Virus record (IMG/VR): IMGVR_UViG_3300034072_000926
Location: 310,001 to 374,000 of that record
Strand: one strand, 5' to 3'
DNA length: 64,000 nt
Shown here: positions 1-64,000 of the stretch, in pieces
Numbering within the stretch: position 1 is the stretch's first letter
Layout: each line of letters starts with the position of its first letter
The notes under the pieces: generated by a model
Databases searched by the model: none
What the model was told of the DNA's origin: nothing
Seen by the model: the letters and a program-made list of their open reading frames with translations, nothing else
Program-made: the position numbers and the translations under genes

Positions 1-484
1 GTAGATCCAAGTATTCAACTGGAAGGCTGACTGACTTTGTTCCGTAGACGTATGTTGCAGGAGGCTGAACGAAACGGAAGTCCTTGAGGTTCAGCATTTC
101 TTCAATCATTGCGCGAACAAGATCATAGTCTACTACACCAGCAGGACCCTGCGGGCCAGCTGGTCCAGCTGGACCCTGTGGTCCAGTATCGCCGCGATCG
201 CCCTTAGGACCCTGTTCGCCAACGGTTACTGGAATTTCTTTGATGATAGTAGCAGCCGGAACGCTAGTTACTGACTTACCTGCACCAGTATAGAGTTTAC
301 CATCGTTGGCTGTTGGATTAACAACAATCTCATTCGAGGTTGCTGCTGCCTGGCTCTGCGAGGTATTCTTCGTGGTGATCTTGGTAGAATTTTCCGCATC
401 CTTGTTGGAAGGATCGGTATTTGTAGGTTGACCTGGAACGGGAAGATACGTTCCTGGATTGCTCGGAGTTGGGGTGTCAGCCAT
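1..484 (-). CDS. Collagen-like (Gly-X-Y) repeat protein, probably virion/fibre; partial, runs off the left edge
   Basis: Hand-translated from ATG 484 (RBS AGGAGATCG, TAAATA at 512-517): MADTPTPSNPG...GEQGPKGDRGDTGPQGPAGPAGPQGPAG; frame open to base 1. Confidence 0.7.
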   Translation of the reverse strand, partial: MADTPTPSNPGTYLPVPGQPTNTDPSNKDAENSTKITTKNTSQSQAAATSNEIVVNPTANDGKLYTGAGKSVTSVPAATIIKEIPVTVGEQGPKGDRGDTGPQGPAGPAGPQGPAGVVDYDLVRAMIEEMLNLKDFRFVQPPATYVYGTKSVSLPVEYLDL

Positions 485-511
485 ATCGATCTCCTGGATG
501 AGGATTTCTGA

Positions 512-517
512 TATTTA
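512..517 (-). promoter_or_regulatory. T4-like late promoter motif TAAATA
   Basis: cTAAATA about 28 nt upstream of ATG 484; same motif precedes other virion/lysis-type genes. Confidence 0.55.
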
Positions 518-523
518 GCTGTC

Positions 524-787
524 TTACTTCTTTGGGGTCACGCTCGAGAATGCGGGATTGGTTACCTTGTGCATTGCCCCACAAGTCGCGCAATAAAACT
601 CCACCTGTCGGAAAATCATGTTCTCAGACTCGAATGAGGTCTTTGTATTGCACTTCTGGCATGTGAAAACCCAAGGCCCTAAAAGCATCTGCGGATTGTT
701 TTTGACCGTCGAAACGGCGGGCTTCATGGCTAAATCGCCCCTTGATGCTTGAACAGCATTAGGAAAATGGATAATATTGTTGTCCAT
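524..787 (-). CDS. Zn-ribbon protein
   Basis: CQKC...CATC pairs; RBS AGGAG; TAAATA at 827-832. Confidence 0.65.
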   Translation of the reverse strand: MDNNIIHFPNAVQASRGDLAMKPAVSTVKNNPQMLLGPWVFTCQKCNTKTSFESENMIFRQVEFYCATCGAMHKVTNPAFSSVTPKK

Positions 788-826
788 AGCCTAAATCACT
801 CTTTACTCCTACTGGCTGCTCCCAGA

Positions 827-832
827 TATTTA
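827..832 (-). promoter_or_regulatory. T4-like late promoter motif TAAATA
   Basis: cTAAATA upstream of 787. Confidence 0.5.
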
Positions 833-935
833 GTGAGTGATTTCCAAAAGATTTCCATACACTTTTATTCCCAATCTAGGTGCTATAGGAATATTGCAAT
901 CCTGAGATACGCTCGCTAACAAGGTATCGGAAAGG

Positions 936-1187
936 ATGTTTATGGAAGTCTTTATCAAACTCGGAGTGCTCTTCGGTTGCCTATTCACTTCGGCACTCTT
1001 TGTCGTTATGGTAGGCTGCATTCTGGTCCTAATTCTACTCCAGTGGCCTATATGGCGAGACAAAGCATCGCCGCTTTGGGCACGCTGTCTGATCTCCGTT
1101 GGTCTATTGGCTTCAACGTCAATGGGCGGCTTTTTGACCTACAAGACAGCACTCGTGATCTGGGATATGATGCAATATCTCCGATAG
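936..1187 (+). CDS. Small membrane protein (2 TM)
   Basis: Two hydrophobic stretches; AAGGA before ATG. Confidence 0.6.
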   Translation: MFMEVFIKLGVLFGCLFTSALFVVMVGCILVLILLQWPIWRDKASPLWARCLISVGLLASTSMGGFLTYKTALVIWDMMQYLR

Positions 1188-1193
1188 TCTGAC

Positions 1194-1221
1194 TTGACAA
1201 CAGGTCATTAGGCTTTATAGT
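1194..1221 (+). promoter_or_regulatory. Sigma70-type promoter
   Basis: TTGAC-N17-TATAGT upstream of GTG 1240. Confidence 0.7.
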
Positions 1222-1239
1222 CGATTGAACACTTAACAG

Positions 1240-2475
1240 GTGAGATCGACTTTGGACCTTTTGAACCTTATATGGCGTGATCTTCATAACGCCCGTATCT
1301 GGAAAGATGCTCCGGTTCTCGCCCGAGATATCTATAAGGATCATTACGCTAACTATCGGCGCATCTTCCATCGTGCTCGTCCTTTTAACCTCGATTCTAA
1401 GGCGCTTCGGGTCGCCATCGAATTGTCGATGGAAGGCCCGGAGAAGATGGCGGATCGTCTCCTTCTTGCACGACTACCCTTTCCCGAAATGTGGATCGAA
1501 TTTGATCTACACGACAAGCTATTCATCGGCAACGAACTAGGCATCAGTCCCGGTCCGGCCGAAGACACCCCAAGTCGTATTGGCTACCTCTTGCAGGAAG
1601 ATCCTGGTGATCATCTTCGCTGGACTGCAACCACATGGGTGAGTGTAGATAGCATCCGTCAACCGGTCCATAAAGCGCATCGTGATGAAATGCTCACAAG
1701 TGTGGCCATGAATGCGTGGATGATCGACACTGAGAAGCGAGCAATCCCTGAACGAATTGGCGCGATCAATGGTGTAACTCGCCAAGAGATCGAGAGCGCA
1801 ATCAGTCTCAATATCAAGAACGGCGACTATACCAAGGATGATGCTTGGAGGGCTTTTGCTCATCTGGGATGGGGTTATGGCTCCACAATGGATGATGTTA
1901 AGGAAGCCTATGATGGTATTGATCCTATGCGCGTTTTGGGACAGGTCCCTCTGCTTCAGAACTCGATCAACGTCGGATGGGAGCCACTGAGCTATCAGAT
2001 TCGTCCTATCTCAACCGGACGTATCAACGAGCAGTTCGCTAATTCGTGTGTGGAAAGCCGTGGTGATATGCGGACACTGGTTTCCATCCTCGCTCTCATC
2101 AATGAAGTGCCAATTATCGAGACTCCTGTGGAACGCAAAGGCAGTTTCATCGGGGCAGGTGGCGTGATCAAGAAATACCTGACCAACAAAACCGTCACGA
2201 TCAACATTCCAAGCCGCAAGCCCTTGAAGCAAATTCAGAGATTGCTGGCAAAGAAAGTGAAAAGCCACAAGGCTCGACATGAGGTTCGCGGTCACTGGCG
2301 CACGATTATTCACAAGAATGATCACTGGCGTAAGGACAATATGCCAGATGGAACGATCGTCAGGACTTTCATTGCGGCTGGGCAATTGGAGCGAGTCTGG
2401 GTTGAAAGCCACGAACGCGGGGATGCTTCTTATGGCTACGTGAAGCACGATTACAAGATTGAGAAGCGTAAATGA
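1240..2475 (+). CDS. Phage hypothetical protein with C-terminal HxVRGHWR motif
   Basis: 411-aa ORF with its own promoter; KARHEVRGHWRT resembles a motif recurrent in uncharacterised phage proteins. Confidence 0.75.
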   Translation: MRSTLDLLNLIWRDLHNARIWKDAPVLARDIYKDHYANYRRIFHRARPFNLDSKALRVAIELSMEGPEKMADRLLLARLPFPEMWIEFDLHDKLFIGNELGISPGPAEDTPSRIGYLLQEDPGDHLRWTATTWVSVDSIRQPVHKAHRDEMLTSVAMNAWMIDTEKRAIPERIGAINGVTRQEIESAISLNIKNGDYTKDDAWRAFAHLGWGYGSTMDDVKEAYDGIDPMRVLGQVPLLQNSINVGWEPLSYQIRPISTGRINEQFANSCVESRGDMRTLVSILALINEVPIIETPVERKGSFIGAGGVIKKYLTNKTVTINIPSRKPLKQIQRLLAKKVKSHKARHEVRGHWRTIIHKNDHWRKDNMPDGTIVRTFIAAGQLERVWVESHERGDASYGYVKHDYKIEKRK

Positions 2476-2675
2476 GCCTTCCAACTTTCTCAAAGATTTG
2501 GCCTCATGTCGTCAGGGTTCAGACTGAATTGAAGGACGATGCTTGGCTGTGGATCCAGCAATATTGCTGGGATAGTGATATTCCAGGCTATGACATCTTC
2601 ACCTCATTCAGCAATACTGAATTTGGCTTCAAAGACCCCAAACTAGCAATGGAATTCAAGCTCAGGTTTGGCTAA
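2472..2675 (+). CDS. FKLxW-motif array protein
   Basis: Ends FKDPKLAMEFKLRFG; ATGA overlap. Confidence 0.8.
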   Translation: MSLPTFSKIWPHVVRVQTELKDDAWLWIQQYCWDSDIPGYDIFTSFSNTEFGFKDPKLAMEFKLRFG

Positions 2676-2678
2676 ATA
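2673..2678 (+). promoter_or_regulatory. T4-like late promoter motif TAAATA
   Basis: Overlaps upstream TAA stop; followed by AGGAGG and ATG 2697. Confidence 0.5.
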
Positions 2679-2696
2679 CCTCTAGGAGGTATTCAT

Positions 2697-2969
2697 ATGT
2701 CCAAACAATTGAATCTCAAGAAGCAGCTAATCGACCAGGGTTCTCACGCTGGTGCAGCGATGGTTGCGCTTTCCCCACTTATTGCAAGTCCTTCGGTGTT
2801 TACCGCAGCAATTGCTGGCTTTGGTCTAGGCTTGGTTCGCGAAGTCACATCGCGAGGAACTCCTACCAAGTTGAGCAATTTTGTTGATACATTTAAGTCT
2901 CCATGGTCTTGCCTGGATATGTCTTTCTGGACACTAGGCGCTGTTTTGGCCTGGAGCATCTTCAACTAA
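2697..2969 (+). CDS. Small hydrophobic membrane protein (possible holin-like)
   Basis: Hydrophobic Gly/Ala-rich segments; late motif and strong RBS; lacks the array motif. Confidence 0.6.
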   Translation: MSKQLNLKKQLIDQGSHAGAAMVALSPLIASPSVFTAAIAGFGLGLVREVTSRGTPTKLSNFVDTFKSPWSCLDMSFWTLGAVLAWSIFN

Positions 2970-2970
2970 C

Positions 2971-3285
2971 GTGGATCGTCACGTTAGGCACTTAGAACCA
3001 TATTATCTGCAAAAGCAGAGTCTGCTTTTGCAATATCCACTTGTTTTGACTTTAGAGCAAGTGGATAGCATTACAGCCATATCCAATTGGATTGCCGGCG
3101 TTCACATTGATTGTAGGTGGCACGCCTTCCTCTTCAGGAACTTCGGCTTCGAAATTGGATATGACTTCTTCTTTCGTCAGCCTGGAGATGCCTCCCTATT
3201 CAAACTCGCTTGGGGAGGAATCATAGACGATAACATGCCTCCTATCCGTTCTGGATTCTTCCTCGGAGAGCAATGGACTCCTTGA
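2971..3285 (+). CDS. FKLxW-motif array protein
   Basis: FFRQPGDASLFKLAWGG. Confidence 0.75.
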   Translation: MDRHVRHLEPYYLQKQSLLLQYPLVLTLEQVDSITAISNWIAGVHIDCRWHAFLFRNFGFEIGYDFFFRQPGDASLFKLAWGGIIDDNMPPIRSGFFLGEQWTP

Positions 3286-3309
3286 CAAAAGGTTACTTTC
3301 TGCTACATT
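3282..3309 (+). promoter_or_regulatory. Sigma70-type promoter, probably leaderless transcript
   Basis: TTGAC(contains upstream TGA stop)-N17-TACATT, ATG 6 nt later. Confidence 0.65.
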
Positions 3310-3315
3310 GCGGTT

Positions 3316-3585
3316 ATGAAACCGATCGAGTCAAAATATAGAAAATTTCCTTTTGCCTTGGTATTACCCGACCTTATGCCTGTAGGACATGAGTCTCGTC
3401 ACATCGCAATCAAGGAATGGACCGATGCTCTCGATCTGGCTTTCAACACCCATTACGTCTGCTTTGAAGTTCAGAAGAGAGTTCAGTATCGGATAATCTC
3501 TCTCCACTGTTGGGCTTTTAGCGAAAAATGGATGTCACTCCAATTTAAGTTGAAGTTCGGTGGATGGTCGGATACAAATTCATAA
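3316..3585 (+). CDS. FKLxW-motif array protein
   Basis: FSEKWMSLQFKLKFGG. Confidence 0.75.
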   Translation: MKPIESKYRKFPFALVLPDLMPVGHESRHIAIKEWTDALDLAFNTHYVCFEVQKRVQYRIISLHCWAFSEKWMSLQFKLKFGGWSDTNS

Positions 3586-4055
3586 TTGATGGTCGCCCTC
3601 ATGCGACTTTCAACTGGTTCGATGGCGAAGTCAAGATGCAAAGCGCCCTACAGGACTGGTTGAATAGACATCGTTGCTGGGATGGAGCAGATCGAGGCTG
3701 GATGGGATGGACTGATCCATTGCAACTCCGTCCTCTCTGTAACTATAGCCAGATCGATAATACCTGGTTGGTTTTTGATTGGAATCATATCCATATCGGA
3801 AAAGCCTTTCGTGAGCGTTTCTCAAAATGGCGGGAAAGCATGGCTCATGAAGTTCGCTCTCATATTCCCTCTACGAGAACCGGCGAGCAAATTCTCGATC
3901 ATCATAGCAACTGGCTTCTTGCATTGTGTCAAATCGAAGGCCATGACTGGTCCAGGGCCCCATGTGAAAAATCATTTACGGATGATGACAATTGGGTGTA
4001 TAGCTTTGCTTCGAAGAAAGTCGCAGCGGCTTTCAAGATTGTCTTTGGAGTCTAG
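3564..4055 (+). CDS. FKLxW-motif array protein (probably two tandem domains)
   Basis: Internal FDWNHIHIGKAFRERF and terminal FASKKVAAAFKIVFGV. Confidence 0.75.
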   Translation: MVGYKFIIDGRPHATFNWFDGEVKMQSALQDWLNRHRCWDGADRGWMGWTDPLQLRPLCNYSQIDNTWLVFDWNHIHIGKAFRERFSKWRESMAHEVRSHIPSTRTGEQILDHHSNWLLALCQIEGHDWSRAPCEKSFTDDDNWVYSFASKKVAAAFKIVFGV

Positions 4056-4349
4056 ATGTTCAAGTCCCTGAAAGGCTTTGCCGATGATACTAAGCTTGGA
4101 ATGGGACTCCACGTGGATCTATTGCCTGCTGAATATCTCGCAATTGCCAAACGTGAGGATATAGGTCAGACTCCTTTTGCCGATACCCCTGCTTTGATTC
4201 GCGACCATCTGAAAAATTGGTGCGCAGATAATTCTCGCGGTCGATGGAAGTATTCTGACATCAACGTCGATAATCATTTGGCATTCCGCTTTGTCTTCCA
4301 GAAGAAGAGCGAAGCTGTTCGCTTCAAGCTCATATGGGGTGGCAAATGA
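4056..4349 (+). CDS. FKLxW-motif array protein
   Basis: FQKKSEAVRFKLIWGGK. Confidence 0.8.
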   Translation: MFKSLKGFADDTKLGMGLHVDLLPAEYLAIAKREDIGQTPFADTPALIRDHLKNWCADNSRGRWKYSDINVDNHLAFRFVFQKKSEAVRFKLIWGGK

Positions 4350-4546
4350 TCTTCCCTTATATGGTTAGAGTTCCTGATGAACGTGATCCCCGCAATGGTC
4401 ATGATACCATCGAATGGCTAAAAGAGCGCGGTAAGAATCCCGGTAAACATTATGACTTCCATATGCACGGCGGTCAATCGGGATATACGAGCTTCTGGTT
4501 TAAGAGCCGAACGATTGCTCGCTGGGTCGCGTTAGTCTGGACCTGA
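4346..4546 (+). CDS. FKLxW-motif array protein (divergent)
   Basis: FKSRTIARWVALVWT; ATGA overlap start 4346. Confidence 0.7.
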   Translation: MIFPYMVRVPDERDPRNGHDTIEWLKERGKNPGKHYDFHMHGGQSGYTSFWFKSRTIARWVALVWT

Positions 4547-4606
4547 TTTCTATTTTGCAAATTCTACCCTAACTCTGTTAATCCTTTTGGGTTAACGGAG
4601 GTCCTA

Positions 4607-4795
4607 GTGTTTGATCATTCAGTGTTTGTTACTAGCAATTCTCACAATATCAAACTCTTGAAGCAAATGAATTTGAAATTGGGTCGAGATTTCCGTTCCG
4701 AAAAAGGAGCGGTAGCTGCTGGTCGTCCCAATCAATTGCGTCTGCTATTCAAAGACAAAGATCAGGCAATGATCTTCAAGCTAAAGAGCAAATGA
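4607..4795 (+). CDS. FKLxW-motif array protein
   Basis: FKDKDQAMIFKLKSK; GGAGG RBS. Confidence 0.75.
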   Translation: MFDHSVFVTSNSHNIKLLKQMNLKLGRDFRSEKGAVAAGRPNQLRLLFKDKDQAMIFKLKSK

Positions 4796-5037
4796 CCCAT
4801 TACGTTTGGTTTGAAATGCCTGATGGGGTATTTGGTCCCAAGACCCTAGTTGTCAGGGGAGACATAGATGAATGGATTCTTATAAATGATCCACTCAACA
4901 CTATACAATTCAACTTCTTCTCAAAAGATAAGAGAACGCCAGTATTCTATACTAAGGATCTGTCAGACCTTAAATTCATGCGGTTCAAATTCGATTGCCT
5001 GAAAATGGCTCGTAGATTTGCCATAACATTTGTCTGA
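4792..5037 (+). CDS. FKLxW-motif array protein
   Basis: FDCLKMARRFAITFV; ATGA overlap. Confidence 0.7.
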   Translation: MTHYVWFEMPDGVFGPKTLVVRGDIDEWILINDPLNTIQFNFFSKDKRTPVFYTKDLSDLKFMRFKFDCLKMARRFAITFV

Positions 5038-5048
5038 TAAATTAACGT

Positions 5049-5279
5049 ATGGAAGAGATTTTCGTACGCACTCGCAAGCTCAGTATGACACAGCTTCTTG
5101 AAGTGTCTGCATGGTTGAAAGAACACCTAACTGGTTCGGCATCTATCCGACATGCTGATCCTACGATCTATATTCAGCAATATTGCGCTGAAATGGATTC
5201 AGGCAAAAGGATCCATAGGATCAAGGTCCGATTTTTCAACGAGACTGACGCTAGACGCTTCTTAATGGTTTGGGGTTGA
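5049..5279 (+). CDS. FKLxW-motif array protein
   Basis: FFNETDARRFLMVWG. Confidence 0.75.
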   Translation: MEEIFVRTRKLSMTQLLEVSAWLKEHLTGSASIRHADPTIYIQQYCAEMDSGKRIHRIKVRFFNETDARRFLMVWG

Positions 5280-5303
5280 CAAATCACCACTTTATGCTAG
5301 ACA
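5276..5303 (+). promoter_or_regulatory. Sigma70-type promoter
   Basis: TTGAC(contains upstream TGA stop)-N17-TAGACA. Confidence 0.6.
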
Positions 5304-5322
5304 GTAGCATAAGGAGGTGCAA

Positions 5323-5571
5323 ATGAATCAACTGCCAGATATTGAAGACCTGTTTCCCAACCTCGTTCGCGTCAAGCATAACGGGGATGCGTCCGGTGTT
5401 GCACTGAAGATTATGAAGTGGCTTGAAGGCCGTTCCATCATGATCCACAAGGACTTCTATCTGGATATGCAGACTGATTCAGAACGCATCGAGGTCCGCT
5501 TCCGCAAAAAGAAGCCCGCCAAGCTGTTCAAGGAAAACAAGAAAGCAATCCGCGATGAAGTCGAAGGTTGA
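5323..5571 (+). CDS. FKLxW-motif array protein (divergent)
   Basis: EVRFRKKKPAKLFKENK; AAGGAGG RBS supports ATG 5323. Confidence 0.7.
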   Translation: MNQLPDIEDLFPNLVRVKHNGDASGVALKIMKWLEGRSIMIHKDFYLDMQTDSERIEVRFRKKKPAKLFKENKKAIRDEVEG

Positions 5572-5851
5572 TCCTCTCGTCGAGCATGGTTTCAAGATTT
5601 TCATTCCCTACTCGAATACCCGTGCGTTCGAGACTCGTAAACTCACGCACACTGGTGGCAAATACAGCGATCGGAAATATTCCTATGAGCGGGATAATGT
5701 GCCTTCCAAAGAGCTGTCGGCTTGGCTGAAGGAACAGTGCGGGACTCATGGTGTTCTGTGGCTTTGTAAGAAGACCAGTGAGGGCTTCAACATATACTTC
5801 GCGCGCAAAGATGTTGCTATGTTTGCCAAGCTCACGTGGGGCGGGGTGTGA
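5555..5851 (+). CDS. FKLxW-motif array protein
   Basis: FARKDVAMFAKLTWGGV. Confidence 0.75.
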   Translation: MKSKVDPLVEHGFKIFIPYSNTRAFETRKLTHTGGKYSDRKYSYERDNVPSKELSAWLKEQCGTHGVLWLCKKTSEGFNIYFARKDVAMFAKLTWGGV

Positions 5852-6132
5852 CTCATATCTGCATAAAGGCAACCGACGACATCTATGACGGTTTCGGATT
5901 GCGCCTAGAGATCCACGACTGGCTGACAGAAAATGTCGGCTGGGCGGCAAGCGATATGACTGATTATACTTGGGGTAAGAAAGTCGGATATTATGTGCGC
6001 CCATCTGAGAGCGCACTTAATCCGATGTATCAGTCCTCAGGGGATAGACAAACCGGTGGAAATTATCTACACTTCTTGTTCAAAGATCCCGCAAAAGCAA
6101 TGTTGTTCAAACTTAGATGGGGTGGTAAATGA
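5848..6132 (+). CDS. FKLxW-motif array protein
   Basis: FKDPAKAMLFKLRWGGK; GTGA overlap. Confidence 0.8.
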   Translation: MTHICIKATDDIYDGFGLRLEIHDWLTENVGWAASDMTDYTWGKKVGYYVRPSESALNPMYQSSGDRQTGGNYLHFLFKDPAKAMLFKLRWGGK

Positions 6133-6383
6133 CCAATAAGGAAAAGGCCCTCGCCGCTCTGCTCTATGTAAGCCTGATCAAATGGGCCGAGTCGACCATT
6201 GATGTCCTGGAGCGAGTTCGTGCAACTGGCGTCCATGACGATATGATCGATGATCTGATCCACAACGTCAATGACCTCATTGATAAGAAGCTGGCCGAGC
6301 ATCATGACTCTGATGATGTCATGGACGAGATCGAAAAGGTCAATGCCCATATAGTGAAGATGAAAGCTGTCTATGGCGTTTGA
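6129..6383 (+). CDS. Hypothetical helical protein
   Basis: 84 aa, ATGA overlap, acidic/helical; lacks the array motif. Confidence 0.65.
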   Translation: MTNKEKALAALLYVSLIKWAESTIDVLERVRATGVHDDMIDDLIHNVNDLIDKKLAEHHDSDDVMDEIEKVNAHIVKMKAVYGV

Positions 6384-6714
6384 GTGTATCTGGAATGATG
6401 ATGGCACGGTGACTATCCTTGAGGCATTCTCGGATAATCGCTATGCGGGTTCTCCACCTCAAACTGAGGACGAACGTCATGCAGCTCGTGAGAAGAGAAA
6501 TCGTCAAACTGGCTTCGAGAACCTTCGTGACCTCATGAAGGAAATGCAAGACAAGAAGTGGCAAGCATCTCCTCTCTATCACTGGTTCGAAGACCACTGC
6601 CCTGGCTATAAAGTCTTCCTCTCGCATCCCGCAAACTCGATGCCAAAGGAAGCAGCAAAGATCACATTCGCTGATCCTAAACATGCGATGCATTTCAAGC
6701 TAGTCTGGGCGTGA
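6373..6714 (+). CDS. FKLxW-motif array protein
   Basis: FADPKHAMHFKLVWA. Confidence 0.8.
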   Translation: MAFECIWNDDGTVTILEAFSDNRYAGSPPQTEDERHAAREKRNRQTGFENLRDLMKEMQDKKWQASPLYHWFEDHCPGYKVFLSHPANSMPKEAAKITFADPKHAMHFKLVWA

Positions 6715-6974
6715 TCAAGATCACCAATAATGATTATATCGTAATTGTCGATCGCAGTCTTGCGATTATTCAAACCCCTAGTGCAACCTGTCTTAACAAT
6801 GACATGCTCGATTGGCTAACAGTAAACATTGGTCAGCAATCTATGATGGCATTATCTACATCAAACGATGCTGCATGGTTTATGCGGATATGGGATTTTG
6901 CTGGTGATATGAAACAGGGCTTTTTCTTTAAGACGAGGAAGCATGCCTTGTTATTTGCTGCGCGGTGGCTATGA
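6711..6974 (+). CDS. FKLxW-motif array protein
   Basis: FKTRKHALLFAARWL; GTGA overlap. Confidence 0.75.
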   Translation: MIKITNNDYIVIVDRSLAIIQTPSATCLNNDMLDWLTVNIGQQSMMALSTSNDAAWFMRIWDFAGDMKQGFFFKTRKHALLFAARWL

Positions 6975-7195
6975 CTGAGATCATGGTCCAGTTCGATATA
7001 GTGGCTACGAACAATCTCTGGCGAACTCCTAAGATCCTCCTGAATCCTGATGTCAAGGAATTCCTTGATCGCTATAGAGCAACCTTTGAATACCTACTTG
7101 CCGGAGTCTATACGCCACATACCGAGCAATGGCAAGTTCTCTTCACATTCAGAAACAGAGCAGATGCAATCGCATTCAAATTGACATTCTGCTAA
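6971..7195 (+). CDS. FKLxW-motif array protein
   Basis: FRNRADAIAFKLTFC; ATGA overlap. Confidence 0.8.
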   Translation: MTEIMVQFDIVATNNLWRTPKILLNPDVKEFLDRYRATFEYLLAGVYTPHTEQWQVLFTFRNRADAIAFKLTFC

Positions 7196-7210
7196 CCTAT
7201 CCCACATAAC

Positions 7211-7639
7211 GTGGGAATGAAGATCATCACACCCACCGTCGTTTCCATTTCTGGCACGGGCGAAATCCATACTAATCACACCTTTTGGATTGAAAACGAC
7301 GATGGTAGTCGTTTTTCTGTGGATATTCCAAATCACCCTGCAATCATAGAGCAATTTGTATGGCTGAGTGACAATGACTGTCTTCGTCATCTGAAATCAG
7401 TATCGCCTGTTCTTCAAACCAATAACTATGAAATTCAACATGCGATAGATCATAATACTATGATTGATGAGCATTTTTATCTAGCAAAATCATATAAATC
7501 CAAGACTAGTCCTTTTGATCTACTCAGCCCATATGGTAATAGGGTGGAAATCCCTTCCCCGACTTGGGAAGTCCTTTGGTCATTCTGGTCTAAGGAACAT
7601 GCAATCCTATTCAAGATTGCAGTCGGTGGTTCGATTTGA
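7211..7639 (+). CDS. FKLxW-motif array protein
   Basis: FWSKEHAILFKIAVGG. Confidence 0.75.
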   Translation: MGMKIITPTVVSISGTGEIHTNHTFWIENDDGSRFSVDIPNHPAIIEQFVWLSDNDCLRHLKSVSPVLQTNNYEIQHAIDHNTMIDEHFYLAKSYKSKTSPFDLLSPYGNRVEIPSPTWEVLWSFWSKEHAILFKIAVGGSI

Positions 7640-8028
7640 AAATCTTTCAATACAACACCATGTGGGTCCTTATAGGAGATAAGTCTTCTATCTGGCAACA
7701 TGAAGGATCAGTTTCTCGAAAGCCTGAGCTTAAACCTGTCCTGGCCGAGTGGCTTCGTCTAGCATACCCTGATCAGTGGACGACTGTTAACACCTCTAAA
7801 CGAGGTAAATTAATCTCTAGGAACATGAGAGTTCTGAGGGCTTTTAAGCTTCGCTGGGAAGACACGCCAGAGACGACTTTCAGAGCTATAGACACAAGTG
7901 CATTCTATGCACCATATATTCCCTTGCAGATGGTGTCTGCAAATCATCTTCCACCGCCCAAGTTCTTGACAAGATACGACTATTCCTATACCAGTCCTAC
8001 AAGCCCGCTAAAGCCCGACAATTCCTGA
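7636..8028 (+). CDS. FKLxW-motif array protein with C-terminal extension
   Basis: Internal LRAFKLRWED; TTGA overlap. Confidence 0.6.
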   Translation: MKIFQYNTMWVLIGDKSSIWQHEGSVSRKPELKPVLAEWLRLAYPDQWTTVNTSKRGKLISRNMRVLRAFKLRWEDTPETTFRAIDTSAFYAPYIPLQMVSANHLPPPKFLTRYDYSYTSPTSPLKPDNS

Positions 8029-8104
8029 GGGTGTCTGCGGTGCTAACAGGACTTATAGACGCTCATAGGGAGCCGTAGGGCATCTGAGGGTATAGGAAAG
8101 AGTT

Positions 8105-8329
8105 ATGGCACTAGGTGATCGTTATTATAGCGTTGAAGTGCCAAGAGACAATGTCTTGGACGTTGACGGCGACTATTATCGTCCACAATATACTCTTCAC
8201 CGCAAGGTAAAAGACTGGGCCGATGATTATGATATTGATCTCGACTGGTCCTTCGATGATCTCGGCAATGTCTGGTTCGAATTCGATAACCGCGGGGTAG
8301 CGGCTATCTTCCTCCTAAACTGGGCTTGA
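8105..8329 (+). CDS. FKLxW-motif array protein
   Basis: FDNRGVAAIFLLNWA. Confidence 0.75.
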   Translation: MALGDRYYSVEVPRDNVLDVDGDYYRPQYTLHRKVKDWADDYDIDLDWSFDDLGNVWFEFDNRGVAAIFLLNWA

Positions 8330-8353
8330 CATCTAGGCATAATGCCTTAGTCT
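8326..8353 (+). promoter_or_regulatory. Sigma70-type promoter, probably leaderless transcript
   Basis: TTGAC(contains upstream TGA stop)-N17-TAGTCT, ATG 6 nt later. Confidence 0.65.
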
Positions 8354-8359
8354 GCTGAT

Positions 8360-8689
8360 ATGAAATCCGCAGGCACTTATTTTGGATCACATCTACTGGT
8401 TCCCGGTCCGCCCCTAGCTGATTGGGCTGCATCCACGTATGCCTTGATGCAGGATGACTTCGTTGAATGGCTGCGAGAAAACGTAGGCAATGGAGTTGCG
8501 GCTCCCCGAAAGAGCATGGACGACTTCTCTGACTGGTTCTGGCTCGATAATCGGCGTTCAACTCTTGATACGGCTAAATGGCAGAAAAACGGCTTCGTGC
8601 TAGTCTTTCGAGACTCACGCAAAGCCGTTTTCACTAAGATGATATGGGGTGGACGAGACCACCCGTTCTTACTTGACGAGACCGGGTAG
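8360..8689 (+). CDS. FKLxW-motif array protein
   Basis: FRDSRKAVFTKMIWGG. Confidence 0.75.
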   Translation: MKSAGTYFGSHLLVPGPPLADWAASTYALMQDDFVEWLRENVGNGVAAPRKSMDDFSDWFWLDNRRSTLDTAKWQKNGFVLVFRDSRKAVFTKMIWGGRDHPFLLDETG

Positions 8690-9109
8690 GTAACGTCCAC
8701 CCTGCGGTGGCAAGGTCAGAACCTGCTGGCGATTCGAGATGCCGGTCCTTAGGCCGAAACCAATGTGAACCCAACGACGTTTCTCATGAATGAGTTGGTC
8801 AAACTTCATACCAGCAGCAATGAGCTTGGCGCAGATTTCGTATGGAGTGCCGAACTTAGGCGACACAAAGTCAACAGCAAAGCCGTATGAGTGAGCCGAA
8901 GTCGTTACACCACCGACTGCACGATTAACAGCATCGCTCCTGTAGGCCGAGTTGATCTGAATTGGGGTGCCAAGAATCTGACGAACCTTCTCCATCTGTT
9001 GAGCAGTATAGTTTAAGTTCTGTAGAAGCTGACCAGTTGGGATATTGGGAATACCAGTCGAAGTGGTAGTCATTTCTGCAAGGGAGAAATGTGGTGTTAG
9101 CTGAGTCAT
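8669..9109 (-). CDS. Peptidase M15 family (Zn D-Ala-D-Ala peptidase fold) cell-wall hydrolase, probable endolysin
   Basis: LTPHFSLAEM...INSAYRS..VNRAVGG...SAHSYGFAVDF...WVHIG (Zn ligands H-x6-D...H); GGAGG RBS; TAAGTA at 9129-9134. Confidence 0.9.
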   Translation of the reverse strand: MTQLTPHFSLAEMTTTSTGIPNIPTGQLLQNLNYTAQQMEKVRQILGTPIQINSAYRSDAVNRAVGGVTTSAHSYGFAVDFVSPKFGTPYEICAKLIAAGMKFDQLIHEKRRWVHIGFGLRTGISNRQQVLTLPPQGGRYLPGLVK

Positions 9110-9128
9110 AGTCGATCCTCCTTCACCC

Positions 9129-9144
9129 TACTTATCAGTAAATA
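9129..9144. promoter_or_regulatory. Back-to-back late promoter motifs (TAAGTA minus, TAAATA plus)
   Basis: tactta 9129-9134 and taaata 9139-9144 between divergent genes. Confidence 0.5.
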
Positions 9145-9148
9145 GGAG

Positions 9149-9385
9149 GTGGAAAGTGATTTGTTTTCTCCTTTATTCGATGAGCGTCCTTATCGAGTAA
9201 CTTTGCCTCAGGTCATCCACGCTCATCAGCATTATCAGGTTCGACTTTTTCTACTCGATCTCAAGTGGGAAGAATATCAGGACTGGATGATCTGTCCCTA
9301 TACCTATACGGTTGCAGGACAATATGAGGTGTGGTTTAAAGATATTGGCAAAGCCACCTACTTTAAGCTATCCTTTGTCCTATGA
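9149..9385 (+). CDS. FKLxW-motif array protein
   Basis: FKDIGKATYFKLSFVL. Confidence 0.75.
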   Translation: MESDLFSPLFDERPYRVTLPQVIHAHQHYQVRLFLLDLKWEEYQDWMICPYTYTVAGQYEVWFKDIGKATYFKLSFVL

Positions 9386-9609
9386 CACACATGATAAGCT
9401 ATCCTTTGATCTGTGATAATGACATGGACTTCTGTGTCGAGTCATATAATCTCAAGAACGAAATAGCAGCCCACTTCGAAGTGCCTGCTCGTTTTGAGAC
9501 TGAGCATTATGTGATCAAGTGCGGAAGGGAATATGACAAGTTCTACTTCGACGTTTATTTCCCAGATAAGGAAAAGGCTCTCATGTTCAAATTGGCATTT
9601 ATCCGATGA
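9382..9609 (+). CDS. FKLxW-motif array protein
   Basis: FPDKEKALMFKLAFIR; ATGA overlap. Confidence 0.8.
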   Translation: MTHMISYPLICDNDMDFCVESYNLKNEIAAHFEVPARFETEHYVIKCGREYDKFYFDVYFPDKEKALMFKLAFIR

Positions 9610-9851
9610 AGACCGTTCGCATCTCTTATAACTATGAACCGCCTGAACATGACGATTTATTCGTCAGGGCACATCTTGTTGAACAAGCAGACAAGAAGAT
9701 CAGGATCATTACGAGGACGTTCGAGACGTTCACGGAAATGAAGCTAGACCCCGATAGTTACGAGGTCAGACTCGGGGACGAGTGTTTGGAGATTACCTTC
9801 ACCAAGCTCTCTGATGCACTCTTGTTCAAGCTCACGTTTCGATCTGTGTAA
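9606..9851 (+). CDS. FKLxW-motif array protein (last of plus arm)
   Basis: FTKLSDALLFKLTFRSV; ATGA overlap. Confidence 0.8.
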   Translation: MKTVRISYNYEPPEHDDLFVRAHLVEQADKKIRIITRTFETFTEMKLDPDSYEVRLGDECLEITFTKLSDALLFKLTFRSV

Positions 9852-10133
9852 CATCCAATATCGAGATTCATATTGGGCAACGAGTTCTTCTCGTTCAAGC
9901 GTGTCGAAGGCACGAATCAAGAGATCATGAAAGCAAGCCTTGAAATGAAGGGCGTATCGTCTTGGTAAGACGACGGTGTAGAACTCCTGCCCCTTACGCT
10001 CCGATTGGCTGACATGATAATCCCAACCTTGCTCCAAGCCATACATGTCAAAAATCTTCTTAATCACGACATGAAAGGTTACCCCGCGTTTCGTGAAGTT
10101 CAGGAATGATTCGTTGACTTCTATGCCGATCAA
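9744..10133 (-). CDS. FKLxW-motif array protein (divergent, extended; last of minus arm)
   Basis: YALHFKACF followed by a tail overlapping the convergent gene; TTGA overlap start. Confidence 0.6.
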   Translation of the reverse strand: MIGIEVNESFLNFTKRGVTFHVVIKKIFDMYGLEQGWDYHVSQSERKGQEFYTVVLPRRYALHFKACFHDLLIRAFDTLEREELVAQYESRYWMLHRSKRELEQECIRELGEGNLQTLVPESDLVTIGV

Positions 10134-10432
10134 TTGCCACCCCACAAGGTCTTGAAATAGACGGCGTGCTTTGGATCTCTGAACCAGAGCGTTAATGGAT
10201 ATTCATCCTCTTTGAGCATTTTGTCAAAGTCAATGGCCCAACCCCATGGATCTCCACTCTCGATGAAATCCTCATGGGTATTGTCAGACGACCACCAACG
10301 ACATTCATCATCCTCGGGCAATATGCCAGCGATCTTGATAAGATGTTCTCGAGCGTCTGGACGAAGCTCTATGACTGAACCCCAGATTGCCACCTTACCG
10401 GGTCGGAGTGAGAAACTATAGATCATCACCAT
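10130..10432 (-). CDS. FKLxW-motif array protein
   Basis: FRDPKHAVYFKTLWGGN. Confidence 0.8.
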   Translation of the reverse strand: MVMIYSFSLRPGKVAIWGSVIELRPDAREHLIKIAGILPEDDECRWWSSDNTHEDFIESGDPWGWAIDFDKMLKEDEYPLTLWFRDPKHAVYFKTLWGGN

Positions 10433-10803
10433 GTCAATTTGAAATGAACTGCCTCCATCTTGTTCAGGAAACCAACGAACCAGCCAAGCTCGTCATTCTG
10501 TTGATCACGATAGAACGCATACTGGTAGCCGTTTGCTGTAATCCAGTCGTGGATTGGACGAATCAGGCGATAGTTCAATCCACCCGCTTTGAAGGTAACA
10601 TAGTCCTTTTCTACTACCTGTGATAATCCATCTTTGATCCAAGGAACCATTTCGATATTCAGAGGTTCAGGTGGCATACTGCTACGTCGAATAAGACTGA
10701 TATGGTCGTCAAAATTGGCAACTTTTACCCAATAGATCACAGGGAAACGACAGCCGATCCCGTCTTTTGTCTTATAGGTAATTGGAGCCGTGATATCTTT
10801 CAT
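10426..10803 (-). CDS. FKLxW-motif array protein
   Basis: FLNKMEAVHFKLTW; start moved to ATG 10803, 7 nt after a -10 box. Confidence 0.75.
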   Translation of the reverse strand: MKDITAPITYKTKDGIGCRFPVIYWVKVANFDDHISLIRRSSMPPEPLNIEMVPWIKDGLSQVVEKDYVTFKAGGLNYRLIRPIHDWITANGYQYAFYRDQQNDELGWFVGFLNKMEAVHFKLTW

Positions 10804-10809
10804 ACCACA

Positions 10810-10837
10810 TTCATACGACCTTTTACCCAAATGTCAA
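10810..10837 (-). promoter_or_regulatory. Sigma70-type promoter built on an orphan KLT codon run
   Basis: TTGAC-N17-TATGAA. Confidence 0.55.
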
Positions 10838-10855
10838 CTTGAATAGCATCCCATT

Positions 10856-11101
10856 CTAGAGCCATGCTAGGACAAACCGCATAGAATCAATCCTGTTATG
10901 GATCCTAAGAAAGGTGTATTGACCACATCGTTCACTTAATTGGTATTGGACGCCATTTTCCTCAAACCAATGTTGTAGAGGCGGAGACAATAATATCTCA
11001 TCTGGACCGAAGGCATTGAAGGGATGATTTCTAGGCCGTCTCATAAGTTCTGGGGCACCAAAGCCCCAGATGGGCAATTTTACACTAACACCTAGAGCCA
11101 T
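10856..11101 (-). CDS. FKLxW-motif array protein
   Basis: IHNRIDSMRFVLAWL. Confidence 0.75.
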   Translation of the reverse strand: MALGVSVKLPIWGFGAPELMRRPRNHPFNAFGPDEILLSPPLQHWFEENGVQYQLSERCGQYTFLRIHNRIDSMRFVLAWL

Positions 11102-11373
11102 GATAGTTTGAACAACATAGCGGCATTTGCATCATCCTTATGGAATGCAATACCTGGAACAATACTGTAGCGATTAGGACGATAGTCCAAAATCTCGACG
11201 AAACTAGGTTCAGGTTCGAAGTTGCTCATTCGCAATTGGTTTTGATCGAACCATTCGACTCCCTCTGCGGAAATCCACATAGGCTGGGATGGATCCCAAA
11301 ACGCATGACCCCATGGCAGAGGTATGAAATATGTCTGCATACGTTCTATATAGTAGATTCGGTAGTCAGCCAT
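11092..11373 (-). CDS. FKLxW-motif array protein
   Basis: DANAAMLFKLSWL. Confidence 0.8.
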   Translation of the reverse strand: MADYRIYYIERMQTYFIPLPWGHAFWDPSQPMWISAEGVEWFDQNQLRMSNFEPEPSFVEILDYRPNRYSIVPGIAFHKDDANAAMLFKLSWL

Positions 11374-11680
11374 ATTTCAACTTCAAGAGAGTGGCTTCTG
11401 AATGATCCGAGAAGAAGAAAGCCAATCCACTTACCCTACTAGGTTTGCCATCGCCCCATACCCAATCATAGTAGGGTTCAATGCGAATCAGACTCTTGTA
11501 GGCTATGATCTCTTTGGAGAACTCATCATTGGGCCATACCTCACCAATATGTCGTCCACCTGTTATAATAGATTCGAATCCCATTCTCGATTTCTGGACG
11601 ATTTGCTTTGGCCGAAGATAGAGGTGTTCAAAGACCTCGCTACTTCGAGGTATCTTGACTTCGTATTCCATCACTTCCAC
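11366..11680 (-). CDS. FKLxW-motif array protein
   Basis: FSDHSEATLLKLKYG. Confidence 0.75.
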   Translation of the reverse strand: MEVMEYEVKIPRSSEVFEHLYLRPKQIVQKSRMGFESIITGGRHIGEVWPNDEFSKEIIAYKSLIRIEPYYDWVWGDGKPSRVSGLAFFFSDHSEATLLKLKYG

Positions 11681-12033
11681 GCGAGCTTGAACCGGAGAGC
11701 ATCATCCATGTCAGTGAAGCGGAACTGAACACCTAGGGCACGATAGGGTTTCAGTTCTTCCGGATTCTCTAGAGTGAGATTACCAGGAATGAAAGCCTTC
11801 TCATCGCGATACTTGGGCCAGAGAAAATCGAAGCCATATTTGCCACGACAGTTATCAACTAGCCAAGAGGCCATCTCTGGGGAGATTGCCCAGAGCGCTT
11901 CGCCCCTAATACGGAAGAGAATACTTTCTGCACCTTTACCAGCATCCCGACGAGTAAAGGGACCATCCTTGAATTCAAGGTTCACTCGAATCAAGCTAGG
12001 CGCAACCTCTTCCTTTTTCTTTCGCCACCACAT
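11671..12033 (-). CDS. FKLxW-motif array protein
   Basis: FTDMDDALRFKLAWK; AAGAGG RBS. Confidence 0.8.
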   Translation of the reverse strand: MWWRKKKEEVAPSLIRVNLEFKDGPFTRRDAGKGAESILFRIRGEALWAISPEMASWLVDNCRGKYGFDFLWPKYRDEKAFIPGNLTLENPEELKPYRALGVQFRFTDMDDALRFKLAWK

Positions 12034-12057
12034 ATTTGACCTCTTTTGTTACAAAAA

Positions 12058-12085
12058 TCATAACGCGGTTAACTCACAAGGTCAA
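12058..12085 (-). promoter_or_regulatory. Sigma70-type promoter
   Basis: TTGAC(contains upstream TGA stop)-N17-TTATGA. Confidence 0.55.
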
Positions 12086-12363
12086 GAATTACCGCCCCAA
12101 GTGAGCTTGAAAAGAACTGCGACCTTAGGATTCTTGATAGAAATCCTAACGATGCGCTTTGTCATGTATGTTCGAGGGATGCCCTCAACGAATGTGTCCA
12201 CATAATAGTCACGACCTAGCTTCAATTCATGGTCTTTCAACCATGAACCAACAAACTTCTCCGCAAGAGCACGTCGCTCATTTGCGGTCAATTTGTCATA
12301 CATCTGATTCATGCCATGGTCGAAGTCTCGATAAGCAACAACATCTGGTCGAACTTCTCTCAT
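12082..12363 (-). CDS. FKLxW-motif array protein
   Basis: IKNPKVAVLFKLTWGGNS; ATGA overlap. Confidence 0.8.
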   Translation of the reverse strand: MREVRPDVVAYRDFDHGMNQMYDKLTANERRALAEKFVGSWLKDHELKLGRDYYVDTFVEGIPRTYMTKRIVRISIKNPKVAVLFKLTWGGNS

Positions 12364-12587
12364 GCCCACCTCATCTTAAACAACATCGCGGACTTTCGAT
12401 CTAGGAAACGAAACGATATCTCCCACTCATCGACCGTCCGATTCAAAGTGCAGAAAGAGCGACTACAGGAGATGTTTGAATCACGCAACCAGGAAAAGAT
12501 CTCCTTCCTGACTTGGATACCGCGATTGCCTTTGTTGTCTTCCCACCAGCATCCAGCTTTAGAGAAAGGTATCATGATCTCAATCAT
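12360..12587 (-). CDS. FKLxW-motif array protein
   Basis: FLDRKSAMLFKMRWA; ATGA overlap. Confidence 0.8.
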   Translation of the reverse strand: MIEIMIPFSKAGCWWEDNKGNRGIQVRKEIFSWLRDSNISCSRSFCTLNRTVDEWEISFRFLDRKSAMLFKMRWA

Positions 12588-12877
12588 TCGCCGCCCCACG
12601 TGAGTTTGAACAACATAGCCTTATCCAAGTCCTCGATATCAACAGAGAACTTCTGAGTTTGTGGACTGTCATCCCACAGATACAAAAATCGATACTGGAT
12701 ATCATGGTCCGTCATCCATTGATGAACTTCGTCATTCAAGCCTACGATTGCGTTGATACTGTTCCATTCCTTAGACACCGGCTTGCCATTAAAGATCTGC
12801 GGGCCTCTAGGTAGAACAGGTTGATCACTGTTGAGAACAGTGAACTCGCAGATGGTATAACTGACATCGAAGATCAT
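12584..12877 (-). CDS. FKLxW-motif array protein
   Basis: IEDLDKAMLFKLTWGGE. Confidence 0.8.
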   Translation of the reverse strand: MIFDVSYTICEFTVLNSDQPVLPRGPQIFNGKPVSKEWNSINAIVGLNDEVHQWMTDHDIQYRFLYLWDDSPQTQKFSVDIEDLDKAMLFKLTWGGE

Positions 12878-13125
12878 ACGCCACCCCAGACAAGCTTGAA
12901 CATCATAGCTTCCTCTTTGGTCAAGAAAGCAACCCGAGAATGTTTGAAAGGCATGTTATCGTCTGACATTATGATCTGAGGCCCAGCAAACTGAAAACGA
13001 GCATGATCATCACCAAGCTTCTGACAGTTCTCTTTGATCCACTGCGATACCTCAGTCTTGATTGGAGATGTCGTGGTCCTTGGATATTCGCAAATGTTAC
13101 GATATGGAACTTCAACCCAGATCAT
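12874..13125 (-). CDS. FKLxW-motif array protein
   Basis: FLTKEEAMMFKLVWGGV. Confidence 0.8.
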   Translation of the reverse strand: MIWVEVPYRNICEYPRTTTSPIKTEVSQWIKENCQKLGDDHARFQFAGPQIIMSDDNMPFKHSRVAFLTKEEAMMFKLVWGGV

Positions 13126-13150
13126 TGTCCACCCCAGACAAGCTTGAACA
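12881..13150. repeat. Perfect 22-bp direct repeat at the 3' ends of two adjacent array genes
   Basis: ccaccccagacaagcttgaaca at 12881-12902 and 13129-13150. Confidence 0.9.
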
Positions 13151-13352
13151 ATAGAGCGACTTTGGGATCAGAGAGCGTCACGACACAATCTCGTCCATTA
13201 GTATGGAAATCATGATCCCATCCACTAGGAGTGGCATGGACATCGAGCCACTGATAGAGCGCACTGTTGAACACCTCAACATTTCCCCAAGGGGATTCGT
13301 TGCAGCGTTCTAGCCGATAAGCCAAACTAGCAGGGATAACCACATTGGACAT
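13122..13352 (-). CDS. FKLxW-motif array protein
   Basis: LSDPKVALLFKLVWGGQ. Confidence 0.8.
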   Translation of the reverse strand: MSNVVIPASLAYRLERCNESPWGNVEVFNSALYQWLDVHATPSGWDHDFHTNGRDCVVTLSDPKVALLFKLVWGGQ

Positions 13353-13361
13353 CTGGTTTGC

Positions 13362-13601
13362 TTAACACCACTTTATCTTAAAGTAAATGGCTTCCTTGCG
13401 AGCCGTAGAAGGAAATTCCACATAGAAGGAACCATAGACTTGACCACGCGGGAGAAGCTTTACCTTGTGGAGACCTCGACTCTTGAGCCACTCGGTGATT
13501 TCAGGAATGAAGACATACCCTTCATCTAGAAAGATGGAATGCTTCCTAAAGCTGAACATGCCAACGTCGTATGAATTAACATCAATCCTATACATCACCA
13601 C
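13362..13601 (-). CDS. FKLxW-motif array protein
   Basis: KEAIYFKIKWC. Confidence 0.75.
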   Translation of the reverse strand: MVMYRIDVNSYDVGMFSFRKHSIFLDEGYVFIPEITEWLKSRGLHKVKLLPRGQVYGSFYVEFPSTARKEAIYFKIKWC

Positions 13602-13974
13602 ACCATAAAAGTTTGAAGATCAAAGCGTCATTCTTGTTCGTGAAGGCAATCTCACGAGTAGAGGTTGCACGACGTAGAACTTCTTGGTCAATATTGGGCT
13701 GATTGTTCGTTTTGGCGACCCGAACTTCTCTGAATAGATTCTTTGTCTCTGTGCTCATGAAGATATCCTCCATGGCATGTTTGCGATTGATGACTTCATA
13801 CCATCGTCCAACACAATTAGAGTCTAACCATTCCATAAGCGACTCGGATAAAGGAAAACCGTAGACGTGTGGACGATCATTACTAGCATGCCAACGAAGC
13901 ACAATCTTTGGAAGCATTGGAGTACGATCAAATGCCTTCCGTATCCATCGGAGATCCACAAAGAACATTTCCAT
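13588..13974 (-). CDS. FKLxW-motif array protein
   Basis: FTNKNDALIFKLLWC; TAATG overlap start 13974. Confidence 0.75.
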   Translation of the reverse strand: MEMFFVDLRWIRKAFDRTPMLPKIVLRWHASNDRPHVYGFPLSESLMEWLDSNCVGRWYEVINRKHAMEDIFMSTETKNLFREVRVAKTNNQPNIDQEVLRRATSTREIAFTNKNDALIFKLLWCGDV

Positions 13975-14222
13975 TAGTGTATCCAAGCAAGAACGAAATG
14001 AATGAGACGAATCCGAGTCTTGAAACTGACATAACACCCGCCAGAGAACGGCTCATAGGAGATCAATCCCTTGAAATCATCTAACCACTCATAAGCATAG
14101 ATGGAGACCTGTTTGTCATTAAGCCAGATTCCATATGGTCGTCGGTTGATCTTATGGTCAGCCTCTATGCGACTCTTCCGCCTTACCTGCTCACGCTTGA
14201 TACCCTCTAACAAAGACGTCAT
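13974..14222 (-). CDS. FKLxW-motif array protein
   Basis: FKTRIRLIHFVLAWIH; ATGA overlap. Confidence 0.7.
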   Translation of the reverse strand: MTSLLEGIKREQVRRKSRIEADHKINRRPYGIWLNDKQVSIYAYEWLDDFKGLISYEPFSGGCYVSFKTRIRLIHFVLAWIH

Positions 14223-14500
14223 TTCCACCTCAATGCAAACTTGATCGCATCAACCCGATTCTCGAACGTATATCGAAATGCAACCAATTCACTCTTAACT
14301 GAAACCATCTGACGCCCAGATGGATGAGAACCAGCAGGAGTCTTGATTATGTTCTGATCAATACCACGAACAAAATCATAGATGTCCTCTTCCTCAAACC
14401 AATCCTGAAACATAGATATGATTGTTCGCATATCTCCACGACCTACAACAGCACGTCGTATAGTAGGCGTATCAAGGACAACAGTGTAGGTCATCACCAA
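14219..14500 (-). CDS. FKLxW-motif array protein
   Basis: FENRVDAIKFALRWK. Confidence 0.8.
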   Translation of the reverse strand: MVMTYTVVLDTPTIRRAVVGRGDMRTIISMFQDWFEEEDIYDFVRGIDQNIIKTPAGSHPSGRQMVSVKSELVAFRYTFENRVDAIKFALRWK

Positions 14501-14736
14501 TTCAACCTGAATAGTAGGGCATCCTCACGATCATCAAAACAGAATCGAACACCCATATTGATAAAACGAGCACATTTCCTATCAAAGATGGTCCAACTAT
14601 GAACAGAGTAGGCCGCCCGACTATGGTCCACTAACCATATCTCAACCTCTTTCCTCAAATGAGGAATAGGAACACCGTGGAGGACGAGTTCCTCCATGAC
14701 AGACGTATTGGTCCAGGGGATCTTAACCTCTATCAT
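14494..14736 (-). CDS. FKLxW-motif array protein
   Basis: FDDREDALLFRLNW; start moved to ATG 14736 (MIEVKIPW, like the MIEIMIPF paralogue). Confidence 0.8.
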   Translation of the reverse strand: MIEVKIPWTNTSVMEELVLHGVPIPHLRKEVEIWLVDHSRAAYSVHSWTIFDRKCARFINMGVRFCFDDREDALLFRLNW

Positions 14737-14980
14737 ACGTCCCCCACAAAAGCTTGAACAACATTGCGTGATTCCGATCCTCAAAATGAAAGGTGGTCGA
14801 TTCACGACGAACCCGCCCATAAGCATTCTGCTTATGGCAATCAGTAACCTCATATGGAAACTGACTTTCCGCTAACCATTCCCGAAGGTCAGTCCACCAC
14901 TCTCTATAGCGCATCATATACTCAGCACGACCACCAAAAGGATAAGGATTCATGACTACAACCTGGTAACTCATAACCAC
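14723..14980 (-). CDS. FKLxW-motif array protein
   Basis: FEDRNHAMLFKLLWG. Confidence 0.8.
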   Translation of the reverse strand: MVMSYQVVVMNPYPFGGRAEYMMRYREWWTDLREWLAESQFPYEVTDCHKQNAYGRVRRESTTFHFEDRNHAMLFKLLWGTYDRG

Positions 14981-15186
14981 TCCAGAGTGAACATCATTGC
15001 TTGACCACGAGACTCGAAAACAAAGAACAACACATCCTCATTTGCAGACGTCCCACTCTCCCACTTGAACACAATCCCACGGTCGAGCAACCAATCCTTT
15101 ATCGAACCCGTTCGCGCCGGACAACCCATCCGACGCGCATAAGCAGCTAAGGCTTCCATAGGTCTGACTAAGGCAACTCTATACAT
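14971..15186 (-). CDS. FKLxW-motif array protein (first of minus arm)
   Basis: FESRGQAMMFTLEWL; start uncertain (ATG 15186 or GTG 15222). Confidence 0.7.
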   Translation of the reverse strand: MYRVALVRPMEALAAYARRMGCPARTGSIKDWLLDRGIVFKWESGTSANEDVLFFVFESRGQAMMFTLEWL

Positions 15187-15189
15187 CTC

Positions 15190-15750
15190 CCCTCTATAGC
15201 GAACCCTAGACCCATATGTCACTATAGAGCAAGACTCTCCTCTTTAGAGAGTAAACCTTTGGTTAACCCTTTCCGTTAGGGTTAACGGTTAACTATGTGG
15301 TAAACCAGGTGAAGACTAACACCTGAATAATAGGTGATATTATGACACATTTTTCACCTATTTTATGAGCAGAATAGGACACAAAGACACGCAGATTTGC
15401 TGGACTTTAGGGAGACCGGAGACAAGAGAATGGAAATAATAATTCAGACAATAGACGCCGAGATTTTGGCGTTTTTCGTGCCTTTATTATAAGAGCCACT
15501 ATAGAGTTCTAGTATAGCTCTACTATATGGGTCACTATAGGAGTCTGAGTTATCTATAGTGTTCTACTCTCTTGTACGGGAGAGTGTCTTCTACTATGCT
15601 GTTGTATAGCTTTATACTGTATGGGATACTATAGAGTCCATTATGTCCAGAGAAGCCCCGGCATGACGCGAGCGTTTATATTCTGCTACTATAATTGTCA
15701 CTAAGGTCGGGGTGGTTCTCAAGCGGATTCCTCTTCGGATTATCTGGGCG
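15190..15750. repeat. Non-coding region with CTATAG repeats and several hairpins (candidate origin or other cis site)
   Basis: CTATAG at 15194, 15222, 15499, 15535, 15554, 15629; inverted repeats gttaaccct/agggttaac (15262-15286) and aataggtga/tcacctatt (15329-15362); no convincing ORF. Confidence 0.55.
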
Positions 15751-15751
15751 A

Positions 15752-16078
15752 TTACTTATGGGAAGTTGCAAGTTGCTCTATAGTGACATTCTGGGAGAAG
15801 TCTTGTTGTGCCATTTTGGCGCGGAGAGTTTGGCTCATAACTACCGATTGTGCGCGGAGGTCTTGGAGGGTTTTCTCAATAGTCTTGAGGTATTGCTGTC
15901 CAAATGCCAAGGGATTCTCGCGGAGGTAGTCTGCCACTATAGAGAGTTCCTGGACTGTAGGGCGCATAAGATCTGCCCAAGTCTCATGGCCCCTCTCGAC
16001 TGTGTTGGCATAATGAAGGACTCTGGATATTCTGAGGCGCGTCTGTGTCTCTTGATCTGCTTTTGCTTCCGGGGTCAT
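15752..16078 (-). CDS. Hypothetical protein (late)
   Basis: 108 aa; GAGGAG RBS; TAAGTA at 16102-16107. Confidence 0.65.
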   Translation of the reverse strand: MTPEAKADQETQTRLRISRVLHYANTVERGHETWADLMRPTVQELSIVADYLRENPLAFGQQYLKTIEKTLQDLRAQSVVMSQTLRAKMAQQDFSQNVTIEQLATSHK

Positions 16079-16191
16079 AACTGTTCTCCTCTAGGATGCT
16101 TTACTTAGTGGGCGCTGTCGCGCATCAAATCGTGGAGGAGGCTTTTCGGGTTTCTTTATTCTTTGGCCATTTCTCGGTTGATCAGTTGAAC

Positions 16192-16220
16192 AAAAACCCG
16201 AAGCCTCTAGTGCCTCGGGT
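16192..16220 (-). terminator. Rho-independent terminator after the fibre operon
   Basis: acccgaggc-N7-gcttcgggt followed by TTTTT on the minus strand. Confidence 0.7.
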
Positions 16221-16248
16221 CCCTGTTCTTTTAATTCTGAGGCGCGTT

Positions 16249-17466
16249 TTAGTTCCTCAGCACAAAGGCAATTCTTGCCAGTGTTGCGTCTGGACTTCCA
16301 GGGGCAACAAACTCCACTACATCGCCTAGCACAAAATTGCGGTCGCCTGCGTTACCAATGACAATCGTTCCAGTCACACTCGATGCCGCGAAAGTAACCG
16401 TGCCAATCGTTACATCGTTCTTCCTAATATTGAAGACCGTGCTGGCAGTTGCGGCCACGCCTGCTACCGCGATGGAGTTCGCGACCACTACAGTGAAGCT
16501 AGTATCCACTACATCAACCACCCTCGAGTTCGCCTCAGGAGTTGCCTCGAATGCCCTAATGCTGTGGACCAATTGTGCGGCCAGTCCAGTGACATCAGAG
16601 ATCGCATGAGTGTGACTTGCATCAGCTTTAGTTGCCATCGCTGCCGCGTAGCCAGTCAGGGTAGTGATATCGTGGTTATGAGTGGTTGCCGACTTACCAT
16701 CTAGTTCAGTCTGGAGACCCGTTACTTGACTGATAGTATGGGTGTGGTTAGTGGCTGCCTTGCCATTTAGTGCCGTCTGGGTTGCATCGCTCACAGGCTT
16801 ATCGGCGTCACTGGTATTGTCCACATTATTCAGTGCCAACAGTGTCTTCACTTGCGTGGTCGTCAGTTCTAGTGCCGCGCCAGCACCTGTGGTATTCTTA
16901 CCAAGTAAAACCTGGCCTGCTGCCAATGAAATATCTGCGGCCACATGAGTGTGGATAGTATTTGCCTTACCATCAAGGGCAGTCTGCTGAGCAGTCGAGA
17001 CCGGCTTCGAGGCATCGCTAGTATTCGAGACGTTTGCGAGACCCACAGCACTCTTATCCAGTGTCTGCCAGCTCTTATCACCCCTCCAATACTGACCAGT
17101 CGTGCCAGCCGTAATGCTGTTCTCCTTGGCAGCAATTGCACTCGCCTGCGCGGTGGAAACTGGCTTATTGGCGTCCGAGGTATTATCCACGTTTCCAAGA
17201 CCAACATCGCCCTTTGTGAGGGTGAGGAAAGTCTTAGCCGTCGAGGCATCAAGTAGAGTTAAGGCGCCGCCGCCTGAATCACGGCCAATAAAGCCCGCGC
17301 CAGTCTGCGTTAGTCCGCTACCGATAATATTACCCTTAGCTACCTTCTCATCTAGTCCAGTATAGAGTTCGTCGAAGTTGCCCTTCGTCTTTTGGAACGC
17401 TGACCTGATAGTGTCGCCAGTGCCGTCATTGGCGGCGGTTCCAACATTGATTACTTGCTTTGCCAT
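16249..17466 (-). CDS. Tail/whisker fibre protein
   Basis: N-terminus KQVINVGTAANDGTGDTIRSAF.K..GNFDELY like T4 gp9/gp10 N-termini; three VGLGNVDNTSDA.KPVS.A repeats; HTH.ISDVTGL phage-tail repeats. Confidence 0.85.
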   Translation of the reverse strand: MAKQVINVGTAANDGTGDTIRSAFQKTKGNFDELYTGLDEKVAKGNIIGSGLTQTGAGFIGRDSGGGALTLLDASTAKTFLTLTKGDVGLGNVDNTSDANKPVSTAQASAIAAKENSITAGTTGQYWRGDKSWQTLDKSAVGLANVSNTSDASKPVSTAQQTALDGKANTIHTHVAADISLAAGQVLLGKNTTGAGAALELTTTQVKTLLALNNVDNTSDADKPVSDATQTALNGKAATNHTHTISQVTGLQTELDGKSATTHNHDITTLTGYAAAMATKADASHTHAISDVTGLAAQLVHSIRAFEATPEANSRVVDVVDTSFTVVVANSIAVAGVAATASTVFNIRKNDVTIGTVTFAASSVTGTIVIGNAGDRNFVLGDVVEFVAPGSPDATLARIAFVLRN

Positions 17467-17477
17467 ATTGGTTCTCC

Positions 17478-20400
17478 TTAGCCGTTGTCGGCGGTCACAT
17501 CATCGGAATCAACAGTGATAGAATCCGAGTCAATTGTTGTCGCACCACTTGGAGTATCTGTGACATCTAGGTCACCAGTTAAGTCCCAGGTGTTATTGGA
17601 AATCTTCGTCAAGAGAACTCGACTCATCTTTCCCCTTAGTTCAAAGCCGTAAGGCGTATTGATCGTTACACCTGCGGCCGGAAGGATTGAAGTCTTACCA
17701 TTTCCTGCTTGGATGACTTGAATCTGTGTGCCAACCGCAAAACGAACACTTGATGCTGTGGGCACTGTGACAGTGTTGGCTGCATCATTATTTCGCCTCA
17801 CATAGCTATTCGCATCATTGGCCGTTAGGATATAGTTCACGTTATTTGCAGTCGTGATCCTAACCACACTATCATCGACTTGCTTCCAAGCAATCCACTT
17901 CCTAGACTTTGAGAAGTAGCGGAAGAGGAAGAATGTTGATGCATCTGCGGTATTGTTGGCATCACTTGCACCAATCCAAGTGATCCCCTGTGACAAGTCG
18001 TCCTGGAACATCACATTGCGTCCGCCAGTGGCGTCCTGCTTGATAACAACCAAGACTTCAGCATACATTTCGCCACTTGTCAGTATTGGACCAGGTGAAT
18101 ACGCAGAAACCTCAGGTGTCTTAATCCTGATATTCGCACTACCAGTCAACTGAACATGGAAACACTTGCCTGCGTTAGGGTCAATTACACCACCATTAAC
18201 CACACTATTGTCGTCTGCATAACGTAGATTGTTACCGCTCGCAGTATAGTGGGCTAGGAACTGTCCCTCGTCGGGCTGAACGTCATATGCAATGCGAGGG
18301 CCAGCAATGAAGTCCTGGTCAGAACGCCTCTTAACTCGGTTGAACGACCATTTGCAACTTCCGCTCTTATACAACTTAGTGAATTCACCGTTATGGTAGA
18401 ATATCACATTGTTGAGCTCAAGTAGAGTGTCCTCACCAGAGGTTTCGTCGGCGGTGCTATAAAGGCCCACGTCATAGGTGACTTCAGTATCAGGCTGACT
18501 CTGTAAGACCTGAACATAATGAGTTGTTAGGATTTCGCCTTCATTGTCAGGGTCTTCAATGGTATCACCATTCTCGTCAAGAAGAGCGACTTCCTGAATA
18601 TTACCATTTCCATCCATGTAGTCGATTGGATCGCCGTTTTCGTCTAGGACGAATACAGGTTCGCCATTCTCCCAAACAGGTAGGCTTGGGTTTTCCAAGT
18701 AGACTGTGTAGGTCTCCGACATGATTGCGCCGATATTCTCCATATTGAGAACACCACCGTCATGACGAATACCCTTCATCAATGGCGCACCACTAATAAA
18801 GGTGTTGGTTCGATTGGTTACTTCGAGACCTAGCCAACCATTAGTTGGAAGACCGCAGTTCTGCAATACTAGGCGACCACCGTCGTCGCTATTCATGTTA
18901 TTGACAATTCTACCTTGAATAGTAGAGTTGTAGAAGGTTACATCTCCTACAATAATACCGGCCAGATTCATAACCGGCATGTTGGACTTGTCGCCCTGAC
19001 CTCGCAGGAATTCACAGTCTCGGAACTCAGCCGATTCAAGACCTGCGAAGATTGCGAATGTAGGCTGGAAGTTATCAAGTTCGTCATCACTTGTATCAAC
19101 CGAAATATTGCTCATCAGGAATCGGTTAACATTGAACTGGACTTGGAAATGTCCCTTAATGATGCTCTTAGTTGACCCGAAGAAACCCTCGAATGCAATA
19201 TTGCTGATGTTACTGATTGCGACTTCTTCAGTATAGGTTCCGCCCAATAGCATAACGGTATAGATGTTGTTCGTGTCATTTGTTGGAATGACACTTAGAG
19301 CTTTTGCAATGGTCTGGTATGGATTATTGAGCGATCCGTTACCATCAGTATCATTGCCCGCTCCGCCTACAAAGATTGTATTTGGAATGATCTGGTAGAA
19401 TTGCGCCGGAGTCGTCCAAACCAGCGTTCCGCTTGGACCCTTGGTCAGATACTGACCATCCGTTCCAACAGTGGTTGGCCAAGAAAGACCATTGAGCGCG
19501 ATAGAGGGTGCCGTGAGAACAATAGGCGCGCCTGCGCTACCCGACAACGTGATGCCGTCTTCTTTAACGCTGACGGTGCTCTTAGGGGAGGCTAGAGCGC
19601 TCTGGAGTTTGACACCTGCTGCATTGCTGGAGTAGATGATGAAATTCTTGAGGTCTAGGTTGCCGCCGAGTTCTGGCGAAGTATCCTTGACGACCTCAAT
19701 ATCAGTTGCGAACATCGTCGACAATGCACCTGCAGTAATCTTCTTGGGAAGATTATCAGTATTGTCGTGCCACACAAAGAAGTCGCCAGCTTCAATAGCG
19801 GAACTCGTCTGGGTGTTATTGATGTTCAGCTGAACAGTTGGTGCATTAGGATCGTTAATTACTTCAATACCGGCGCCCGCGACAATACCTGTCATAGTTC
19901 CAGTCGAGACCGCTGCCCAATTTAGAGCACCGCCACTAAAGACTAGACTATAGGATCCGTTACCAGTCGGTGCAGCAAAGCTAGTCGACCTATTATTTGT
20001 TCCACCTACAAGCAGACTGCCAGTAGGAAGGGTCATATCAAAGAGACCGTAATTGATTGTCTGCTTACCAGTTGCTACCAACCTGCCCATGGCATTGAAG
20101 GTGAAGGTAGGAAGTTCAATCGAACCAGTTCCCGAACCAATATTCAGTCCCTCGGGTGCAATTGGATTATTGATTGAGTGTCCAGTTGCAAAGTTGATAG
20201 AATGGTCGGTCAGAGTAGTGGAAATTACTCGTCCCTTAGAATCCAAAGTGATTTGGACGTCCTTCGACCTAGTATCAAGTGTCATTGTACCAGTATAGAC
20301 TGATGCTAAAGTAACGCTGACGTCTAGGACTGGGTTAGCGGAGCCAACGACTACGGCCTGTCCAATAACAGGAGAGGAACCAGCAGCATCCCCAGAGAAA

Positions 20401-20567
20401 CGCAAGTAAGTCTTCTGGATTTTATCCAGTTCGTCACTTGCCTGAAAGAGAGCCTGTTGGTTCAGGTTAGTAATATCCCTGAAACCTTGCGATGAATTAT
20501 TGGCGCCAGGGAATGGCCAGCCCAGGTATGGGCTGAGATTATTGGCTTTATTGCGAACTTCGCTCAT
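17478..20567 (-). CDS. Large virion/tail fibre protein with probable beta-helix domain
   Basis: 1029 aa; N-terminal FPGANNSSQGFRD; IFVGGAGNDTDGNGSLNNPYQTIAKAL typical start of pectin-lyase-like domains; fibre-type C-terminal domain. Confidence 0.75.
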   Translation of the reverse strand: MSEVRNKANNLSPYLGWPFPGANNSSQGFRDITNLNQQALFQASDELDKIQKTYLRFSGDAAGSSPVIGQAVVVGSANPVLDVSVTLASVYTGTMTLDTRSKDVQITLDSKGRVISTTLTDHSINFATGHSINNPIAPEGLNIGSGTGSIELPTFTFNAMGRLVATGKQTINYGLFDMTLPTGSLLVGGTNNRSTSFAAPTGNGSYSLVFSGGALNWAAVSTGTMTGIVAGAGIEVINDPNAPTVQLNINNTQTSSAIEAGDFFVWHDNTDNLPKKITAGALSTMFATDIEVVKDTSPELGGNLDLKNFIIYSSNAAGVKLQSALASPKSTVSVKEDGITLSGSAGAPIVLTAPSIALNGLSWPTTVGTDGQYLTKGPSGTLVWTTPAQFYQIIPNTIFVGGAGNDTDGNGSLNNPYQTIAKALSVIPTNDTNNIYTVMLLGGTYTEEVAISNISNIAFEGFFGSTKSIIKGHFQVQFNVNRFLMSNISVDTSDDELDNFQPTFAIFAGLESAEFRDCEFLRGQGDKSNMPVMNLAGIIVGDVTFYNSTIQGRIVNNMNSDDGGRLVLQNCGLPTNGWLGLEVTNRTNTFISGAPLMKGIRHDGGVLNMENIGAIMSETYTVYLENPSLPVWENGEPVFVLDENGDPIDYMDGNGNIQEVALLDENGDTIEDPDNEGEILTTHYVQVLQSQPDTEVTYDVGLYSTADETSGEDTLLELNNVIFYHNGEFTKLYKSGSCKWSFNRVKRRSDQDFIAGPRIAYDVQPDEGQFLAHYTASGNNLRYADDNSVVNGGVIDPNAGKCFHVQLTGSANIRIKTPEVSAYSPGPILTSGEMYAEVLVVIKQDATGGRNVMFQDDLSQGITWIGASDANNTADASTFFLFRYFSKSRKWIAWKQVDDSVVRITTANNVNYILTANDANSYVRRNNDAANTVTVPTASSVRFAVGTQIQVIQAGNGKTSILPAAGVTINTPYGFELRGKMSRVLLTKISNNTWDLTGDLDVTDTPSGATTIDSDSITVDSDDVTADNG

Positions 20568-20575
20568 TCGATCCT

Positions 20576-23413
20576 TTACCTTTCCCCTGGTGGAAATTTG
20601 TAGTATTTAATCTCCGACTGAAGAGATCGGTCGAAAGTTGTTGGATTAGTTGTCGGCGTGTCTGGGTTCTCTGGACCATCAAAAGTGATAATATTGAGGA
20701 AGTCCATATCCATCGAATCGTCATCATTCCAAATGCCGTCAGTATCATCATAGAATGTTGTCGAAGAGAAGCCGTCACTCGACAGTAGATATCTATCTAC
20801 TTCGATTGAACTACCCTGGAGGTCAGTATTCATACCCGAAGTTGAAAGAGTCCTCACAATAGCAGGACCACTACCCGCTCTCACATACGCAAGTTCAATC
20901 GCGCACTGATATCCAATAACGGTCGATGGCTTACCAAGTTCTTGTTCGCACATCATCCACAATGGAAGACCTTCTCGTCCCAAAATGCCAATGCCTTGCT
21001 GACCCTGAAGTCGGTTGAACTTGTTGATAAGGTCGAGACGCAGGTTATTCACACTGTTGGGGAAATATTGATCCATTTCCTTAGTGAGATTCCACTGTTC
21101 AATCGCCCTTGGGACTTGTCCCACCACATAGCGAGGTAGTCGTTCCTCAACGCCATTCGAGTCAAAACCACCTGCTCCCTCCATGGGATCATTCACAGTC
21201 AAGTAAATGACATCATAGAGGTGAGTTCCTTCTGGTGAACGCGCCCTTGCGCTCCTGACCTCACCTACCCTGAGAGTGGTAGGATGGTGATAGTCCTTAA
21301 GGAAATCTAGGAAGTTTCCACCAGTGAAGTTCAATCCATTTGTAATCAAAATCCTGTATTCTCGCTTCTTACCAAAGTAAGAATCTGCGCGCCTGAATAG
21401 ATTGTCCCAACCCAATACTGTGAGTTTATTTGAGGTCGCTCCTGGGGCCTGATTGATGTAGCGGATTACTTTGATCTGAACACCGTTTGGAGGCGCCAGA
21501 TAAGTAGAAGCCACACCTGCGTAGGTAACACCACTTTGTGAATTATTGTAGAATCCAAATCGACCATCCGAAAAGGTTCCATTCACATCACACTGTAGAA
21601 CGCCATCCACCCAAACCTTAAGATTTGTAGCAGTGAATTCAATGTCAAAGGTATAGGACTGGCCATGTTGCCAACCCACGCTGCCAAGTGTTGATCCACG
21701 CGCCAACTCAGTAACACCGCCAGAAGGAACATGGTTCCAACTTGCACTGGTGCTAGACAATCCCTTCTTTACTTGAGAAACGGCAAATCCTGGAGGAGTT
21801 GCATCCTGCTGACCTTTCTTCCAGTCAATCATTAGGAAGTCAGTCGTAGTGGACGCAATATCACCTGGTTTGAAACCGACCACAAATCCAATAAAGTCAT
21901 CATCGCCGGCATTTGCAGCGACTTGAATGGTTCCCGAGAGCTTCTTACCAAACGCCAAATAATCACTATAGAATACGGTCGCGGTGCCATTGATAGACTG
22001 GCGAACAGTAGAGTTGCCAGCTTGGACCGTCCAGTTACCGTTGCCTTCCGCAGTCCAACCAGTCAGGTCGGTATAGGTATTGTCAACACCTGTTACAAAT
22101 TCCACATAATCTTTGTCACCCTCGTTGAGTTCATTGTAGGGACGATTAGTAACCTGGTCGTCAATGAGGACGACAATTGTGTCGTCAGTCTTACCAGTTA
22201 CCCTAGACGGAGCAAGGAACTTAGTCGTAACGCCATTACCAGTATAGATCAGAGAATTTTCAGTATAGTCGGGACGGACTTCTGCTTTGTTACCCCAAAT
22301 CCAGCGCGCAATCTTTGACCTTACCTGTGGAGGAACATTGACATGCAGACTGGTTGTTGCATCGGAAGTGAAAATGTTCCTGATGGTGATACTAAAGGTG
22401 CGCTCACCAGCAATACTAGATAGACGAACTGCACCAGTATCATTGTGAACAAAGACAACGCGAGCCTCAACAGTGAACTCGGAAGTCTTGTTGATAGTCA
22501 CGTAGGGACAACGTCCAATAATCATTCCGGACATAGGATCGAGAATCAAGCCGTCTGGAAGTGGTTTGCTCTTAGCGGTCAGACTATACTGAATGGACTG
22601 AGTCTCACTCGAAGTCACGCCATTCACTTCATACTGTGGCACCGCCTTGACTGCAAAGTGACTGGGATATGTCTCATAAGTCGACCCTAGACTTCCCGCT
22701 GGCGTCTCCCAACGCACCGCGTCTGATAGTCGGGCGTCAAGCACAATCTCCTCACCAATAGTTAGGCGATAGATCTTCTCAGAAGTCCTGGGCGCACCTT
22801 CTTTGCGTGGATTGCTGATTAGATCGTCAGGGTCTCGCGCATAGACTCGGAAATAATAGTCACCAGGACTGTTTCCAGTAATGGTGGGTGATCCTACCAG
22901 TCGTCCCTGTGTATCAACTTCAAGTCCAAGAGGGAGACCCTGAAATGTTCCAACTGGTCCCACATACCCGACTGCCTTATAGACAAGTGGATCCTGGTCA
23001 GGATTGACAATGTCTAGCTGAACGGTAAGACCTGACCCTCTATTGAACGTGCCGAGATACTGGATTCCGGTCGGAATGTTCCAGTGCTGTTCTTCATCAA
23101 CAGGATCGACAATTAGATTAAAGGATCGGTCGTAAGTCCTAGTTGAGTTCTGGAAGTTAACACGGAAGACAACAGGGTATTCAGTCTGTCCCTTGGGAAG
23201 TTGTTCAATCGTTCCCATGATCTTACGAGTTCCACCATTATAGTAGAGTCCCTGTGGTAAAATGCCACCAATCAAGTCGATTGAGTTGAAATCTCCATAG
23301 AGAGGATGAAGGGTATTGAGCTGCAAAGTAATGTTCGCAGTATCACCTCGTAGCCATGGGTTACCGTCATTTAGCAACGCTCCAGATGTGGGTGATGCCC
23401 AAATAGATGCCAT
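20576..23413 (-). CDS. Large virion structural protein with Ig-like repeats and an inserted thrombospondin C-terminal-like domain
   Basis: Start moved to ATG 23413 (AGGAGG RBS, TAAATA); LPxGL.L..G.I.G Ig repeats; DDDFIGFVVGF...MIDWK...GRFGFYNNSQ; C-terminal LPLWM...IEVDRY. Confidence 0.8.
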   Translation of the reverse strand: MASIWASPTSGALLNDGNPWLRGDTANITLQLNTLHPLYGDFNSIDLIGGILPQGLYYNGGTRKIMGTIEQLPKGQTEYPVVFRVNFQNSTRTYDRSFNLIVDPVDEEQHWNIPTGIQYLGTFNRGSGLTVQLDIVNPDQDPLVYKAVGYVGPVGTFQGLPLGLEVDTQGRLVGSPTITGNSPGDYYFRVYARDPDDLISNPRKEGAPRTSEKIYRLTIGEEIVLDARLSDAVRWETPAGSLGSTYETYPSHFAVKAVPQYEVNGVTSSETQSIQYSLTAKSKPLPDGLILDPMSGMIIGRCPYVTINKTSEFTVEARVVFVHNDTGAVRLSSIAGERTFSITIRNIFTSDATTSLHVNVPPQVRSKIARWIWGNKAEVRPDYTENSLIYTGNGVTTKFLAPSRVTGKTDDTIVVLIDDQVTNRPYNELNEGDKDYVEFVTGVDNTYTDLTGWTAEGNGNWTVQAGNSTVRQSINGTATVFYSDYLAFGKKLSGTIQVAANAGDDDFIGFVVGFKPGDIASTTTDFLMIDWKKGQQDATPPGFAVSQVKKGLSSTSASWNHVPSGGVTELARGSTLGSVGWQHGQSYTFDIEFTATNLKVWVDGVLQCDVNGTFSDGRFGFYNNSQSGVTYAGVASTYLAPPNGVQIKVIRYINQAPGATSNKLTVLGWDNLFRRADSYFGKKREYRILITNGLNFTGGNFLDFLKDYHHPTTLRVGEVRSARARSPEGTHLYDVIYLTVNDPMEGAGGFDSNGVEERLPRYVVGQVPRAIEQWNLTKEMDQYFPNSVNNLRLDLINKFNRLQGQQGIGILGREGLPLWMMCEQELGKPSTVIGYQCAIELAYVRAGSGPAIVRTLSTSGMNTDLQGSSIEVDRYLLSSDGFSSTTFYDDTDGIWNDDDSMDMDFLNIITFDGPENPDTPTTNPTTFDRSLQSEIKYYKFPPGER

Positions 23414-23433
23414 GGTTTTCCTCCTACTCGCTA

Positions 23434-23463
23434 TATTTATTGGGTAGTCAAACCATATAAATA
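23434..23463. promoter_or_regulatory. Divergent T4-like late promoters
   Basis: AATAAATA on minus (around 23434-23441) and a perfect TATAAATA on plus (23456-23463), matching the T4 gp55 late consensus. Confidence 0.8.
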
Positions 23464-23488
23464 CGCTACAGAACAAGGAGAGAACACC

Positions 23489-24463
23489 ATGGGAATCAGA
23501 ATTACAGGTCGATATATTCCTAGTGGCAAGTTGAGGTTTAGGCGCTCTCTTATCGCTCCTATCTTTGCTTCCCTGCCAAGCATCACTCATCCAGATCTAC
23601 TTGCTACGAGCACCTTTACCGCAGTAACGGGAACGGTTCTTCCGGCCAATGCTGTGATTACTCGTCGCTGGCTACTTGACGGTCAAGTGATTGGAACAGG
23701 TGAGACTGTTGTGCCAAATGCAACCGGTTCTCTTGTACTTGAGGTTACTGCAACAAATGGTGCAGGCTCAGTCACCGAAACTACCGCTCCACTTGTTTTG
23801 ACTTTCCCAGTTCCAACCTTCACTGTCAATCCAAGTATCAGTCCAAATGGTGGTCCGATGGATTCGCTCTTTACTGGTAATGACGGAACCTTTGCAAATG
23901 GAACGGTGACTTCGAGGTTGTGGTTGTTGAATGGCGAAGTAATCAACGGCGCAACCGAGAATACCTATATCCCAGATGGTATGGGTCCTCTGATCTACCG
24001 CGTGACCATCACTGGTCCAGGTGGCACTCTTACTCGTTCATCCTCTCCTGTCACAGTAACGGCAGTTCCTGAGAAGTTGAATCCACCTACTTGGAATATG
24101 CAGACTGGTAACTTGGGCACCTTCGCAGAAGGCACCTCTATCAGTATTCCACTATTGGCAGTTGACTCGGAAAACAATATTCAGAAGTATGAAGTAACGA
24201 GCGGTGCTCTTCCAAACGGAACGTCCTTGAACCTGATGACTGGTCTGATTACCGGTGAATTGGCAGAAGTTGTCGCCGACACCGTTTACACCTTTACTAT
24301 CAGGGTTACTGACCGAACCAATTTGACATTGACAGGAACGTTCTCGATCAACGTCGCAAACGTGAAGACCACTGTTTTGTGGGAAACTGATAATGAAACG
24401 ACTCTTGCAGAACCTGCACCAGGTGAGCCTGTAAGTGTTACCTTGGAGGCATCAAGTAACTAA
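23489..24463 (+). CDS. Virion Ig-like domain protein (He_PIG-type), ends with an incomplete Ig repeat
   Basis: Two T..W..G..I Ig-like units, one complete GALPNGTSLNLMTGLITG...YTFTIRVTD repeat; AGGAGAG RBS. Confidence 0.8.
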   Translation: MGIRITGRYIPSGKLRFRRSLIAPIFASLPSITHPDLLATSTFTAVTGTVLPANAVITRRWLLDGQVIGTGETVVPNATGSLVLEVTATNGAGSVTETTAPLVLTFPVPTFTVNPSISPNGGPMDSLFTGNDGTFANGTVTSRLWLLNGEVINGATENTYIPDGMGPLIYRVTITGPGGTLTRSSSPVTVTAVPEKLNPPTWNMQTGNLGTFAEGTSISIPLLAVDSENNIQKYEVTSGALPNGTSLNLMTGLITGELAEVVADTVYTFTIRVTDRTNLTLTGTFSINVANVKTTVLWETDNETTLAEPAPGEPVSVTLEASSN

Positions 24464-25614
24464 TGGCTAAAATACTTTCCATCCGTTACACTATTGTCGG
24501 CGGAAGCTTGCCTAATGGCATGAAGCTGAATCCTGATACTGGTAATATCACAGGTTCTCCTGGTTTTGATGCTTTAGGACAAGGTCCTGCTTGGCAAGGA
24601 CCAGCTAGTGGAAGTTTGGGTTCTTACAATGAGGGCGATGCGTTTAGTTCTGTCACGCTCTCTGCAAATACTGATAAGACTCCGGTAATATTCAGTCTTC
24701 CCACTACTAAGGATGTTCTTCCTTGGGGCATTCAGATCAATCCAACAACTGGCGTGATTAGTGGAACTTTCTCCCCTCTTCTATTACGAGTTAAAGAAGA
24801 AGGTAGCACAAGTGATGGTCCGGTCTGGAATACACCGTTTGGTAAACTTGCAGGATATGATGAGGACTTTGTTGCCAGCGTAAGTCTGTCAGCGACGCCG
24901 ATCCTTAATAGGACTCTAAAGTATTACGAACTGGTATCGGGTTATCTTCCTTGGGGATTGAAACTGAATACACAGACTGGCGTAATTTCGGGATCTGTAG
25001 GTCGACTAAAGACTCCGGGTGTATTCGTAGACGTTCCCAAATTGCCAATCCCTGTTTGGGTTACTGCAACAAATATGGGAACCTTTCATGAAGGTGAGGC
25101 ATTCAATACTTCACTTGTCGCAACACCTGATGCGGGCAGATCCCTTGTCAAATATACCGTGAGAGAAGGTTATTTGCCCTGGGGGTTGAAACTGAATACC
25201 CAGAATGGCAATATTGCAGGCACTCTTGTTGATATCTTCAAGCGAAATGAAGCCAACTATTATGATGCAACTAAGGATCCAGTATTCAGCAATACTGTGA
25301 GCTTGAATGGATCGAATACAACAGTTGGTGAGGGCGGTAGTCTTGGATCCTATGCTAAGGGAGCCAGTATGACTGCTACCGTGACCGCAGCACCGACAAG
25401 TGGTAGAACAATAAGAAACTATTCGGTGACTATTGGAGCGCTTCCATTCGGTCTAAAGCTGAATAAACTCACAGGTGAGGTTTCAGGAACCATTGTAAAT
25501 ACGACAATGGTTCAGAGTAAAAGTTACTCATTCACAATTACGGCATACGATCAGGGTGGTAGTTTTAATCTAGTCAACCACGCAAGCCGTTCCTATACAA
25601 TTACGGTCCAATAA
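24463..25614 (+). CDS. Putative-Ig (He_PIG-type) repeat virion protein, copy A1
   Basis: Five LP[WF]GL.LN..TG.ISG repeats; TAATG overlap. Confidence 0.85.
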   Translation: MAKILSIRYTIVGGSLPNGMKLNPDTGNITGSPGFDALGQGPAWQGPASGSLGSYNEGDAFSSVTLSANTDKTPVIFSLPTTKDVLPWGIQINPTTGVISGTFSPLLLRVKEEGSTSDGPVWNTPFGKLAGYDEDFVASVSLSATPILNRTLKYYELVSGYLPWGLKLNTQTGVISGSVGRLKTPGVFVDVPKLPIPVWVTATNMGTFHEGEAFNTSLVATPDAGRSLVKYTVREGYLPWGLKLNTQNGNIAGTLVDIFKRNEANYYDATKDPVFSNTVSLNGSNTTVGEGGSLGSYAKGASMTATVTAAPTSGRTIRNYSVTIGALPFGLKLNKLTGEVSGTIVNTTMVQSKSYSFTITAYDQGGSFNLVNHASRSYTITVQ

Positions 25615-25625
25615 GGGGTAAAACA

Positions 25626-26801
25626 ATGGCAGTATTTCCTTTCACCGTCCGAGCAACCGACAGCGAAGGCTCTTACTCGGATCGTCAATTCAATATTACG
25701 GTTCGAAACAGTCGAGTAGAACGTTTCATGGTTATTGACTCGTCCGACGCATGGACTAGTCCTGACGGCACTACCTGGACTCAGAGACTTGGCCAGGGCG
25801 GAGTCGCTTGTGCTTATGGCAACGGCTTTTGGCTAATTGTTAAGTCTGGAACTTTCAGTATTTCTAAGAGCTCCGATGGTATCAATTATAACTCTATTCT
25901 TTCAGCCAACATGACTTATTTGGATGAAGGCGGCGCCACAGTGACAGCACCAGTAACAACTGGTGTAACGCGCCTTAAGTTCTTCAATGGTAAGTTCTAT
26001 ATGGTTGCACCTATGTCAACTTCCTATTTTTTATGGACAACAGTTGATGGTATTACTTGGAATCGAAAGACTCTATTTGCATCAGTGAATACTGATTTGG
26101 GATCGGCTATGGCCGCAGGTTCTAATTTTTCTCGTTTCGAGTTCTGCGAAGATGGAGACACTCTGATCATTCCTTTCAGTGTTCGAGGATCAACAAACGT
26201 GGCAAGCGGATATTCTACTTGCTTGGGTTGGACTACCACTGATGGTGTGACTTTTAATCAGATCAAGAATATTTCCAATACCACAGCTACGATTGCAGGA
26301 TGTTCTTACTTGAGTCGAGTAAATGGCATGTATATTGCTCAAGGCGGTAGCCATAACAATACGGTTCAAGCGGCTAATAACTATATCTATAGTTCAGATG
26401 GTATCAACTGGACAGTAGGTACCTATCCAGGTAATGCTGGCACAACGTCAGCGACTGCAAATACTAGGATTTTCTATTCTAATGGTCAGCTATACTTGTT
26501 CACAGGTAAAGGAACAACAGCAGGACCAGGGTATTATTACACCAGTCTTGATGGTATTACTTGGACAGAGAATAGCTACAAGAAGTTCCAGACCTCGAAT
26601 AGTGCTCAATATACCTATGCGTTGTATAAGAATGGTATCTATCTTGTAACCGCAAGTCTTGCTAGTGGTGTAGACACCACTACTGACTTTTCTGCTCCAA
26701 ATAACGGTTTTCGACTTTCAGTCGACGGTGTAAACTGGACATACGTGAATACAAGAGCTGTTGGCACAACCTATTCCTATAATGATATTGCAGCAATGTA
26801 A
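25626..26801 (+). CDS. BNR/Asp-box beta-propeller putative receptor-binding protein, copy B1
   Basis: Repeated S.DG.[TN]W motifs; N-terminal FTVRATDSEG...RQFNITV hairpin. Confidence 0.8.
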   Translation: MAVFPFTVRATDSEGSYSDRQFNITVRNSRVERFMVIDSSDAWTSPDGTTWTQRLGQGGVACAYGNGFWLIVKSGTFSISKSSDGINYNSILSANMTYLDEGGATVTAPVTTGVTRLKFFNGKFYMVAPMSTSYFLWTTVDGITWNRKTLFASVNTDLGSAMAAGSNFSRFEFCEDGDTLIIPFSVRGSTNVASGYSTCLGWTTTDGVTFNQIKNISNTTATIAGCSYLSRVNGMYIAQGGSHNNTVQAANNYIYSSDGINWTVGTYPGNAGTTSATANTRIFYSNGQLYLFTGKGTTAGPGYYYTSLDGITWTENSYKKFQTSNSAQYTYALYKNGIYLVTASLASGVDTTTDFSAPNNGFRLSVDGVNWTYVNTRAVGTTYSYNDIAAM

Positions 26802-27955
26802 TGGCAACTAAAAAGATCCTCTCAATCCGCTATACCTTGGTAGCAGGACAGCTACCAAATGGTATAACTCTAAACCCTGATACTGGGGCGCTTTCGGGCT
26901 CTCCAGGCTCGGATGCTCTTGGTCTTGGTCCAACCTGGAACACCACTGCTGGTAGCATCGGAACATATGATGAAGGTAATACCATTACCACCGTGACCTT
27001 TAATACTACCTCAAATAAAGGACCAGTATCCTATGGTCTAGCGAGCGATGACGACAAACTTCCTTGGGGACTTGAACTTAATCCGGTGTCTGGAACAATA
27101 TCGGGAACCATTGCACCACTTCTACTTCGTGTCGCCGAAGCAGGAGTTACCTTTGATGGCCCGACCTGGACGACACCTTTTGGTCGTCTAGCAGCTTACG
27201 ATGAGGATTTTGTTTCAAGTATCAGCCTGACTGCCGCACCGCGCGGAAGCAGAACAATCAAGCATTACCAAGTGATTGACGGAGCTCTTCCTTGGGGTCT
27301 TGAATTGAATGGACCGACTGGTGTCATTTCGGGCAAGGTTGGACGACTAAAGAATCCAGGTGCGTTCGTTGACGTTCCTAAGTTGCCGATTCCAGTTTGG
27401 ACTAATAGTGCGGCTCTTGGAACTATTTGCGAATATGAAAGTGCCACCTATACTTTGATTGCGACTCCTGATACTGGTCGTTCGATGGCTAAGTATTCGA
27501 TTCGTGAAGGTGCCTTACCATTCGGCCTAACAATCAATTCTCAGACCGGTGTTATTTCCGGATCAGCCGTCGAGCTGAAGAAGCGAAACGAACCAGTGTA
27601 TTATGATGCGACAAATGATCCAACCTTCTCAAATACTGTGAAGATCAATAATGTTGATACCACAGTTCAGGACGGTGGTTCTATTGGATCGTATGCCAAG
27701 GGAGCGACCGTTTCTGCAATTTTCTCGGCGACTGCGGTTTCCGGAAGAGCTATCAGGAATTATGCGATAACTAATGGTGTTCTACCGTTTGGCTTATCAC
27801 TTAATAGTATGACTGGTGAGATCTCAGGAACCATTCTTAATACTGTTCGTGTTCAATCAAAGACTTATACTTTCACAGTAACGGCTATTGATAAGAATGC
27901 GAATTACTTCTTACAAAATAAGACCAGTAGGTCTTTCACTCTAACTGTTCAGTAA
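26801..27955 (+). CDS. Putative-Ig repeat virion protein, copy A2
   Basis: Colinear paralogue of 24463-25614. Confidence 0.85.
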   Translation: MATKKILSIRYTLVAGQLPNGITLNPDTGALSGSPGSDALGLGPTWNTTAGSIGTYDEGNTITTVTFNTTSNKGPVSYGLASDDDKLPWGLELNPVSGTISGTIAPLLLRVAEAGVTFDGPTWTTPFGRLAAYDEDFVSSISLTAAPRGSRTIKHYQVIDGALPWGLELNGPTGVISGKVGRLKNPGAFVDVPKLPIPVWTNSAALGTICEYESATYTLIATPDTGRSMAKYSIREGALPFGLTINSQTGVISGSAVELKKRNEPVYYDATNDPTFSNTVKINNVDTTVQDGGSIGSYAKGATVSAIFSATAVSGRAIRNYAITNGVLPFGLSLNSMTGEISGTILNTVRVQSKTYTFTVTAIDKNANYFLQNKTSRSFTLTVQ

Positions 27956-27967
27956 AGGACTCAAAAG

Positions 27968-29146
27968 ATGGCAGTATTCAATTTTACAGTTCGCGCAACG
28001 GATAGTGAGGGTTCCTACGCGGATCGTCAATTCAATATCACTGTTCGCAATAGTCGTGTCGAGCGCTTCATGATCGTCGATAATAATGACGCCTGGACTT
28101 CGCCAGATGGAACCACTTGGACCCAACGAGTAGGTCAGGGCGGAGTTACTTGTGAATATGGTAACGGTTTCTGGTTGATTAAGGCCGGTGCCGCTTACAA
28201 TGCTGGTTTTCGTAAAAGCACAGATGGTATCAACTACAATTTCATCCCTTACTCTTCTTTGATTTGTTTAGAAGCAGACGGATCTACTGCTACAAGCAAT
28301 CCTCTTTCGTCAGTAGGCACATCACAAGCGAGACTGAAGTTTTGGAATGGAATGTTTTGGCTTGTCGCATTAAGCCCTAGCTACTATCATATTTGGGCTT
28401 CCGTTGATGGTATCACTTGGGTAAGGAAATTTTCTCAAACATGGACTACAACTTCCGCAAGCTTGACGACTGCAACTGTACCAAGTATTGAACCAACTGT
28501 GGATGGTGATACTATGTTCTTTCCATCATTTTATGGTAACATTACGATTAGTGGAGCAAATGCTCCAGCTGGATGGTCGACGACTGATGGAACTACATTC
28601 AATGTCATCCGAGATATTGCGATCACTACTGCGGCTGCCGGCGGTGCGCAGCAACTAATGCGAGTCAATGGTCTTTATATTGGTCGAGGAATGTCCTCGA
28701 CCACAACGGTAACTGCCGATTACAAATACTCGACTGATGGTGTGAACTGGACGACGGTAGCTAATCCAGGATCAATATTTGGTTCCGGTATCACAGCGGC
28801 GTCGTCGTTGATCTATGCTAATGGTAAATTGTATTGGTTTAACAGAAAGTCGGCCTCTAATGCCTACTCTGGTGAACAGTATTGGACATCAGTCGATGGT
28901 ATAAATTGGACGCTCAAATACATGAAATTGTTCAACTCAACCACATCCGAACGCTACACCAAAGTTATCTTTAAGAACGGTTTGTTCATTGCAATCGGTA
29001 GTGTAGGTCAGGCAGCAGGAACTGACGAATCATCGGATTTGACGGCTATCAATAATGGTTTCCGAGTATCACTCGATGGAGAAACATGGACCTGGGTCAA
29101 CGCGCGAGCAATCGTCACTTTATATAACGATGTCGCAGCAATGTGA
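27968..29146 (+). CDS. BNR/Asp-box beta-propeller putative receptor-binding protein, copy B2
   Basis: Paralogue of 25626-26801 with near-identical N-terminus and divergent body. Confidence 0.8.
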   Translation: MAVFNFTVRATDSEGSYADRQFNITVRNSRVERFMIVDNNDAWTSPDGTTWTQRVGQGGVTCEYGNGFWLIKAGAAYNAGFRKSTDGINYNFIPYSSLICLEADGSTATSNPLSSVGTSQARLKFWNGMFWLVALSPSYYHIWASVDGITWVRKFSQTWTTTSASLTTATVPSIEPTVDGDTMFFPSFYGNITISGANAPAGWSTTDGTTFNVIRDIAITTAAAGGAQQLMRVNGLYIGRGMSSTTTVTADYKYSTDGVNWTTVANPGSIFGSGITAASSLIYANGKLYWFNRKSASNAYSGEQYWTSVDGINWTLKYMKLFNSTTSERYTKVIFKNGLFIAIGSVGQAAGTDESSDLTAINNGFRVSLDGETWTWVNARAIVTLYNDVAAM

Positions 29147-29149
29147 TAC

Positions 29150-29182
29150 AAAAATGGACCGGGAAGTTCTCCCGGTCCATTT
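29150..29182. terminator. Probable bidirectional terminator
   Basis: 13-bp stem aaatggaccggga/tcccggtccattt between convergent genes. Confidence 0.8.
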
Positions 29183-29257
29183 ACCGCTCTGCTAGAGCTT
29201 CTTAGAACTTTTCCGACCTCTGAGCAGTCCGACTACCCAATGCCCGCACGACCTAGT

Positions 29258-29893
29258 TCATTGGTCGTCTGCGGGCTTTTCTATCTCGTCAATGAGAGTT
29301 ATCCGTTCAGTGACATGGATCTCATCATGCGACAATTTGAACATCATCACATCTTTGGGATCGTTGAAGAAGTAGGTCGCGTTGAAATGAACATTGGCCG
29401 AGTAATCGTTGGGACGATCCTTAAAATAATCCCTGCACCATTCTGACATCTCACGAATATGTTCAGTAGAATAGGATCCATTCCTGAGCCTGGCCTTAAC
29501 TCGCACCGCATAACGGAACTTGTCGAAGAATAGCTTCTTGCGAATGATTACCTTCTCGGAGTCGAGAACTTTCGCATGGTTGCTGTTCAGGGGTTTCTCA
29601 TATTCGACAAAGTTCTCCTCACCGATAACAGACTTGAGGTATTCAAAGACTTGCTCGTCTTTGAAGAACACAGTGAAGTGAATCGAGTTAGTCTTCCAGC
29701 TGAAATGGGTGTGCCATTGTCCGCTCGAAGTCTGAATACCGCGCCAATCAGCTTTGCTATACTTTCTATTCATCAGCCAAGTAATGACTTCCTGAGTTGG
29801 AAGTTTCTTGTCCTTTTCTGTGATTTGGCAGTTGACAACTAGGCGTCGGTCGAATACTTTATAGTAGAGTTTCTTTGTAGCCAGTTCTTTCAT
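29258..29893 (-). CDS. Two-domain FKLxW-related protein
   Basis: FFKDEQVFEYLK and FFNDPKDVMMFKLSH. Confidence 0.75.
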   Translation of the reverse strand: MKELATKKLYYKVFDRRLVVNCQITEKDKKLPTQEVITWLMNRKYSKADWRGIQTSSGQWHTHFSWKTNSIHFTVFFKDEQVFEYLKSVIGEENFVEYEKPLNSNHAKVLDSEKVIIRKKLFFDKFRYAVRVKARLRNGSYSTEHIREMSEWCRDYFKDRPNDYSANVHFNATYFFNDPKDVMMFKLSHDEIHVTERITLIDEIEKPADDQ

Positions 29894-29901
29894 AATACTT
29901 C

Positions 29902-30141
29902 CTAAAAGCGAAGCCTAATCATCATTGCATCGCGATCTGAATATGCAGTGATTACGATTGACAGCCTGGAAGTGTTTACAGTTGGACCGGGAACGACTGA
30001 CGGATGAGCAGATACGACTCCGTGCCATTCTACTTCGTTAACCCATTCCTTAAACCCTTTATAGTCCATATCTCCCAAGAGGATTTGGAAGCGATGCCGA
30101 CCGTCCTCAAAGAAATAGGTTAGGATTCGAGCGTCATTCAC
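29902..30141 (-). CDS. FKLxW-motif protein (third cluster)
   Basis: AYSDRDAMMIRLRF. Confidence 0.7.
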   Translation of the reverse strand: MNDARILTYFFEDGRHRFQILLGDMDYKGFKEWVNEVEWHGVVSAHPSVVPGPTVNTSRLSIVITAYSDRDAMMIRLRF

Positions 30142-30443
30142 CAGAACCTCGCTTTGAAAAGCCTTGCCTTTTTCTTTTCAAAAATTCGGATAGTGACGAA
30201 GTAAAATGTATTACCACACATTGTGAATGATTTATCAAATTCTGGTTTACTGCGACGCTCAGGGACTTTTGCAAACTCGTAAGAACCTGCAAAAGCATCG
30301 AGCCAATCCTTCATCAGATCAACATCGTTTACAAGGATTTCAAATACATAAGCATGTGGTCGAACGAGCGGATCGCCTTGGTAAGAAGACACCCAAGCGT
30401 CTTCTTCTCCAAAATATTCTGCGAATGAGATAAGGTCTTCCAT
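30138..30443 (-). CDS. FKLxW-motif protein (third cluster)
   Basis: IFEKKKARLFKARFW. Confidence 0.7.
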   Translation of the reverse strand: MEDLISFAEYFGEEDAWVSSYQGDPLVRPHAYVFEILVNDVDLMKDWLDAFAGSYEFAKVPERRSKPEFDKSFTMCGNTFYFVTIRIFEKKKARLFKARFW

Positions 30444-30481
30444 TGCCCTACAATAAAGGCAAGGTCACGCGGAAGTCATTA

Positions 30482-30718
30482 TTAGTGTGACATGCGACAC
30501 CAAAGAGCGCTTGACTTCTCGATGAAATGGAAACTGCACGACCAGTTCTGGTCATCGACCTGCATGACTTCACCGGCGGTCCAGGTCTTGTCCTCTAGGT
30601 GATCCATGCACCAATGTTTGACATATGCCAGTTCAAGCAAAGTGCCGCGATACACAAGCACGAATGGGAGAGGGTATTCCTCTTTCCCTGTAAAGTCGTG
30701 GTAATACTTGAGTTTCAT
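30482..30718 (-). CDS. FKLxW-motif protein (third cluster)
   Basis: VKHWC...FHFIEKSSALWCRMSH. Confidence 0.7.
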   Translation of the reverse strand: MKLKYYHDFTGKEEYPLPFVLVYRGTLLELAYVKHWCMDHLEDKTWTAGEVMQVDDQNWSCSFHFIEKSSALWCRMSH

Positions 30719-30987
30719 ATCGCGCTCAGCTTGAACCTGAGGGCATCTGAGGGCGACTTGAATGCGAACTTTGTCTGCACTTCAGCAGTCGTAAGACCTT
30801 TTGCGAAATTAACCCTGTTCTGAATACCGAGTGGGGTTCCAGCATTGGTGGGTTCATTCGCGCTGTAGATGACCCACATGGTTTTGTTTTTGTCGCACCA
30901 TTGCCGTGCCCGTTCCACTTCGTCGACAGTGCCGGTGAAGTAGATCCAGGTCAGGCCGTTAACGACTAGGGTTTTATCAAATCTCAT
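30715..30987 (-). CDS. FKLxW-motif protein (third cluster)
   Basis: FKSPSDALRFKLSAI. Confidence 0.75.
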   Translation of the reverse strand: MRFDKTLVVNGLTWIYFTGTVDEVERARQWCDKNKTMWVIYSANEPTNAGTPLGIQNRVNFAKGLTTAEVQTKFAFKSPSDALRFKLSAI

Positions 30988-31226
30988 GTCACACTCAACT
31001 TGAACATCATTGCGTCATTTTTGGATTGAAAGGTCACGACCATGTAATGGGCATCTTTCAATCCACTATCCGGGAGGACACAGATCGGACCAATCGATAC
31101 ATCTTTGCCATATCGCTCGAAGGTTTCAAGAGATATTAGGCGTAGACTTTGCGGAGTGGCAGATACCCAAACGGATACCTGTCCACTACTTGGCCAATTG
31201 TCAAGTGATCGGAGGTGTTTCGTCAT
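30984..31226 (-). CDS. FKLxW-motif protein (third cluster)
   Basis: FQSKNDAMMFKLSVT. Confidence 0.75.
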   Translation of the reverse strand: MTKHLRSLDNWPSSGQVSVWVSATPQSLRLISLETFERYGKDVSIGPICVLPDSGLKDAHYMVVTFQSKNDAMMFKLSVT

Positions 31227-31238
31227 AGTGGATAGGGC

Positions 31239-32201
31239 TTACCAATCGGAGCCACCGCCTCCGCCACCGCCCGAGCCACCATCGCCGGAGAATGAATCCG
31301 AAGAGGAGGAACCAGAGGATGAACCCCAGTCATAAGAGGGCGGGCTAGGAGGGGGAGAAGACCGCATCCAAGAATCGTCATAGGACGGAGCAGGTGGAGG
31401 TGGCGGAGGTGAATAGGTCGACTTTGGTGCCGGGATGGTCGGGACAGGTTTGATCGGGACAGTGGGTCGATACGTCGTATGCTGACGCACGATTTCCTCA
31501 GCCTTTGGGCGATCCTTTGCGACTGCCTTTCTTGCTTCTTCGTATTGAGCCTCGCGTTCCGCGGCTTCCTTCCTTTCATTTCGTATTGAAAAGATTAGGA
31601 CAAGGATACTGCCTCCTGCAAGGGCACCAAGGAACAAGAGCAGAACAAAGCCCGCCGAATCACTGCCGTTTTGTTCTGCTGCGCGGCGTTTGTCCGAAGT
31701 GGCAACCTGTTGAGCGGTCACAACTTCCTTTGTGATTTGCTTTTCGATGCCGGAGATACCCGTGAGGATTGCCGTCCCAGGGTATCCGTTCCGCATATAG
31801 GACTTCATTGACTCGGTGATTTCCACGCTCTTCGCGTCGGTGAGTTCACCTTCCAGGCCATAACCAACAGCGATTTGGAGACGCCGAGGGTTGCTCATGC
31901 TGACGATGAGTAGAACGCCGTCATTGCGTTCCTTGCTGCCCAGCTTATAGTGGCGCAGAGCTTTCACGCCATAGTCCGCAGGGTCCTGACCACCCATATC
32001 TTTCAGGGTCAGAACTGCGACTTGGTGATGAGTCTCTTTGTAGATACGGCGGAGTTCACCGTCGATCGTTGCCTTCTGGATCGGCCCGAGAATATCTGCC
32101 TGGTCGATCACAGGACTTCCGTTCATCGCCGGAAAGTTATCAGCGGCCAATGCTGGGACTGAACAGGTCAGCGCAGCCAAGGCCAGGATCAGCCGTTTCA
32201 T
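31239..32201 (-). CDS. TPM-domain (YgcG/DUF477-type) membrane protein
   Basis: Signal peptide; VIDQADIL...QVAVLT...LGSKERNDGVLLIVS...IAVGYGLEGELTD; TM helix; Gly/Ser tail SFSGDGGSGGGGGGGSDW. Confidence 0.9.
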   Translation of the reverse strand: MKRLILALAALTCSVPALAADNFPAMNGSPVIDQADILGPIQKATIDGELRRIYKETHHQVAVLTLKDMGGQDPADYGVKALRHYKLGSKERNDGVLLIVSMSNPRRLQIAVGYGLEGELTDAKSVEITESMKSYMRNGYPGTAILTGISGIEKQITKEVVTAQQVATSDKRRAAEQNGSDSAGFVLLLFLGALAGGSILVLIFSIRNERKEAAEREAQYEEARKAVAKDRPKAEEIVRQHTTYRPTVPIKPVPTIPAPKSTYSPPPPPPAPSYDDSWMRSSPPPSPPSYDWGSSSGSSSSDSFSGDGGSGGGGGGGSDW

Positions 32202-32255
32202 TGTGATCTCCCTATTGAGTTACCACCTTAATAGCTGATCCTAGCCCATTGTCAA
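32202..32255 (-). promoter_or_regulatory. Sigma70-type promoter plus GGGAGATC RBS
   Basis: TTGAC-N17-TATTAA. Confidence 0.7.
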
Positions 32256-32263
32256 CAGAAAGG

Positions 32264-32677
32264 TTAGATGGAGGTTGGAAAGCTATGAGCGTAGAATACT
32301 GCGCCCGTGCCGTAGACTTCGCCATCCTCGAGGATCTTGAACTTCCCGTGTGGGAGAGTGGTCACGACTTGGAAGCCATCCTCAAAGTCAGTTTCGATGA
32401 ATGGCGTGCCCCTCAGAAGTTTTTGGAAGTAGGGACATTCGCTTCCCTCTTCACAATCGCTAGTCGCGAGACCAGCTTGTGTGACGTAGATGCGACCGTT
32501 TTCCACTTCATCACTGAAGATGCCGCGGAACTCAGTCATATCATCACTGTAACCGAAGACGACCAGGAGGTTATTTGCCTTGAGAACCTCCTCGAAACCC
32601 TCAGGCAATTCGTCACCATATTCACGACCATTCAGTTGAGCGGCCGCCTCGGTGATTGTCATTCCAATCTCAATCAT
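32264..32677 (-). CDS. Hypothetical phage protein
   Basis: 137 aa, LVVFGYSDD..EF.G motif, coherent codon use. Confidence 0.7.
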   Translation of the reverse strand: MIEIGMTITEAAAQLNGREYGDELPEGFEEVLKANNLLVVFGYSDDMTEFRGIFSDEVENGRIYVTQAGLATSDCEEGSECPYFQKLLRGTPFIETDFEDGFQVVTTLPHGKFKILEDGEVYGTGAVFYAHSFPTSI

Positions 32678-32684
32678 AAAGACC

Positions 32685-32972
32685 TCAGATATTGAACATG
32701 AGAGCAGTGAACCACAGTGGCAGATAGTCGACCACGCTGTAGCCCAAGTTCTGACCGAGCCAAATAGGCCAGATCAGACTAATGAAGATCATGCCGAAAG
32801 CAGAAGTCGCTGCAAGAGCGGCCTTGAGCGGAACAGCGAGACAAAACCAGCCCGCGAAGAAGTAGGATAGGAACGCCAGTCCATACTTCTTCTTCACAAT
32901 AGAATAGATCATCGAGGCAGACATTACGGCAGCAACCGCAAGACTGGTATAAAGGATAGGAGCAGTCAGCAT
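32685..32972 (-). CDS. Membrane protein (about 3 TM)
   Basis: Hydrophobic segments throughout. Confidence 0.7.
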   Translation of the reverse strand: MLTAPILYTSLAVAAVMSASMIYSIVKKKYGLAFLSYFFAGWFCLAVPLKAALAATSAFGMIFISLIWPIWLGQNLGYSVVDYLPLWFTALMFNI

Positions 32973-33179
32973 TTATATTCCTCCGAAGAGCCTCGCAAAG
33001 AAGCCCTGGTTGTTTCGTTTCTCATATTCCCGCTGATGATCACTCGCGTAACAATTGCAGGATTGCGTATTGTGACTTAGCCATCCCACACAGGGAGGCA
33101 CAGGTCGTCTCAGGGGATAACCTCGTTCGCCGGTGACCGGCTTAGAGGTTTTCTGACCAGGGTATTCGTAACCGGGCAT
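32973..33179 (-). CDS. Hypothetical protein
   Basis: TGATG overlap; tiles the operon. Confidence 0.55.
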   Translation of the reverse strand: MPGYEYPGQKTSKPVTGERGYPLRRPVPPCVGWLSHNTQSCNCYASDHQREYEKRNNQGFFARLFGGI

Positions 33180-33493
33180 CAGTGTTCCTCGTCAGGATAA
33201 CAGAATGGACAGCGATATTCTGGCTTCCAACCAGACGATGGATCTTTGTTGGAGAACACAACCGGAGGACCGCTCTTCAGTTTCCATTCAGTCGTGTAGG
33301 GTCCATCGGCCACTCGACCCTCGTCTAATAGTTTACATTCAAAATCCATGTATTCGCCAAAGTGAACATATGGTTCACTCCATGCGTCATAGTAGACATT
33401 GCGAGTGGCATAGATCATCGGAGTAGCATGACGTCGAATTTCAACAATAGTCTTCTGCGGAAGGCCGAAGACTTTGCGTATGAACGTGAACAT
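33179..33493 (-). CDS. Hypothetical protein
   Basis: Tiles the operon; C-terminal CPFC. Confidence 0.6.
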   Translation of the reverse strand: MFTFIRKVFGLPQKTIVEIRRHATPMIYATRNVYYDAWSEPYVHFGEYMDFECKLLDEGRVADGPYTTEWKLKSGPPVVFSNKDPSSGWKPEYRCPFCYPDEEH

Positions 33494-33502
33494 GACTGTC
33501 CT

Positions 33503-35593
33503 TTACTTGGCCGGGAACCAGCCCTTGCTCTTCAGCAAAGGTTCGATTTCGGCCCAGAGATTCTGCGACGAATAGCTGAATCCAGTCTCAGGATCCTCGC
33601 CCTTCCTCTTATTGATCATCTGGACATTCTCGTCATCATTCCAGTCGCCGCCGAAGTCAACGAACAGTTCGTCAAATACTGCGCCGGGAAGGTCGATGTC
33701 GTTGATGATCTCGAACTTGTCATTGAGGTAGCCCATCTGGACAAGAATACCAGTGAACTCGACGCGCTTGAACTTGTATCCAAGTCCAATGATGCGCGCA
33801 TGACGAAGACGGAAACGATCCGACCAAGAGATTGCACCTGCGCCATTCTGCGAATAGTTGTCCCATACTTCGCCACAGAACTCCGGCCACTGATCGCCGG
33901 CGTCGTGACGAATATAGGTTGCATCGACAGGAGTATCGTCGACGTCAGCCTTTGCAACAGGGCCGCTCGATACTGGAGCAAAGCTTCCGCTACCAGTCAC
34001 TGGACCCTTGAAGGACGGACGAGGGGCGTTTGCGGGCTGGCTTTTCGGCGGAACCTTGCTGGTCTGGATGGCCGGTGGGATGACCTGCACTGGAGGCGGA
34101 ACATAGGCCGGAACTGGCAGATCATAGGGGGCAGGATAGGACTGATGATCGTCAATGATCACAATCGGATGCTCTGCCCCGTCGCTATAATCCTCTTCCC
34201 ATTCTCCATCACCAAGATCAAGGTCCATGATCTTGAAGAGCTCAGAGGCGACACGAATGTTATCCATGCCGAAGAAGTTAGGCCAAGCAAGTCCCGAACC
34301 ATTGTCATAATGTTCGTAGAGCAACCAGAGCGCATGACTACGTTCCAGTTCAATGAAACCATCATAGTTATTCAGGTAGTAGGACTTCTCCCACTTTTCC
34401 TCAATCTCTTCCTGATCGTCCCACTTGCCCTCTTGTTCCAGACCTTTGACGCCCAGCGCGCGAGCAGCTTCGAGGGCGGTCTGAACAGCCGGCTCCTGTC
34501 CGGTTAGTTCGATGAAGTTGGCATTTTGTGGACCAACCGGAATGGGATTGTGATGATGCTGGACAGCGACTGTCTGAGGATTGGCGATTGCAGCCAAGTT
34601 TGCTTGGTGCTGGGCCAGTGTCACATCGTAGACGTCGATGTGATTAGCAGCTTCGCGCTTATATTCGGGCCAATCGACTTGGAAACCGGCCTTGAGGAGG
34701 TAGTCGAACGCTTCGACCATCGAGAGCGATCCGACCTCGAAAGTCTGTTCCGAAGCTTCCTGCCATTCAGCCGGGAGAAGATGATCGACCAGTCCACCGA
34801 CATGCGAATCGAACGGATCTTTTCGCGCATAGGCCATCATCGGCGTGATCCAGACCTGAACCTCGCCGTCATCTTCGCCCACGACCGCGAGGAAGTCGCT
34901 GGCCTTCGCAGAGCCATCCTCTTCCAGCCCGGTGCCATAGTAACCTCCGAGCGGACCATTGTTCTGAGGAGGAGCCTGAGGGGTTGGAGCAGCAGGTGCA
35001 GGGGTGGAATTGCTCGTCGGACTCGCTCCGAAGATCGTTGGCTGCGGAGGATTGGACGGTGAGGTCGGAGGCAGTGGAGCACCTGGATTGCCCGTCCGAT
35101 TGAGGAAGTCCGTGATCTCCTGGCTGTGGACAAAGCCGGCCTTTTTCAGCGCCATGTGGATCGTCATGCTATTGTAGGCGGAAATCTCATAGGAGAAAGA
35201 GTTCTCCATGTCTTCGCCGATTGCTGGGAAGTTGGCGAAGAAAGCCTCGAGGAGGTGCTGCTGATGCTGGTCGTAGATGTGCTTGTTCCGGTTCCAGCGA
35301 TCCTGAGGCTCGAACGAGAACATCAAATCGCCGATGACACCGGGGAACATTTCCTCACCGGGCTGGACGTTGTAGACGCCGTAGAGCCAGACATCCTTCT
35401 CCAGAATGTAAGTGGTCTCTTCCTCATCGCCAAGGCAATAGACAGTCCGATCCACTACCGCGTTGTAGAATTCTCGGTAGGTTTCACCGTTCGGGAGACG
35501 AGCCTTTTTAACTCGTTTCCAGTCATTTGCGTTGGTCTTGATGTTATAGTGGAAATAATCCACGATCGCATCTTTCCAGTCAGCACTTGCCAT
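33503..35593 (-). CDS. Large acidic multi-domain hypothetical protein with Pro-rich linkers
   Basis: 696 aa; GAAGGAG RBS; two internal P....YD.H...E..E..F...L.KAGF units. Confidence 0.8.
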   Translation of the reverse strand: MASADWKDAIVDYFHYNIKTNANDWKRVKKARLPNGETYREFYNAVVDRTVYCLGDEEETTYILEKDVWLYGVYNVQPGEEMFPGVIGDLMFSFEPQDRWNRNKHIYDQHQQHLLEAFFANFPAIGEDMENSFSYEISAYNSMTIHMALKKAGFVHSQEITDFLNRTGNPGAPLPPTSPSNPPQPTIFGASPTSNSTPAPAAPTPQAPPQNNGPLGGYYGTGLEEDGSAKASDFLAVVGEDDGEVQVWITPMMAYARKDPFDSHVGGLVDHLLPAEWQEASEQTFEVGSLSMVEAFDYLLKAGFQVDWPEYKREAANHIDVYDVTLAQHQANLAAIANPQTVAVQHHHNPIPVGPQNANFIELTGQEPAVQTALEAARALGVKGLEQEGKWDDQEEIEEKWEKSYYLNNYDGFIELERSHALWLLYEHYDNGSGLAWPNFFGMDNIRVASELFKIMDLDLGDGEWEEDYSDGAEHPIVIIDDHQSYPAPYDLPVPAYVPPPVQVIPPAIQTSKVPPKSQPANAPRPSFKGPVTGSGSFAPVSSGPVAKADVDDTPVDATYIRHDAGDQWPEFCGEVWDNYSQNGAGAISWSDRFRLRHARIIGLGYKFKRVEFTGILVQMGYLNDKFEIINDIDLPGAVFDELFVDFGGDWNDDENVQMINKRKGEDPETGFSYSSQNLWAEIEPLLKSKGWFPAK

Positions 35594-35644
35594 AAAATTC
35601 TCCTTCCACGCACCTTTAACATGGTTACAGGAAAGAGCAAGAGC

Positions 35645-35914
35645 TTAGGAAGAATATCGTATCTGAATCTGTATTGCGGCTTTTCTATCAGTAAAGATGG
35701 AAAGGGCCCACCTTACTGCCCCGTTAATGTCCCAGCCAACTTCCTGAATGGTAGTCGTGCAAGAGAATTGCTTCTCTATTTCATTACGGATGAATATAAG
35801 TTCAGGAAGAATACCATGTAAAAGAATGAAGTAGTCGAAACCAGGATCTTCTAAGAGTCCGAAGTCGCGTTGGTTTAATTGTCCGCAAGCAACAAAGTCG
35901 AGGGGAGGCTTCAT
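35645..35914 (-). CDS. Solitary FKLxW-related protein
   Basis: IFTDRKAAIQIQIRY; ATGA overlap. Confidence 0.55.
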   Translation of the reverse strand: MKPPLDFVACGQLNQRDFGLLEDPGFDYFILLHGILPELIFIRNEIEKQFSCTTTIQEVGWDINGAVRWALSIFTDRKAAIQIQIRYSS

Positions 35915-36276
35915 ACTCTGATTTCCAACTTACCAGGTTCATGGAAACAGAGCTTTAACGGTATAACAACTTCGGTCGGCATACGTATATTACAAATCGG
36001 TAACATCAAACCCACGTCTGCCATCAATACTGTCCGAATCTTCTCGTTAGTGGTATCAATGGACATACTATTCATAGAATAGTTCATAGCTATCCCAAAG
36101 TCAAACAAAGGTTGAACTAGATATCCTACCAGTTCTAATCCCCAAATATACATCATAACTGATTCGGGTTTGCTATGATCCGGCTGCGGGAGTGCAGGCG
36201 CTGCTGCTCCTAGGACTAATGAATTAGTCCATACTTCAAAATCGATATATTGATCGATTTTAGGAACAATGGTCAT
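35911..36276 (-). CDS. Hypothetical protein
   Basis: ATGA-coupled, 121 aa. Confidence 0.6.
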   Translation of the reverse strand: MTIVPKIDQYIDFEVWTNSLVLGAAAPALPQPDHSKPESVMMYIWGLELVGYLVQPLFDFGIAMNYSMNSMSIDTTNEKIRTVLMADVGLMLPICNIRMPTEVVIPLKLCFHEPGKLEIRV

Positions 36277-37061
36277 TTGCTCTTATCCGTCTTCTTCCTG
36301 AACGACCATTGATCAAAGCCGTGTTTAGCGACCTTGATCTTATCGTCAGTGATTTCAACGGTGTTCGGCCCAGCACTCGAAAGAGTCCCACCAACCCACA
36401 TTGAGAGTTCCTGGAAGGCTGTAACTGGATCGATTGCGCTCTGGAATCCAATATCTTTCAGACCATCGAAGTTCACACGATATCCAGAGTCAGCATCAGC
36501 ATAACCGGGCTGACGATATTGCATCGCAGGTTGTTCACGCTGCATCACAATACTTGCCTGATACTTGACAAGGGCTTGAATGACAGCTTCGTTGACTTCA
36601 GTGACTCGGAAGCCATCTTCAACAGTTGAACCGGTGAATTGACTCTGCGCCCAGAGGTTATGTGTATCGCACCACTTGGCGAGCTTCTCCGCAGACCAGA
36701 AATGGGTGCGGTCGATTTCGATATAGGTGCGAGCAGCGAGACGAACAATGGTCAGGCCGCGATAGATTTTCCCACAGAAAATCAAGGCATAAGGGTGGCA
36801 TTGGAAGACCACATCGTCGATGGAATCGTTCTTCCGCCAATAATCATCGGTATAGAAGCGACGACGATGACGATCCTTCCAATAGTCGTGTTCTTTCTGC
36901 TCGGCATCTTCCCAAAAGATCAGACTGGGTCCCTTCCAATGCCCGATCTCATCAATCTGACTATTAGTTAGAGCACGATTGTCTCGCACGAAAGTAATAC
37001 CAGGGTCAATGCCGTAAGCAGACGCGCTGTCATAGTAATCTTTCCCGCCGACGATCCTCAT
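36273..37061 (-). CDS. Hypothetical phage protein
   Basis: MRIVGGKDYYDS...DPVTAFQELSMWV...KHGFD..SFRK; GAGGA RBS. Confidence 0.8.
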   Translation of the reverse strand: MRIVGGKDYYDSASAYGIDPGITFVRDNRALTNSQIDEIGHWKGPSLIFWEDAEQKEHDYWKDRHRRRFYTDDYWRKNDSIDDVVFQCHPYALIFCGKIYRGLTIVRLAARTYIEIDRTHFWSAEKLAKWCDTHNLWAQSQFTGSTVEDGFRVTEVNEAVIQALVKYQASIVMQREQPAMQYRQPGYADADSGYRVNFDGLKDIGFQSAIDPVTAFQELSMWVGGTLSSAGPNTVEITDDKIKVAKHGFDQWSFRKKTDKSK

Positions 37062-37210
37062 GGGGTTTCCTCTTTATTGATGTAGACGGGCTGCGAGACA
37101 TACCCGTCCTTTTTGTTTTCTTCAGTCAACGGAGTGGTCGTGAACCGTTTGGAATTAGGATTCATCTTATTCCAGAACAGCCATCCAATCACTTCATAGG
37201 AATCACTCAT
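37058..37210 (-). CDS. Small hypothetical protein
   Basis: Start moved to ATG 37210 (MSDSYEVIGWLF). Confidence 0.5.
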   Translation of the reverse strand: MSDSYEVIGWLFWNKMNPNSKRFTTTPLTEENKKDGYVSQPVYINKEETP

Positions 37211-37385
37211 AGCCGTCTTCTCCAAGATTCCAATCACATGGTCGCTCTTCGCCGCAGCGACTGCACTTCTCATAAGCAAACGAGACTGGTGCCTTTACCA
37301 CATTGCTGGTAAAACCACCTACGCGATATGACCATGTTCCTGGCCACTTATGACCGGACCACAAACATTTCAACCAGTTAATCAC
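37203..37385 (-). CDS. Small Cys/His (Zn-binding-like) protein
   Basis: CLWSGHKW...KCSRCG. Confidence 0.6.
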   Translation of the reverse strand: MINWLKCLWSGHKWPGTWSYRVGGFTSNVVKAPVSFAYEKCSRCGEERPCDWNLGEDGYE

Positions 37386-37582
37386 ATTCTTTCCTTTGAA
37401 TCCCAGATTATAGACTCATTAACTACTCGAATGATATGACGTGAACTAGTTTCCAGGGTCAGTCGCTCAGCAGTTTCAATAGCTTTCTCTTTAGAGGATT
37501 CGGACAAAATATAGATCGGAATCCCTACTTTCCGGTTCTCATCTACGACTGTCAGGATCCAATATTGAGCCGAAGACTTCAT
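37382..37582 (-). CDS. Hypothetical protein
   Basis: ATGA overlaps at both ends. Confidence 0.6.
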   Translation of the reverse strand: MKSSAQYWILTVVDENRKVGIPIYILSESSKEKAIETAERLTLETSSRHIIRVVNESIIWDSKERM

Positions 37583-38142
37583 AAGCCCTCCGAGAGTTGT
37601 TCATATCGACTCTCGGAGATGCCGAGGGCATTCAGCCAATACTTGAAATAGAAGTCCAGTTCAAGACTTCTCGCGTGACTGTCTTTATGGTAGCGAATGA
37701 AGTCCTTCCGATTCTGAACCTTATCAGCGACCAGCATCTCATTCACGGATTGAAGAGGACTGAGCTTAATCGTTTCTATCGGATAAGCTTCCCAATCACA
37801 TTGATCTGAGGGATCTCCCCATCCAGAAATGCGCTTCCGCTGGACCTTGCCAGATAGGAAGCTATTGGCAATGTTACGATATTCCATTGCGTAGAGCACG
37901 ACAAGCGGATGCAAGTCATCACAGAGATAGAAATTCTTTTCGAGGTCAGGATTGGCCTGGAAGAGTGGATGAACAGCATAGGCTTCCATCACAACTTCAT
38001 CCGACCCGTAACGACGCAGAATTTCAATACCCTGGTCGATATGGTCGATGAGCAGAACCTGAGAACGTTCAGCTCGCCGATCGCCGTAGAACCGCTCGAT
38101 TGCTTGGTATCCGGGTGTTTCTTTGATCATATCTTTGAGCAA
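37579..38142 (-). CDS. Hypothetical protein, possible HD-like metal-dependent phosphohydrolase
   Basis: IDHID...AVHP...LVADKVQN resembles H...HD...DK..N spacing; function tentative. Confidence 0.55.
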   Translation of the reverse strand: MLKDMIKETPGYQAIERFYGDRRAERSQVLLIDHIDQGIEILRRYGSDEVVMEAYAVHPLFQANPDLEKNFYLCDDLHPLVVLYAMEYRNIANSFLSGKVQRKRISGWGDPSDQCDWEAYPIETIKLSPLQSVNEMLVADKVQNRKDFIRYHKDSHARSLELDFYFKYWLNALGISESRYEQLSEGL

Positions 38143-38435
38143 TCCTCGGTGGAGTTGAAATCGGGAACCAATTCGATTGAAACGATATGGAGATCCTTGT
38201 AGGGAATAGGCCAGATCGAGCGAATATTGGATGTGGCGTTGAAGAGTTCCATGTGACTAGGGTAGCCACTTGTCTTATCGTATTTCTTCCATACCCGAAG
38301 AGCTTTCTTTATGTTATCCGGAGAGGCATAAAGAGTCGGATCAAATGACGCGGCATGAAATGAGCGATGGCCGATAGACGAACAGAAATATCTATCCTGT
38401 GTCTCGGGATCGATATAGGCGAGGGCATACATCAT
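38127..38435 (-). CDS. Hypothetical protein
   Basis: ATGA overlap with GluRS stop. Confidence 0.6.
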   Translation of the reverse strand: MMYALAYIDPETQDRYFCSSIGHRSFHAASFDPTLYASPDNIKKALRVWKKYDKTSGYPSHMELFNATSNIRSIWPIPYKDLHIVSIELVPDFNSTEDCSKI

Positions 38436-39709
38436 AGGACGTCTCGAATCCTCATAACGGTTTCTTTCATGCCCAGCAGCAACATGACATCAAAGATGGG
38501 AGGGCTGATTGTAGAACCCGTGAGGGCAGAGCGAAGGGCTCCTGCGACCACACCCAACTTCAAGCCTTCCTGTTCTGCATAAGCCTTGACCTGCAACTCG
38601 ATGGACTCCTTGTCCCACACAAGATAGGTCAGGATCTCTTCCAAATCCTTGAGGATTCGTTTGTCCAGTTTCGACTCGGCCTTTTCCTCAATCATGATGG
38701 GACGACTGCGCCAAAGAAAGAACGTTCCCTGTGCCAGCGCATTCAAGTCTGCGCTGCGCTCCATGAGAACAGGGATAGCACGCTCTAAGAGCTCCTTGTC
38801 GTAAGTGAAGCCCCAGCGGTCTAGTCGCGTAACGGATTCGTTTAAGAGAACGTCGACGGGACTCTGACGAATATAGTTGCCGTTGATATTGGCGAGCTTT
38901 TTCTTGTCGAGTCTTGCCGGATTGCGATTGACATCCTTGATGTCGAACCACTCAATGGCCTGCTCGATTGTGAAGAACTCGTCGTCGCCATGACCCCAGC
39001 CCAGCTTCGCGAGATAGTTGATCATCGCTTCGGGCAGGATACCAAGTTCATCCCGATAATCCTCGACCGCAGCCGCGCCAGTTCGCTTGCTGAGTTTCTT
39101 TCCATCCTCGCCGTGAATCAGAGGAATGTGACCGTAGGTTGGAAGGTCCCAGTCCATCGCTTTATAGATCGAGTTCTGACGGAAGGCATTGTTGAGGTGA
39201 TCGTCACCCCGAATCACATGAGTGATTCCCATGTCATAGTCGTCCACAACGACAGCCAGCATATAGGTAGGAGTGCCGTCGCCGCGCAAGATCACAAAGT
39301 CGTCAATGTCTTGGGGCCAGGTTACAGAACCCTGGACAAGGTCCTCGATGGTCTGGGAGCCTTTGATCCCACGAACACGAAGCGGCTGAGGACTTCCATC
39401 CTCCTTAATATCACTGTCGGAGTAATAGGCAAAGCCTCGCTCAAGCATCGCGTAGGCAACCTCGCGATGGCGATCTGCTCGCTCACTCTGCAAGACGACC
39501 TGTCCATCATGTTGGAGGCCCAGCCATTCCATCCCACCATAGATTGCCTGAACGGCTTCTGGCGTATTGCGGGCTTTGTCAGTATCTTCGATGCGAAGGA
39601 GGAATTCTCCACCCATATGCTTCGCATAGAGATAGTTGAATAGAGCCGTGCGAGCGCCTCCAATATGGAGATAGCCTGTAGGCGATGGTGCAAATCTTGT
39701 CCTAATCAT
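38432..39709 (-). CDS. gltX: Glutamate--tRNA ligase (class I aminoacyl-tRNA synthetase)
   Basis: RTRFAPSPTGYLHIGGARTALFN, LRIEDTD, ITHVIRGDDHLNN, KKLSKR, anticodon domain LRSALTG...SPPIFDV..LLG. Confidence 0.97.
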   Translation of the reverse strand: MIRTRFAPSPTGYLHIGGARTALFNYLYAKHMGGEFLLRIEDTDKARNTPEAVQAIYGGMEWLGLQHDGQVVLQSERADRHREVAYAMLERGFAYYSDSDIKEDGSPQPLRVRGIKGSQTIEDLVQGSVTWPQDIDDFVILRGDGTPTYMLAVVVDDYDMGITHVIRGDDHLNNAFRQNSIYKAMDWDLPTYGHIPLIHGEDGKKLSKRTGAAAVEDYRDELGILPEAMINYLAKLGWGHGDDEFFTIEQAIEWFDIKDVNRNPARLDKKKLANINGNYIRQSPVDVLLNESVTRLDRWGFTYDKELLERAIPVLMERSADLNALAQGTFFLWRSRPIMIEEKAESKLDKRILKDLEEILTYLVWDKESIELQVKAYAEQEGLKLGVVAGALRSALTGSTISPPIFDVMLLLGMKETVMRIRDVL

Positions 39710-39750
39710 AGGCACATTATTGCACCAAAGTGATTAGGTGTCTAGTCCTT

Positions 39751-39924
39751 TTAATGAAAGACTGAAGCGATCGTAACTGCCATTATGAGAGTGAATAGAG
39801 CAGAAAAGATCGCAAGGCCGCCACAAAGGTCAAAGCGAGGATAGGGTGCGCCGATAATCATCATGGCGTTAACGACTGTGGAGGCAAAGCCGAGATATAA
39901 TAGGATGAGACAGAATGTTTCCAT
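39751..39924 (-). CDS. Small 2-TM membrane protein (57 aa, below the ORF-track cutoff)
   Basis: Hand-translated METFCLILLYLGF...IASVFH; ATG directly after upstream TAA. Confidence 0.6.
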   Translation of the reverse strand: METFCLILLYLGFASTVVNAMMIIGAPYPRFDLCGGLAIFSALFTLIMAVTIASVFH

Positions 39925-40230
39925 TTACATTGCACTCTTTAGACGCCAAGCAATCCTACCATGATAATAGCCGGTGCCATCAGGTTCAAGTGTCACGGCA
40001 CCAATCTTGCTCGTCGGATAACGATATGCAATCCGCTTACCGTTAATTGGGGAGATTTCTACATAGCTGCACCAGGACTCGCCTCTCTCATCTTCGATGA
40101 TGATAATGTCCTCACCGCACATCTCACGAACCCAGCAGTGAAACCTTTCTGAGGTCGAATAGACACCGAAGAAAACGACAGAGCCGACAACGGTGAAGAA
40201 GAAAGTGAAGAAGATAAGAAAGCCGAGCAT
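39925..40230 (-). CDS. Membrane-anchored hypothetical protein
   Basis: N-terminal TM helix; TAATG overlap. Confidence 0.65.
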   Translation of the reverse strand: MLGFLIFFTFFFTVVGSVVFFGVYSTSERFHCWVREMCGEDIIIIEDERGESWCSYVEISPINGKRIAYRYPTSKIGAVTLEPDGTGYYHGRIAWRLKSAM

Positions 40231-40613
40231 TATTCAGACACCTGGATTGCCTTGGGACGACCATCTTCGCCAATGTGGACAAAGATATACATCGCTTCAC
40301 AGACCTTGGTTGCCTCGCCCGTGCAACCGGCCATCGCATAGGTGCAGACCATGACGTGCATCGAAGTCGTGCCTTGCTTCTTGATGTCTGCGTAGATCAC
40401 GACTTCGTCACCGACATGAACAGGAGCGAGAAACTTGAATCCCTCAACTGCAACTGTTACCGTGCGGCCGCCTGCTCGACGCTTAGAGACTGCGCCAGCG
40501 GCCAAGTCCATCTGGCTCATTAGCCATCCACCGAAGATATCACCGTCAGGATTGGTATCACTGGGCATTGCGGTGAGGATGCGAACGGGCTTGCGGTCTG
40601 TGATTTGTGTCAT
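40230..40613 (-). CDS. Acyl-CoA thioesterase (hotdog fold, YciA-like)
   Basis: AMPSDTNPDGDIFGGWLMSQMDLAAG...TVTVAVEGFKFLAPVHVGD. Confidence 0.92.
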   Translation of the reverse strand: MTQITDRKPVRILTAMPSDTNPDGDIFGGWLMSQMDLAAGAVSKRRAGGRTVTVAVEGFKFLAPVHVGDEVVIYADIKKQGTTSMHVMVCTYAMAGCTGEATKVCEAMYIFVHIGEDGRPKAIQVSE

Positions 40614-40660
40614 AGAGCGACAATGCGATGCCTAGCAGCACCGCGTCAATAAATATGGGC

Positions 40661-40981
40661 ATGGACAGGAAAGATAATCGCACCGCGCTTCGTGAATCTA
40701 TGGACCAGCTCGATGAGCTCATGGGATTCAAGTCACCACTCTCATTTGGTAAGAAGACAGAACCATCTGATACTGAAGTAGAAGTTGCAAAGGATCGTCG
40801 TCTTGCCGCGGCAACAAGTCGAGCAAACGATGAAAAGAAAAGCTACGGATTCCTCCGTAGCCTTAAGTCCAAGGTCTTTGGTAAGAAAGAAGTCGAGCAG
40901 GAACCAGAGTTCAAGCATGAACCAAGGTCGTTCGATGATCGCCTAGCTGATCTTAAGAATAGGGCGAACAAGGGAGTATGA
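40661..40981 (+). CDS. Hypothetical protein (late, possibly leaderless)
   Basis: TAAATA at 40650-40655, ATG 6 nt later; charged helical sequence. Confidence 0.6.
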   Translation: MDRKDNRTALRESMDQLDELMGFKSPLSFGKKTEPSDTEVEVAKDRRLAAATSRANDEKKSYGFLRSLKSKVFGKKEVEQEPEFKHEPRSFDDRLADLKNRANKGV

Positions 40982-40994
40982 TTCCCTTTAACCT

Positions 40995-41198
40995 TCACTC
41001 TTTCTTATTCTGGATCGCTTCCCGAATGTCATCCAGGTAACCCACAATAATCAGCAGGATGCCGACCATTAGCGACGGCGAGAATTCAAGGACAGCCTTG
41101 ATGGACTGCTCAGTATTGAGTTGGTGAAGAACCAACGTGACGAGTATGATGTAAAGGAAGCCGAATACTCGACTGATTTGAGCCGCCCAACTAATCAT
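40995..41198 (-). CDS. Small 2-TM membrane protein
   Basis: Two hydrophobic segments. Confidence 0.65.
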   Translation of the reverse strand: MISWAAQISRVFGFLYIILVTLVLHQLNTEQSIKAVLEFSPSLMVGILLIIVGYLDDIREAIQNKKE

Positions 41199-41535
41199 TA
41201 TATTTCCTCTTCAGGACTTCGAGCAATGCTCGCTCACGCCGTTCGATTTCCTTCGGCGTCTTCATCGTTCGTTCCTGTGGGATTGCCATGAGGAACAGAA
41301 ACAGCCAGAGAATGATCGCAACAATAGGCATGGCATAAAATGCCGTGTCGTGTGCTGCCTGATAGTCCGCAATAGCCTGAGGTGTTGCCTTGGGCCCTGG
41401 TTCGATCAAGAGAACCTTGACCATTGCCCAACTCATAAGCGGAGTAACAGGGACGATAAAGAGCAGCCATCGCCAGAACTTCCATGCCCTCTTGACGCAT
41501 TCGCCCCAGCTTGGAACATCATCGGGGCGGCTCAT
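41191..41535 (-). CDS. 2-TM membrane protein
   Basis: Two hydrophobic segments; ATGA overlap. Confidence 0.7.
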   Translation of the reverse strand: MSRPDDVPSWGECVKRAWKFWRWLLFIVPVTPLMSWAMVKVLLIEPGPKATPQAIADYQAAHDTAFYAMPIVAIILWLFLFLMAIPQERTMKTPKEIERRERALLEVLKRKYND

Positions 41536-41747
41536 AGCTTGAATCCCATCCTTGCCATCACGGCCATTGGATTCTCGGCAGGGAACCAGTCGATTCCAGT
41601 GTTGCCGGCGGCTTTTTCCACGGCATTGCGACGTTTTGCCTCGGCAACCGCTTCCTCTTCAGTCAAGTCGACCGCGTTGGAAGTGAAACTGGTGCCGTTA
41701 TTCTTGGCAACATCGACGCCGGACATTACGATCCAGTCCTTGTTCAT
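41532..41747 (-). CDS. Hypothetical protein
   Basis: Start moved to ATG 41747 (TGATG overlap). Confidence 0.65.
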   Translation of the reverse strand: MNKDWIVMSGVDVAKNNGTSFTSNAVDLTEEEAVAEAKRRNAVEKAAGNTGIDWFPAENPMAVMARMGFKL

Positions 41748-41929
41748 CAGTTCTTCTCCCTGATCTCTTCCTCGGTCAACGGTGCCTCGGCAAGACACTG
41801 AAGCGCACGATGCAGATCGCCTGCCATGCTCATCGGATTCTGCGCAGGGTCTCGTTTGAGCGCAGCGCGAATATAAGCCGCTGCGCTCTCGAGGCTATCC
41901 TGGCTAACGGTGATCTGCCGTTCAACCAT
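41747..41929 (-). CDS. Hypothetical protein
   Basis: 60 aa, tiles the operon. Confidence 0.6.
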   Translation of the reverse strand: MVERQITVSQDSLESAAAYIRAALKRDPAQNPMSMAGDLHRALQCLAEAPLTEEEIREKN

Positions 41930-42290
41930 GACTGGGCATCACGGTGTCGGCGAGCTTGGCGAAGACCAGCTGCTTCTGGAAGCTCTTGGTGAAGTTGGGA
42001 TAGATCTTTTCGATCTCGGGATACTGGTCGTCCTGATGATCACAGGAAACACGAGCATATCCGCGCTTGCGGATCTTGTCGAGAGCCTTGTCGCTCAGTT
42101 CATCGTCAGCATACCGACCCTCGTGGATCTGGAATCGGAGGAACTTCTTCTCGTCCGATTCAGCACGTCGACCCCAGAAACTATAGAGTCGACCCTCGAC
42201 CTCACCATAGCCCCAGATCTTGTCCGAGCCACGCTTGCCGGCTTTTTCGTCCTTGCACCAGAGGTAGGCGCGAATGGTAAACTTTGCCAT
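41922..42290 (-). CDS. WGR-like domain protein
   Basis: SDKIWG...YSFWGR...K.RKRGY resembles the WGR domain; own promoter cassette. Confidence 0.6.
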   Translation of the reverse strand: MAKFTIRAYLWCKDEKAGKRGSDKIWGYGEVEGRLYSFWGRRAESDEKKFLRFQIHEGRYADDELSDKALDKIRKRGYARVSCDHQDDQYPEIEKIYPNFTKSFQKQLVFAKLADTVMPSHG

Positions 42291-42340
42291 AAACGATCTC
42301 CTTTACCGCGCCAGTATAGCAGAATAAAGGAGACAGTCTA
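42291..42340 (-). promoter_or_regulatory. Early promoter/RBS cassette with dyad around -10
   Basis: TAGAC-N17-TATACT; arms tctccttta/taaaggaga (9 bp, includes RBS). Confidence 0.75.
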
Positions 42341-42347
42341 CCACTTT

Positions 42348-42647
42348 TTAGGCATCTTTCAATTCTGCCTTTGCTGCGCGGATTGCAGAAACAATGTCGA
42401 GGCCAGCGGCTTTATGCTTCTTGACCAGTTCGGTCAACTTCTGCGCGGCTTCGGGATCGTGAGGTTCGAACTCCCGATACTCAACATTATGTTCATGTGC
42501 CCAGAGGCGACCGTGTTCCTCTGCATAGAGCAGCACAGAGAAGCTCGTATAGTAGGCTTCGCGGTCACCGCCGTCTGGGCCTGGGAAATACATGGTAGGG
42601 AGATAGCCGCCTGCAGTCTCTTCGATCTTCACAAATGCCTTGCACAT
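42348..42647 (-). CDS. Hypothetical protein
   Basis: Own cassette promoter and RBS. Confidence 0.75.
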   Translation of the reverse strand: MCKAFVKIEETAGGYLPTMYFPGPDGGDREAYYTSFSVLLYAEEHGRLWAHEHNVEYREFEPHDPEAAQKLTELVKKHKAAGLDIVSAIRAAKAELKDA

Positions 42648-42702
42648 CTTTGATCTCCCGTTGTCTACCTACCCACTTTAGCAGAATAGGTGACAACGTC
42701 AA
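42648..42702 (-). promoter_or_regulatory. Early promoter/RBS cassette with dyad around -10
   Basis: TTGAC-N17-TAAAGT; arms cgttgtc+accta/taggt+gacaacg. Confidence 0.8.
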
Positions 42703-42708
42703 CCACTT

Positions 42709-42897
42709 TTATTGCAAGTCATTCATTTGCTGTTCGAGGGCAACGGCAGATGCTTCGAACTTGACTGCGAGTCGCTGGTCAGCGGCAATGCGCCAGTCAC
42801 CGGGTTGATGGAGTTTCGCTTCCAGAATATGGAACGCAGCTTGGCGACGAAAGTTTGCGATGGCGGTTTCGAACTGTTCTCGAGTTGCGTGGGCCAT
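42709..42897 (-). CDS. Hypothetical protein
   Basis: AGGAGG RBS and own promoter inside the upstream ORF. Confidence 0.7.
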   Translation of the reverse strand: MAHATREQFETAIANFRRQAAFHILEAKLHQPGDWRIAADQRLAVKFEASAVALEQQMNDLQ

Positions 42898-43403
42898 ATC
42901 GTTTCCTCCTGCTGTTGTGCATCCACTTTACAGGAAACTGGATCCGTGTCAACAGAATAGGTGAGATCCAGGGCGATAAGATCGTTGAGATCATAGAAGC
43001 AGAACGACTGACCCGGTTTATCGGGGAAGGATACTTGGAAACAGGGCGTGTCATTCTTCCCCTGAGATCCAATCCAACGCTGACGTTCCTCCCATCCAAG
43101 TGTTGTGTGCTCATAGGGAATTGGAAACTCGTCCTTAGGCGCACGATCAAAGAAGATGACGCTCTTGATCATCCCTACCTTACCCTTGTGTAGCCAAGAC
43201 CAATGTTTGTGCTGCTCGCTTACAACGACATAGGCACCGACAACCAAACCCTCAAGGGCTGCTCGACCGCGATCATTGATCTCAACGTCGTAGAGATTGC
43301 GGGTCACGTGATTGCCAAGACCCGCGACATCATTTGTGAAACGATGTTTGCCAGTCTTCTGAATCTGCATGAGAAGCGAGATTTGGTCCGGAGATAGTGT
43401 CAT
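42723..43403 (-). CDS. Hypothetical protein with a read-through tail across the next cassette
   Basis: ATGA-coupled start; the last ~75 aa run over a promoter and out of frame over 42709-42897. Confidence 0.6.
   Translation of the reverse strand: MTLSPDQISLLMQIQKTGKHRFTNDVAGLGNHVTRNLYDVEINDRGRAALEGLVVGAYVVVSEQHKHWSWLHKGKVGMIKSVIFFDRAPKDEFPIPYEHTTLGWEERQRWIGSQGKNDTPCFQVSFPDKPGQSFCFYDLNDLIALDLTYSVDTDPVSCKVDAQQQEETIWPTQLENSSKPPSQTFVAKLRSIFWKRNSINPVTGALPLTSDSQSSSKHLPLPSNSK
42898..42952 (-). promoter_or_regulatory. Early promoter/RBS cassette inside an ORF
   Basis: TTGAC-N17-TAAAGT; arms atcca/tggat; AGGAGG. Confidence 0.75.
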
Positions 43404-43708
43404 GTCATATCACTCTTGCTGATCTTCTTGGGTTCGGCTTTCTTGTTCTGATACTGGAATTCTCCAGAGCCGTCAAGATGCTCAGTCTTCGAACCATCAT
43501 CCCAGGTCGTGTAAACCATTCCAGTCGAGGCAACCTTTCGGCTCACCACAAAACGAATGTTCGTCCACTCGTTTGCAGTCAAGTGAGCCTTAGCTTCTTC
43601 CTTCGACTTGTAGGGAACGCCCTGTTTGTCCTGGACGCGACCCACAATCATATGTTCGCCGCCAGCTTTACTCTTAGCCAGAACCCTGATTATTTCTTTT
43701 TCTTCCAT
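43400..43708 (-). CDS. Hypothetical protein
   Basis: 102 aa, tiles the operon. Confidence 0.65.
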   Translation of the reverse strand: MEEKEIIRVLAKSKAGGEHMIVGRVQDKQGVPYKSKEEAKAHLTANEWTNIRFVVSRKVASTGMVYTTWDDGSKTEHLDGSGEFQYQNKKAEPKKISKSDMT

Positions 43709-43857
43709 GCGTCACCGTGAATTGGATGTTCCCACCAAGGGCCTTCGTGATACCAAGTGAAAGGCTTCTTGCTCTGCTCGAGAATCTCTTCTACTCGCTT
43801 GGAACGTCTCGGCCAAATGCCGAAGATACTCATGAAGCCTTCCCAGAATTCTTTCAC
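43690..43857 (-). CDS. Small Trp-rich hypothetical protein (55 aa)
   Basis: Hand-translated MKEFWEGFMSIFGIW...WKKKK; GTGA overlap. Confidence 0.5.
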   Translation of the reverse strand: MKEFWEGFMSIFGIWPRRSKRVEEILEQSKKPFTWYHEGPWWEHPIHGDAWKKKK

Positions 43858-44078
43858 CTTGCGAGTTCCTGAGCCAGTTCCTCAGCGGTCATGCCGCTGT
43901 CATAGTCCAGACCAAGCTGACGCAAAGTGCGATTGTGGAGACGCATCGCTGCATCATCCTGCCCCAGTCCGGTCAGCTCTGCGATTCGATCCATTGCGAG
44001 AACGCGCCACTTTGTGAACGTGGTCTCGGCTTTGCCTTGTCCGTAGGTATTGGATTCCTTGGATTCCCAGATGTTCAT
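43854..44078 (-). CDS. Hypothetical protein
   Basis: GAGGAGG RBS; ATGA overlap. Confidence 0.7.
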   Translation of the reverse strand: MNIWESKESNTYGQGKAETTFTKWRVLAMDRIAELTGLGQDDAAMRLHNRTLRQLGLDYDSGMTAEELAQELAR

Positions 44079-44347
44079 CGTTTCCTCCTCTTTCCGAATA
44101 GCTTGTCGAACGGTCCGTCCATCCCAAAGGGGTTCTCGAACTTCTCCTCAAACTTTCCAAACGGATCGTTCTCGGCCTCTTCTTCGAGAATACGGATTCG
44201 TTCCTTCAAACGAGCATTGTCCTCTCGCACCCTCTGAACGTCAACGAGCGCATGATAGACTGCGGTAAGCCAAGCGCGCTTGACCTCGACTTTCTTGGCC
44301 TGATCGCCCGATATGGCTGCTCTCAGGGCGGTTAGGTCGACTTTCAT
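44075..44347 (-). CDS. Coiled-coil hypothetical protein
   Basis: Start moved to ATG 44347 (ATGA overlap). Confidence 0.65.
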   Translation of the reverse strand: MKVDLTALRAAISGDQAKKVEVKRAWLTAVYHALVDVQRVREDNARLKERIRILEEEAENDPFGKFEEKFENPFGMDGPFDKLFGKRRKR

Positions 44348-44502
44348 TTGATCTTCCTTCCCATGAGGAACATATGGACCAACATAGCTATCATACAAGC
44401 AAGAATCGCAAATACAAAGAAGCCTTCCATCGGGCCGATTTCCTTGTCACGGCGACGATGATAAGGATTAGAAGAGATTGCGACTATGGAGACCGGATTC
44501 AT
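44344..44502 (-). CDS. Small single-TM protein (52 aa)
   Basis: Hand-translated; ATGA overlaps at both ends. Confidence 0.55.
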   Translation of the reverse strand: MNPVSIVAISSNPYHRRRDKEIGPMEGFFVFAILACMIAMLVHMFLMGRKIK

Positions 44503-44609
44503 TTGATCTTCGCTGCCTGATATTCGGGAGACTTTGGACCAAAGGTCTCATAGGTGTATTGCACCCAATCGTCCATGAAATCCTGTTCATCAGTCTCGCA
44601 CTCTGGCAT
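44499..44609 (-). CDS. Small acidic protein (36 aa)
   Basis: MPECETDEQDF...KIK fills the gap in a coupled operon. Confidence 0.45.
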   Translation of the reverse strand: MPECETDEQDFMDDWVQYTYETFGPKSPEYQAAKIK

Positions 44610-44616
44610 GCGGTCG

Positions 44617-44943
44617 TCAGTCGATTGTTCGGTCGCCATCAACGCTATCCTTATACCGGCGGGCCCACTTCTCACACTTGGCGAGCAGAATGCTGTTGAT
44701 CTGTTCGTCCGTTGTCTCGGGCGCATGAAGGAAAATGATATCGAGAGCGCAAGCGATGACGTCAATGGCTTCACCCACGACACCATCCTTGCCTTCCTCG
44801 CCGCCTGCTCTAACGATTGCGATTTCCTCATTGAGTTCACGCAATTCATCCGAGGTGTGGCGACTTGCATCCTCGAGTTGGCGTCCATTCTCAATAAGAA
44901 ATGAGAAGTGACGCACGATGTCGATGGGGTTCTGTGTATCCAT
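44617..44943 (-). CDS. MazG-like (all-alpha) nucleotide pyrophosphohydrolase
   Basis: DELRELNEEI...GVVGEAIDVIACALD: ExxE...ExxD metal-binding pattern. Confidence 0.65.
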   Translation of the reverse strand: MDTQNPIDIVRHFSFLIENGRQLEDASRHTSDELRELNEEIAIVRAGGEEGKDGVVGEAIDVIACALDIIFLHAPETTDEQINSILLAKCEKWARRYKDSVDGDRTID

Positions 44944-44977
44944 ATCCTACCTTTAGCAGAATGTGGTTAGACGTCAA
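44944..44977 (-). promoter_or_regulatory. Early promoter with short leader
   Basis: TTGAC-N17-TAAAGG. Confidence 0.7.
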
Positions 44978-44983
44978 CCAGTT

Positions 44984-45400
44984 TTATGCCTCGGTCTTGA
45001 ACTGCGAATGGCGCTGCACATCAGTGTAGGCCCAGGTGCGGGGAGGGATGCCGCCGTTCTCAGCGACCATGCCGGCGATCCAGGGGTGGACCAGACCGTT
45101 CATCCGACAACGGAGATACATGAAGGGGAAGTATTCATCCCCGATGTTGACCTCGCGGGGATAGAAAGCACGGAGGGCCTGGGCAGCACCATAGTAGGTC
45201 TGCGCGATGTAGTGCATCCGGTGGTTAGCGCCGTGGACGACCTTCTCGCCGTCCTCATTCTCGTGAGGGAGATCGACCATGGAGTTCAGCGCATCAATGG
45301 CCTTCCAGACCAGATCCTCGAAGACCCGGTGCGAAGCCTGGCTATCGTCGAAGATCTTGATCTGTGCGTTGGTCGCGGGGTAGTTTCCGATCTTGGCCAT
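44984..45400 (-). CDS. Hypothetical protein
   Basis: Own cassette promoter and RBS. Confidence 0.75.
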   Translation of the reverse strand: MAKIGNYPATNAQIKIFDDSQASHRVFEDLVWKAIDALNSMVDLPHENEDGEKVVHGANHRMHYIAQTYYGAAQALRAFYPREVNIGDEYFPFMYLRCRMNGLVHPWIAGMVAENGGIPPRTWAYTDVQRHSQFKTEA

Positions 45401-45454
45401 TTGCTGTCTCCTGTTCCGTTATCGCTGTAATAACAGAACAGGAGAGCAAATCAA
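45401..45454 (-). promoter_or_regulatory. Early promoter/RBS cassette with dyad around -10
   Basis: TTGAT-N17-TATTAC; arms tctcctgttc+gttat/ataac+gaacaggaga (include RBS). Confidence 0.8.
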
Positions 45455-45963
45455 CCAGAAATTGAAGAAAAACGCCCTGATTCGATGTCATTGAAAAGAT
45501 TTTCAATGATCTGTTTGGCCGAAGTCAAATCGAGTGGTTGGATCGTTTGCACTTTTGCCGGAATGAGGCTCCGTGCAATGTTTAGCTGATTTCCGATATA
45601 GAGACCAACGATAAGCGAATCGCCGACTTTCTCTTGTTTGGTAATGATAGCAGGCGTAGAAGCAACCTGCAAATCCATTTCCCATCCGAGGTATTCTTGT
45701 TTGAAGCTCGTTGAGGTAACATTGACGAGATTGTTCACGTCAGACAGACCCCGCTCGCCGCCTATTTTGGGAGACTCGAAAGGCGTCCGAGGGTTGAGAG
45801 GATCGTTGGGTCCATAAACGAGTGTGAGATTTTCGCCGTCACTATCGAGTGAAACCCGAACTGAGTTATATCGATTTCGAACATTCTTGTTGAAGAACGT
45901 TGTCTCAATTCGAGTCTTCAACTCATCAAGGAAACCGATCTTCACCGACAAAACTTCAAACAT
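45451..45963 (-). CDS. Hypothetical protein
   Basis: 170 aa; GAGGTAGG RBS; promoter at 46022. Confidence 0.7.
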   Translation of the reverse strand: MFEVLSVKIGFLDELKTRIETTFFNKNVRNRYNSVRVSLDSDGENLTLVYGPNDPLNPRTPFESPKIGGERGLSDVNNLVNVTSTSFKQEYLGWEMDLQVASTPAIITKQEKVGDSLIVGLYIGNQLNIARSLIPAKVQTIQPLDLTSAKQIIENLFNDIESGRFSSISG

Positions 45964-46026
45964 ATCCTACCTCGTTAGTGTTTGTAATAATACAATTTAG
46001 ATAACGCTAAATTTTCACAATGTCAA
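45964..46026 (-). promoter_or_regulatory. Sigma70-type promoter
   Basis: TTGAC-N17-TTATCT; no clear dyad. Confidence 0.55.
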
Positions 46027-46045
46027 CCGACATTAGGAGCGAATC

Positions 46046-46345
46046 TCACCTACCCGGAAGATACCTCAGGATCCACTTGGGATAGCCCTCAGGCGTCATA
46101 ATGATGTCGGGAATTGCCACGGCATCATTGCCAGTTTCGACCCAACCGTTACCGAGACAGTGGTCACAGATCGACCGCTTGCTTCGCATACTGATCAGAC
46201 ATATCTCGCGGTTCCACTGCCCGTGCCCCTTGCATGTTGGACACTTTGCGTCGAGCGTCGCACCACGCGCCGCAAGTGGAATACAGGTGAACGCATGGGG
46301 ATCGTCGACCCCAGTAGTGATGTGAACTTTCGACGGGTGACTCAA
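46046..46345 (-). CDS. Zn-finger protein (CxxCxGxG pairs)
   Basis: CPTCKGHG...CDHCLGNG; TTGA overlap start. Confidence 0.65.
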   Translation of the reverse strand: MSHPSKVHITTGVDDPHAFTCIPLAARGATLDAKCPTCKGHGQWNREICLISMRSKRSICDHCLGNGWVETGNDAVAIPDIIMTPEGYPKWILRYLPGR

Positions 46346-46728
46346 TTTGTTTCCTCTTCGATAAATTCCTGCCAGAGCTCGCCGGTCCACTCATAGACGC
46401 CAGCAAGTGGTCCCTTTGGAATCGTCAGCGTGGCACCGCGGAACATTGCTCCCTGCGACCGAACCACCAGAAACGCCCATGAATGATCCGTTACCCTTAC
46501 ATGCTTGAGATGTTCAGGCATAGTGATGACGGTGCGGCCACAGTCGAACCCCAGACCCTGTTCGGGACCGATAGTGCGAGCCGGTATACGGGGCGGCGGG
46601 GGAGGTGGCGGGGGAGGAATGTATGGCGACCGCAGCCAAATGGGACGGTATTCAGGCGAGTCGGGATGATCCGCCGAACCGTTCGTCCATCGTGGATAGT
46701 TCCAGAAATCGAGGGGTTCGGGGGTCAT
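46342..46728 (-). CDS. Pro-rich hypothetical protein
   Basis: ATGA overlap; PPPPPPPP run. Confidence 0.65.
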   Translation of the reverse strand: MTPEPLDFWNYPRWTNGSADHPDSPEYRPIWLRSPYIPPPPPPPPPRIPARTIGPEQGLGFDCGRTVITMPEHLKHVRVTDHSWAFLVVRSQGAMFRGATLTIPKGPLAGVYEWTGELWQEFIEEETN

Positions 46729-47000
46729 TGCAGTTCAATGCCCAATTCGATCATCAGCGCATCCAATTCGGATTCGCCACCGATATAGAAGCCCGTCATG
46801 TTGCAGCCCAGGTCAGCCCAAACATTCACCTTGTCTGCGCTAATACGGAGCCCGTAGCCGCCATCGGTCATTGAAGACCGAACACCTTTGTATTCCCAGG
46901 AATCAACGCTGGGACTGGGCTTCTCAGCAAGGGAGCCTTCCCGCTTGATAAAGCGATGGATAGCTTCGACCTTTGCTGCAATGCCTGCGTCGGGAACCAT
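46725..47000 (-). CDS. Hypothetical protein
   Basis: Own cassette. Confidence 0.75.
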   Translation of the reverse strand: MVPDAGIAAKVEAIHRFIKREGSLAEKPSPSVDSWEYKGVRSSMTDGGYGLRISADKVNVWADLGCNMTGFYIGGESELDALMIELGIELQ

Positions 47001-47058
47001 GTTCGATCTCCTGTTTGTGCCTATATGTTCACAATAAAGGAAATAGGTGGAAAGTCAA
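47001..47058 (-). promoter_or_regulatory. Early promoter/RBS cassette
   Basis: TTGAC-N17-TATTGT; arms cctat/atagg; AGGAGATCG. Confidence 0.8.
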
Positions 47059-47063
47059 CACCT

Positions 47064-47282
47064 TTATTCAGTTTCTCCGAGGGCCCATTTGCTGTAAGAC
47101 ATGCCGCGAGCGCGGCGCATACGAGCAAGCTTGATGTCGGCTTCGGTCGGACCACGCGCAATTCGAGCAGCTTCGACCGCGTCCTGATGCTTCTGCAGAG
47201 CAGCAATTGCGCCATCTACGTCGCCGGTCATGATCGCATAATCCATTGCGCGAGAAATGGGGTTCCGAGTCCTACGTGCCAT
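47064..47282 (-). CDS. Basic hypothetical protein
   Basis: Own cassette. Confidence 0.75.
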   Translation of the reverse strand: MARRTRNPISRAMDYAIMTGDVDGAIAALQKHQDAVEAARIARGPTEADIKLARMRRARGMSYSKWALGETE

Positions 47283-47336
47283 TTGTTAACTCCTGCTGTT
47301 GTGTCTCCACTTTAGCAGAAACTGGAGAGGAGTCAA
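47283..47336 (-). promoter_or_regulatory. Early promoter/RBS cassette with dyad
   Basis: TTGAC-N17-TAAAGT; arms tctcca/tggaga. Confidence 0.8.
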
Positions 47337-47359
47337 CACCTATTCTCCATACATCCATA

Positions 47360-47758
47360 TTATACCGCGTAGTCGGGATCCAGAGTGCAGAGATCGTGGC
47401 CGAGGTCGCGAACATAGGAATCATTCCGATTCGCGCTGTTGATCAGCCGGGCGCAAGTCGTGCAATAATACCGCTGGGTGGAATGGTTATACCAATACGC
47501 ACCAGGGGCTTGACACGCCTCACGATTGCAGTTCTTCCCCTTCTCGCCCTTGCCTTCGCCGTGGGGCTTGTCGGTCTGCAGATTGTCAATATATTCGGCC
47601 GACATATAGACGCCTTCGGGCGAAGTATATCCCTGCGTCTTTTTTGGTTCAGGTTCGCGACCGAGCCGAACATCAGGGTAGATGAATTTGGCCTTGCGAT
47701 TGAGACGAGCAGCGCGCATCTGGTTGAAGGTCTTGGGCATCTTGCGAAGCTTGGCCAT
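47360..47758 (-). CDS. Cys-containing (Zn-binding-like) hypothetical protein
   Basis: CNREAC...YYCTTCA; start moved to ATG 47758 after AGGAGATCG. Confidence 0.75.
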   Translation of the reverse strand: MAKLRKMPKTFNQMRAARLNRKAKFIYPDVRLGREPEPKKTQGYTSPEGVYMSAEYIDNLQTDKPHGEGKGEKGKNCNREACQAPGAYWYNHSTQRYYCTTCARLINSANRNDSYVRDLGHDLCTLDPDYAV

Positions 47759-47815
47759 ACGATCTCCTGTTGTTTCCTGTTGTCTTACGTTTAACAGGTG
47801 TGACCCTGCTGTCAA
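47759..47815 (-). promoter_or_regulatory. Early promoter/RBS cassette with dyad
   Basis: TTGAC-N17-TAAACG; arms cctgtt/aacagg. Confidence 0.8.
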
Positions 47816-47821
47816 CCAGTA

Positions 47822-47989
47822 TTAGATACGGCTGATAACCAGTTTTGCACCCGGAGGGGCGACGCTCATTTGCTTATGGATAGGACGACCCATCGCGAAA
47901 TCAGTCGAGTTGTAGCGATAATCCCAAGTCCCCCAACGATGCACGTAGGTGACCTTGTAGCCGAACAGCCTGAGAATCTTACGAAACAT
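47822..47989 (-). CDS. Small hypothetical protein (55 aa)
   Basis: Hand-translated MFRKILRLFGYKVTY...; AGGAGA RBS and own promoter. Confidence 0.65.
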   Translation of the reverse strand: MFRKILRLFGYKVTYVHRWGTWDYRYNSTDFAMGRPIHKQMSVAPPGAKLVISRI

Positions 47990-48035
47990 AAAATCTCCTT
48001 TCCAGTTTTGATAACACAGGTGAGATTATAATCAA
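47990..48035 (-). promoter_or_regulatory. Early promoter/RBS cassette
   Basis: TTGAT-N17-TATCAA; arms aatctc/gagatt. Confidence 0.75.
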
Positions 48036-48079
48036 CCACATTATTGACTAGAGTAGAATGGAGGTTTTAGCAAAGATAT

Positions 48080-48466
48080 ATGAGTGATTCAAATGACCAA
48101 GCCCTAATCAAAGTCGCAATAGAACTGCGGCAAATTGAGAATGCCATTCAGGTGGCCGGATTAGTCAAGAACATCCAGGCAAGGATAAAATCGTGTGTTG
48201 ACCATATTAGGAACGGTCATGGCAATACACCGGCCGACAATAGGGACCCTAAGAAAGCCCTCACCGATATTGTGCTATCCGACAACTGCGCGGTGCCGAT
48301 GAAACACTACGTGGGCTTCCTACGTGGTTTACAAACTGATTTTGCTGAGGTGGACGAGTTTCTCGAGAAGTCGAAGGCGCGACAGCTAGAGTTGCAAAAG
48401 CTCGTAGATCTCTATACAGCAGGTCAAGATATCGTTGCTGCGAAGCTGAAAGGGCTTGACGAGTGA
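48080..48466 (+). CDS. Helical/coiled-coil hypothetical protein
   Basis: 128 aa, GGAGG upstream; opposite strand to its neighbours. Confidence 0.65.
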   Translation: MSDSNDQALIKVAIELRQIENAIQVAGLVKNIQARIKSCVDHIRNGHGNTPADNRDPKKALTDIVLSDNCAVPMKHYVGFLRGLQTDFAEVDEFLEKSKARQLELQKLVDLYTAGQDIVAAKLKGLDE

Positions 48467-48675
48467 ACTGGATCTATCGTGCAAATCGTTGGTATGATGA
48501 CCTCGATGATACACATCCGAATCTGCGTTTTCTCTTGTTCTTCATCCCCGCAGGCATTCTGCTAGGGATGATAACCCAATCCTATAGCATGACACTTACC
48601 TGGATTGGACTGACAGGTTTCGGTATTGGTTCAATCCTTCGTATCCTGTATTTCTACCGTCCTCGGAAGTCATAA
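48463..48675 (+). CDS. Small 2-TM membrane protein
   Basis: GTGA overlap; two hydrophobic segments. Confidence 0.65.
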   Translation: MNWIYRANRWYDDLDDTHPNLRFLLFFIPAGILLGMITQSYSMTLTWIGLTGFGIGSILRILYFYRPRKS

Positions 48676-48707
48676 GGAAACCGGGCCTAAGCCCGGTTCC
48701 CCTTTTT
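48676..48707 (+). terminator. Rho-independent terminator
   Basis: aaccgggc-ctaa-gcccggtt then CCCCTTTTT. Confidence 0.65.
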
Positions 48708-48709
48708 CC

Positions 48710-49030
48710 TTAGCGTTCCGAAACGCTGCCGCCGGCGGCCTGGGGCTTGCCCGGGACATTGATCTGCTGTTCGCAGGGGTTGAGGCGCAGCCAGCCGTGC
48801 TTGATGGGTTCGACCTTGAAGAAGCGCAGGTCACCGAGCGTTTCGGCGGACAGCGACACGCGCTTGCCGGGAATAGCCTGGCTCTTGTTGCGCAGGTCGA
48901 CCAGGTCACGACCGTTCACGCGGTTCGTGGGGCGGATTTCGATCACACCGTCGACAGTGCGGAGGCGGATCTTGGTCATGCCGGTCATCAGTTCCGAAGC
49001 GGCCTTGTTGAAGTTTACAACCTTGTTCAT
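48710..49030 (-). CDS. Basic hypothetical protein
   Basis: Own cassette. Confidence 0.75.
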   Translation of the reverse strand: MNKVVNFNKAASELMTGMTKIRLRTVDGVIEIRPTNRVNGRDLVDLRNKSQAIPGKRVSLSAETLGDLRFFKVEPIKHGWLRLNPCEQQINVPGKPQAAGGSVSER

Positions 49031-49091
49031 TTTCGATCTCCTGTTTGCGTTTCCGATAAAACAGTGATAACAGAAACTGGAAACCGATCAA
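49031..49091 (-). promoter_or_regulatory. Early promoter/RBS cassette with dyad
   Basis: TTGAT-N17-TATCAC; arms gtttcc/ggaaac; AGGAGATCG. Confidence 0.8.
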
Positions 49092-49151
49092 CCAGAAAAT
49101 CTCCAGTTATTCACTTTTATGGGTTAACTGAAAGGGTTAATAGAAAGGCCC

Positions 49152-49175
49152 AAAAGAAAAGGGCCCGAAGGCCCT
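49152..49175 (-). terminator. Rho-independent terminator (UUCG loop)
   Basis: agggcc-TTCG-ggccct then TTTCTTTT on minus. Confidence 0.8.
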
Positions 49176-49179
49176 CCCC

Positions 49180-49551
49180 TTACTTGCTGCCGAAAAGCTT
49201 GCGGAAGTTCTCCGCAGCATTGAGGCGCTTGATGATTTCCGTCTTGGTCAGGAAGCGGACGTTCTGGCTATGGTAAGCGTCACCATAGGGCAGATGGATG
49301 AGGAAGAACTTCTCGCGCAGGTTGCTGCCGCGCGGCGCCTCGAAGACCATATAGTCTGCGGAACCGTCTGCGACGCCCTCGCTATAGACTTTGCCACTGT
49401 TGGGCCCCGTGTAGCCCTGGTCGCCGTAGAACTTCTTCAGAGCCGCTTTGTGGGCAGCTTCGGCCGCCATTTCCTTCTCCCGATTGTAGTTCATGTAGTC
49501 CACCTTCGGGGCGGGCACTTCGTCGGGAAGCCGGTAAATCTTGACTGCCAT
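49180..49551 (-). CDS. Hypothetical protein
   Basis: Start moved to ATG 49551 after GGAGATCG. Confidence 0.8.
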   Translation of the reverse strand: MAVKIYRLPDEVPAPKVDYMNYNREKEMAAEAAHKAALKKFYGDQGYTGPNSGKVYSEGVADGSADYMVFEAPRGSNLREKFFLIHLPYGDAYHSQNVRFLTKTEIIKRLNAAENFRKLFGSK

Positions 49552-49613
49552 TTTTCGATCTCCACTTTGTTGTTCCGATAACTCTGTTCTAGCACCAACC
49601 AGAATAGAGTCAA
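49552..49613 (-). promoter_or_regulatory. Early promoter/RBS cassette with dyad around -10
   Basis: TTGAC-N17-TAGAAC; arms actctgttct/agaatagagt (10 bp, 1 G-T). Confidence 0.8.
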
Positions 49614-49617
49614 CCAC

Positions 49618-49839
49618 TCAGGCAAATTTATTTCGGATGATCCGACCGTCTTCGACCCCGGTATCATAGCGGATCGGTCGTTCATACATGCCATGTTCGT
49701 CCCGATTGACCACGATCCAAAGGCCTTGAGATGAAAGGCTCACCGACTCATTGTAGCCGATATTCACCCCAACTGGCCAATGACCAACAAGGTTTTCTGC
49801 TGCGAGTGCTTCGTTGAGGGTTGGGAACCAGTTTTTCAT
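49618..49839 (-). CDS. Hypothetical protein
   Basis: Own cassette. Confidence 0.75.
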   Translation of the reverse strand: MKNWFPTLNEALAAENLVGHWPVGVNIGYNESVSLSSQGLWIVVNRDEHGMYERPIRYDTGVEDGRIIRNKFA

Positions 49840-49900
49840 AAACAGTCTCCACTTTGTTGTTCTGATAAACAGACAATAGCAGAAACTGGATCCTAGTCAA
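49840..49900 (-). promoter_or_regulatory. Early promoter/RBS cassette
   Basis: TTGAC-N17-TATTGT; arms ttctg/cagaa. Confidence 0.8.
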
Positions 49901-49906
49901 CCAGTT

Positions 49907-50209
49907 CTACACCAGGATATAATCTTTTTCCCGATACTTCCGAGAATGCTTGGGATAGAGTTCAAGGAGGTCCCATTCTTCCTGGGTGAGAAGCGTCCGC
50001 AGTTTCTCCCATGCGGCTTCGGTCGGCGGATGGGTGCGGGTCTTCTTCTGTTCTGCGACGATTACCGCTTCTCGATAGTCCTCACAGAACTTTGTGCCAT
50101 AGGCCTGATAGTTGCTTGCCCCACAATGTTCGCAGTAGTCTGCAGGGTCATAGCCACAGCTAGAGGCGCGCCACTTGTGTTCTGTTTTGACTTCGATTTT
50201 ATCTACCAC
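49907..50209 (-). CDS. Cys-containing hypothetical protein
   Basis: YCEHCG; tiles the operon. Confidence 0.6.
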   Translation of the reverse strand: MVDKIEVKTEHKWRASSCGYDPADYCEHCGASNYQAYGTKFCEDYREAVIVAEQKKTRTHPPTEAAWEKLRTLLTQEEWDLLELYPKHSRKYREKDYILV

Positions 50210-50556
50210 TGTCCGTGACCCTCGCTGGAAAAGGGATGGATGGTCGCCTCATATTCGTGGCGAGCACAATACCATTCAATCCCGTCGGCGGTGTGAACAC
50301 CGTTGATCGCGGGTTCACCACAGGTATCGCAGACCTTGTGCTTCATCGGCGATCGACCATCGTGGCGGGGATATTTCTTGCTGGGCTTGCTGTTGCCCCT
50401 GTGACCGGGACCACTTGCGCCACCGCTCTGAACCTGTTTGATTGCTTTGCAGGACTTAGAGCAGAATAGCGCCCAACCGCGGGCACGGTCTGCTGTCCTT
50501 GCCGTGAAGGGCTTCTGACAACCCTTGCAGATATATTGTGCGGTTGCGCCGGCCAT
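50203..50556 (-). CDS. Zn-finger protein
   Basis: CKGC...FCSKSC, CDTC...C..H; TAATG overlap. Confidence 0.7.
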   Translation of the reverse strand: MAGATAQYICKGCQKPFTARTADRARGWALFCSKSCKAIKQVQSGGASGPGHRGNSKPSKKYPRHDGRSPMKHKVCDTCGEPAINGVHTADGIEWYCARHEYEATIHPFSSEGHGQW

Positions 50557-50738
50557 TACTTCTTCCCCTTCACTTCGACCCAGCGAATTTCGTAGCGGTC
50601 GCGGTTGATGGACTGGAGGAACTTTGCACCGGCGGTGCTGATCTCGTTGAATTTGTTGAAACCAAAGACCTGTTCGTCCTGCCAGGATGCTTCGTCCTGT
50701 GCGCCGAGTCTGTGTCTGGTTTGCAACATCTTCTTCAT
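50556..50738 (-). CDS. Hypothetical protein
   Basis: Own cassette. Confidence 0.7.
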   Translation of the reverse strand: MKKMLQTRHRLGAQDEASWQDEQVFGFNKFNEISTAGAKFLQSINRDRYEIRWVEVKGKK

Positions 50739-50796
50739 ATCGATCTCCGCGTTTGCTTTGTTGTTCTCTTGATAACAGAATTGGCGACTAAATCAA
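50739..50796 (-). promoter_or_regulatory. Early promoter/RBS cassette
   Basis: TTGAT-N17-TATCAA; GGAGATCG; dyad weak. Confidence 0.75.
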
Positions 50797-50805
50797 CCTG
50801 TTTCC

Positions 50806-51207
50806 TTAGAATCCCTCCAGATCTACCATCGAGATCCTGGTCTTGAACTTGGCGCAATCCGCTTCGTTCCAGCGTTCCCATGCCGTCAGTTCACATTCTT
50901 CTGCTTCGAACCAGGTCTTGGTCGGGAAGATCAGGATATTGCGGAAGCGCAGGGTAAAAAGCGCCTGCGAGAACCGGGACACGAAGCAAGCAAAGCCAGT
51001 CGGGCTGAGCTCTTCCATGCCGGAGACAACCGTTGCCATCTTGTCATCGAAGAGCGCGTCGTCATTGCAGTCGAGGACGCGGTGGGGAACCGAACCGAGG
51101 GCCTTGCTGATATCTTCGGGCTTCGCGCCGTCAATCGCAATCTGCATCGCGTGACCACTGGCCGTATCGGAAATCTTCTGCAGGACTTTAGCGTTGATGG
51201 TAACCAT
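50806..51207 (-). CDS. Hypothetical protein
   Basis: Own cassette. Confidence 0.75.
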   Translation of the reverse strand: MVTINAKVLQKISDTASGHAMQIAIDGAKPEDISKALGSVPHRVLDCNDDALFDDKMATVVSGMEELSPTGFACFVSRFSQALFTLRFRNILIFPTKTWFEAEECELTAWERWNEADCAKFKTRISMVDLEGF

Positions 51208-51267
51208 TTCTCGATCTCCAGTTTATTTCTGTTGTTCTCTTGATAACAGAAACAGGTGATATGTCAA
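51208..51267 (-). promoter_or_regulatory. Early promoter/RBS cassette with dyad around -10
   Basis: TTGAC-N17-TATCAA; arms tttctgtt/aacagaaa. Confidence 0.8.
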
Positions 51268-51279
51268 TGTCTATTTGAC

Positions 51280-51307
51280 AAAATAAAGCCGGGCAAGGCC
51301 CGGCTTT
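51280..51307 (-). terminator. Rho-independent terminator
   Basis: aaagccggg/cccggcttt stem followed by ATTTT on minus. Confidence 0.65.
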
Positions 51308-51323
51308 ACGCATGTTTAGAGCT

Positions 51324-51605
51324 TTAGTTGCAATGAGGAAGTGCAAAGCGCACAGTTTGGTAAGTGTGGTAGGGATAGAAGCAAGTTGCGTTAAAAATGC
51401 GCAAGTGAGTGAGATTCGGAATGTCGAGTGCTGCAATTGCTGCAATTGCAGCATTATTGTCGGTAAGCTTAGGAAGCTTATAGCTTTGGTATTGCTTGCA
51501 CTTGTCGGAAAAGATGCGATTGCTATACGAGCAATTGGGATATTTGAGAAACGGTGCAATTGCTTTGCGGATTTGCTTGATTGCTGCTGCGTTGCTGTTG
51601 CGCAT
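51324..51605 (-). CDS. Basic hypothetical protein
   Basis: Own cassette (GGAG RBS) and downstream terminator; AT-richer than neighbours. Confidence 0.65.
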   Translation of the reverse strand: MRNSNAAAIKQIRKAIAPFLKYPNCSYSNRIFSDKCKQYQSYKLPKLTDNNAAIAAIAALDIPNLTHLRIFNATCFYPYHTYQTVRFALPHCN

Positions 51606-51663
51606 TTTATTTCTCCGTTTGCTGTCTACTCACCTGTTTTAGCACAAACAGGTGAGCAATCAA
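51606..51663 (-). promoter_or_regulatory. Early promoter/RBS cassette with dyad around -10
   Basis: TTGAT-N17-TAAAAC; perfect 11-bp arms ctcacctgttt/aaacaggtgag, 6-nt loop. Confidence 0.85.
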
Positions 51664-51689
51664 CCAGTTTTTCACCTGGATGGAGATTA

Positions 51690-51900
51690 AATTGAAACAA
51701 CAATGGCTTCACATTTCTGTGAAGCCATTGGGCTAGAGTGCCAATTTTGCGACCTAGGAGGCTGCCATATAGGCGCCATTCCTACCCGCCTCGCCGTTTT
51801 ATCTACTCTCATATCAGGTTTCTAAATCAACGATTACAGCTTACGCACTCTTACCTCCTCTTTGTTGTTGATCCGCGTTATTGCGTTTGTGTCTACACCC
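51690..51900 (-). ncRNA. Candidate small RNA or minigene transcript (empty cassette)
   Basis: Promoter at 51904-51931, GAGGAGG RBS followed only by GTG-CGT-AAG-CTG-TAA, terminal 12-bp hairpin. Confidence 0.35.
51701..51730 (-). terminator. Hairpin, probable terminator
   Basis: Perfect caatggcttcac/gtgaagccattg then TTGTTTC on minus. Confidence 0.65.
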
Positions 51901-51931
51901 TGGACAATAAAGGTTTAGCCCAGGGTGTCAA
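51852..51931 (-). promoter_or_regulatory. Early promoter/RBS cassette with dyad around -10
   Basis: TTGAC-N17-TATTGT; arms acaccctgg/ccagggtgt. Confidence 0.8.
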
Positions 51932-51935
51932 CCAC

Positions 51936-52280
51936 TTAATTTGCCGTCTGTGAGAAAAATCGCAGGGTGCGCTGGAACTGGTCAGCCCAGTCCTTGTGGA
52001 CGACCAGTTCCTTGCGGAGAACCAGCACCAGCGTTTCCTGATCCTGCAAGCGGCGGATCCATGTGCGCGGGATACGAGCACCTGCCTGCGTCTTGCCGAT
52101 CATCTTCTTGATCAGGTCGTAGGTGTCGATGGCGGTCTGACGGAGTTCCTGGCTTTCCAGGCCGTTGTCCTTGACCATCTTGCCATCCTCGACCTTATAG
52201 TGGGGATAGTTTGCAACGACCGCAAAGCACATCTTGGCCTGGTTCAGCATGTAGGGAACGTAGGTGCCTTCGAACTGCAT
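51936..52280 (-). CDS. Hypothetical protein
   Basis: Start moved to ATG 52280 after GGAGATCG. Confidence 0.75.
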   Translation of the reverse strand: MQFEGTYVPYMLNQAKMCFAVVANYPHYKVEDGKMVKDNGLESQELRQTAIDTYDLIKKMIGKTQAGARIPRTWIRRLQDQETLVLVLRKELVVHKDWADQFQRTLRFFSQTAN

Positions 52281-52340
52281 TTTCGATCTCCGTATTGTGT
52301 TCCGATGTTCTGATCTTACACTCTGGTGAGATAATGTCAA
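52281..52340 (-). promoter_or_regulatory. Early promoter/RBS cassette with dyad
   Basis: TTGAC-N17-TAAGAT; arms atcttac/gtgagat. Confidence 0.8.
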
Positions 52341-52672
52341 CCAGAGTTACGACAGAAAGCGGGAAGTTTTTCCTTCAGCAGGTCGACCAGGACAGGGTCC
52401 ATGCGCTCATATTCATCAGGAACCCCGAGAACGACCTGTCGCTTGCCGTGCAGGGCCCTCTTCAAAGCCCGGCGACCGGTTGCAGTGTTGCGATGGTGCG
52501 TTTCCATGAACACTACCACGTCTGCCCATTCGACCAGATCAGGGGAAAGAACGACCACTGCATCGAGATCAGTGCCTGCACTTTTCGTTTCCACTTTTTC
52601 GGAGCGGAAAACCTCTTCACCAGTCTTGCTGCGAAGCTTGTTCTGGCTGCATACAAAGAGAAGTTTGGTCAT
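52337..52672 (-). CDS. Low-molecular-weight protein-tyrosine-phosphatase-like protein
   Basis: LLFVCSQNKLRS (CX5R P-loop), SAGT, ADVVVFME, VPDEY. Confidence 0.88.
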   Translation of the reverse strand: MTKLLFVCSQNKLRSKTGEEVFRSEKVETKSAGTDLDAVVVLSPDLVEWADVVVFMETHHRNTATGRRALKRALHGKRQVVLGVPDEYERMDPVLVDLLKEKLPAFCRNSG

Positions 52673-52730
52673 ACTTGCCTCCTGTTTTGTTCCGATAATC
52701 CTGGATTAGCAGAAACAGGAAAGGAGTCAA
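52673..52730 (-). promoter_or_regulatory. Early promoter/RBS cassette with dyad around -10
   Basis: TTGAC-N17-TAATCC; arms tcctgttt/aaacagga (overlap RBS). Confidence 0.8.
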
Positions 52731-52800
52731 CCAGTTTTCAGAAAAAGAAAGCTTCCCATTTTCACGAGAAGCTTTCTTTGACTTGAAAGGATCGTTGCCG

Positions 52801-53088
52801 TTAATCCTCCCGATGATACTTCCGGGTGAGGGCAATTGCAGCATCCAGATCGAGAACCTTTCCGACTTCCCAGCCCTCGATCGTGCCCTTGGAGAGGACG
52901 ACCTTCCGGTCAGGGGTAAAGTCGATATGGATGACCGGAGCGGTCATGTTGTAAATTTCAACATGACGGGCAATGCTGCCCTTGTCGAAATAGCTGCGGA
53001 GCATGAAGCGCATCGCTGCCGGGACAGTCTTGAACGAGCGATCCGAATAATCGCCGTAGGGGCTATTGGGTGCGGTCAGAATCTGCAT
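52801..53088 (-). CDS. Hypothetical protein
   Basis: GAGGAGATCG RBS. Confidence 0.75.
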   Translation of the reverse strand: MQILTAPNSPYGDYSDRSFKTVPAAMRFMLRSYFDKGSIARHVEIYNMTAPVIHIDFTPDRKVVLSKGTIEGWEVGKVLDLDAAIALTRKYHRED

Positions 53089-53105
53089 GTTTCGATCTCC
53101 TCTTT

Positions 53106-53219
53106 ACAGCGCATAATTGACTACCGAGAACCACGTGGACCCTAACCGAACGCATTGTCCAGTTCGTCTGCTTTACTCCGGACTCTAACCGGGCGTCTCG
53201 GTAGTCAACTATGCGCTGT
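53106..53219 (-). ncRNA. Structured 5' leader or small RNA closed by a 24-bp stem
   Basis: Arms 53106-53129 and 53196-53219 pair 23/24; the single mismatch is G-U on the transcribed strand; internal 12-nt direct repeat. Confidence 0.6.
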
Positions 53220-53222
53220 CTA

Positions 53223-53257
53223 CTCACCTGTTTTAGCACAAACAGGCGAGCAGTCAA
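53223..53257 (-). promoter_or_regulatory. Early promoter with dyad around -10
   Basis: TTGAC-N17-TAAAAC; arms ctcacctgttt/aaacaggcgag; near-identical to 51621-51670. Confidence 0.85.
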
Positions 53258-53269
53258 CCAGTTTTTGGA

Positions 53270-53974
53270 TTATTTCTCACCTGATTTTTCAGGTGACTTC
53301 CTTGGGTATTTGGCCAGCATCGCTTTCTGGAGGGCTTTGTGATGTTCCTGTCCAGCAAAGTCAGAATATTTGAAGGAAGCCTTATAGGCAACGCGATCCT
53401 CTTCGCTCATGCTTTCAAGCCAATCCTTGTAAACTTGAGCAGACTGAGCACGCAGGAATTGCTGATCCACAATTTCCTGCATCCACGCGGGGAGTTTGAC
53501 CTCAGGTGCTTTGTCCACATAAGTCTCGTAGATCTCCATCAGAACTGCACGACTGACATCCTTGTCGGAAATTCCACGCCAAATCTCGTATATGGATTTC
53601 TTGGCTGCATCACGGGCTGCACGTCTATCCTCTGGCGTGCTGTAACGCTCAGCAATAGACTTCATATCATGTTCTATAACGCAGATGCGTCGCAGGTCTT
53701 GGCCACCCTTAGAGGGCAGCGACGGGCGTCTGAGATGTGCTGGATTCTGACAGGCTTCTGTCTCGGTAAACGGGATGAAACTGTAGAGGCTTCCATCCAA
53801 ACGTGTGGCGAAAACAGTGTTCATACCATAATGATAGAACCTGCTACCAGGCTTGGTATGGTTTCGGAAAACCTCCTTCAAGGATTCCGGCTGAGCTTCC
53901 CATGAGGGCGGGGGACCACCGGGCTTGCCCGAGTCCCCACCCAATGCTTCGAAGAGTTTCTGTGCGCTTTCCAT
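53270..53974 (-). CDS. Hypothetical protein
   Basis: 234-aa ORF; 9-bp inverted repeat (53975-54005) directly upstream of the ATG. Confidence 0.7.
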   Translation of the reverse strand: MESAQKLFEALGGDSGKPGGPPPSWEAQPESLKEVFRNHTKPGSRFYHYGMNTVFATRLDGSLYSFIPFTETEACQNPAHLRRPSLPSKGGQDLRRICVIEHDMKSIAERYSTPEDRRAARDAAKKSIYEIWRGISDKDVSRAVLMEIYETYVDKAPEVKLPAWMQEIVDQQFLRAQSAQVYKDWLESMSEEDRVAYKASFKYSDFAGQEHHKALQKAMLAKYPRKSPEKSGEK

Positions 53975-54010
53975 AAACGTGGCTTAGCGACTTCTTGCCA
54001 CGTTTGCAAC

Positions 54011-54352
54011 TTACTTTGCGATAAGCTGGCAAGTCGGTTCGAGCATCAGCAGCGCGTCGGTCGGAGTTTCGACCATTGCCTTTGCCAGGGTGTAATTGTT
54101 CTTCTGCACCATGAACATCTGCTTCTTATAGTGGATGATCACCACCTTCTGACCGTTGACGAATTCGCCTTTGCAATCCTTGCTCACAAGGGTCTGCGGA
54201 CCATTCTTGCCGACCAGCGTGACCATGCCGAACTTGTAATCGATGATCGTAGCGTCCACTGCCCTTGCATCAGAAACTTTTGCTTCAGCGGCCTTGACAA
54301 CCGAGGGAGTGATCAGTGCGAGGGTTGCAATTGCGAGAGCCAGCTTCTTCAT
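54011..54352 (-). CDS. Exported protein with signal peptide
   Basis: MKKLALAIATLALITPSVVKA/AE; own cassette. Confidence 0.8.
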   Translation of the reverse strand: MKKLALAIATLALITPSVVKAAEAKVSDARAVDATIIDYKFGMVTLVGKNGPQTLVSKDCKGEFVNGQKVVIIHYKKQMFMVQKNNYTLAKAMVETPTDALLMLEPTCQLIAK

Positions 54353-54416
54353 TGTGTTCGATCTCCGTAGTGCGTTTGTCTTGTTCCCACACTAACAGGA
54401 TAGGTGAACATGTCAA
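54353..54416 (-). promoter_or_regulatory. Early promoter/RBS cassette
   Basis: TTGAC-N17-TAGTGT; arms tgttc/gaaca; GGAGATCG. Confidence 0.8.
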
Positions 54417-54643
54417 CCCTCTTTATCACCTGTTTGATATCTTTTCAGTTCGAACTCTAGGAGACGTCGTTGTTCCTCTAGACGTTCCGCATGGGTCCGA
54501 GTATCTGGTTCGTAGTCGGCCATCATGTCCCATTCATCAAGATAGCCTGGTCCATGGAACTCTCTATGGGTGAGCTGATGATAGACAATCAGCACGATAG
54601 CTATGAACAGGATACCGCCTAGGATGGATGCGACTATCTCCAC
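54413..54643 (-). CDS. Single-TM membrane protein
   Basis: N-terminal hydrophobic helix; GAGGA upstream of GTG. Confidence 0.65.
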   Translation of the reverse strand: MEIVASILGGILFIAIVLIVYHQLTHREFHGPGYLDEWDMMADYEPDTRTHAERLEEQRRLLEFELKRYQTGDKEG

Positions 54644-54801
54644 GAATGATCCTCTATATTAAAAGCTACTTTGCTTGTAACTAATTGGAATTATACAGAT
54701 ATGCAGGTTGTCTAGATGTACCCGCCCAGCGGGTATACCCAGATAACATGAATTTCGGAATATTTCAAATAAGAAACAAACCAAAGGCGCACGTTCTTCC
54801 C

Positions 54802-55344
54802 TCAGGACGGAAGAACGTACGAGAGAGGTAGGAGGAAATGCGGCGTCGGATCGAGCAAGGAAGCCGGTTTCTCGTCCAGCCATTCACTCGTCTGCCTCGT
54901 CCCATGCTCGTGCAATTCCAAATGTAGCATGGACATAGGGCGACCCTTATCCTTCTTCAACACTTGAATCACGTAGCCCAGCAGGTCGCCTGCTTTGACC
55001 TCATATCCGGGTTCTCGAATGCTTGTGATTTCCCCGTAGACGACCACTCCCGAGGCTCCCTCAACGAGTAGTGCCTCGGTATCCATCCACCATGGACTAG
55101 GTGGTGTGGCTTCTGTGCCGGTGAACTTTTCCAAGGCGACCACAATCCCATCCTCGACGGCACGAACAGGTGTGCCCTCAGGAACATAAAGGTCAATACC
55201 CTCATGTATGTGGTTCTTCCGCTTCACTCCGAAGGCTCCGGGATGGCTTCCGACAGGAAGACCCACTTCGTCTTCCTCCTCAAAGTTAAAGGAGTTTGGA
55301 TCCTCAGTTGGGACTATGCGATAGGGGAGAGGATTGCGCCACAT
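54802..55344 (-). CDS. Peptidase M23 family protein
   Basis: HEGIDLYVPEGTPVRAVEDG...GDLLG...LHLELH (HxxxD and HxE/HxH-like Zn motifs). Confidence 0.9.
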   Translation of the reverse strand: MWRNPLPYRIVPTEDPNSFNFEEEDEVGLPVGSHPGAFGVKRKNHIHEGIDLYVPEGTPVRAVEDGIVVALEKFTGTEATPPSPWWMDTEALLVEGASGVVVYGEITSIREPGYEVKAGDLLGYVIQVLKKDKGRPMSMLHLELHEHGTRQTSEWLDEKPASLLDPTPHFLLPLSYVLPS

Positions 55345-55364
55345 GCCCGCAATATAAGGCAGGC

Positions 55365-55727
55365 TTAGAAGAAATCAACCGATGGCGTGCGGTATTGCAT
55401 CACATAATATTTGTGGTCGAAGAACAGGCTGGTCATAAGGGGCGAGGCAAACTGCGGAATCCCACCAATGCTACGCTCTGCCCAACCCCGTCGCCGGTAG
55501 AGATTGGCAAGATCCTTATTGAGGACTTGCTCGGCGATGAATGGGATTGTGGCTTCATACTTCTTAAGGAAACGCCAATAACCCAGCCCCTTGTCAGCGG
55601 TCGCAGAGCAGTTGGCCAGCTCTATCACGCCAGGATATATGAACGATTTCCTGACGTAATAGGAGAGACCCGGTTCCTCAATGTAGAGGTTAGTCTCGTT
55701 GCTGTCGATGAATTCAAGAAGGTTCAA
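55365..55727 (-). CDS. Hypothetical protein, possibly GNAT-like
   Basis: TTG start after AGGAGATCG; E.VLN..L..LYRRRGW weakly GNAT-like. Confidence 0.6.
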   Translation of the reverse strand: MNLLEFIDSNETNLYIEEPGLSYYVRKSFIYPGVIELANCSATADKGLGYWRFLKKYEATIPFIAEQVLNKDLANLYRRRGWAERSIGGIPQFASPLMTSLFFDHKYYVMQYRTPSVDFF

Positions 55728-55775
55728 GTCGATCTCCTGTTTGTTCGACACTAACAGGATTCTCGACCCTTTCAA
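55728..55775 (-). promoter_or_regulatory. Early promoter/RBS cassette with dyad
   Basis: TTGAA-N17-TAGTGT; arms cctgtt/aacagg. Confidence 0.7.
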
Positions 55776-55776
55776 C

Positions 55777-56652
55777 CTAATTCTTGAGCTTCTCCATCAT
55801 AAGCTTTTGACTCAGGATTTCGTTCTTGTCGAATTTCATCAGCGCACGATTGACGCGATTGTTCTTTGTCTGACCAATGCTGTATTCGCCCTGCAGGCTA
55901 ACCTCACGACCCTCGACAATCAGCTTGCCCACAATATATCCAGACGCAGAGACACGAAGCAATTTAGCGATGATGAGTTCGTCCCTACGACTGTAGATGA
56001 ACAGATCACCTGCTGCCAGTTTGTTGCCGAACATGTCGATGGGTGTGTAGGCCATCTCACTCAGCTTGGCTTTCTTTTCCGCAGCTTTATCGGCGGCAGA
56101 TTTGCTGGTTGCCCGATTGAACACGAACACAGTTGGCCCAGTATAATCGGGAAGGATTTCCATATAGCCAACATCGTCATAGTTGGCCTTGACTGAATTG
56201 CGACCATCAAAGTCGAAATAAGGCAGATCGCTGCTACGTTCGATTTCGATCAATTCCTTAAAACCCACACAGATTTGGGTCATCCGTGACCCAAAAAGGC
56301 TATCAGTCCTGCGATAAGCCTTAGCGATCAGATTAGGTCGAGAGGGATCCGAATAGGTCGAAAGCACCTGGATGCTGAAACCGCCACGGGTCTCGTCATC
56401 GGAAACTTGCTTATCCGAGACGGTCTTTAGCTTTACTCGACCAGGATTGAGACGCGCAATCGAACCGGCACGGGCGCCGGTAGTGATCTTCACATAGATC
56501 TGGTTGCCCGCATGGTAGAGAGCAACCAGTTTATTCATTGCCTCAATAGCAGGCAAATAGTCATGGAGGGCTTGCTTGTAACATTGATCCAGAGAATTTC
56601 CATTGTGGAAATGAAAAATATTCTTAAGATCAGCAAACCGAATCGACATCAA
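55777..56652 (-). CDS. Hypothetical protein
   Basis: 291 aa; ATGA-type coupling to the upstream gene. Confidence 0.7.
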   Translation of the reverse strand: MMSIRFADLKNIFHFHNGNSLDQCYKQALHDYLPAIEAMNKLVALYHAGNQIYVKITTGARAGSIARLNPGRVKLKTVSDKQVSDDETRGGFSIQVLSTYSDPSRPNLIAKAYRRTDSLFGSRMTQICVGFKELIEIERSSDLPYFDFDGRNSVKANYDDVGYMEILPDYTGPTVFVFNRATSKSAADKAAEKKAKLSEMAYTPIDMFGNKLAAGDLFIYSRRDELIIAKLLRVSASGYIVGKLIVEGREVSLQGEYSIGQTKNNRVNRALMKFDKNEILSQKLMMEKLKN

Positions 56653-57350
56653 TCTTCGTCCTCATCATAACCGTTGTCGTTGCCGCCCTCATAATAGAGG
56701 TATGCGCGCATTTCTTCAAGACATTCCTGCAGGGTGCCAGTCAAGCGAGCAGTAGCGGTGCGCCAGGGCTTGCAGGAGTAGGAATCGAAGATGGTCCAGC
56801 GATCCTCGGAAATATATGCGAGGTTCCAGTTATAGGATTCACCGCATCCGCGATCGAAGATGTCGAAGACCTTGCAATCGTGCAGGTCGATTTCCTCATC
56901 CTTGCTCAGCTTGATCTTCGTGCCGGGCTTGAACTGGCCGCTCTTGATCACATCGATGATTTCGAGGATTTTCTCAGCTTGAACCTTGAGTTCAGCCTCA
57001 CCCCAGCGATAGTCGGACCAGACCGTCATCACGTATTGGTTGGTGTCAGACCACTGGCTGCCGTTGTGGCGCAGACCAGTCTTGTGCCAGTCGCCCTTCC
57101 AGGACTTTTCCTGGAGCCAGTTATATCCACGAGTGTTCTCGCCGGAAGCGATACGGGCAACCAGGGCGCTCTCGAGGGTCAACTCGGTGCGGCTCTCCAG
57201 TTCAATCTGAACCTTGCGATACTTTGCCAGGGCTGCATTACGCTTCTGGATTGCTGCCTCAGCAACCTTGATGGTTGCCTCATATGCTGCCAAGAGCTTT
57301 GCGCTCGAGGCTTCCAACTCTTCAGTTGTAATGGTCTTGAGGTTCTTCAT
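56649..57350 (-). CDS. Hypothetical protein with N-terminal coiled coil
   Basis: Own cassette; 233 aa. Confidence 0.8.
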   Translation of the reverse strand: MKNLKTITTEELEASSAKLLAAYEATIKVAEAAIQKRNAALAKYRKVQIELESRTELTLESALVARIASGENTRGYNWLQEKSWKGDWHKTGLRHNGSQWSDTNQYVMTVWSDYRWGEAELKVQAEKILEIIDVIKSGQFKPGTKIKLSKDEEIDLHDCKVFDIFDRGCGESYNWNLAYISEDRWTIFDSYSCKPWRTATARLTGTLQECLEEMRAYLYYEGGNDNGYDEDED

Positions 57351-57403
57351 GTCGATCTCCTGTTCTGTTGTCCTCTTGATAACAGGAAACAGGTGATTGT
57401 CAA
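57351..57403 (-). promoter_or_regulatory. Early promoter/RBS cassette with dyad
   Basis: TTGAC-N17-TATCAA; nested arms cctgtt+ctgtt/aacag+aacagg. Confidence 0.8.
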
Positions 57404-57417
57404 CACCTTATTCGAGG

Positions 57418-57627
57418 TTAATTGAAGTTCACTCCGACCGAGAAGGGAATGACCTTGAACATTGCGATGAAGCCGAAAACGGCGACGATGCAAATGCACC
57501 AGCAGATGATATGACCGGGCTTGCCGCGCCCGGTAAACATACGATCGACAATGGGCATGACAAAGGTCGCGAGAGCGATACACCCGATGATGGCCTGACA
57601 GAGGAGCCAACCAATAACTGCAAACAT
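57418..57627 (-). CDS. Small 2-TM membrane protein
   Basis: GGGAGATCG RBS; two hydrophobic segments. Confidence 0.75.
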   Translation of the reverse strand: MFAVIGWLLCQAIIGCIALATFVMPIVDRMFTGRGKPGHIICWCICIVAVFGFIAMFKVIPFSVGVNFN

Positions 57628-57639
57628 AGTCGATCTCCC

Positions 57640-57921
57640 TTAATCGTTGAAGATGATAATGCGGGGACCTTCAATGCCGCGCCCGAAGCCATCAACGGGG
57701 CGGAACTTCCAGCCCTGGATGTCACCGGTTTCGAACCGGCTCTCTTCGCGCATCAGTCCGTAGAAGCAATACTTCCGCGTCTCGCGTTCGCCGACCACTT
57801 CGAAGGTTTCGTAGTTGAGGAGGGGACCCATATTGATAAGGTGTCGCAGGTCCGACTCTTCGGCCGAGAGAACCTGGGTTTCTTTGTTCCAATGGAATGC
57901 TCGAACCGGAATCTGCTGCAT
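57640..57921 (-). CDS. Hypothetical protein
   Basis: GAGGAGATC RBS. Confidence 0.75.
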   Translation of the reverse strand: MQQIPVRAFHWNKETQVLSAEESDLRHLINMGPLLNYETFEVVGERETRKYCFYGLMREESRFETGDIQGWKFRPVDGFGRGIEGPRIIIFND

Positions 57922-57936
57922 CGTGATCTCCTCTGT

Positions 57937-58485
57937 TTACTCCACCAGTTTTAGCACCTTATTTCGGAGCGTCAACCAGAATCCATCCTGTTTTGGCGCG
58001 CGGTTGAGATATTCTCCAATTTCCTTCAGACGATCCTGGTCAGGGATAGGCCTCTCAACCTTCGTGAGATCGAAGCGAGTGCGGAAATGATCCTCGGTCT
58101 CCTCCCAAATCTCCCGGCCTTGCTTCAATTGCATCGCTCGGCTGATTGGGTTATTCTTTCGGAAGCCACTGCGGACTTCCTCGAAGTCCCATGACTTCCA
58201 AACCGATGTGCAGACTTCCCACAGAGCCCCGTAGATGCCCCTCCGACGCCACGCGGGTGCCGTGTAAGCCCCGACGATCGTAACGCGCTTGTCGTGGGCG
58301 ATAGGGGCATAGAAGACGCAACTGATCAGCTCATTGTCGAGGAAGAATGCTGCGTAATGATATTGTTCGCTGCGCGGCCATTTTGAGGACCGACCAACTC
58401 TGTCCAGTTCGGCCTTGTATTCATCCCAGACGCCAAGCATCTCAGGCTTTTTACGGATTTGTTGGGTTTGAAAGGTGAAGTCCAT
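57937..58485 (-). CDS. GNAT family N-acetyltransferase
   Basis: IVGAYTAPAWRRRGIYGAL (motif A, R/QxxGxG/A-like), N..SRAM. Confidence 0.75.
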   Translation of the reverse strand: MDFTFQTQQIRKKPEMLGVWDEYKAELDRVGRSSKWPRSEQYHYAAFFLDNELISCVFYAPIAHDKRVTIVGAYTAPAWRRRGIYGALWEVCTSVWKSWDFEEVRSGFRKNNPISRAMQLKQGREIWEETEDHFRTRFDLTKVERPIPDQDRLKEIGEYLNRAPKQDGFWLTLRNKVLKLVE

Positions 58486-58521
58486 AGCTACCCTATTAAG
58501 GCGACTATGGACTTGTGTCAA
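58486..58521 (-). promoter_or_regulatory. Sigma70-type promoter
   Basis: TTGAC-N17/18-T(T)AATA, short leader. Confidence 0.55.
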
Positions 58522-58524
58522 CAT

Positions 58525-59142
58525 TTAGAGAAAGGAAACGCTCACCTTTTTGTCCAAACCCGCAGCTTTCAGAGGAATTTCGAACAAGGATTGGATCGAC
58601 TGTCGGGCATTCTGTTCGGCTAGTCCACGTAGGTTTTCCGACTGTGACTTGAAGCTGGCTTGGATCTTGATCGTATTCGCCCTCATAAGCTCTGCACGGG
58701 TATCAGAGTTTACACTGAACAGCCACGAATTGTTATCGTAGGTCTCGTGGGTATTGGCCGGCATACGGTCGAGGATCATAAGATCACGTGGCAAAGTGAT
58801 TGAAAGACCCTGCTGATCACTCTTGACCATCCCAGCATTGACACGGCTCAGGTCAACGCGATACTGAATGTCGGCGGACACGATATCGGTTTGCTTTGCG
58901 TCCATTCCCATGCGCGAGACATCTGAGGTCGCAACACCGTTGAGCTTGCTCGTCATCACCAGCAATTGGTTCTGAGCTTGGATTGAGCTGATGCTCGTCC
59001 TGATCACAGTCTCGACATCTGGTCCTACAACCTTGGTCTTTGTGACGACCTTCTCCTCAGGAACTTTCATGCAACCTGAGAGTTGAAGCAACCCACAGAA
59101 GGTGACCGCTCCGAGTAGAGCAATCGTTGTGCGCTTGTTCAC
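58525..59142 (-). CDS. Lipoprotein-like/membrane-anchored protein, DUF4230-like
   Basis: GTG start after GAGGAG; signal with LSGC; ...YRVDLS...ITLP...AEQNARQSIQSLF pattern. Confidence 0.6.
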   Translation of the reverse strand: MNKRTTIALLGAVTFCGLLQLSGCMKVPEEKVVTKTKVVGPDVETVIRTSISSIQAQNQLLVMTSKLNGVATSDVSRMGMDAKQTDIVSADIQYRVDLSRVNAGMVKSDQQGLSITLPRDLMILDRMPANTHETYDNNSWLFSVNSDTRAELMRANTIKIQASFKSQSENLRGLAEQNARQSIQSLFEIPLKAAGLDKKVSVSFL

Positions 59143-60311
59143 AGCTTCTCCTCTAGGGCTTCGAGGTTGTTCTTCGTCTTGGACGCATATTCGCGAAGGT
59201 GCGGGCCCATGTAATCCACGATGGGCTTCTTGCAACCGGCCTTGATCCAGTTCTTCGCTCGCTTAATTGCCTCGCTGGGCATGTGATGTGCCGTTGCCAT
59301 AAACTGAGTGAGGTCAGTAGTCTGACATGCCCCGCTCTCCAACAGTTGCGCATCTTTCTTGTTGAGCTTCTTCATGAGTCGTGCCATATTGTAGGTCACG
59401 AAATAGAATGCTGCTCGATGATGTTCGGCGCCTTGAAGTGATACCACGCTGCCAGGAATCTTTGCCGCTGGGTCAACTACGAAGCGATTGACCATCGACG
59501 CGCCTTCATTGCTGTTCACGCTGTAGATCGCATAGCTGGTGAACTGATAAAACCCGAGACTCAACAACTTGTCGCCCAATGCCGGAATGCTCTGGATGTA
59601 AGATTCGCCAGCATTGCGAAGCAAGGTATCGAGCATCACATAATTGAACTTGCCGTTGAAACTCGGCATGATCTCGGTCATACCGTAAGCCGCCAACTGT
59701 CGACCTTTGATTCGACCCGTTACATCGCGCAGGACATAACACTGGAAATCGTCGACATTCAGCTTGTCGCACAAGCTGACAAAATCGATATTCGAGTGAG
59801 CGAATTGTGCCTGGGTATTGATTTCGGTTACGAAAGTCTTGATACCCTTGATGTCAGGATTGCCTTCCTGATAGCGATGGACGATATAGTCGGCGTTCTT
59901 CTGCGTGGCACCGCTCACACCCTTGATTGCCAGTTTCCGATCCCACAGAACTCGAAGATTCTGAACGAAATTGACCTCGGCGTTATCAGGCAGTGGGATG
60001 ATATTTCCCTTGTCATCCTTCGGCTTATGACCGAGCATCGTTGCCGCAAGACCGCCGACCTTGGCGTTATTGAGGTATTTGAAGTCCACGTTCATCGGCA
60101 TCGTTTTGGATAGGTTGGTCGCGAAGACCGGCACATCGTTAGCCGTTGAGATTGTGGTCGTGAGTGTCTTCGTTCCCATCGGTGCCGCTGCAACGGGCTG
60201 AACCGTCGGGGAGAGGAAGTATCCTGCGGGGATCGCCAGTGCAAAGACCGTGGTCATCACAGGGTTCCGCACCGCGTATGCCTTTATCTTATTCTGCAAA
60301 TTCGTAATCAA
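59139..60311 (-). CDS. Signal-anchored hypothetical protein, possibly lysozyme-like fold
   Basis: TTG start after GGGGGAG; N-terminal anchor; TEIMP...SLGFYQFT is reminiscent of lytic transglycosylases (tentative). Confidence 0.65.
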   Translation of the reverse strand: MITNLQNKIKAYAVRNPVMTTVFALAIPAGYFLSPTVQPVAAAPMGTKTLTTTISTANDVPVFATNLSKTMPMNVDFKYLNNAKVGGLAATMLGHKPKDDKGNIIPLPDNAEVNFVQNLRVLWDRKLAIKGVSGATQKNADYIVHRYQEGNPDIKGIKTFVTEINTQAQFAHSNIDFVSLCDKLNVDDFQCYVLRDVTGRIKGRQLAAYGMTEIMPSFNGKFNYVMLDTLLRNAGESYIQSIPALGDKLLSLGFYQFTSYAIYSVNSNEGASMVNRFVVDPAAKIPGSVVSLQGAEHHRAAFYFVTYNMARLMKKLNKKDAQLLESGACQTTDLTQFMATAHHMPSEAIKRAKNWIKAGCKKPIVDYMGPHLREYASKTKNNLEALEEKL

Positions 60312-60371
60312 AAGTGGTCTCCCCCTATTGCGTTCACATCCTGGATGTAAAGGGTTAAGAGTTAATGTCAA
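60312..60371 (-). promoter_or_regulatory. Sigma70-type promoter
   Basis: TTGAC-N17-TACATC. Confidence 0.65.
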
Positions 60372-60413
60372 CCACTTAGTTCACGGTATTGAAATCTTAG
60401 AGTAAAGAATAAG

Positions 60414-61184
60414 TTAATGGGCTTTTAACTTAAGGGCAACTTTTGATTGCACAATAATATTGCGCCAGCCCATCGAAACCTTCCAATCCTTGCTGAGGAT
60501 CTTTTCGATCTCCTCGAAGGTGTAGAGTTCCTTCTCTTTCGCGACAATCATCATTGCCCGCGATTCCTGATTGATAACCTCAGGAATATGGCTGCGCTTG
60601 TTCTTAACGTAACCGCGCCGGTTGAGGAACTTCTCGCGCCATTCCTCGGCTGCATCCCAGTCCTTTTGGAACTTGTGCTTATCGGTTGAGGTTATGACCA
60701 ATCGGACAGCCTTTTTACCCGACTTAACATCCTGATGACCGAATTGCCATCCGTGCTGTTTGGCGAGTTCCGTGAATGCTGCTAAATCGGCTTTATTCTG
60801 TTCCTTGAGGGATTTCTGCTGGTCTTTGAAGACATTAGCGTTCTGCAGAATATCGTCCTGGACCTTTTCGTCCCACCGCAGGAAGTCAGTCGTTTTGATC
60901 TTGCGTCCGTGAATGATCACGTGATTTTGACCGGCGCCGTAAGAGCCGCTTTCGTATTTGTGCCAGACCAAAGGTTCGGAGATTGCGCGAAAGGTAACAA
61001 ACTTCGCGTTGCTACCTTGATTGCGCTTGAATTTTGCGGGGACGACGCGGATCACCATTTCGGTGAACTTGAAGCCGTTCCTCAGGAGGGCCTTTGCAAT
61101 CCCTTGGAAGTTTTCGGTTTGACGTCCAAAATCGTGATGGAGGATCTCACCAACACTCAATACGCGCTCACCAAACTTTTCCAA
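60414..61184 (-). CDS. Basic hypothetical protein
   Basis: TTG start after AGGAGATCG; 256 aa. Confidence 0.75.
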   Translation of the reverse strand: MEKFGERVLSVGEILHHDFGRQTENFQGIAKALLRNGFKFTEMVIRVVPAKFKRNQGSNAKFVTFRAISEPLVWHKYESGSYGAGQNHVIIHGRKIKTTDFLRWDEKVQDDILQNANVFKDQQKSLKEQNKADLAAFTELAKQHGWQFGHQDVKSGKKAVRLVITSTDKHKFQKDWDAAEEWREKFLNRRGYVKNKRSHIPEVINQESRAMMIVAKEKELYTFEEIEKILSKDWKVSMGWRNIIVQSKVALKLKAH

Positions 61185-61238
61185 GGTCGATCTCCTGTTG
61201 CTACCTAGTCACAGTAGCAGAACAGGAGATCATGTCAA
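61185..61238 (-). promoter_or_regulatory. Early promoter/RBS cassette with dyad around -10
   Basis: TTGAC-N17-TACTGT; arms gatctcctgtt+gctac/gtagc+aacaggagatc (16 bp, include RBS). Confidence 0.85.
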
Positions 61239-61244
61239 CCAGTT

Positions 61245-61496
61245 TTAGAAGTGGAATTCGCCGATCTGTTGCTTGAGCTGCTGAATTCCCTGCGGGGTGA
61301 GCTTGTATTCGCGCCCCGTTTCAGCAATGCGAGTCACATAACCTTTTTCAAGGAGACAACCGAGCGCATTCTGATCTAGGGAAGCTCTATTGACAGCCCA
61401 GTGCCAATAGTTTTTCTTGGCCTTCATAGAAGTTCCGCGAAGGCCGATGATCCGCATAGCAAGCTTGACCTGCTCTTGATTCATGGTGTGGTTCAT
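61245..61496 (-). CDS. Small protein, possible winged-helix
   Basis: L..LLEKGYV......Y.LTPQGI; TAATG overlap. Confidence 0.65.
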   Translation of the reverse strand: MNHTMNQEQVKLAMRIIGLRGTSMKAKKNYWHWAVNRASLDQNALGCLLEKGYVTRIAETGREYKLTPQGIQQLKQQIGEFHF

Positions 61497-61917
61497 TAGA
61501 AGCCTTTCAGCTGGAGAGTGAAGTTGCGCTTCTTCTGATTGGCCTTTTCGACCATCGAAGCCGGGAGATCATAATAATGAGCAACCCAGTGACCACGACG
61601 GATAGTTTCCACCTTGCGCTCGATCTTGCCCTTGTCTTTGCCGCGGGTAATGGTGCGCGTAGTCACCTTGGTCTTGCGACGGAACTTCTCCAGCGTGAAC
61701 AGCCGAACCGCTTCCGATCCTTGCTCCGGATCTCGAAATGCTTGCTTTCATCCTGACGATTCTGTTCGTCATGTTCTTCCAGCTTTTGCTTGAGGGCATA
61801 GTAGAGAGGGCCGCACTTGTCCCAGCTGGCATCATATTCGATACGTGTGAGCAATTGACGAATCGCCCCGGCCGTTGCCTTGATTTCGAGGCTTGCCATA
61901 TCGCTGTCATGTGCCAT
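61496..61917 (-). pseudogene. Probable single gene split by a 1-nt frameshift near 61700, or two coupled ORFs 61663-61917 and 61496-61666
   Basis: Codon usage switches frame at ...cgg ttc ggc tg ttc acg ctg gag aag...; second frame ends in a TAATG overlap with the next gene. Confidence 0.45.
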
Positions 61918-61973
61918 CTTCGATCTCCTTATTGCCTATAACCCTGTTTTAACACATAGGTGGACAGCGTCAA
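61918..61973 (-). promoter_or_regulatory. Early promoter/RBS cassette
   Basis: TTGAC-N17-TAAAAC; arms cctat/atagg; AGGAGATCG. Confidence 0.8.
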
Positions 61974-61976
61974 CCA

Positions 61977-62375
61977 TTATTTCCGCATGCGAGCGATCAG
62001 GTCAGCCTTTGCCTGTGCGCTCTGTTGGCGACGCTCCTGCCAGGTCGGCTTGGGCTTTTGCTTTGCAGGAATAGGAACCAGATCCAACAAGCCGTCATCA
62101 TCGCGACTGAACAGCTTGTATTCGCCGACACGACGATCCATCAGCATTTGATGGAGGGCTTCATGACGGAGAGCGATCATCTTCGACTCGTCGCTCATTT
62201 CCTCGACCATCTCTCGAATGTTGACCGGGATCGAAATCGCCGACAACGTGATTGACATTGCGGGCTTGTAATAGTCAGTGAGGGCAAGGATCCGACCGAT
62301 CCGATCGTTTATTTTCGGATCCTTGAGCATTGCTTCCACTTGGGCGTCCATGGCCTTGTTGAATTCCTCGCTCAT
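61977..62375 (-). CDS. Hypothetical protein
   Basis: TAATG overlap start 62375. Confidence 0.7.
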   Translation of the reverse strand: MSEEFNKAMDAQVEAMLKDPKINDRIGRILALTDYYKPAMSITLSAISIPVNIREMVEEMSDESKMIALRHEALHQMLMDRRVGEYKLFSRDDDGLLDLVPIPAKQKPKPTWQERRQQSAQAKADLIARMRK

Positions 62376-62638
62376 TAGCACGACTCCCTCTGTTCGAATT
62401 GGATATAGTCCGCAGCATCGTAGAGGCCGAGGCGATTGAGCACCGCACGGGCATCAGCGAGCTGTTCATCCAGTGGGCGCTGCGTCTGTGCATATGCGGG
62501 AATGGACTTCAGATCTTCGAAGATCGAGAACGCCTTGTTTTCCGTGCCGAAAAGCGCACGAGCGACCATTCGATCCTTCGCTTGTGCGATGGCTTCGTCC
62601 TTGGATCCTGCTTCGTAGCTGCTGGGTGCGGTCTGCAT
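62375..62638 (-). CDS. Hypothetical protein
   Basis: Own cassette. Confidence 0.75.
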   Translation of the reverse strand: MQTAPSSYEAGSKDEAIAQAKDRMVARALFGTENKAFSIFEDLKSIPAYAQTQRPLDEQLADARAVLNRLGLYDAADYIQFEQRESC

Positions 62639-62696
62639 TTTCGATCTCCGTTTATTGCCTACTCACCTGTTTTAACAGATTACTGGGTAGGGTCAA
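62639..62696 (-). promoter_or_regulatory. Early promoter/RBS cassette with dyad
   Basis: TTGAC-N17-TAAAAC; arms cctactca/tgggtagg. Confidence 0.8.
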
Positions 62697-62901
62697 CCAG
62701 AATTTCACATTCTTTTGGCAAAACAAGGAATGTCTCTCCCTGATATTCGCCCTCGGTGATCCTTATGTAGAAATACCGCGTATCGTATTCTTCGCCATCC
62801 CAGAAGTAGCCATCGAATACTGCATTGGCTTCGACTGCACCGGTCCAAGGAGTAGAAAACGTGGCGCGCAGTTTGTCGCCCTTTTTGAGTTCATTCTGCA
62901 T
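62680..62901 (-). CDS. Small SH3/KOW-like beta protein (tentative)
   Basis: Start moved to ATG 62901 after GAGGAGG; LKKGDKLRATF...; stop lies inside the next promoter spacer. Confidence 0.65.
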   Translation of the reverse strand: MQNELKKGDKLRATFSTPWTGAVEANAVFDGYFWDGEEYDTRYFYIRITEGEYQGETFLVLPKECEILVDPTQ

Positions 62902-62911
62902 CACTGCCTCC

Positions 62912-63100
62912 TCAATATTCGACATGGAGTTCGACACTCTGCAGACTTCCCTTGATGTCATAGATGACATCAGTGACAGTGAAATATCCCTCAGGGGTTC
63001 TGATGCGTTCGCCGACACGAGGAACATGACAGCTCTGATACTGCGCGATTTCCGTCCAGCAGCTATACCGTTCCCGGTAGACAGTGATTGTCAGTTCCAT
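62912..63100 (-). CDS. Small beta protein
   Basis: Start moved to ATG 63100 after AGGAGATCG; VPRVGERI...FTVTDVIY. Confidence 0.75.
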   Translation of the reverse strand: MELTITVYRERYSCWTEIAQYQSCHVPRVGERIRTPEGYFTVTDVIYDIKGSLQSVELHVEY

Positions 63101-63155
63101 GTTCGATCTCCTGTTTCTGTTGTCCACAGTTTAGCAGGATAGGTGAACAAGTCAA
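63101..63155 (-). promoter_or_regulatory. Early promoter/RBS cassette with dyad
   Basis: TTGAC-N17-TAAACT; arms ttgtccac/gtgaacaa (7/8). Confidence 0.8.
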
Positions 63156-63160
63156 CCAAT

Positions 63161-63191
63161 AAAAAAGGGAAGTGTTTCCACTTCCCTTTTT
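63161..63191. terminator. Strong, probably bidirectional terminator
   Basis: aaaaagggaagtg-tttc-cacttcccttttt. Confidence 0.85.
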
Positions 63192-63365
63192 GATCTTTCA
63201 TCAGCTTCACGGCATTATCCCGTCTTCAGCACCCTTATCCGAGCCGTGTTAACTTCCTTGAGTATGCAATGATATCATAACAACGGAACACTCAAGGTTT
63301 GCAGCTGATGCTTCCTAGCCCATGATCTGCGGACTACAAAAGGAGCCGGGGGCACCGAATCTGTT
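63161..63365 (-). ncRNA. Candidate ~200-nt structured small RNA
   Basis: Own promoter (63371-63398), three nested stems, terminator, no ORF with an RBS. Confidence 0.55.
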
Positions 63366-63370
63366 TCTAG

Positions 63371-63398
63371 AACTTAACTCCTAACCATAAAGAGTCAA
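63371..63398 (-). promoter_or_regulatory. Sigma70-type promoter not followed by an RBS/ORF
   Basis: TTGAC-N17-TAAGTT. Confidence 0.6.
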
Positions 63399-63402
63399 GC
63401 TA

Positions 63403-63846
63403 TTATTTTGCGGATTTCAACAATTCCTCAAGGGAGATACGCTCCACAAACCGTGCGCTAGGCATGTGGAAGAGAATCTGGGTTTCGCCCTTCTTCGTCT
63501 TCTTGCCGTTGACCTCGTAGATGCTCAGAGCCATCGAATCATTTGCACGATCGGCCAAGACCTTCAAGTCCTCGATGGACTGTCTTGGGAACCATTCAAA
63601 GACCTGGGCCATTGATTCAAAACCGAAATACCATTCCCGGCGATCCCGATGAACCCATTCGTATGTGGCCTTCTTGCCCTTACCCTTGCCTTCCCACCAG
63701 TCCTTGAGCAGCGGATCCAGTTCCGGACCAACGTGAACAGTAGGAGGAACATCTCCGCGCTCGATAGCCGCTTCGCTGATCTTGAACCCAAAGCCCCGGC
63801 TGTAAATGCCTTCGTCCTTGTTGTTCTCGAACCGGAAAATGAGCAT
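63403..63846 (-). CDS. Hypothetical protein
   Basis: Own cassette; FRFEN...G.Y....H.GP..D...W.FGF.S pattern. Confidence 0.75.
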   Translation of the reverse strand: MLIFRFENNKDEGIYSRGFGFKISEAAIERGDVPPTVHVGPELDPLLKDWWEGKGKGKKATYEWVHRDRREWYFGFESMAQVFEWFPRQSIEDLKVLADRANDSMALSIYEVNGKKTKKGETQILFHMPSARFVERISLEELLKSAK

Positions 63847-63900
63847 TTCGATCTCCTCTTGCTTACCTGTTCATTTTAGCAGAATAGGTGAGCAAATCAA
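63847..63900 (-). promoter_or_regulatory. Early promoter/RBS cassette with dyad around -10
   Basis: TTGAT-N17-TAAAAT; arms ttgcttacctgttc/gaataggtgagcaa (14 bp, 2 G-T). Confidence 0.85.
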
Positions 63901-64000
63901 CCGATCTTTTTCAGTTTCAGAGCATTGATCTTGTCGGCCTCGATGCAGCCGACCCTGATCGAGAAGACGTCACTGTTCTCATATACCGCCAAGGTGAGCG

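What the first reader, a model, noticed from the sequence alone, without database searches (positions are those of the whole stretch)
53106..53219. 114-nt structured element with 24-bp terminal stem inserted between a promoter and its RBS
Seen: ACAGCGCATAGTTGACTACCGAGA...TCTCGGTAGTCAATTATGCGCTGT closes a 66-nt interior; the only mismatch is G-U on the transcribed strand. The interior holds two copies of CGGTTAG(A/G)GTCC; one forms CCGG-TTAGAGT-CCGG, a 7-nt T-loop-like hairpin. The sibling cassette at 51606 has the same promoter joined directly to its RBS, so this looks like an insertion. The stem ends 3 nt before GAGGAG. Established: RNase III cuts long stems; phages use tRNA-like or repeat-like decoy RNAs against defences. 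Inference: a processed small RNA (decoy or antitoxin mimic), a regulatory leader, or a MITE-like element.
Basis: partly seen in the sequence, partly recalled or inferred. Interest (0 to 1): 0.7.

Follow-up and report, generated by a model that had tools for sequence, protein, structure and literature searches.

The report
Unique hairpin insert in phage leader
One early gene of a 465-kb jumbo phage (relatives infect Sinorhizobium and Agrobacterium) carries a one-off 109-base palindromic insert between its promoter and ribosome-binding site, so its mRNA should begin with a 24-bp hairpin; the feature is real, but it has no relatives anywhere and its function is untested.

Summary
Window 53106-53219 (minus strand) is a 24-bp inverted repeat around 66 nt. 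It is the longest inverted repeat in the 465,259-bp phage genome and occurs once.

It splits a standard early promoter-RBS module. That module class (GTTGAC-N14-TGYTA, short leader, GGAGATCG..ATG) occurs 70 times. Among the 39 class promoters with an assignable gene at genome 350-400 kb, this is the only long leader. Five stem pairs (ACAGC) belong to the promoter module, so the net insert is 109 nt.

Four diverged homologues of the downstream 95-aa gene have the same promoter type and no hairpin. The element is therefore a lineage-specific insertion.

No related sequence was found in Rfam, IMG/VR, JGI metagenomes, GTDB genomes, PLSDB, INPHARED or the SRA 31-mer index. It has no clear target-site duplication and no second copy, so it fails the MITE definition. 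The 66-nt interior folds no better than shuffled sequence, so the "T-loop" reading is unsupported. The 12-nt internal direct repeat is significant.

The likeliest role is an insertion-derived cis-acting leader hairpin: a 5'-terminal stabiliser, an RNase III target, or both. A neutral insertion remains a strong rival. Interest is modest.

The parts
53106..53219 (-). Whole hairpin element: 24-bp terminal stem plus 66-nt interior (114 nt).
   Evidence: MFE -59.7 kcal/mol, z -7.6. Longest inverted repeat in the genome and single copy.
53106..53214 (-). Net inserted DNA (109 nt) relative to the uninterrupted paralogous promoter-RBS modules.
   Evidence: Alignment of the four near-identical cassettes. 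The junction lies between ..GAGTAGACAGC and AAAG(A)GGAGATCG.
53196..53219 (-). 5' arm of the stem. Its first 5 nt (ACAGC, 53219-53215) are the conserved end of the promoter module.
53106..53129 (-). 3' arm of the stem. Its last 5 nt (GCTGT) complement the promoter's ACAGC.
53180..53191 (-). Direct repeat copy 1, CGGTTAGAGTCC. It lies inside the 4-bp/7-nt-loop hairpin at 53178-53192.
53137..53148 (-). Direct repeat copy 2, CGGTTAGGGTCC.
53230..53258 (-). Early promoter of the class GTTGAC-N14-TGYTA: -35 TTGACT at 53257-53252, TG at 53238-53237, -10 TAAAAC at 53235-53230. The predicted start is about 53224-53222, which is 3-5 nt before the stem.
   Evidence: Sequence. The class occurs 70 times, 66 on the minus strand, against 2 in the reversed control. 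The same type lies upstream of the homologues. The start site is inferred, not mapped.
53225..53248 (-). 9-bp/6-nt-loop palindrome embedded in the promoter. It is polymorphic among strains: a stem-perfecting change, and an inverted loop.
53086..53102 (-). Shine-Dalgarno GAGGAG (53102-53097) and ATG (53088-53086). Both are unpaired in the predicted fold.
52801..53088 (-). Downstream 95-aa gene of unknown function, served by this leader.
   Evidence: Four homologues at 52-72% identity. No Pfam family and only a weak PHROG hit (E 0.006, family of unknown function). No informative fold match.
51606..51672 (-). Sibling cassette: the same promoter joined directly to its RBS and ATG. It serves as an internal 'empty site' control.

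Best explanation
The element is a lineage-specific 109-nt palindromic insertion into one copy of the phage's standard early promoter-RBS module. It probably acts in cis on the mRNA.

Shown:
- The insertion site and the absence of the element at paralogous and homologous sites.
- The identity of the element across strains.
- Its uniqueness.

Inferred:
- Transcription from the TTGACT-16-TGcTAAAAC promoter starts about 3-5 nt before the stem.
- The mRNA for the 95-aa protein therefore begins with a 24-bp hairpin of about -60 kcal/mol, followed 3 nt later by a free Shine-Dalgarno sequence.
- A 5'-terminal stem-loop with only a few unpaired leading bases blocks 5'-end-dependent decay by RNase E or RppH. 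This is my own knowledge of the ompA-type 5' stabilisers described by Emory, Bouvet and Belasco (1992).
- A perfect helix of at least 20-22 bp is the generic substrate of host RNase III. In read-through transcripts from upstream genes it would work like a T7 R-site or the lambda N-leader site, cutting the cistron free and resetting its 5' end.

The net effect would be expression of this one early gene that is uncoupled in half-life and level from about 50 sibling cassettes that share the promoter and RBS. The 66-nt interior is probably passenger sequence. The role of its 12-nt direct repeat is unknown.
For: - The junction is defined to the base by three uninterrupted paralogous cassettes.
- 53 of the 61 class promoters with an assignable gene have leaders of 50 nt or less, median 30. 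This is the only long one among the 39 class promoters with an assignable gene at genome 350-400 kb; the other apparent outlier has an earlier ATG.
- Homologues of the gene in four related lineages carry the same promoter type and a leader of about 30 nt without a hairpin.
- The stem is extreme: z -7.6, and the longest inverted repeat in 465 kb.
- The SD and AUG stay unpaired in the fold.
- The only stem mismatch is G.U on the transcribed strand, and the interior helix uses two more G.U pairs there. MFE is -59.7 on the minus strand against -50.5 on the plus strand.
- The element is identical in every run that holds it, while the adjacent promoter palindrome varies.
- Contigs of three metatranscriptome runs span the whole element together with the promoter and the start of the CDS.
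- The phage has no RNase III or dsRBD gene of its own, so a host enzyme would be the actor.
Against: - No covariation test is possible, because all copies are identical.
- The interior is not structured beyond chance.
- Both strands give similar z-scores, so an RNA-level constraint is not demonstrated.
- The transcription start is predicted only.
- The RNA-library contigs begin about 80 nt upstream of the predicted start and come from one study. They were selected because they hold the element. In the one run with other coverage they are no deeper than the coding pieces. They may contain DNA.
- In runs X3 and X5 the promoter's extended -10 is inverted while the element is intact, so the element is not tied to an active copy of this promoter.
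- A young neutral insertion would look the same.
Confidence: 0.45

Rival explanations
1. It is selfish or accidental DNA with no selected function. It could be a MITE-like non-autonomous transposon captured from a host. It could also be a scar of illegitimate recombination or a template-switch inverted duplication. In the second case the 3' arm copies the junction promoter-ACAGC plus 5' arm, which would explain why the stem runs 5 bp into the promoter module.
For: - Near-perfect 24-bp terminal inverted repeats and a MITE-like size of 114 nt.
- Presence in one lineage only.
- The interior has no structure above chance.
- The 3' arm complements the promoter's own ACAGC.
- This region shows microhomology-mediated cassette deletion and a palindrome-loop inversion typical of template switching.
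- MITEs do occur, rarely, in phage genomes (PMC11602168).
Against: - Single copy in the genome.
- No unambiguous target-site duplication. A palindromic GC could be read as a 2-bp duplication or as part of the repeat.
- No copy, diverged copy or donor in IMG/VR, JGI metagenomes, GTDB species genomes, PLSDB, INPHARED, Phosso or the related contigs.
- SRA 31-mers of the element occur only together with this phage.
- No strain with an empty site was seen.
Confidence: 0.3
2. It is a trans-acting or stand-alone small RNA released from the leader by RNase III or other processing. It would act as a decoy or ligand, for example for the phage's own Ro60/TROVE protein or for a host defence sensor.
For: - The overall shape is a closing stem plus internal hairpins, as in Y RNAs.
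- The phage encodes a TROVE protein.
- The helix contains UUGACUA/UAGUCAA. From memory this resembles the Ro-binding helix of vertebrate Y RNAs, which is a lead only.
- The element is present in RNA libraries.
Against: - No hit to YrlA, Y_RNA or any Rfam family even at E<=10 on a 321-nt search.
- The helix has no bulged C and the strand order is reversed.
- The phage has two much better YrlA-like RNAs elsewhere, with a permuted tRNA layout and a bulged helix.
- The element lies 233 kb from the TROVE gene.
- The interior is not structured beyond chance.
- There is no antisense target in the genome; the longest match is 13 nt.
- The RNA contigs span the uncut leader.
Confidence: 0.08
3. It is a DNA-level element. 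It could be a protein-binding or cruciform site: two inverted GTTGACT boxes and two direct 12-mers 43 bp apart. It could also be an internal promoter (TTGACT-15-TAGAGT inside the 5' arm and first repeat) that drives the gene when the upstream promoter is off.
For: - The significant 12-nt direct repeat.
- Both arms carry the phage's -35 word GTTGAC or TTGACT.
- In X3 and X5 the upstream -10 is inverted while the element is unchanged.
Against: - The internal -35/-10 pair has a 15-nt spacer, no TG extension, and does not fit the phage's own promoter class.
- No candidate binding protein was found.
- The motifs occur nowhere else in the genome.
Confidence: 0.08
4. It is an assembly or library fold-back artefact.
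For: Strong hairpins can be created by chimeric reads. Several low-depth contigs break at the arms.
Against: The identical 114 nt lie in the same context in independent runs from at least four studies. One is a 1613-nt contig at about 25x spanning it without a single change.
Confidence: 0.01

Closest known systems
RNase III processing hairpins in phage early transcripts (T7 R0.3-R18.5 sites; the lambda N-leader site). Named from my own knowledge.
   Same: A long double-stranded RNA stem sits in a transcribed spacer immediately upstream of a ribosome-binding site in an early, multi-promoter and poorly terminated transcription unit. The helix is long enough (24 bp) for RNase III.
   Different: T7 sites have an internal loop that directs single cuts and recur between many genes. 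This one is a perfect helix with a 66-nt interior, occurs once, and no cleavage has been shown.
5'-terminal stem-loop mRNA stabilisers (ompA-type). Named from my own knowledge.
   Same: The hairpin is predicted to start 3-5 nt from the mRNA 5' end, and the SD is left free.
   Different: The stem is much longer than needed. The start site is unmapped and the half-life unmeasured.
Bacterial and viral MITEs (e.g. Correia elements; vMITEs of PMC11602168)
   Same: About 110 nt, non-coding, terminal inverted repeats of at least 15 bp, intergenic, inserted next to a promoter. When transcribed it would form an RNase III-type stem, as Correia elements do (my own knowledge).
   Different: Single copy, no clear target-site duplication, no related copies or transposase anywhere searched.
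PeSL promoter-early/stem-loop cassettes of T4-type phages (PMC2839356, PMC4122927)
   Same: The host module is of this kind. It is a repeated early promoter-RBS cassette in a hyperplastic region of small ORFans, with cassette loss by recombination between promoter copies.
   Different: In a PeSL the stem-loop is the upstream terminator. Here the hairpin lies downstream of the promoter, inside the leader, and is not repeated.
Y RNAs / YrlA (Rfam RF02553)
   Same: A closing stem formed by the two ends, internal hairpins, one with a U-U-N-R-A seven-base loop. The phage encodes a Ro60/TROVE protein.
   Different: No covariance-model match, no bulged Ro-binding helix, no D-arm/acceptor layout, and not near the TROVE gene. 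The phage's real YrlA-like RNAs are elsewhere.

Membership tests
MITE | Terminal inverted repeats of at least 10-15 bp, 50-800 bp long, no coding capacity (PMC11602168). | tested here: met
   24-bp arms with 23 of 24 Watson-Crick pairs, 114 nt, no ORF with an RBS.
MITE | Target-site duplication of 2-10 bp flanking the repeats. | tested here: inconclusive
   The flanks GAGTAG and AAAGAG share no direct repeat. If the repeats are taken as 19 bp, a palindromic GC flanks both ends, but it cannot be told from repeat extension. Comparison with empty paralogous cassettes leaves 3 unexplained bases.
MITE | Several copies in a genome or in related genomes (evidence of transposition). | tested here: not met
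   One copy in 465 kb. None in IMG/VR, JGI metagenomes, GTDB genomes, PLSDB, INPHARED or Phosso. SRA 31-mers occur only with this phage.
MITE | A parent insertion sequence with matching inverted repeats. | not testable with these tools
   Exact-pattern scans found none. No profile search of host genomes was possible, because relatives cannot be drawn for a virus record.
RNase III processing site | About 20 bp or more of uninterrupted double-stranded RNA. | tested here: met
   24 bp with one G.U.
RNase III processing site | Lies in a transcript. | tested here: inconclusive
   A class promoter lies 3-5 nt upstream. Contigs in three RNA libraries span it, but DNA carry-over and selection bias are not excluded.
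RNase III processing site | Staggered cleavage in the stem that depends on rnc. | not testable with these tools
   This needs end-mapping in infected wild-type and rnc cells. The phage has no RNase III of its own.
YrlA / Y RNA | Match to the family covariance model (RF02553, RF00019). | tested here: not met
   No hit at E<=10. Other loci of the genome score 24-33 bits over the full model.
YrlA / Y RNA | Ro-binding helix with a bulged C, and a tRNA-like T-arm/acceptor/D-arm module. | tested here: not met
   Perfect helix without a bulge, and an interior no more structured than shuffles. By contrast L060:1501-1610 has both features.
tRNA or tRNA-like element | Cloverleaf, or a T-arm recognised by tRNA models. 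| tested here: not met
   ARAGORN finds none in the window, although it finds 58 elsewhere in the genome. There is no Rfam tRNA hit. The loop UUAGAGU fits U-U-N-R-A, but the second copy UUAGGGU does not.
Any curated RNA family (riboswitch, ribozyme, sRNA) | Rfam 15 covariance-model match. | tested here: not met
   No hit at gathering score in the window. Only chance-level hits outside the element at E<=10.
PeSL cassette | A repeated early promoter plus adjacent stem-loop that mediates modular recombination. | tested here: not met
   The promoter module is PeSL-like. The hairpin itself is unique and lies downstream of the promoter.

The most novel reading that the evidence does not exclude
The hairpin is cut out of early transcripts as a discrete RNA of about 70-115 nt. 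That RNA acts in trans, for instance as a second, non-canonical ligand of the phage's Ro60/TROVE protein or as a double-stranded decoy for a host RNA-sensing defence. It would be a new phage RNA class born by insertion into a promoter cassette.
Probability: 0.06. Interest if true: 0.65.

Novelty: new member of a known kind. Interest (0 to 1): 0.3.

Why it matters
The phage offers a clean natural experiment. About 50 early gene cassettes share one promoter-RBS design, and exactly one has acquired a 24-bp hairpin at the predicted 5' end of its mRNA. Three near-identical cassettes lack it and serve as internal controls. This makes it easy to test how a single insertion changes mRNA stability, processing and translation in a rhizobial jumbo phage, a group whose transcription has hardly been studied. 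It also shows one way in which cis-regulatory RNA structure can arise de novo. If the element is instead selfish DNA, it is one of the rare such elements tolerated in a lytic phage (0.01% of viral genomes carry recognisable MITEs; PMC11602168). It would then be a possible marker of the host.

Tried and rejected
- Rfam at gathering score on the window, and at E<=10 on 53000-53320: nothing relevant.
- tRNA or tmRNA in the window: none.
- Other copies in the genome (blastn, mismatch patterns, blastn-short): none. The longest stray match is 13 nt.
- IMG/VR, arm 17-mer: two chance hits inside coding DNA with no second arm. The two-motif pattern gave none.
- JGI metagenomes: the two-arm pattern gave none. 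The two-motif pattern gave ten unrelated tandem repeats.
- GTDB species genomes, 10+10-nt arm pattern: 20 hits, all unrelated repeats or chance. They are tandem repeats in Bacillaceae and others, and none is in Rhizobiaceae.
- PLSDB and INPHARED, blastn at E<=1: no match. The 3.1-kb region against INPHARED: none. Phosso genome: none.
- My pattern had the wrong spacer and is uninformative.
- Relatives of the two flanking proteins in IMG/VR and INPHARED: none.
- The X7 loose end that looked like an arm word is simply the coding N-terminus of a diverged homologue.
- Retron, type III antitoxin repeats, CRISPR mini-array, attC, riboswitch and intrinsic terminator were considered from the anatomy and dropped. 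There is no RT or toxin gene downstream and no repeat beyond 12 nt. The R'/R'' core sites are absent. A 24-bp P1 could not switch. No U-tract follows the stem.
- Phage-encoded RNase III, dsRBD and RegB: none. The RegB search had no positive control.
- Function of the 95-aa protein: Pfam found nothing and PHROGs gave only one weak hit (E 0.006) to a family of unknown function. The AlphaFold model is mediocre (pLDDT 64) and Foldseek against PDB has no match at E<=0.001.
- The ORF at 62375-62638 that also starts MQ..AP is not a paralogue.

Full report
**Context.** The window is bases 310001-374000 of a 465,259-bp IMG/VR virus record rated complete. It has 49% G+C and 58 tRNA genes.

The phage has a T4-type major capsid protein (Pfam Gp23). 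Its nearest isolates are Sinorhizobium phage Phosso (88.5% amino-acid identity, 469 kb) and Agrobacterium phage Atu_ph07 (71.8%). A third relative of this group, Sinorhizobium phage AP-J-162, is described in PMC11242549. The host is therefore probably a member of the Rhizobiaceae; this is an inference.

Genes around the finding lie on the minus strand.

**The observation.** Read on the minus strand, 53219-53196 pairs with 53129-53106 over 24 bp, with a single G.U. On the plus strand that position is A.C (53116/53209).

- The interior is 66 nt and holds CGGTTAGAGTCC and CGGTTAGGGTCC.
- The stem ends 3 nt before GAGGAG, and the ATG follows 8 nt later.
- The arm word occurs nowhere else with up to 3 mismatches, against 0 in 100 shuffles.
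- My scan of the whole genome ranks it as the longest inverted repeat.
- About 4e-5 such repeats are expected by chance.
- The RNA fold is -59.7 kcal/mol, z = -7.6. The plus strand gives -50.5, z = -7.35.

The feature is real. The same 114 nt lie in the same context in contigs of independent sequencing runs. One is a 1613-nt contig at about 25x with no change inside the element.

**It interrupts a standard module.** Four near-identical copies of a promoter-RBS cassette exist, at genome 361651, 363245, 374715 and 376191, all on the minus strand. Three read ..GAGTAGACAGC-AAA(C/A)GGAGA..ATG. The copy under study reads ..GAGTAGACAGC-[109 nt]-AAAGAGGAGATCGAAACATG.

ACAGC, the first five stem bases, therefore belongs to the promoter module. 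The insert ends in GCTGT, its complement.

The module is one of a class: GTTGA(C/T)-N13-15-TG(C/T)TA.

- It occurs 70 times, 66 of them on the minus strand, against 2 in a reversed-sequence control.
- It is concentrated at 352-400 kb.
- It is nearly always followed by GGAGATCG and a start codon.

Among the 61 class promoters with an assignable gene, the distance to the start codon has a median of 30 nt, and 53 are at or below 50 nt. In the 350-400 kb region only two of 39 exceed 50 nt: this one, and one whose true ATG is earlier.

The motif reads as a sigma-70 extended -10 promoter: TTGACT, 16 nt, TGcTAAAAC. The simple scan missed it only because it requires T at the last -10 position. The promoter assignment and a start at about 53224-53222 are inferences.

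**Homologous loci lack it.** The downstream 95-aa protein has four homologues at 52-72% identity in Logan and ENA assemblies. I fetched their contigs.

Directly upstream of the gene, all four have the same promoter type, a leader of about 30 nt, the GGAGATCG-type RBS, and no hairpin. One lineage (L006/L007) has, further upstream, an unrelated 317-nt spacer with its own promoter and terminator.

The hairpin is thus a derived, lineage-specific insertion.

**No relatives anywhere.** None of the following searches found a related sequence.

- Rfam, including tRNA, Y_RNA, YrlA and riboswitches.
- ARAGORN.
- The phage genome itself.
- IMG/VR.
- JGI metagenomes.
- One genome per GTDB species.
- PLSDB and INPHARED.
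- Phosso.

The SRA-wide 31-mer index finds the element only in runs where it sits in this phage's context. No run showed an empty site in an otherwise near-identical strain, although low depth leaves gaps.

**What the inside looks like.** The 66-nt interior alone folds no better than shuffled sequence: z = +0.15 on the minus strand and +0.44 on the plus strand. The "three-way junction with T-loop" is therefore not supported. All the statistical signal is in the terminal stem.

The 12-nt direct repeat with one mismatch is significant, being reached by 7 of 2000 shuffles. It remains unexplained.

Weak hints that the transcribed strand matters:

- The stem's only mismatch is G.U there.
- The 8-bp interior helix has two more G.U pairs.

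**RNA data.** Three wastewater metatranscriptome runs of one study contain contigs covering 53076/7 to 53304/5, or to 53225 where the graph branches into the sibling cassette. These contigs include the whole element, the promoter, an upstream hairpin (53283-53302) and 12 nt of the CDS.

If this is RNA, the uncut leader exists, and at least some transcripts read through from the upstream gene. Several caveats apply.

- The runs were chosen because they hold the element.
- Only contigs, not reads, are available, so there is no strand or end information.
- In the one run with other coverage, the coding pieces are equally deep.
- DNA carry-over cannot be excluded.

**Mechanism.** Whatever its origin, a helix of -60 kcal/mol will form in any minus-strand transcript. 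Starting 3-5 nt from the predicted 5' end, it fits the geometry of 5'-terminal stabilisers. At 24 bp it is a generic RNase III substrate. These two statements rest on established knowledge of E. coli mRNA decay and of T7 and lambda processing, not on tests here. The SD and AUG stay free. The phage has no RNase III or dsRBD gene.

I therefore favour a cis-acting leader hairpin that changes the stability or processing of this one early mRNA, at about 0.45. A neutral or selfish insertion is the main rival, at about 0.3.

The MITE label fails on copy number and on a clear target-site duplication. A template-switch or microhomology origin would explain why the 3' arm complements the promoter's own ACAGC. 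The same region shows two events of that kind:

- A 390-bp cassette deletion between two promoter -35 boxes, with 9 shared bases.
- An inversion of the 6-nt loop of the promoter palindrome in runs X3 and X5.

**The Y RNA lead.** The phage encodes a TROVE/Ro60 homologue. The element is not hit by the YrlA model, but three other loci are hit over the full model length at 24-33 bits.

Two of these loci fold into the permuted-tRNA layout of YrlA (closing stem, T-arm, acceptor-like hairpin, D-arm). One of the two also has a helix with a bulged C. These, not the element, are the plausible Ro partners.

**Verdict.** This is a real, statistically extreme, unique insertion-derived hairpin in an early-gene leader. 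It is an ordinary kind of feature with unknown specific function. It is worth one reporter experiment but not a major discovery.

Noticed in passing
G000 129912-130856 (-) = L057; G000 459010-459128 (-) = L059:1501-1619; G000 463617-463726 (-) = L060:1501-1610; G000 8202-8321 (-). All lie outside the window.: The phage encodes a TROVE/Ro60 homologue (E 4e-42). It has sub-threshold, full-length YrlA (RF02553) matches inside its tRNA arrays. Two fold as permuted tRNAs (closing stem, T-arm GGUUCGACUCC, acceptor-like hairpin, D-arm). One has a Y-RNA-type helix GAGC[C]GA/UUGCUC with a bulged C. This is a likely phage Ro-Y RNA system in a rhizobial jumbo phage.
   Followed up: partly
window 53225-53248 (-): The 9-bp/6-nt-loop palindrome embedded in the promoter has three alleles among public runs. 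The window has one stem mismatch. X4, X6, X16 and X25 have 53226 A>G, which makes the stem perfect. X3 and X5 also have the loop inverted (GTGCTA to TAGCAC), which removes the TGnTAAAAC extended -10 from the gene strand. This could be a template-switch mutation or an on/off promoter variant.
   Followed up: partly
window 52336-52725: A variant in RNA run X6 lacks these 390 bp, which hold the 111-aa gene with a weak LMW-phosphatase-like N-terminus. The junction shares 9 bases and lies between the -35 boxes of two class promoters. This is cassette loss of the PeSL kind described for T4-type phages.
   Followed up: partly
whole genome, densest at G000 352000-400000 (window 42000-64000 and beyond): About 50 small ORFan cassettes each carry GTTGAC-N14-TG(C/T)TA, a leader of about 30 nt and GGAGATCGAAcATG. 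Many spacers contain CACCTGTTT- or CACCTATT-like words that often form a small palindrome with the leader. This may be an operator or a recognition element of the early promoter class.
   Followed up: partly
L006:2684-3000 (also L007): In a related phage, the homologue of the 95-aa gene is preceded by a 317-nt spacer. The spacer has its own TTGACA promoter and a GGGGAGAGG-gaaa-CCTCTCCCC terminator. It is a candidate small RNA gene with no Rfam match, and it is unrelated to the element.
   Followed up: partly
G000 132100-133040 (L058:11119-12037): A 920-nt stretch without a credible ORF lies about 1.1 kb upstream of the TROVE gene. It has no Rfam hit at E<=1 and may hold unrecognised non-coding RNA.
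   Followed up: partly
G000 222209-222282 and 441571-441647; G000 right end (L060:2974-3110): Two tRNAs with a CUA anticodon, called Pyl by ARAGORN, are possible amber suppressors. The relative AP-J-162 is reported to have the same. A 3' part of a tmRNA is cut by the end of the record.
   Followed up: no
window 53283-53302 (-): A hairpin TCACCTG-AAAAA-TCAGGTGA lies inside the last codons of the upstream 234-aa gene. The RNA-library contigs of two runs start 2-3 nt before it.
   Followed up: no
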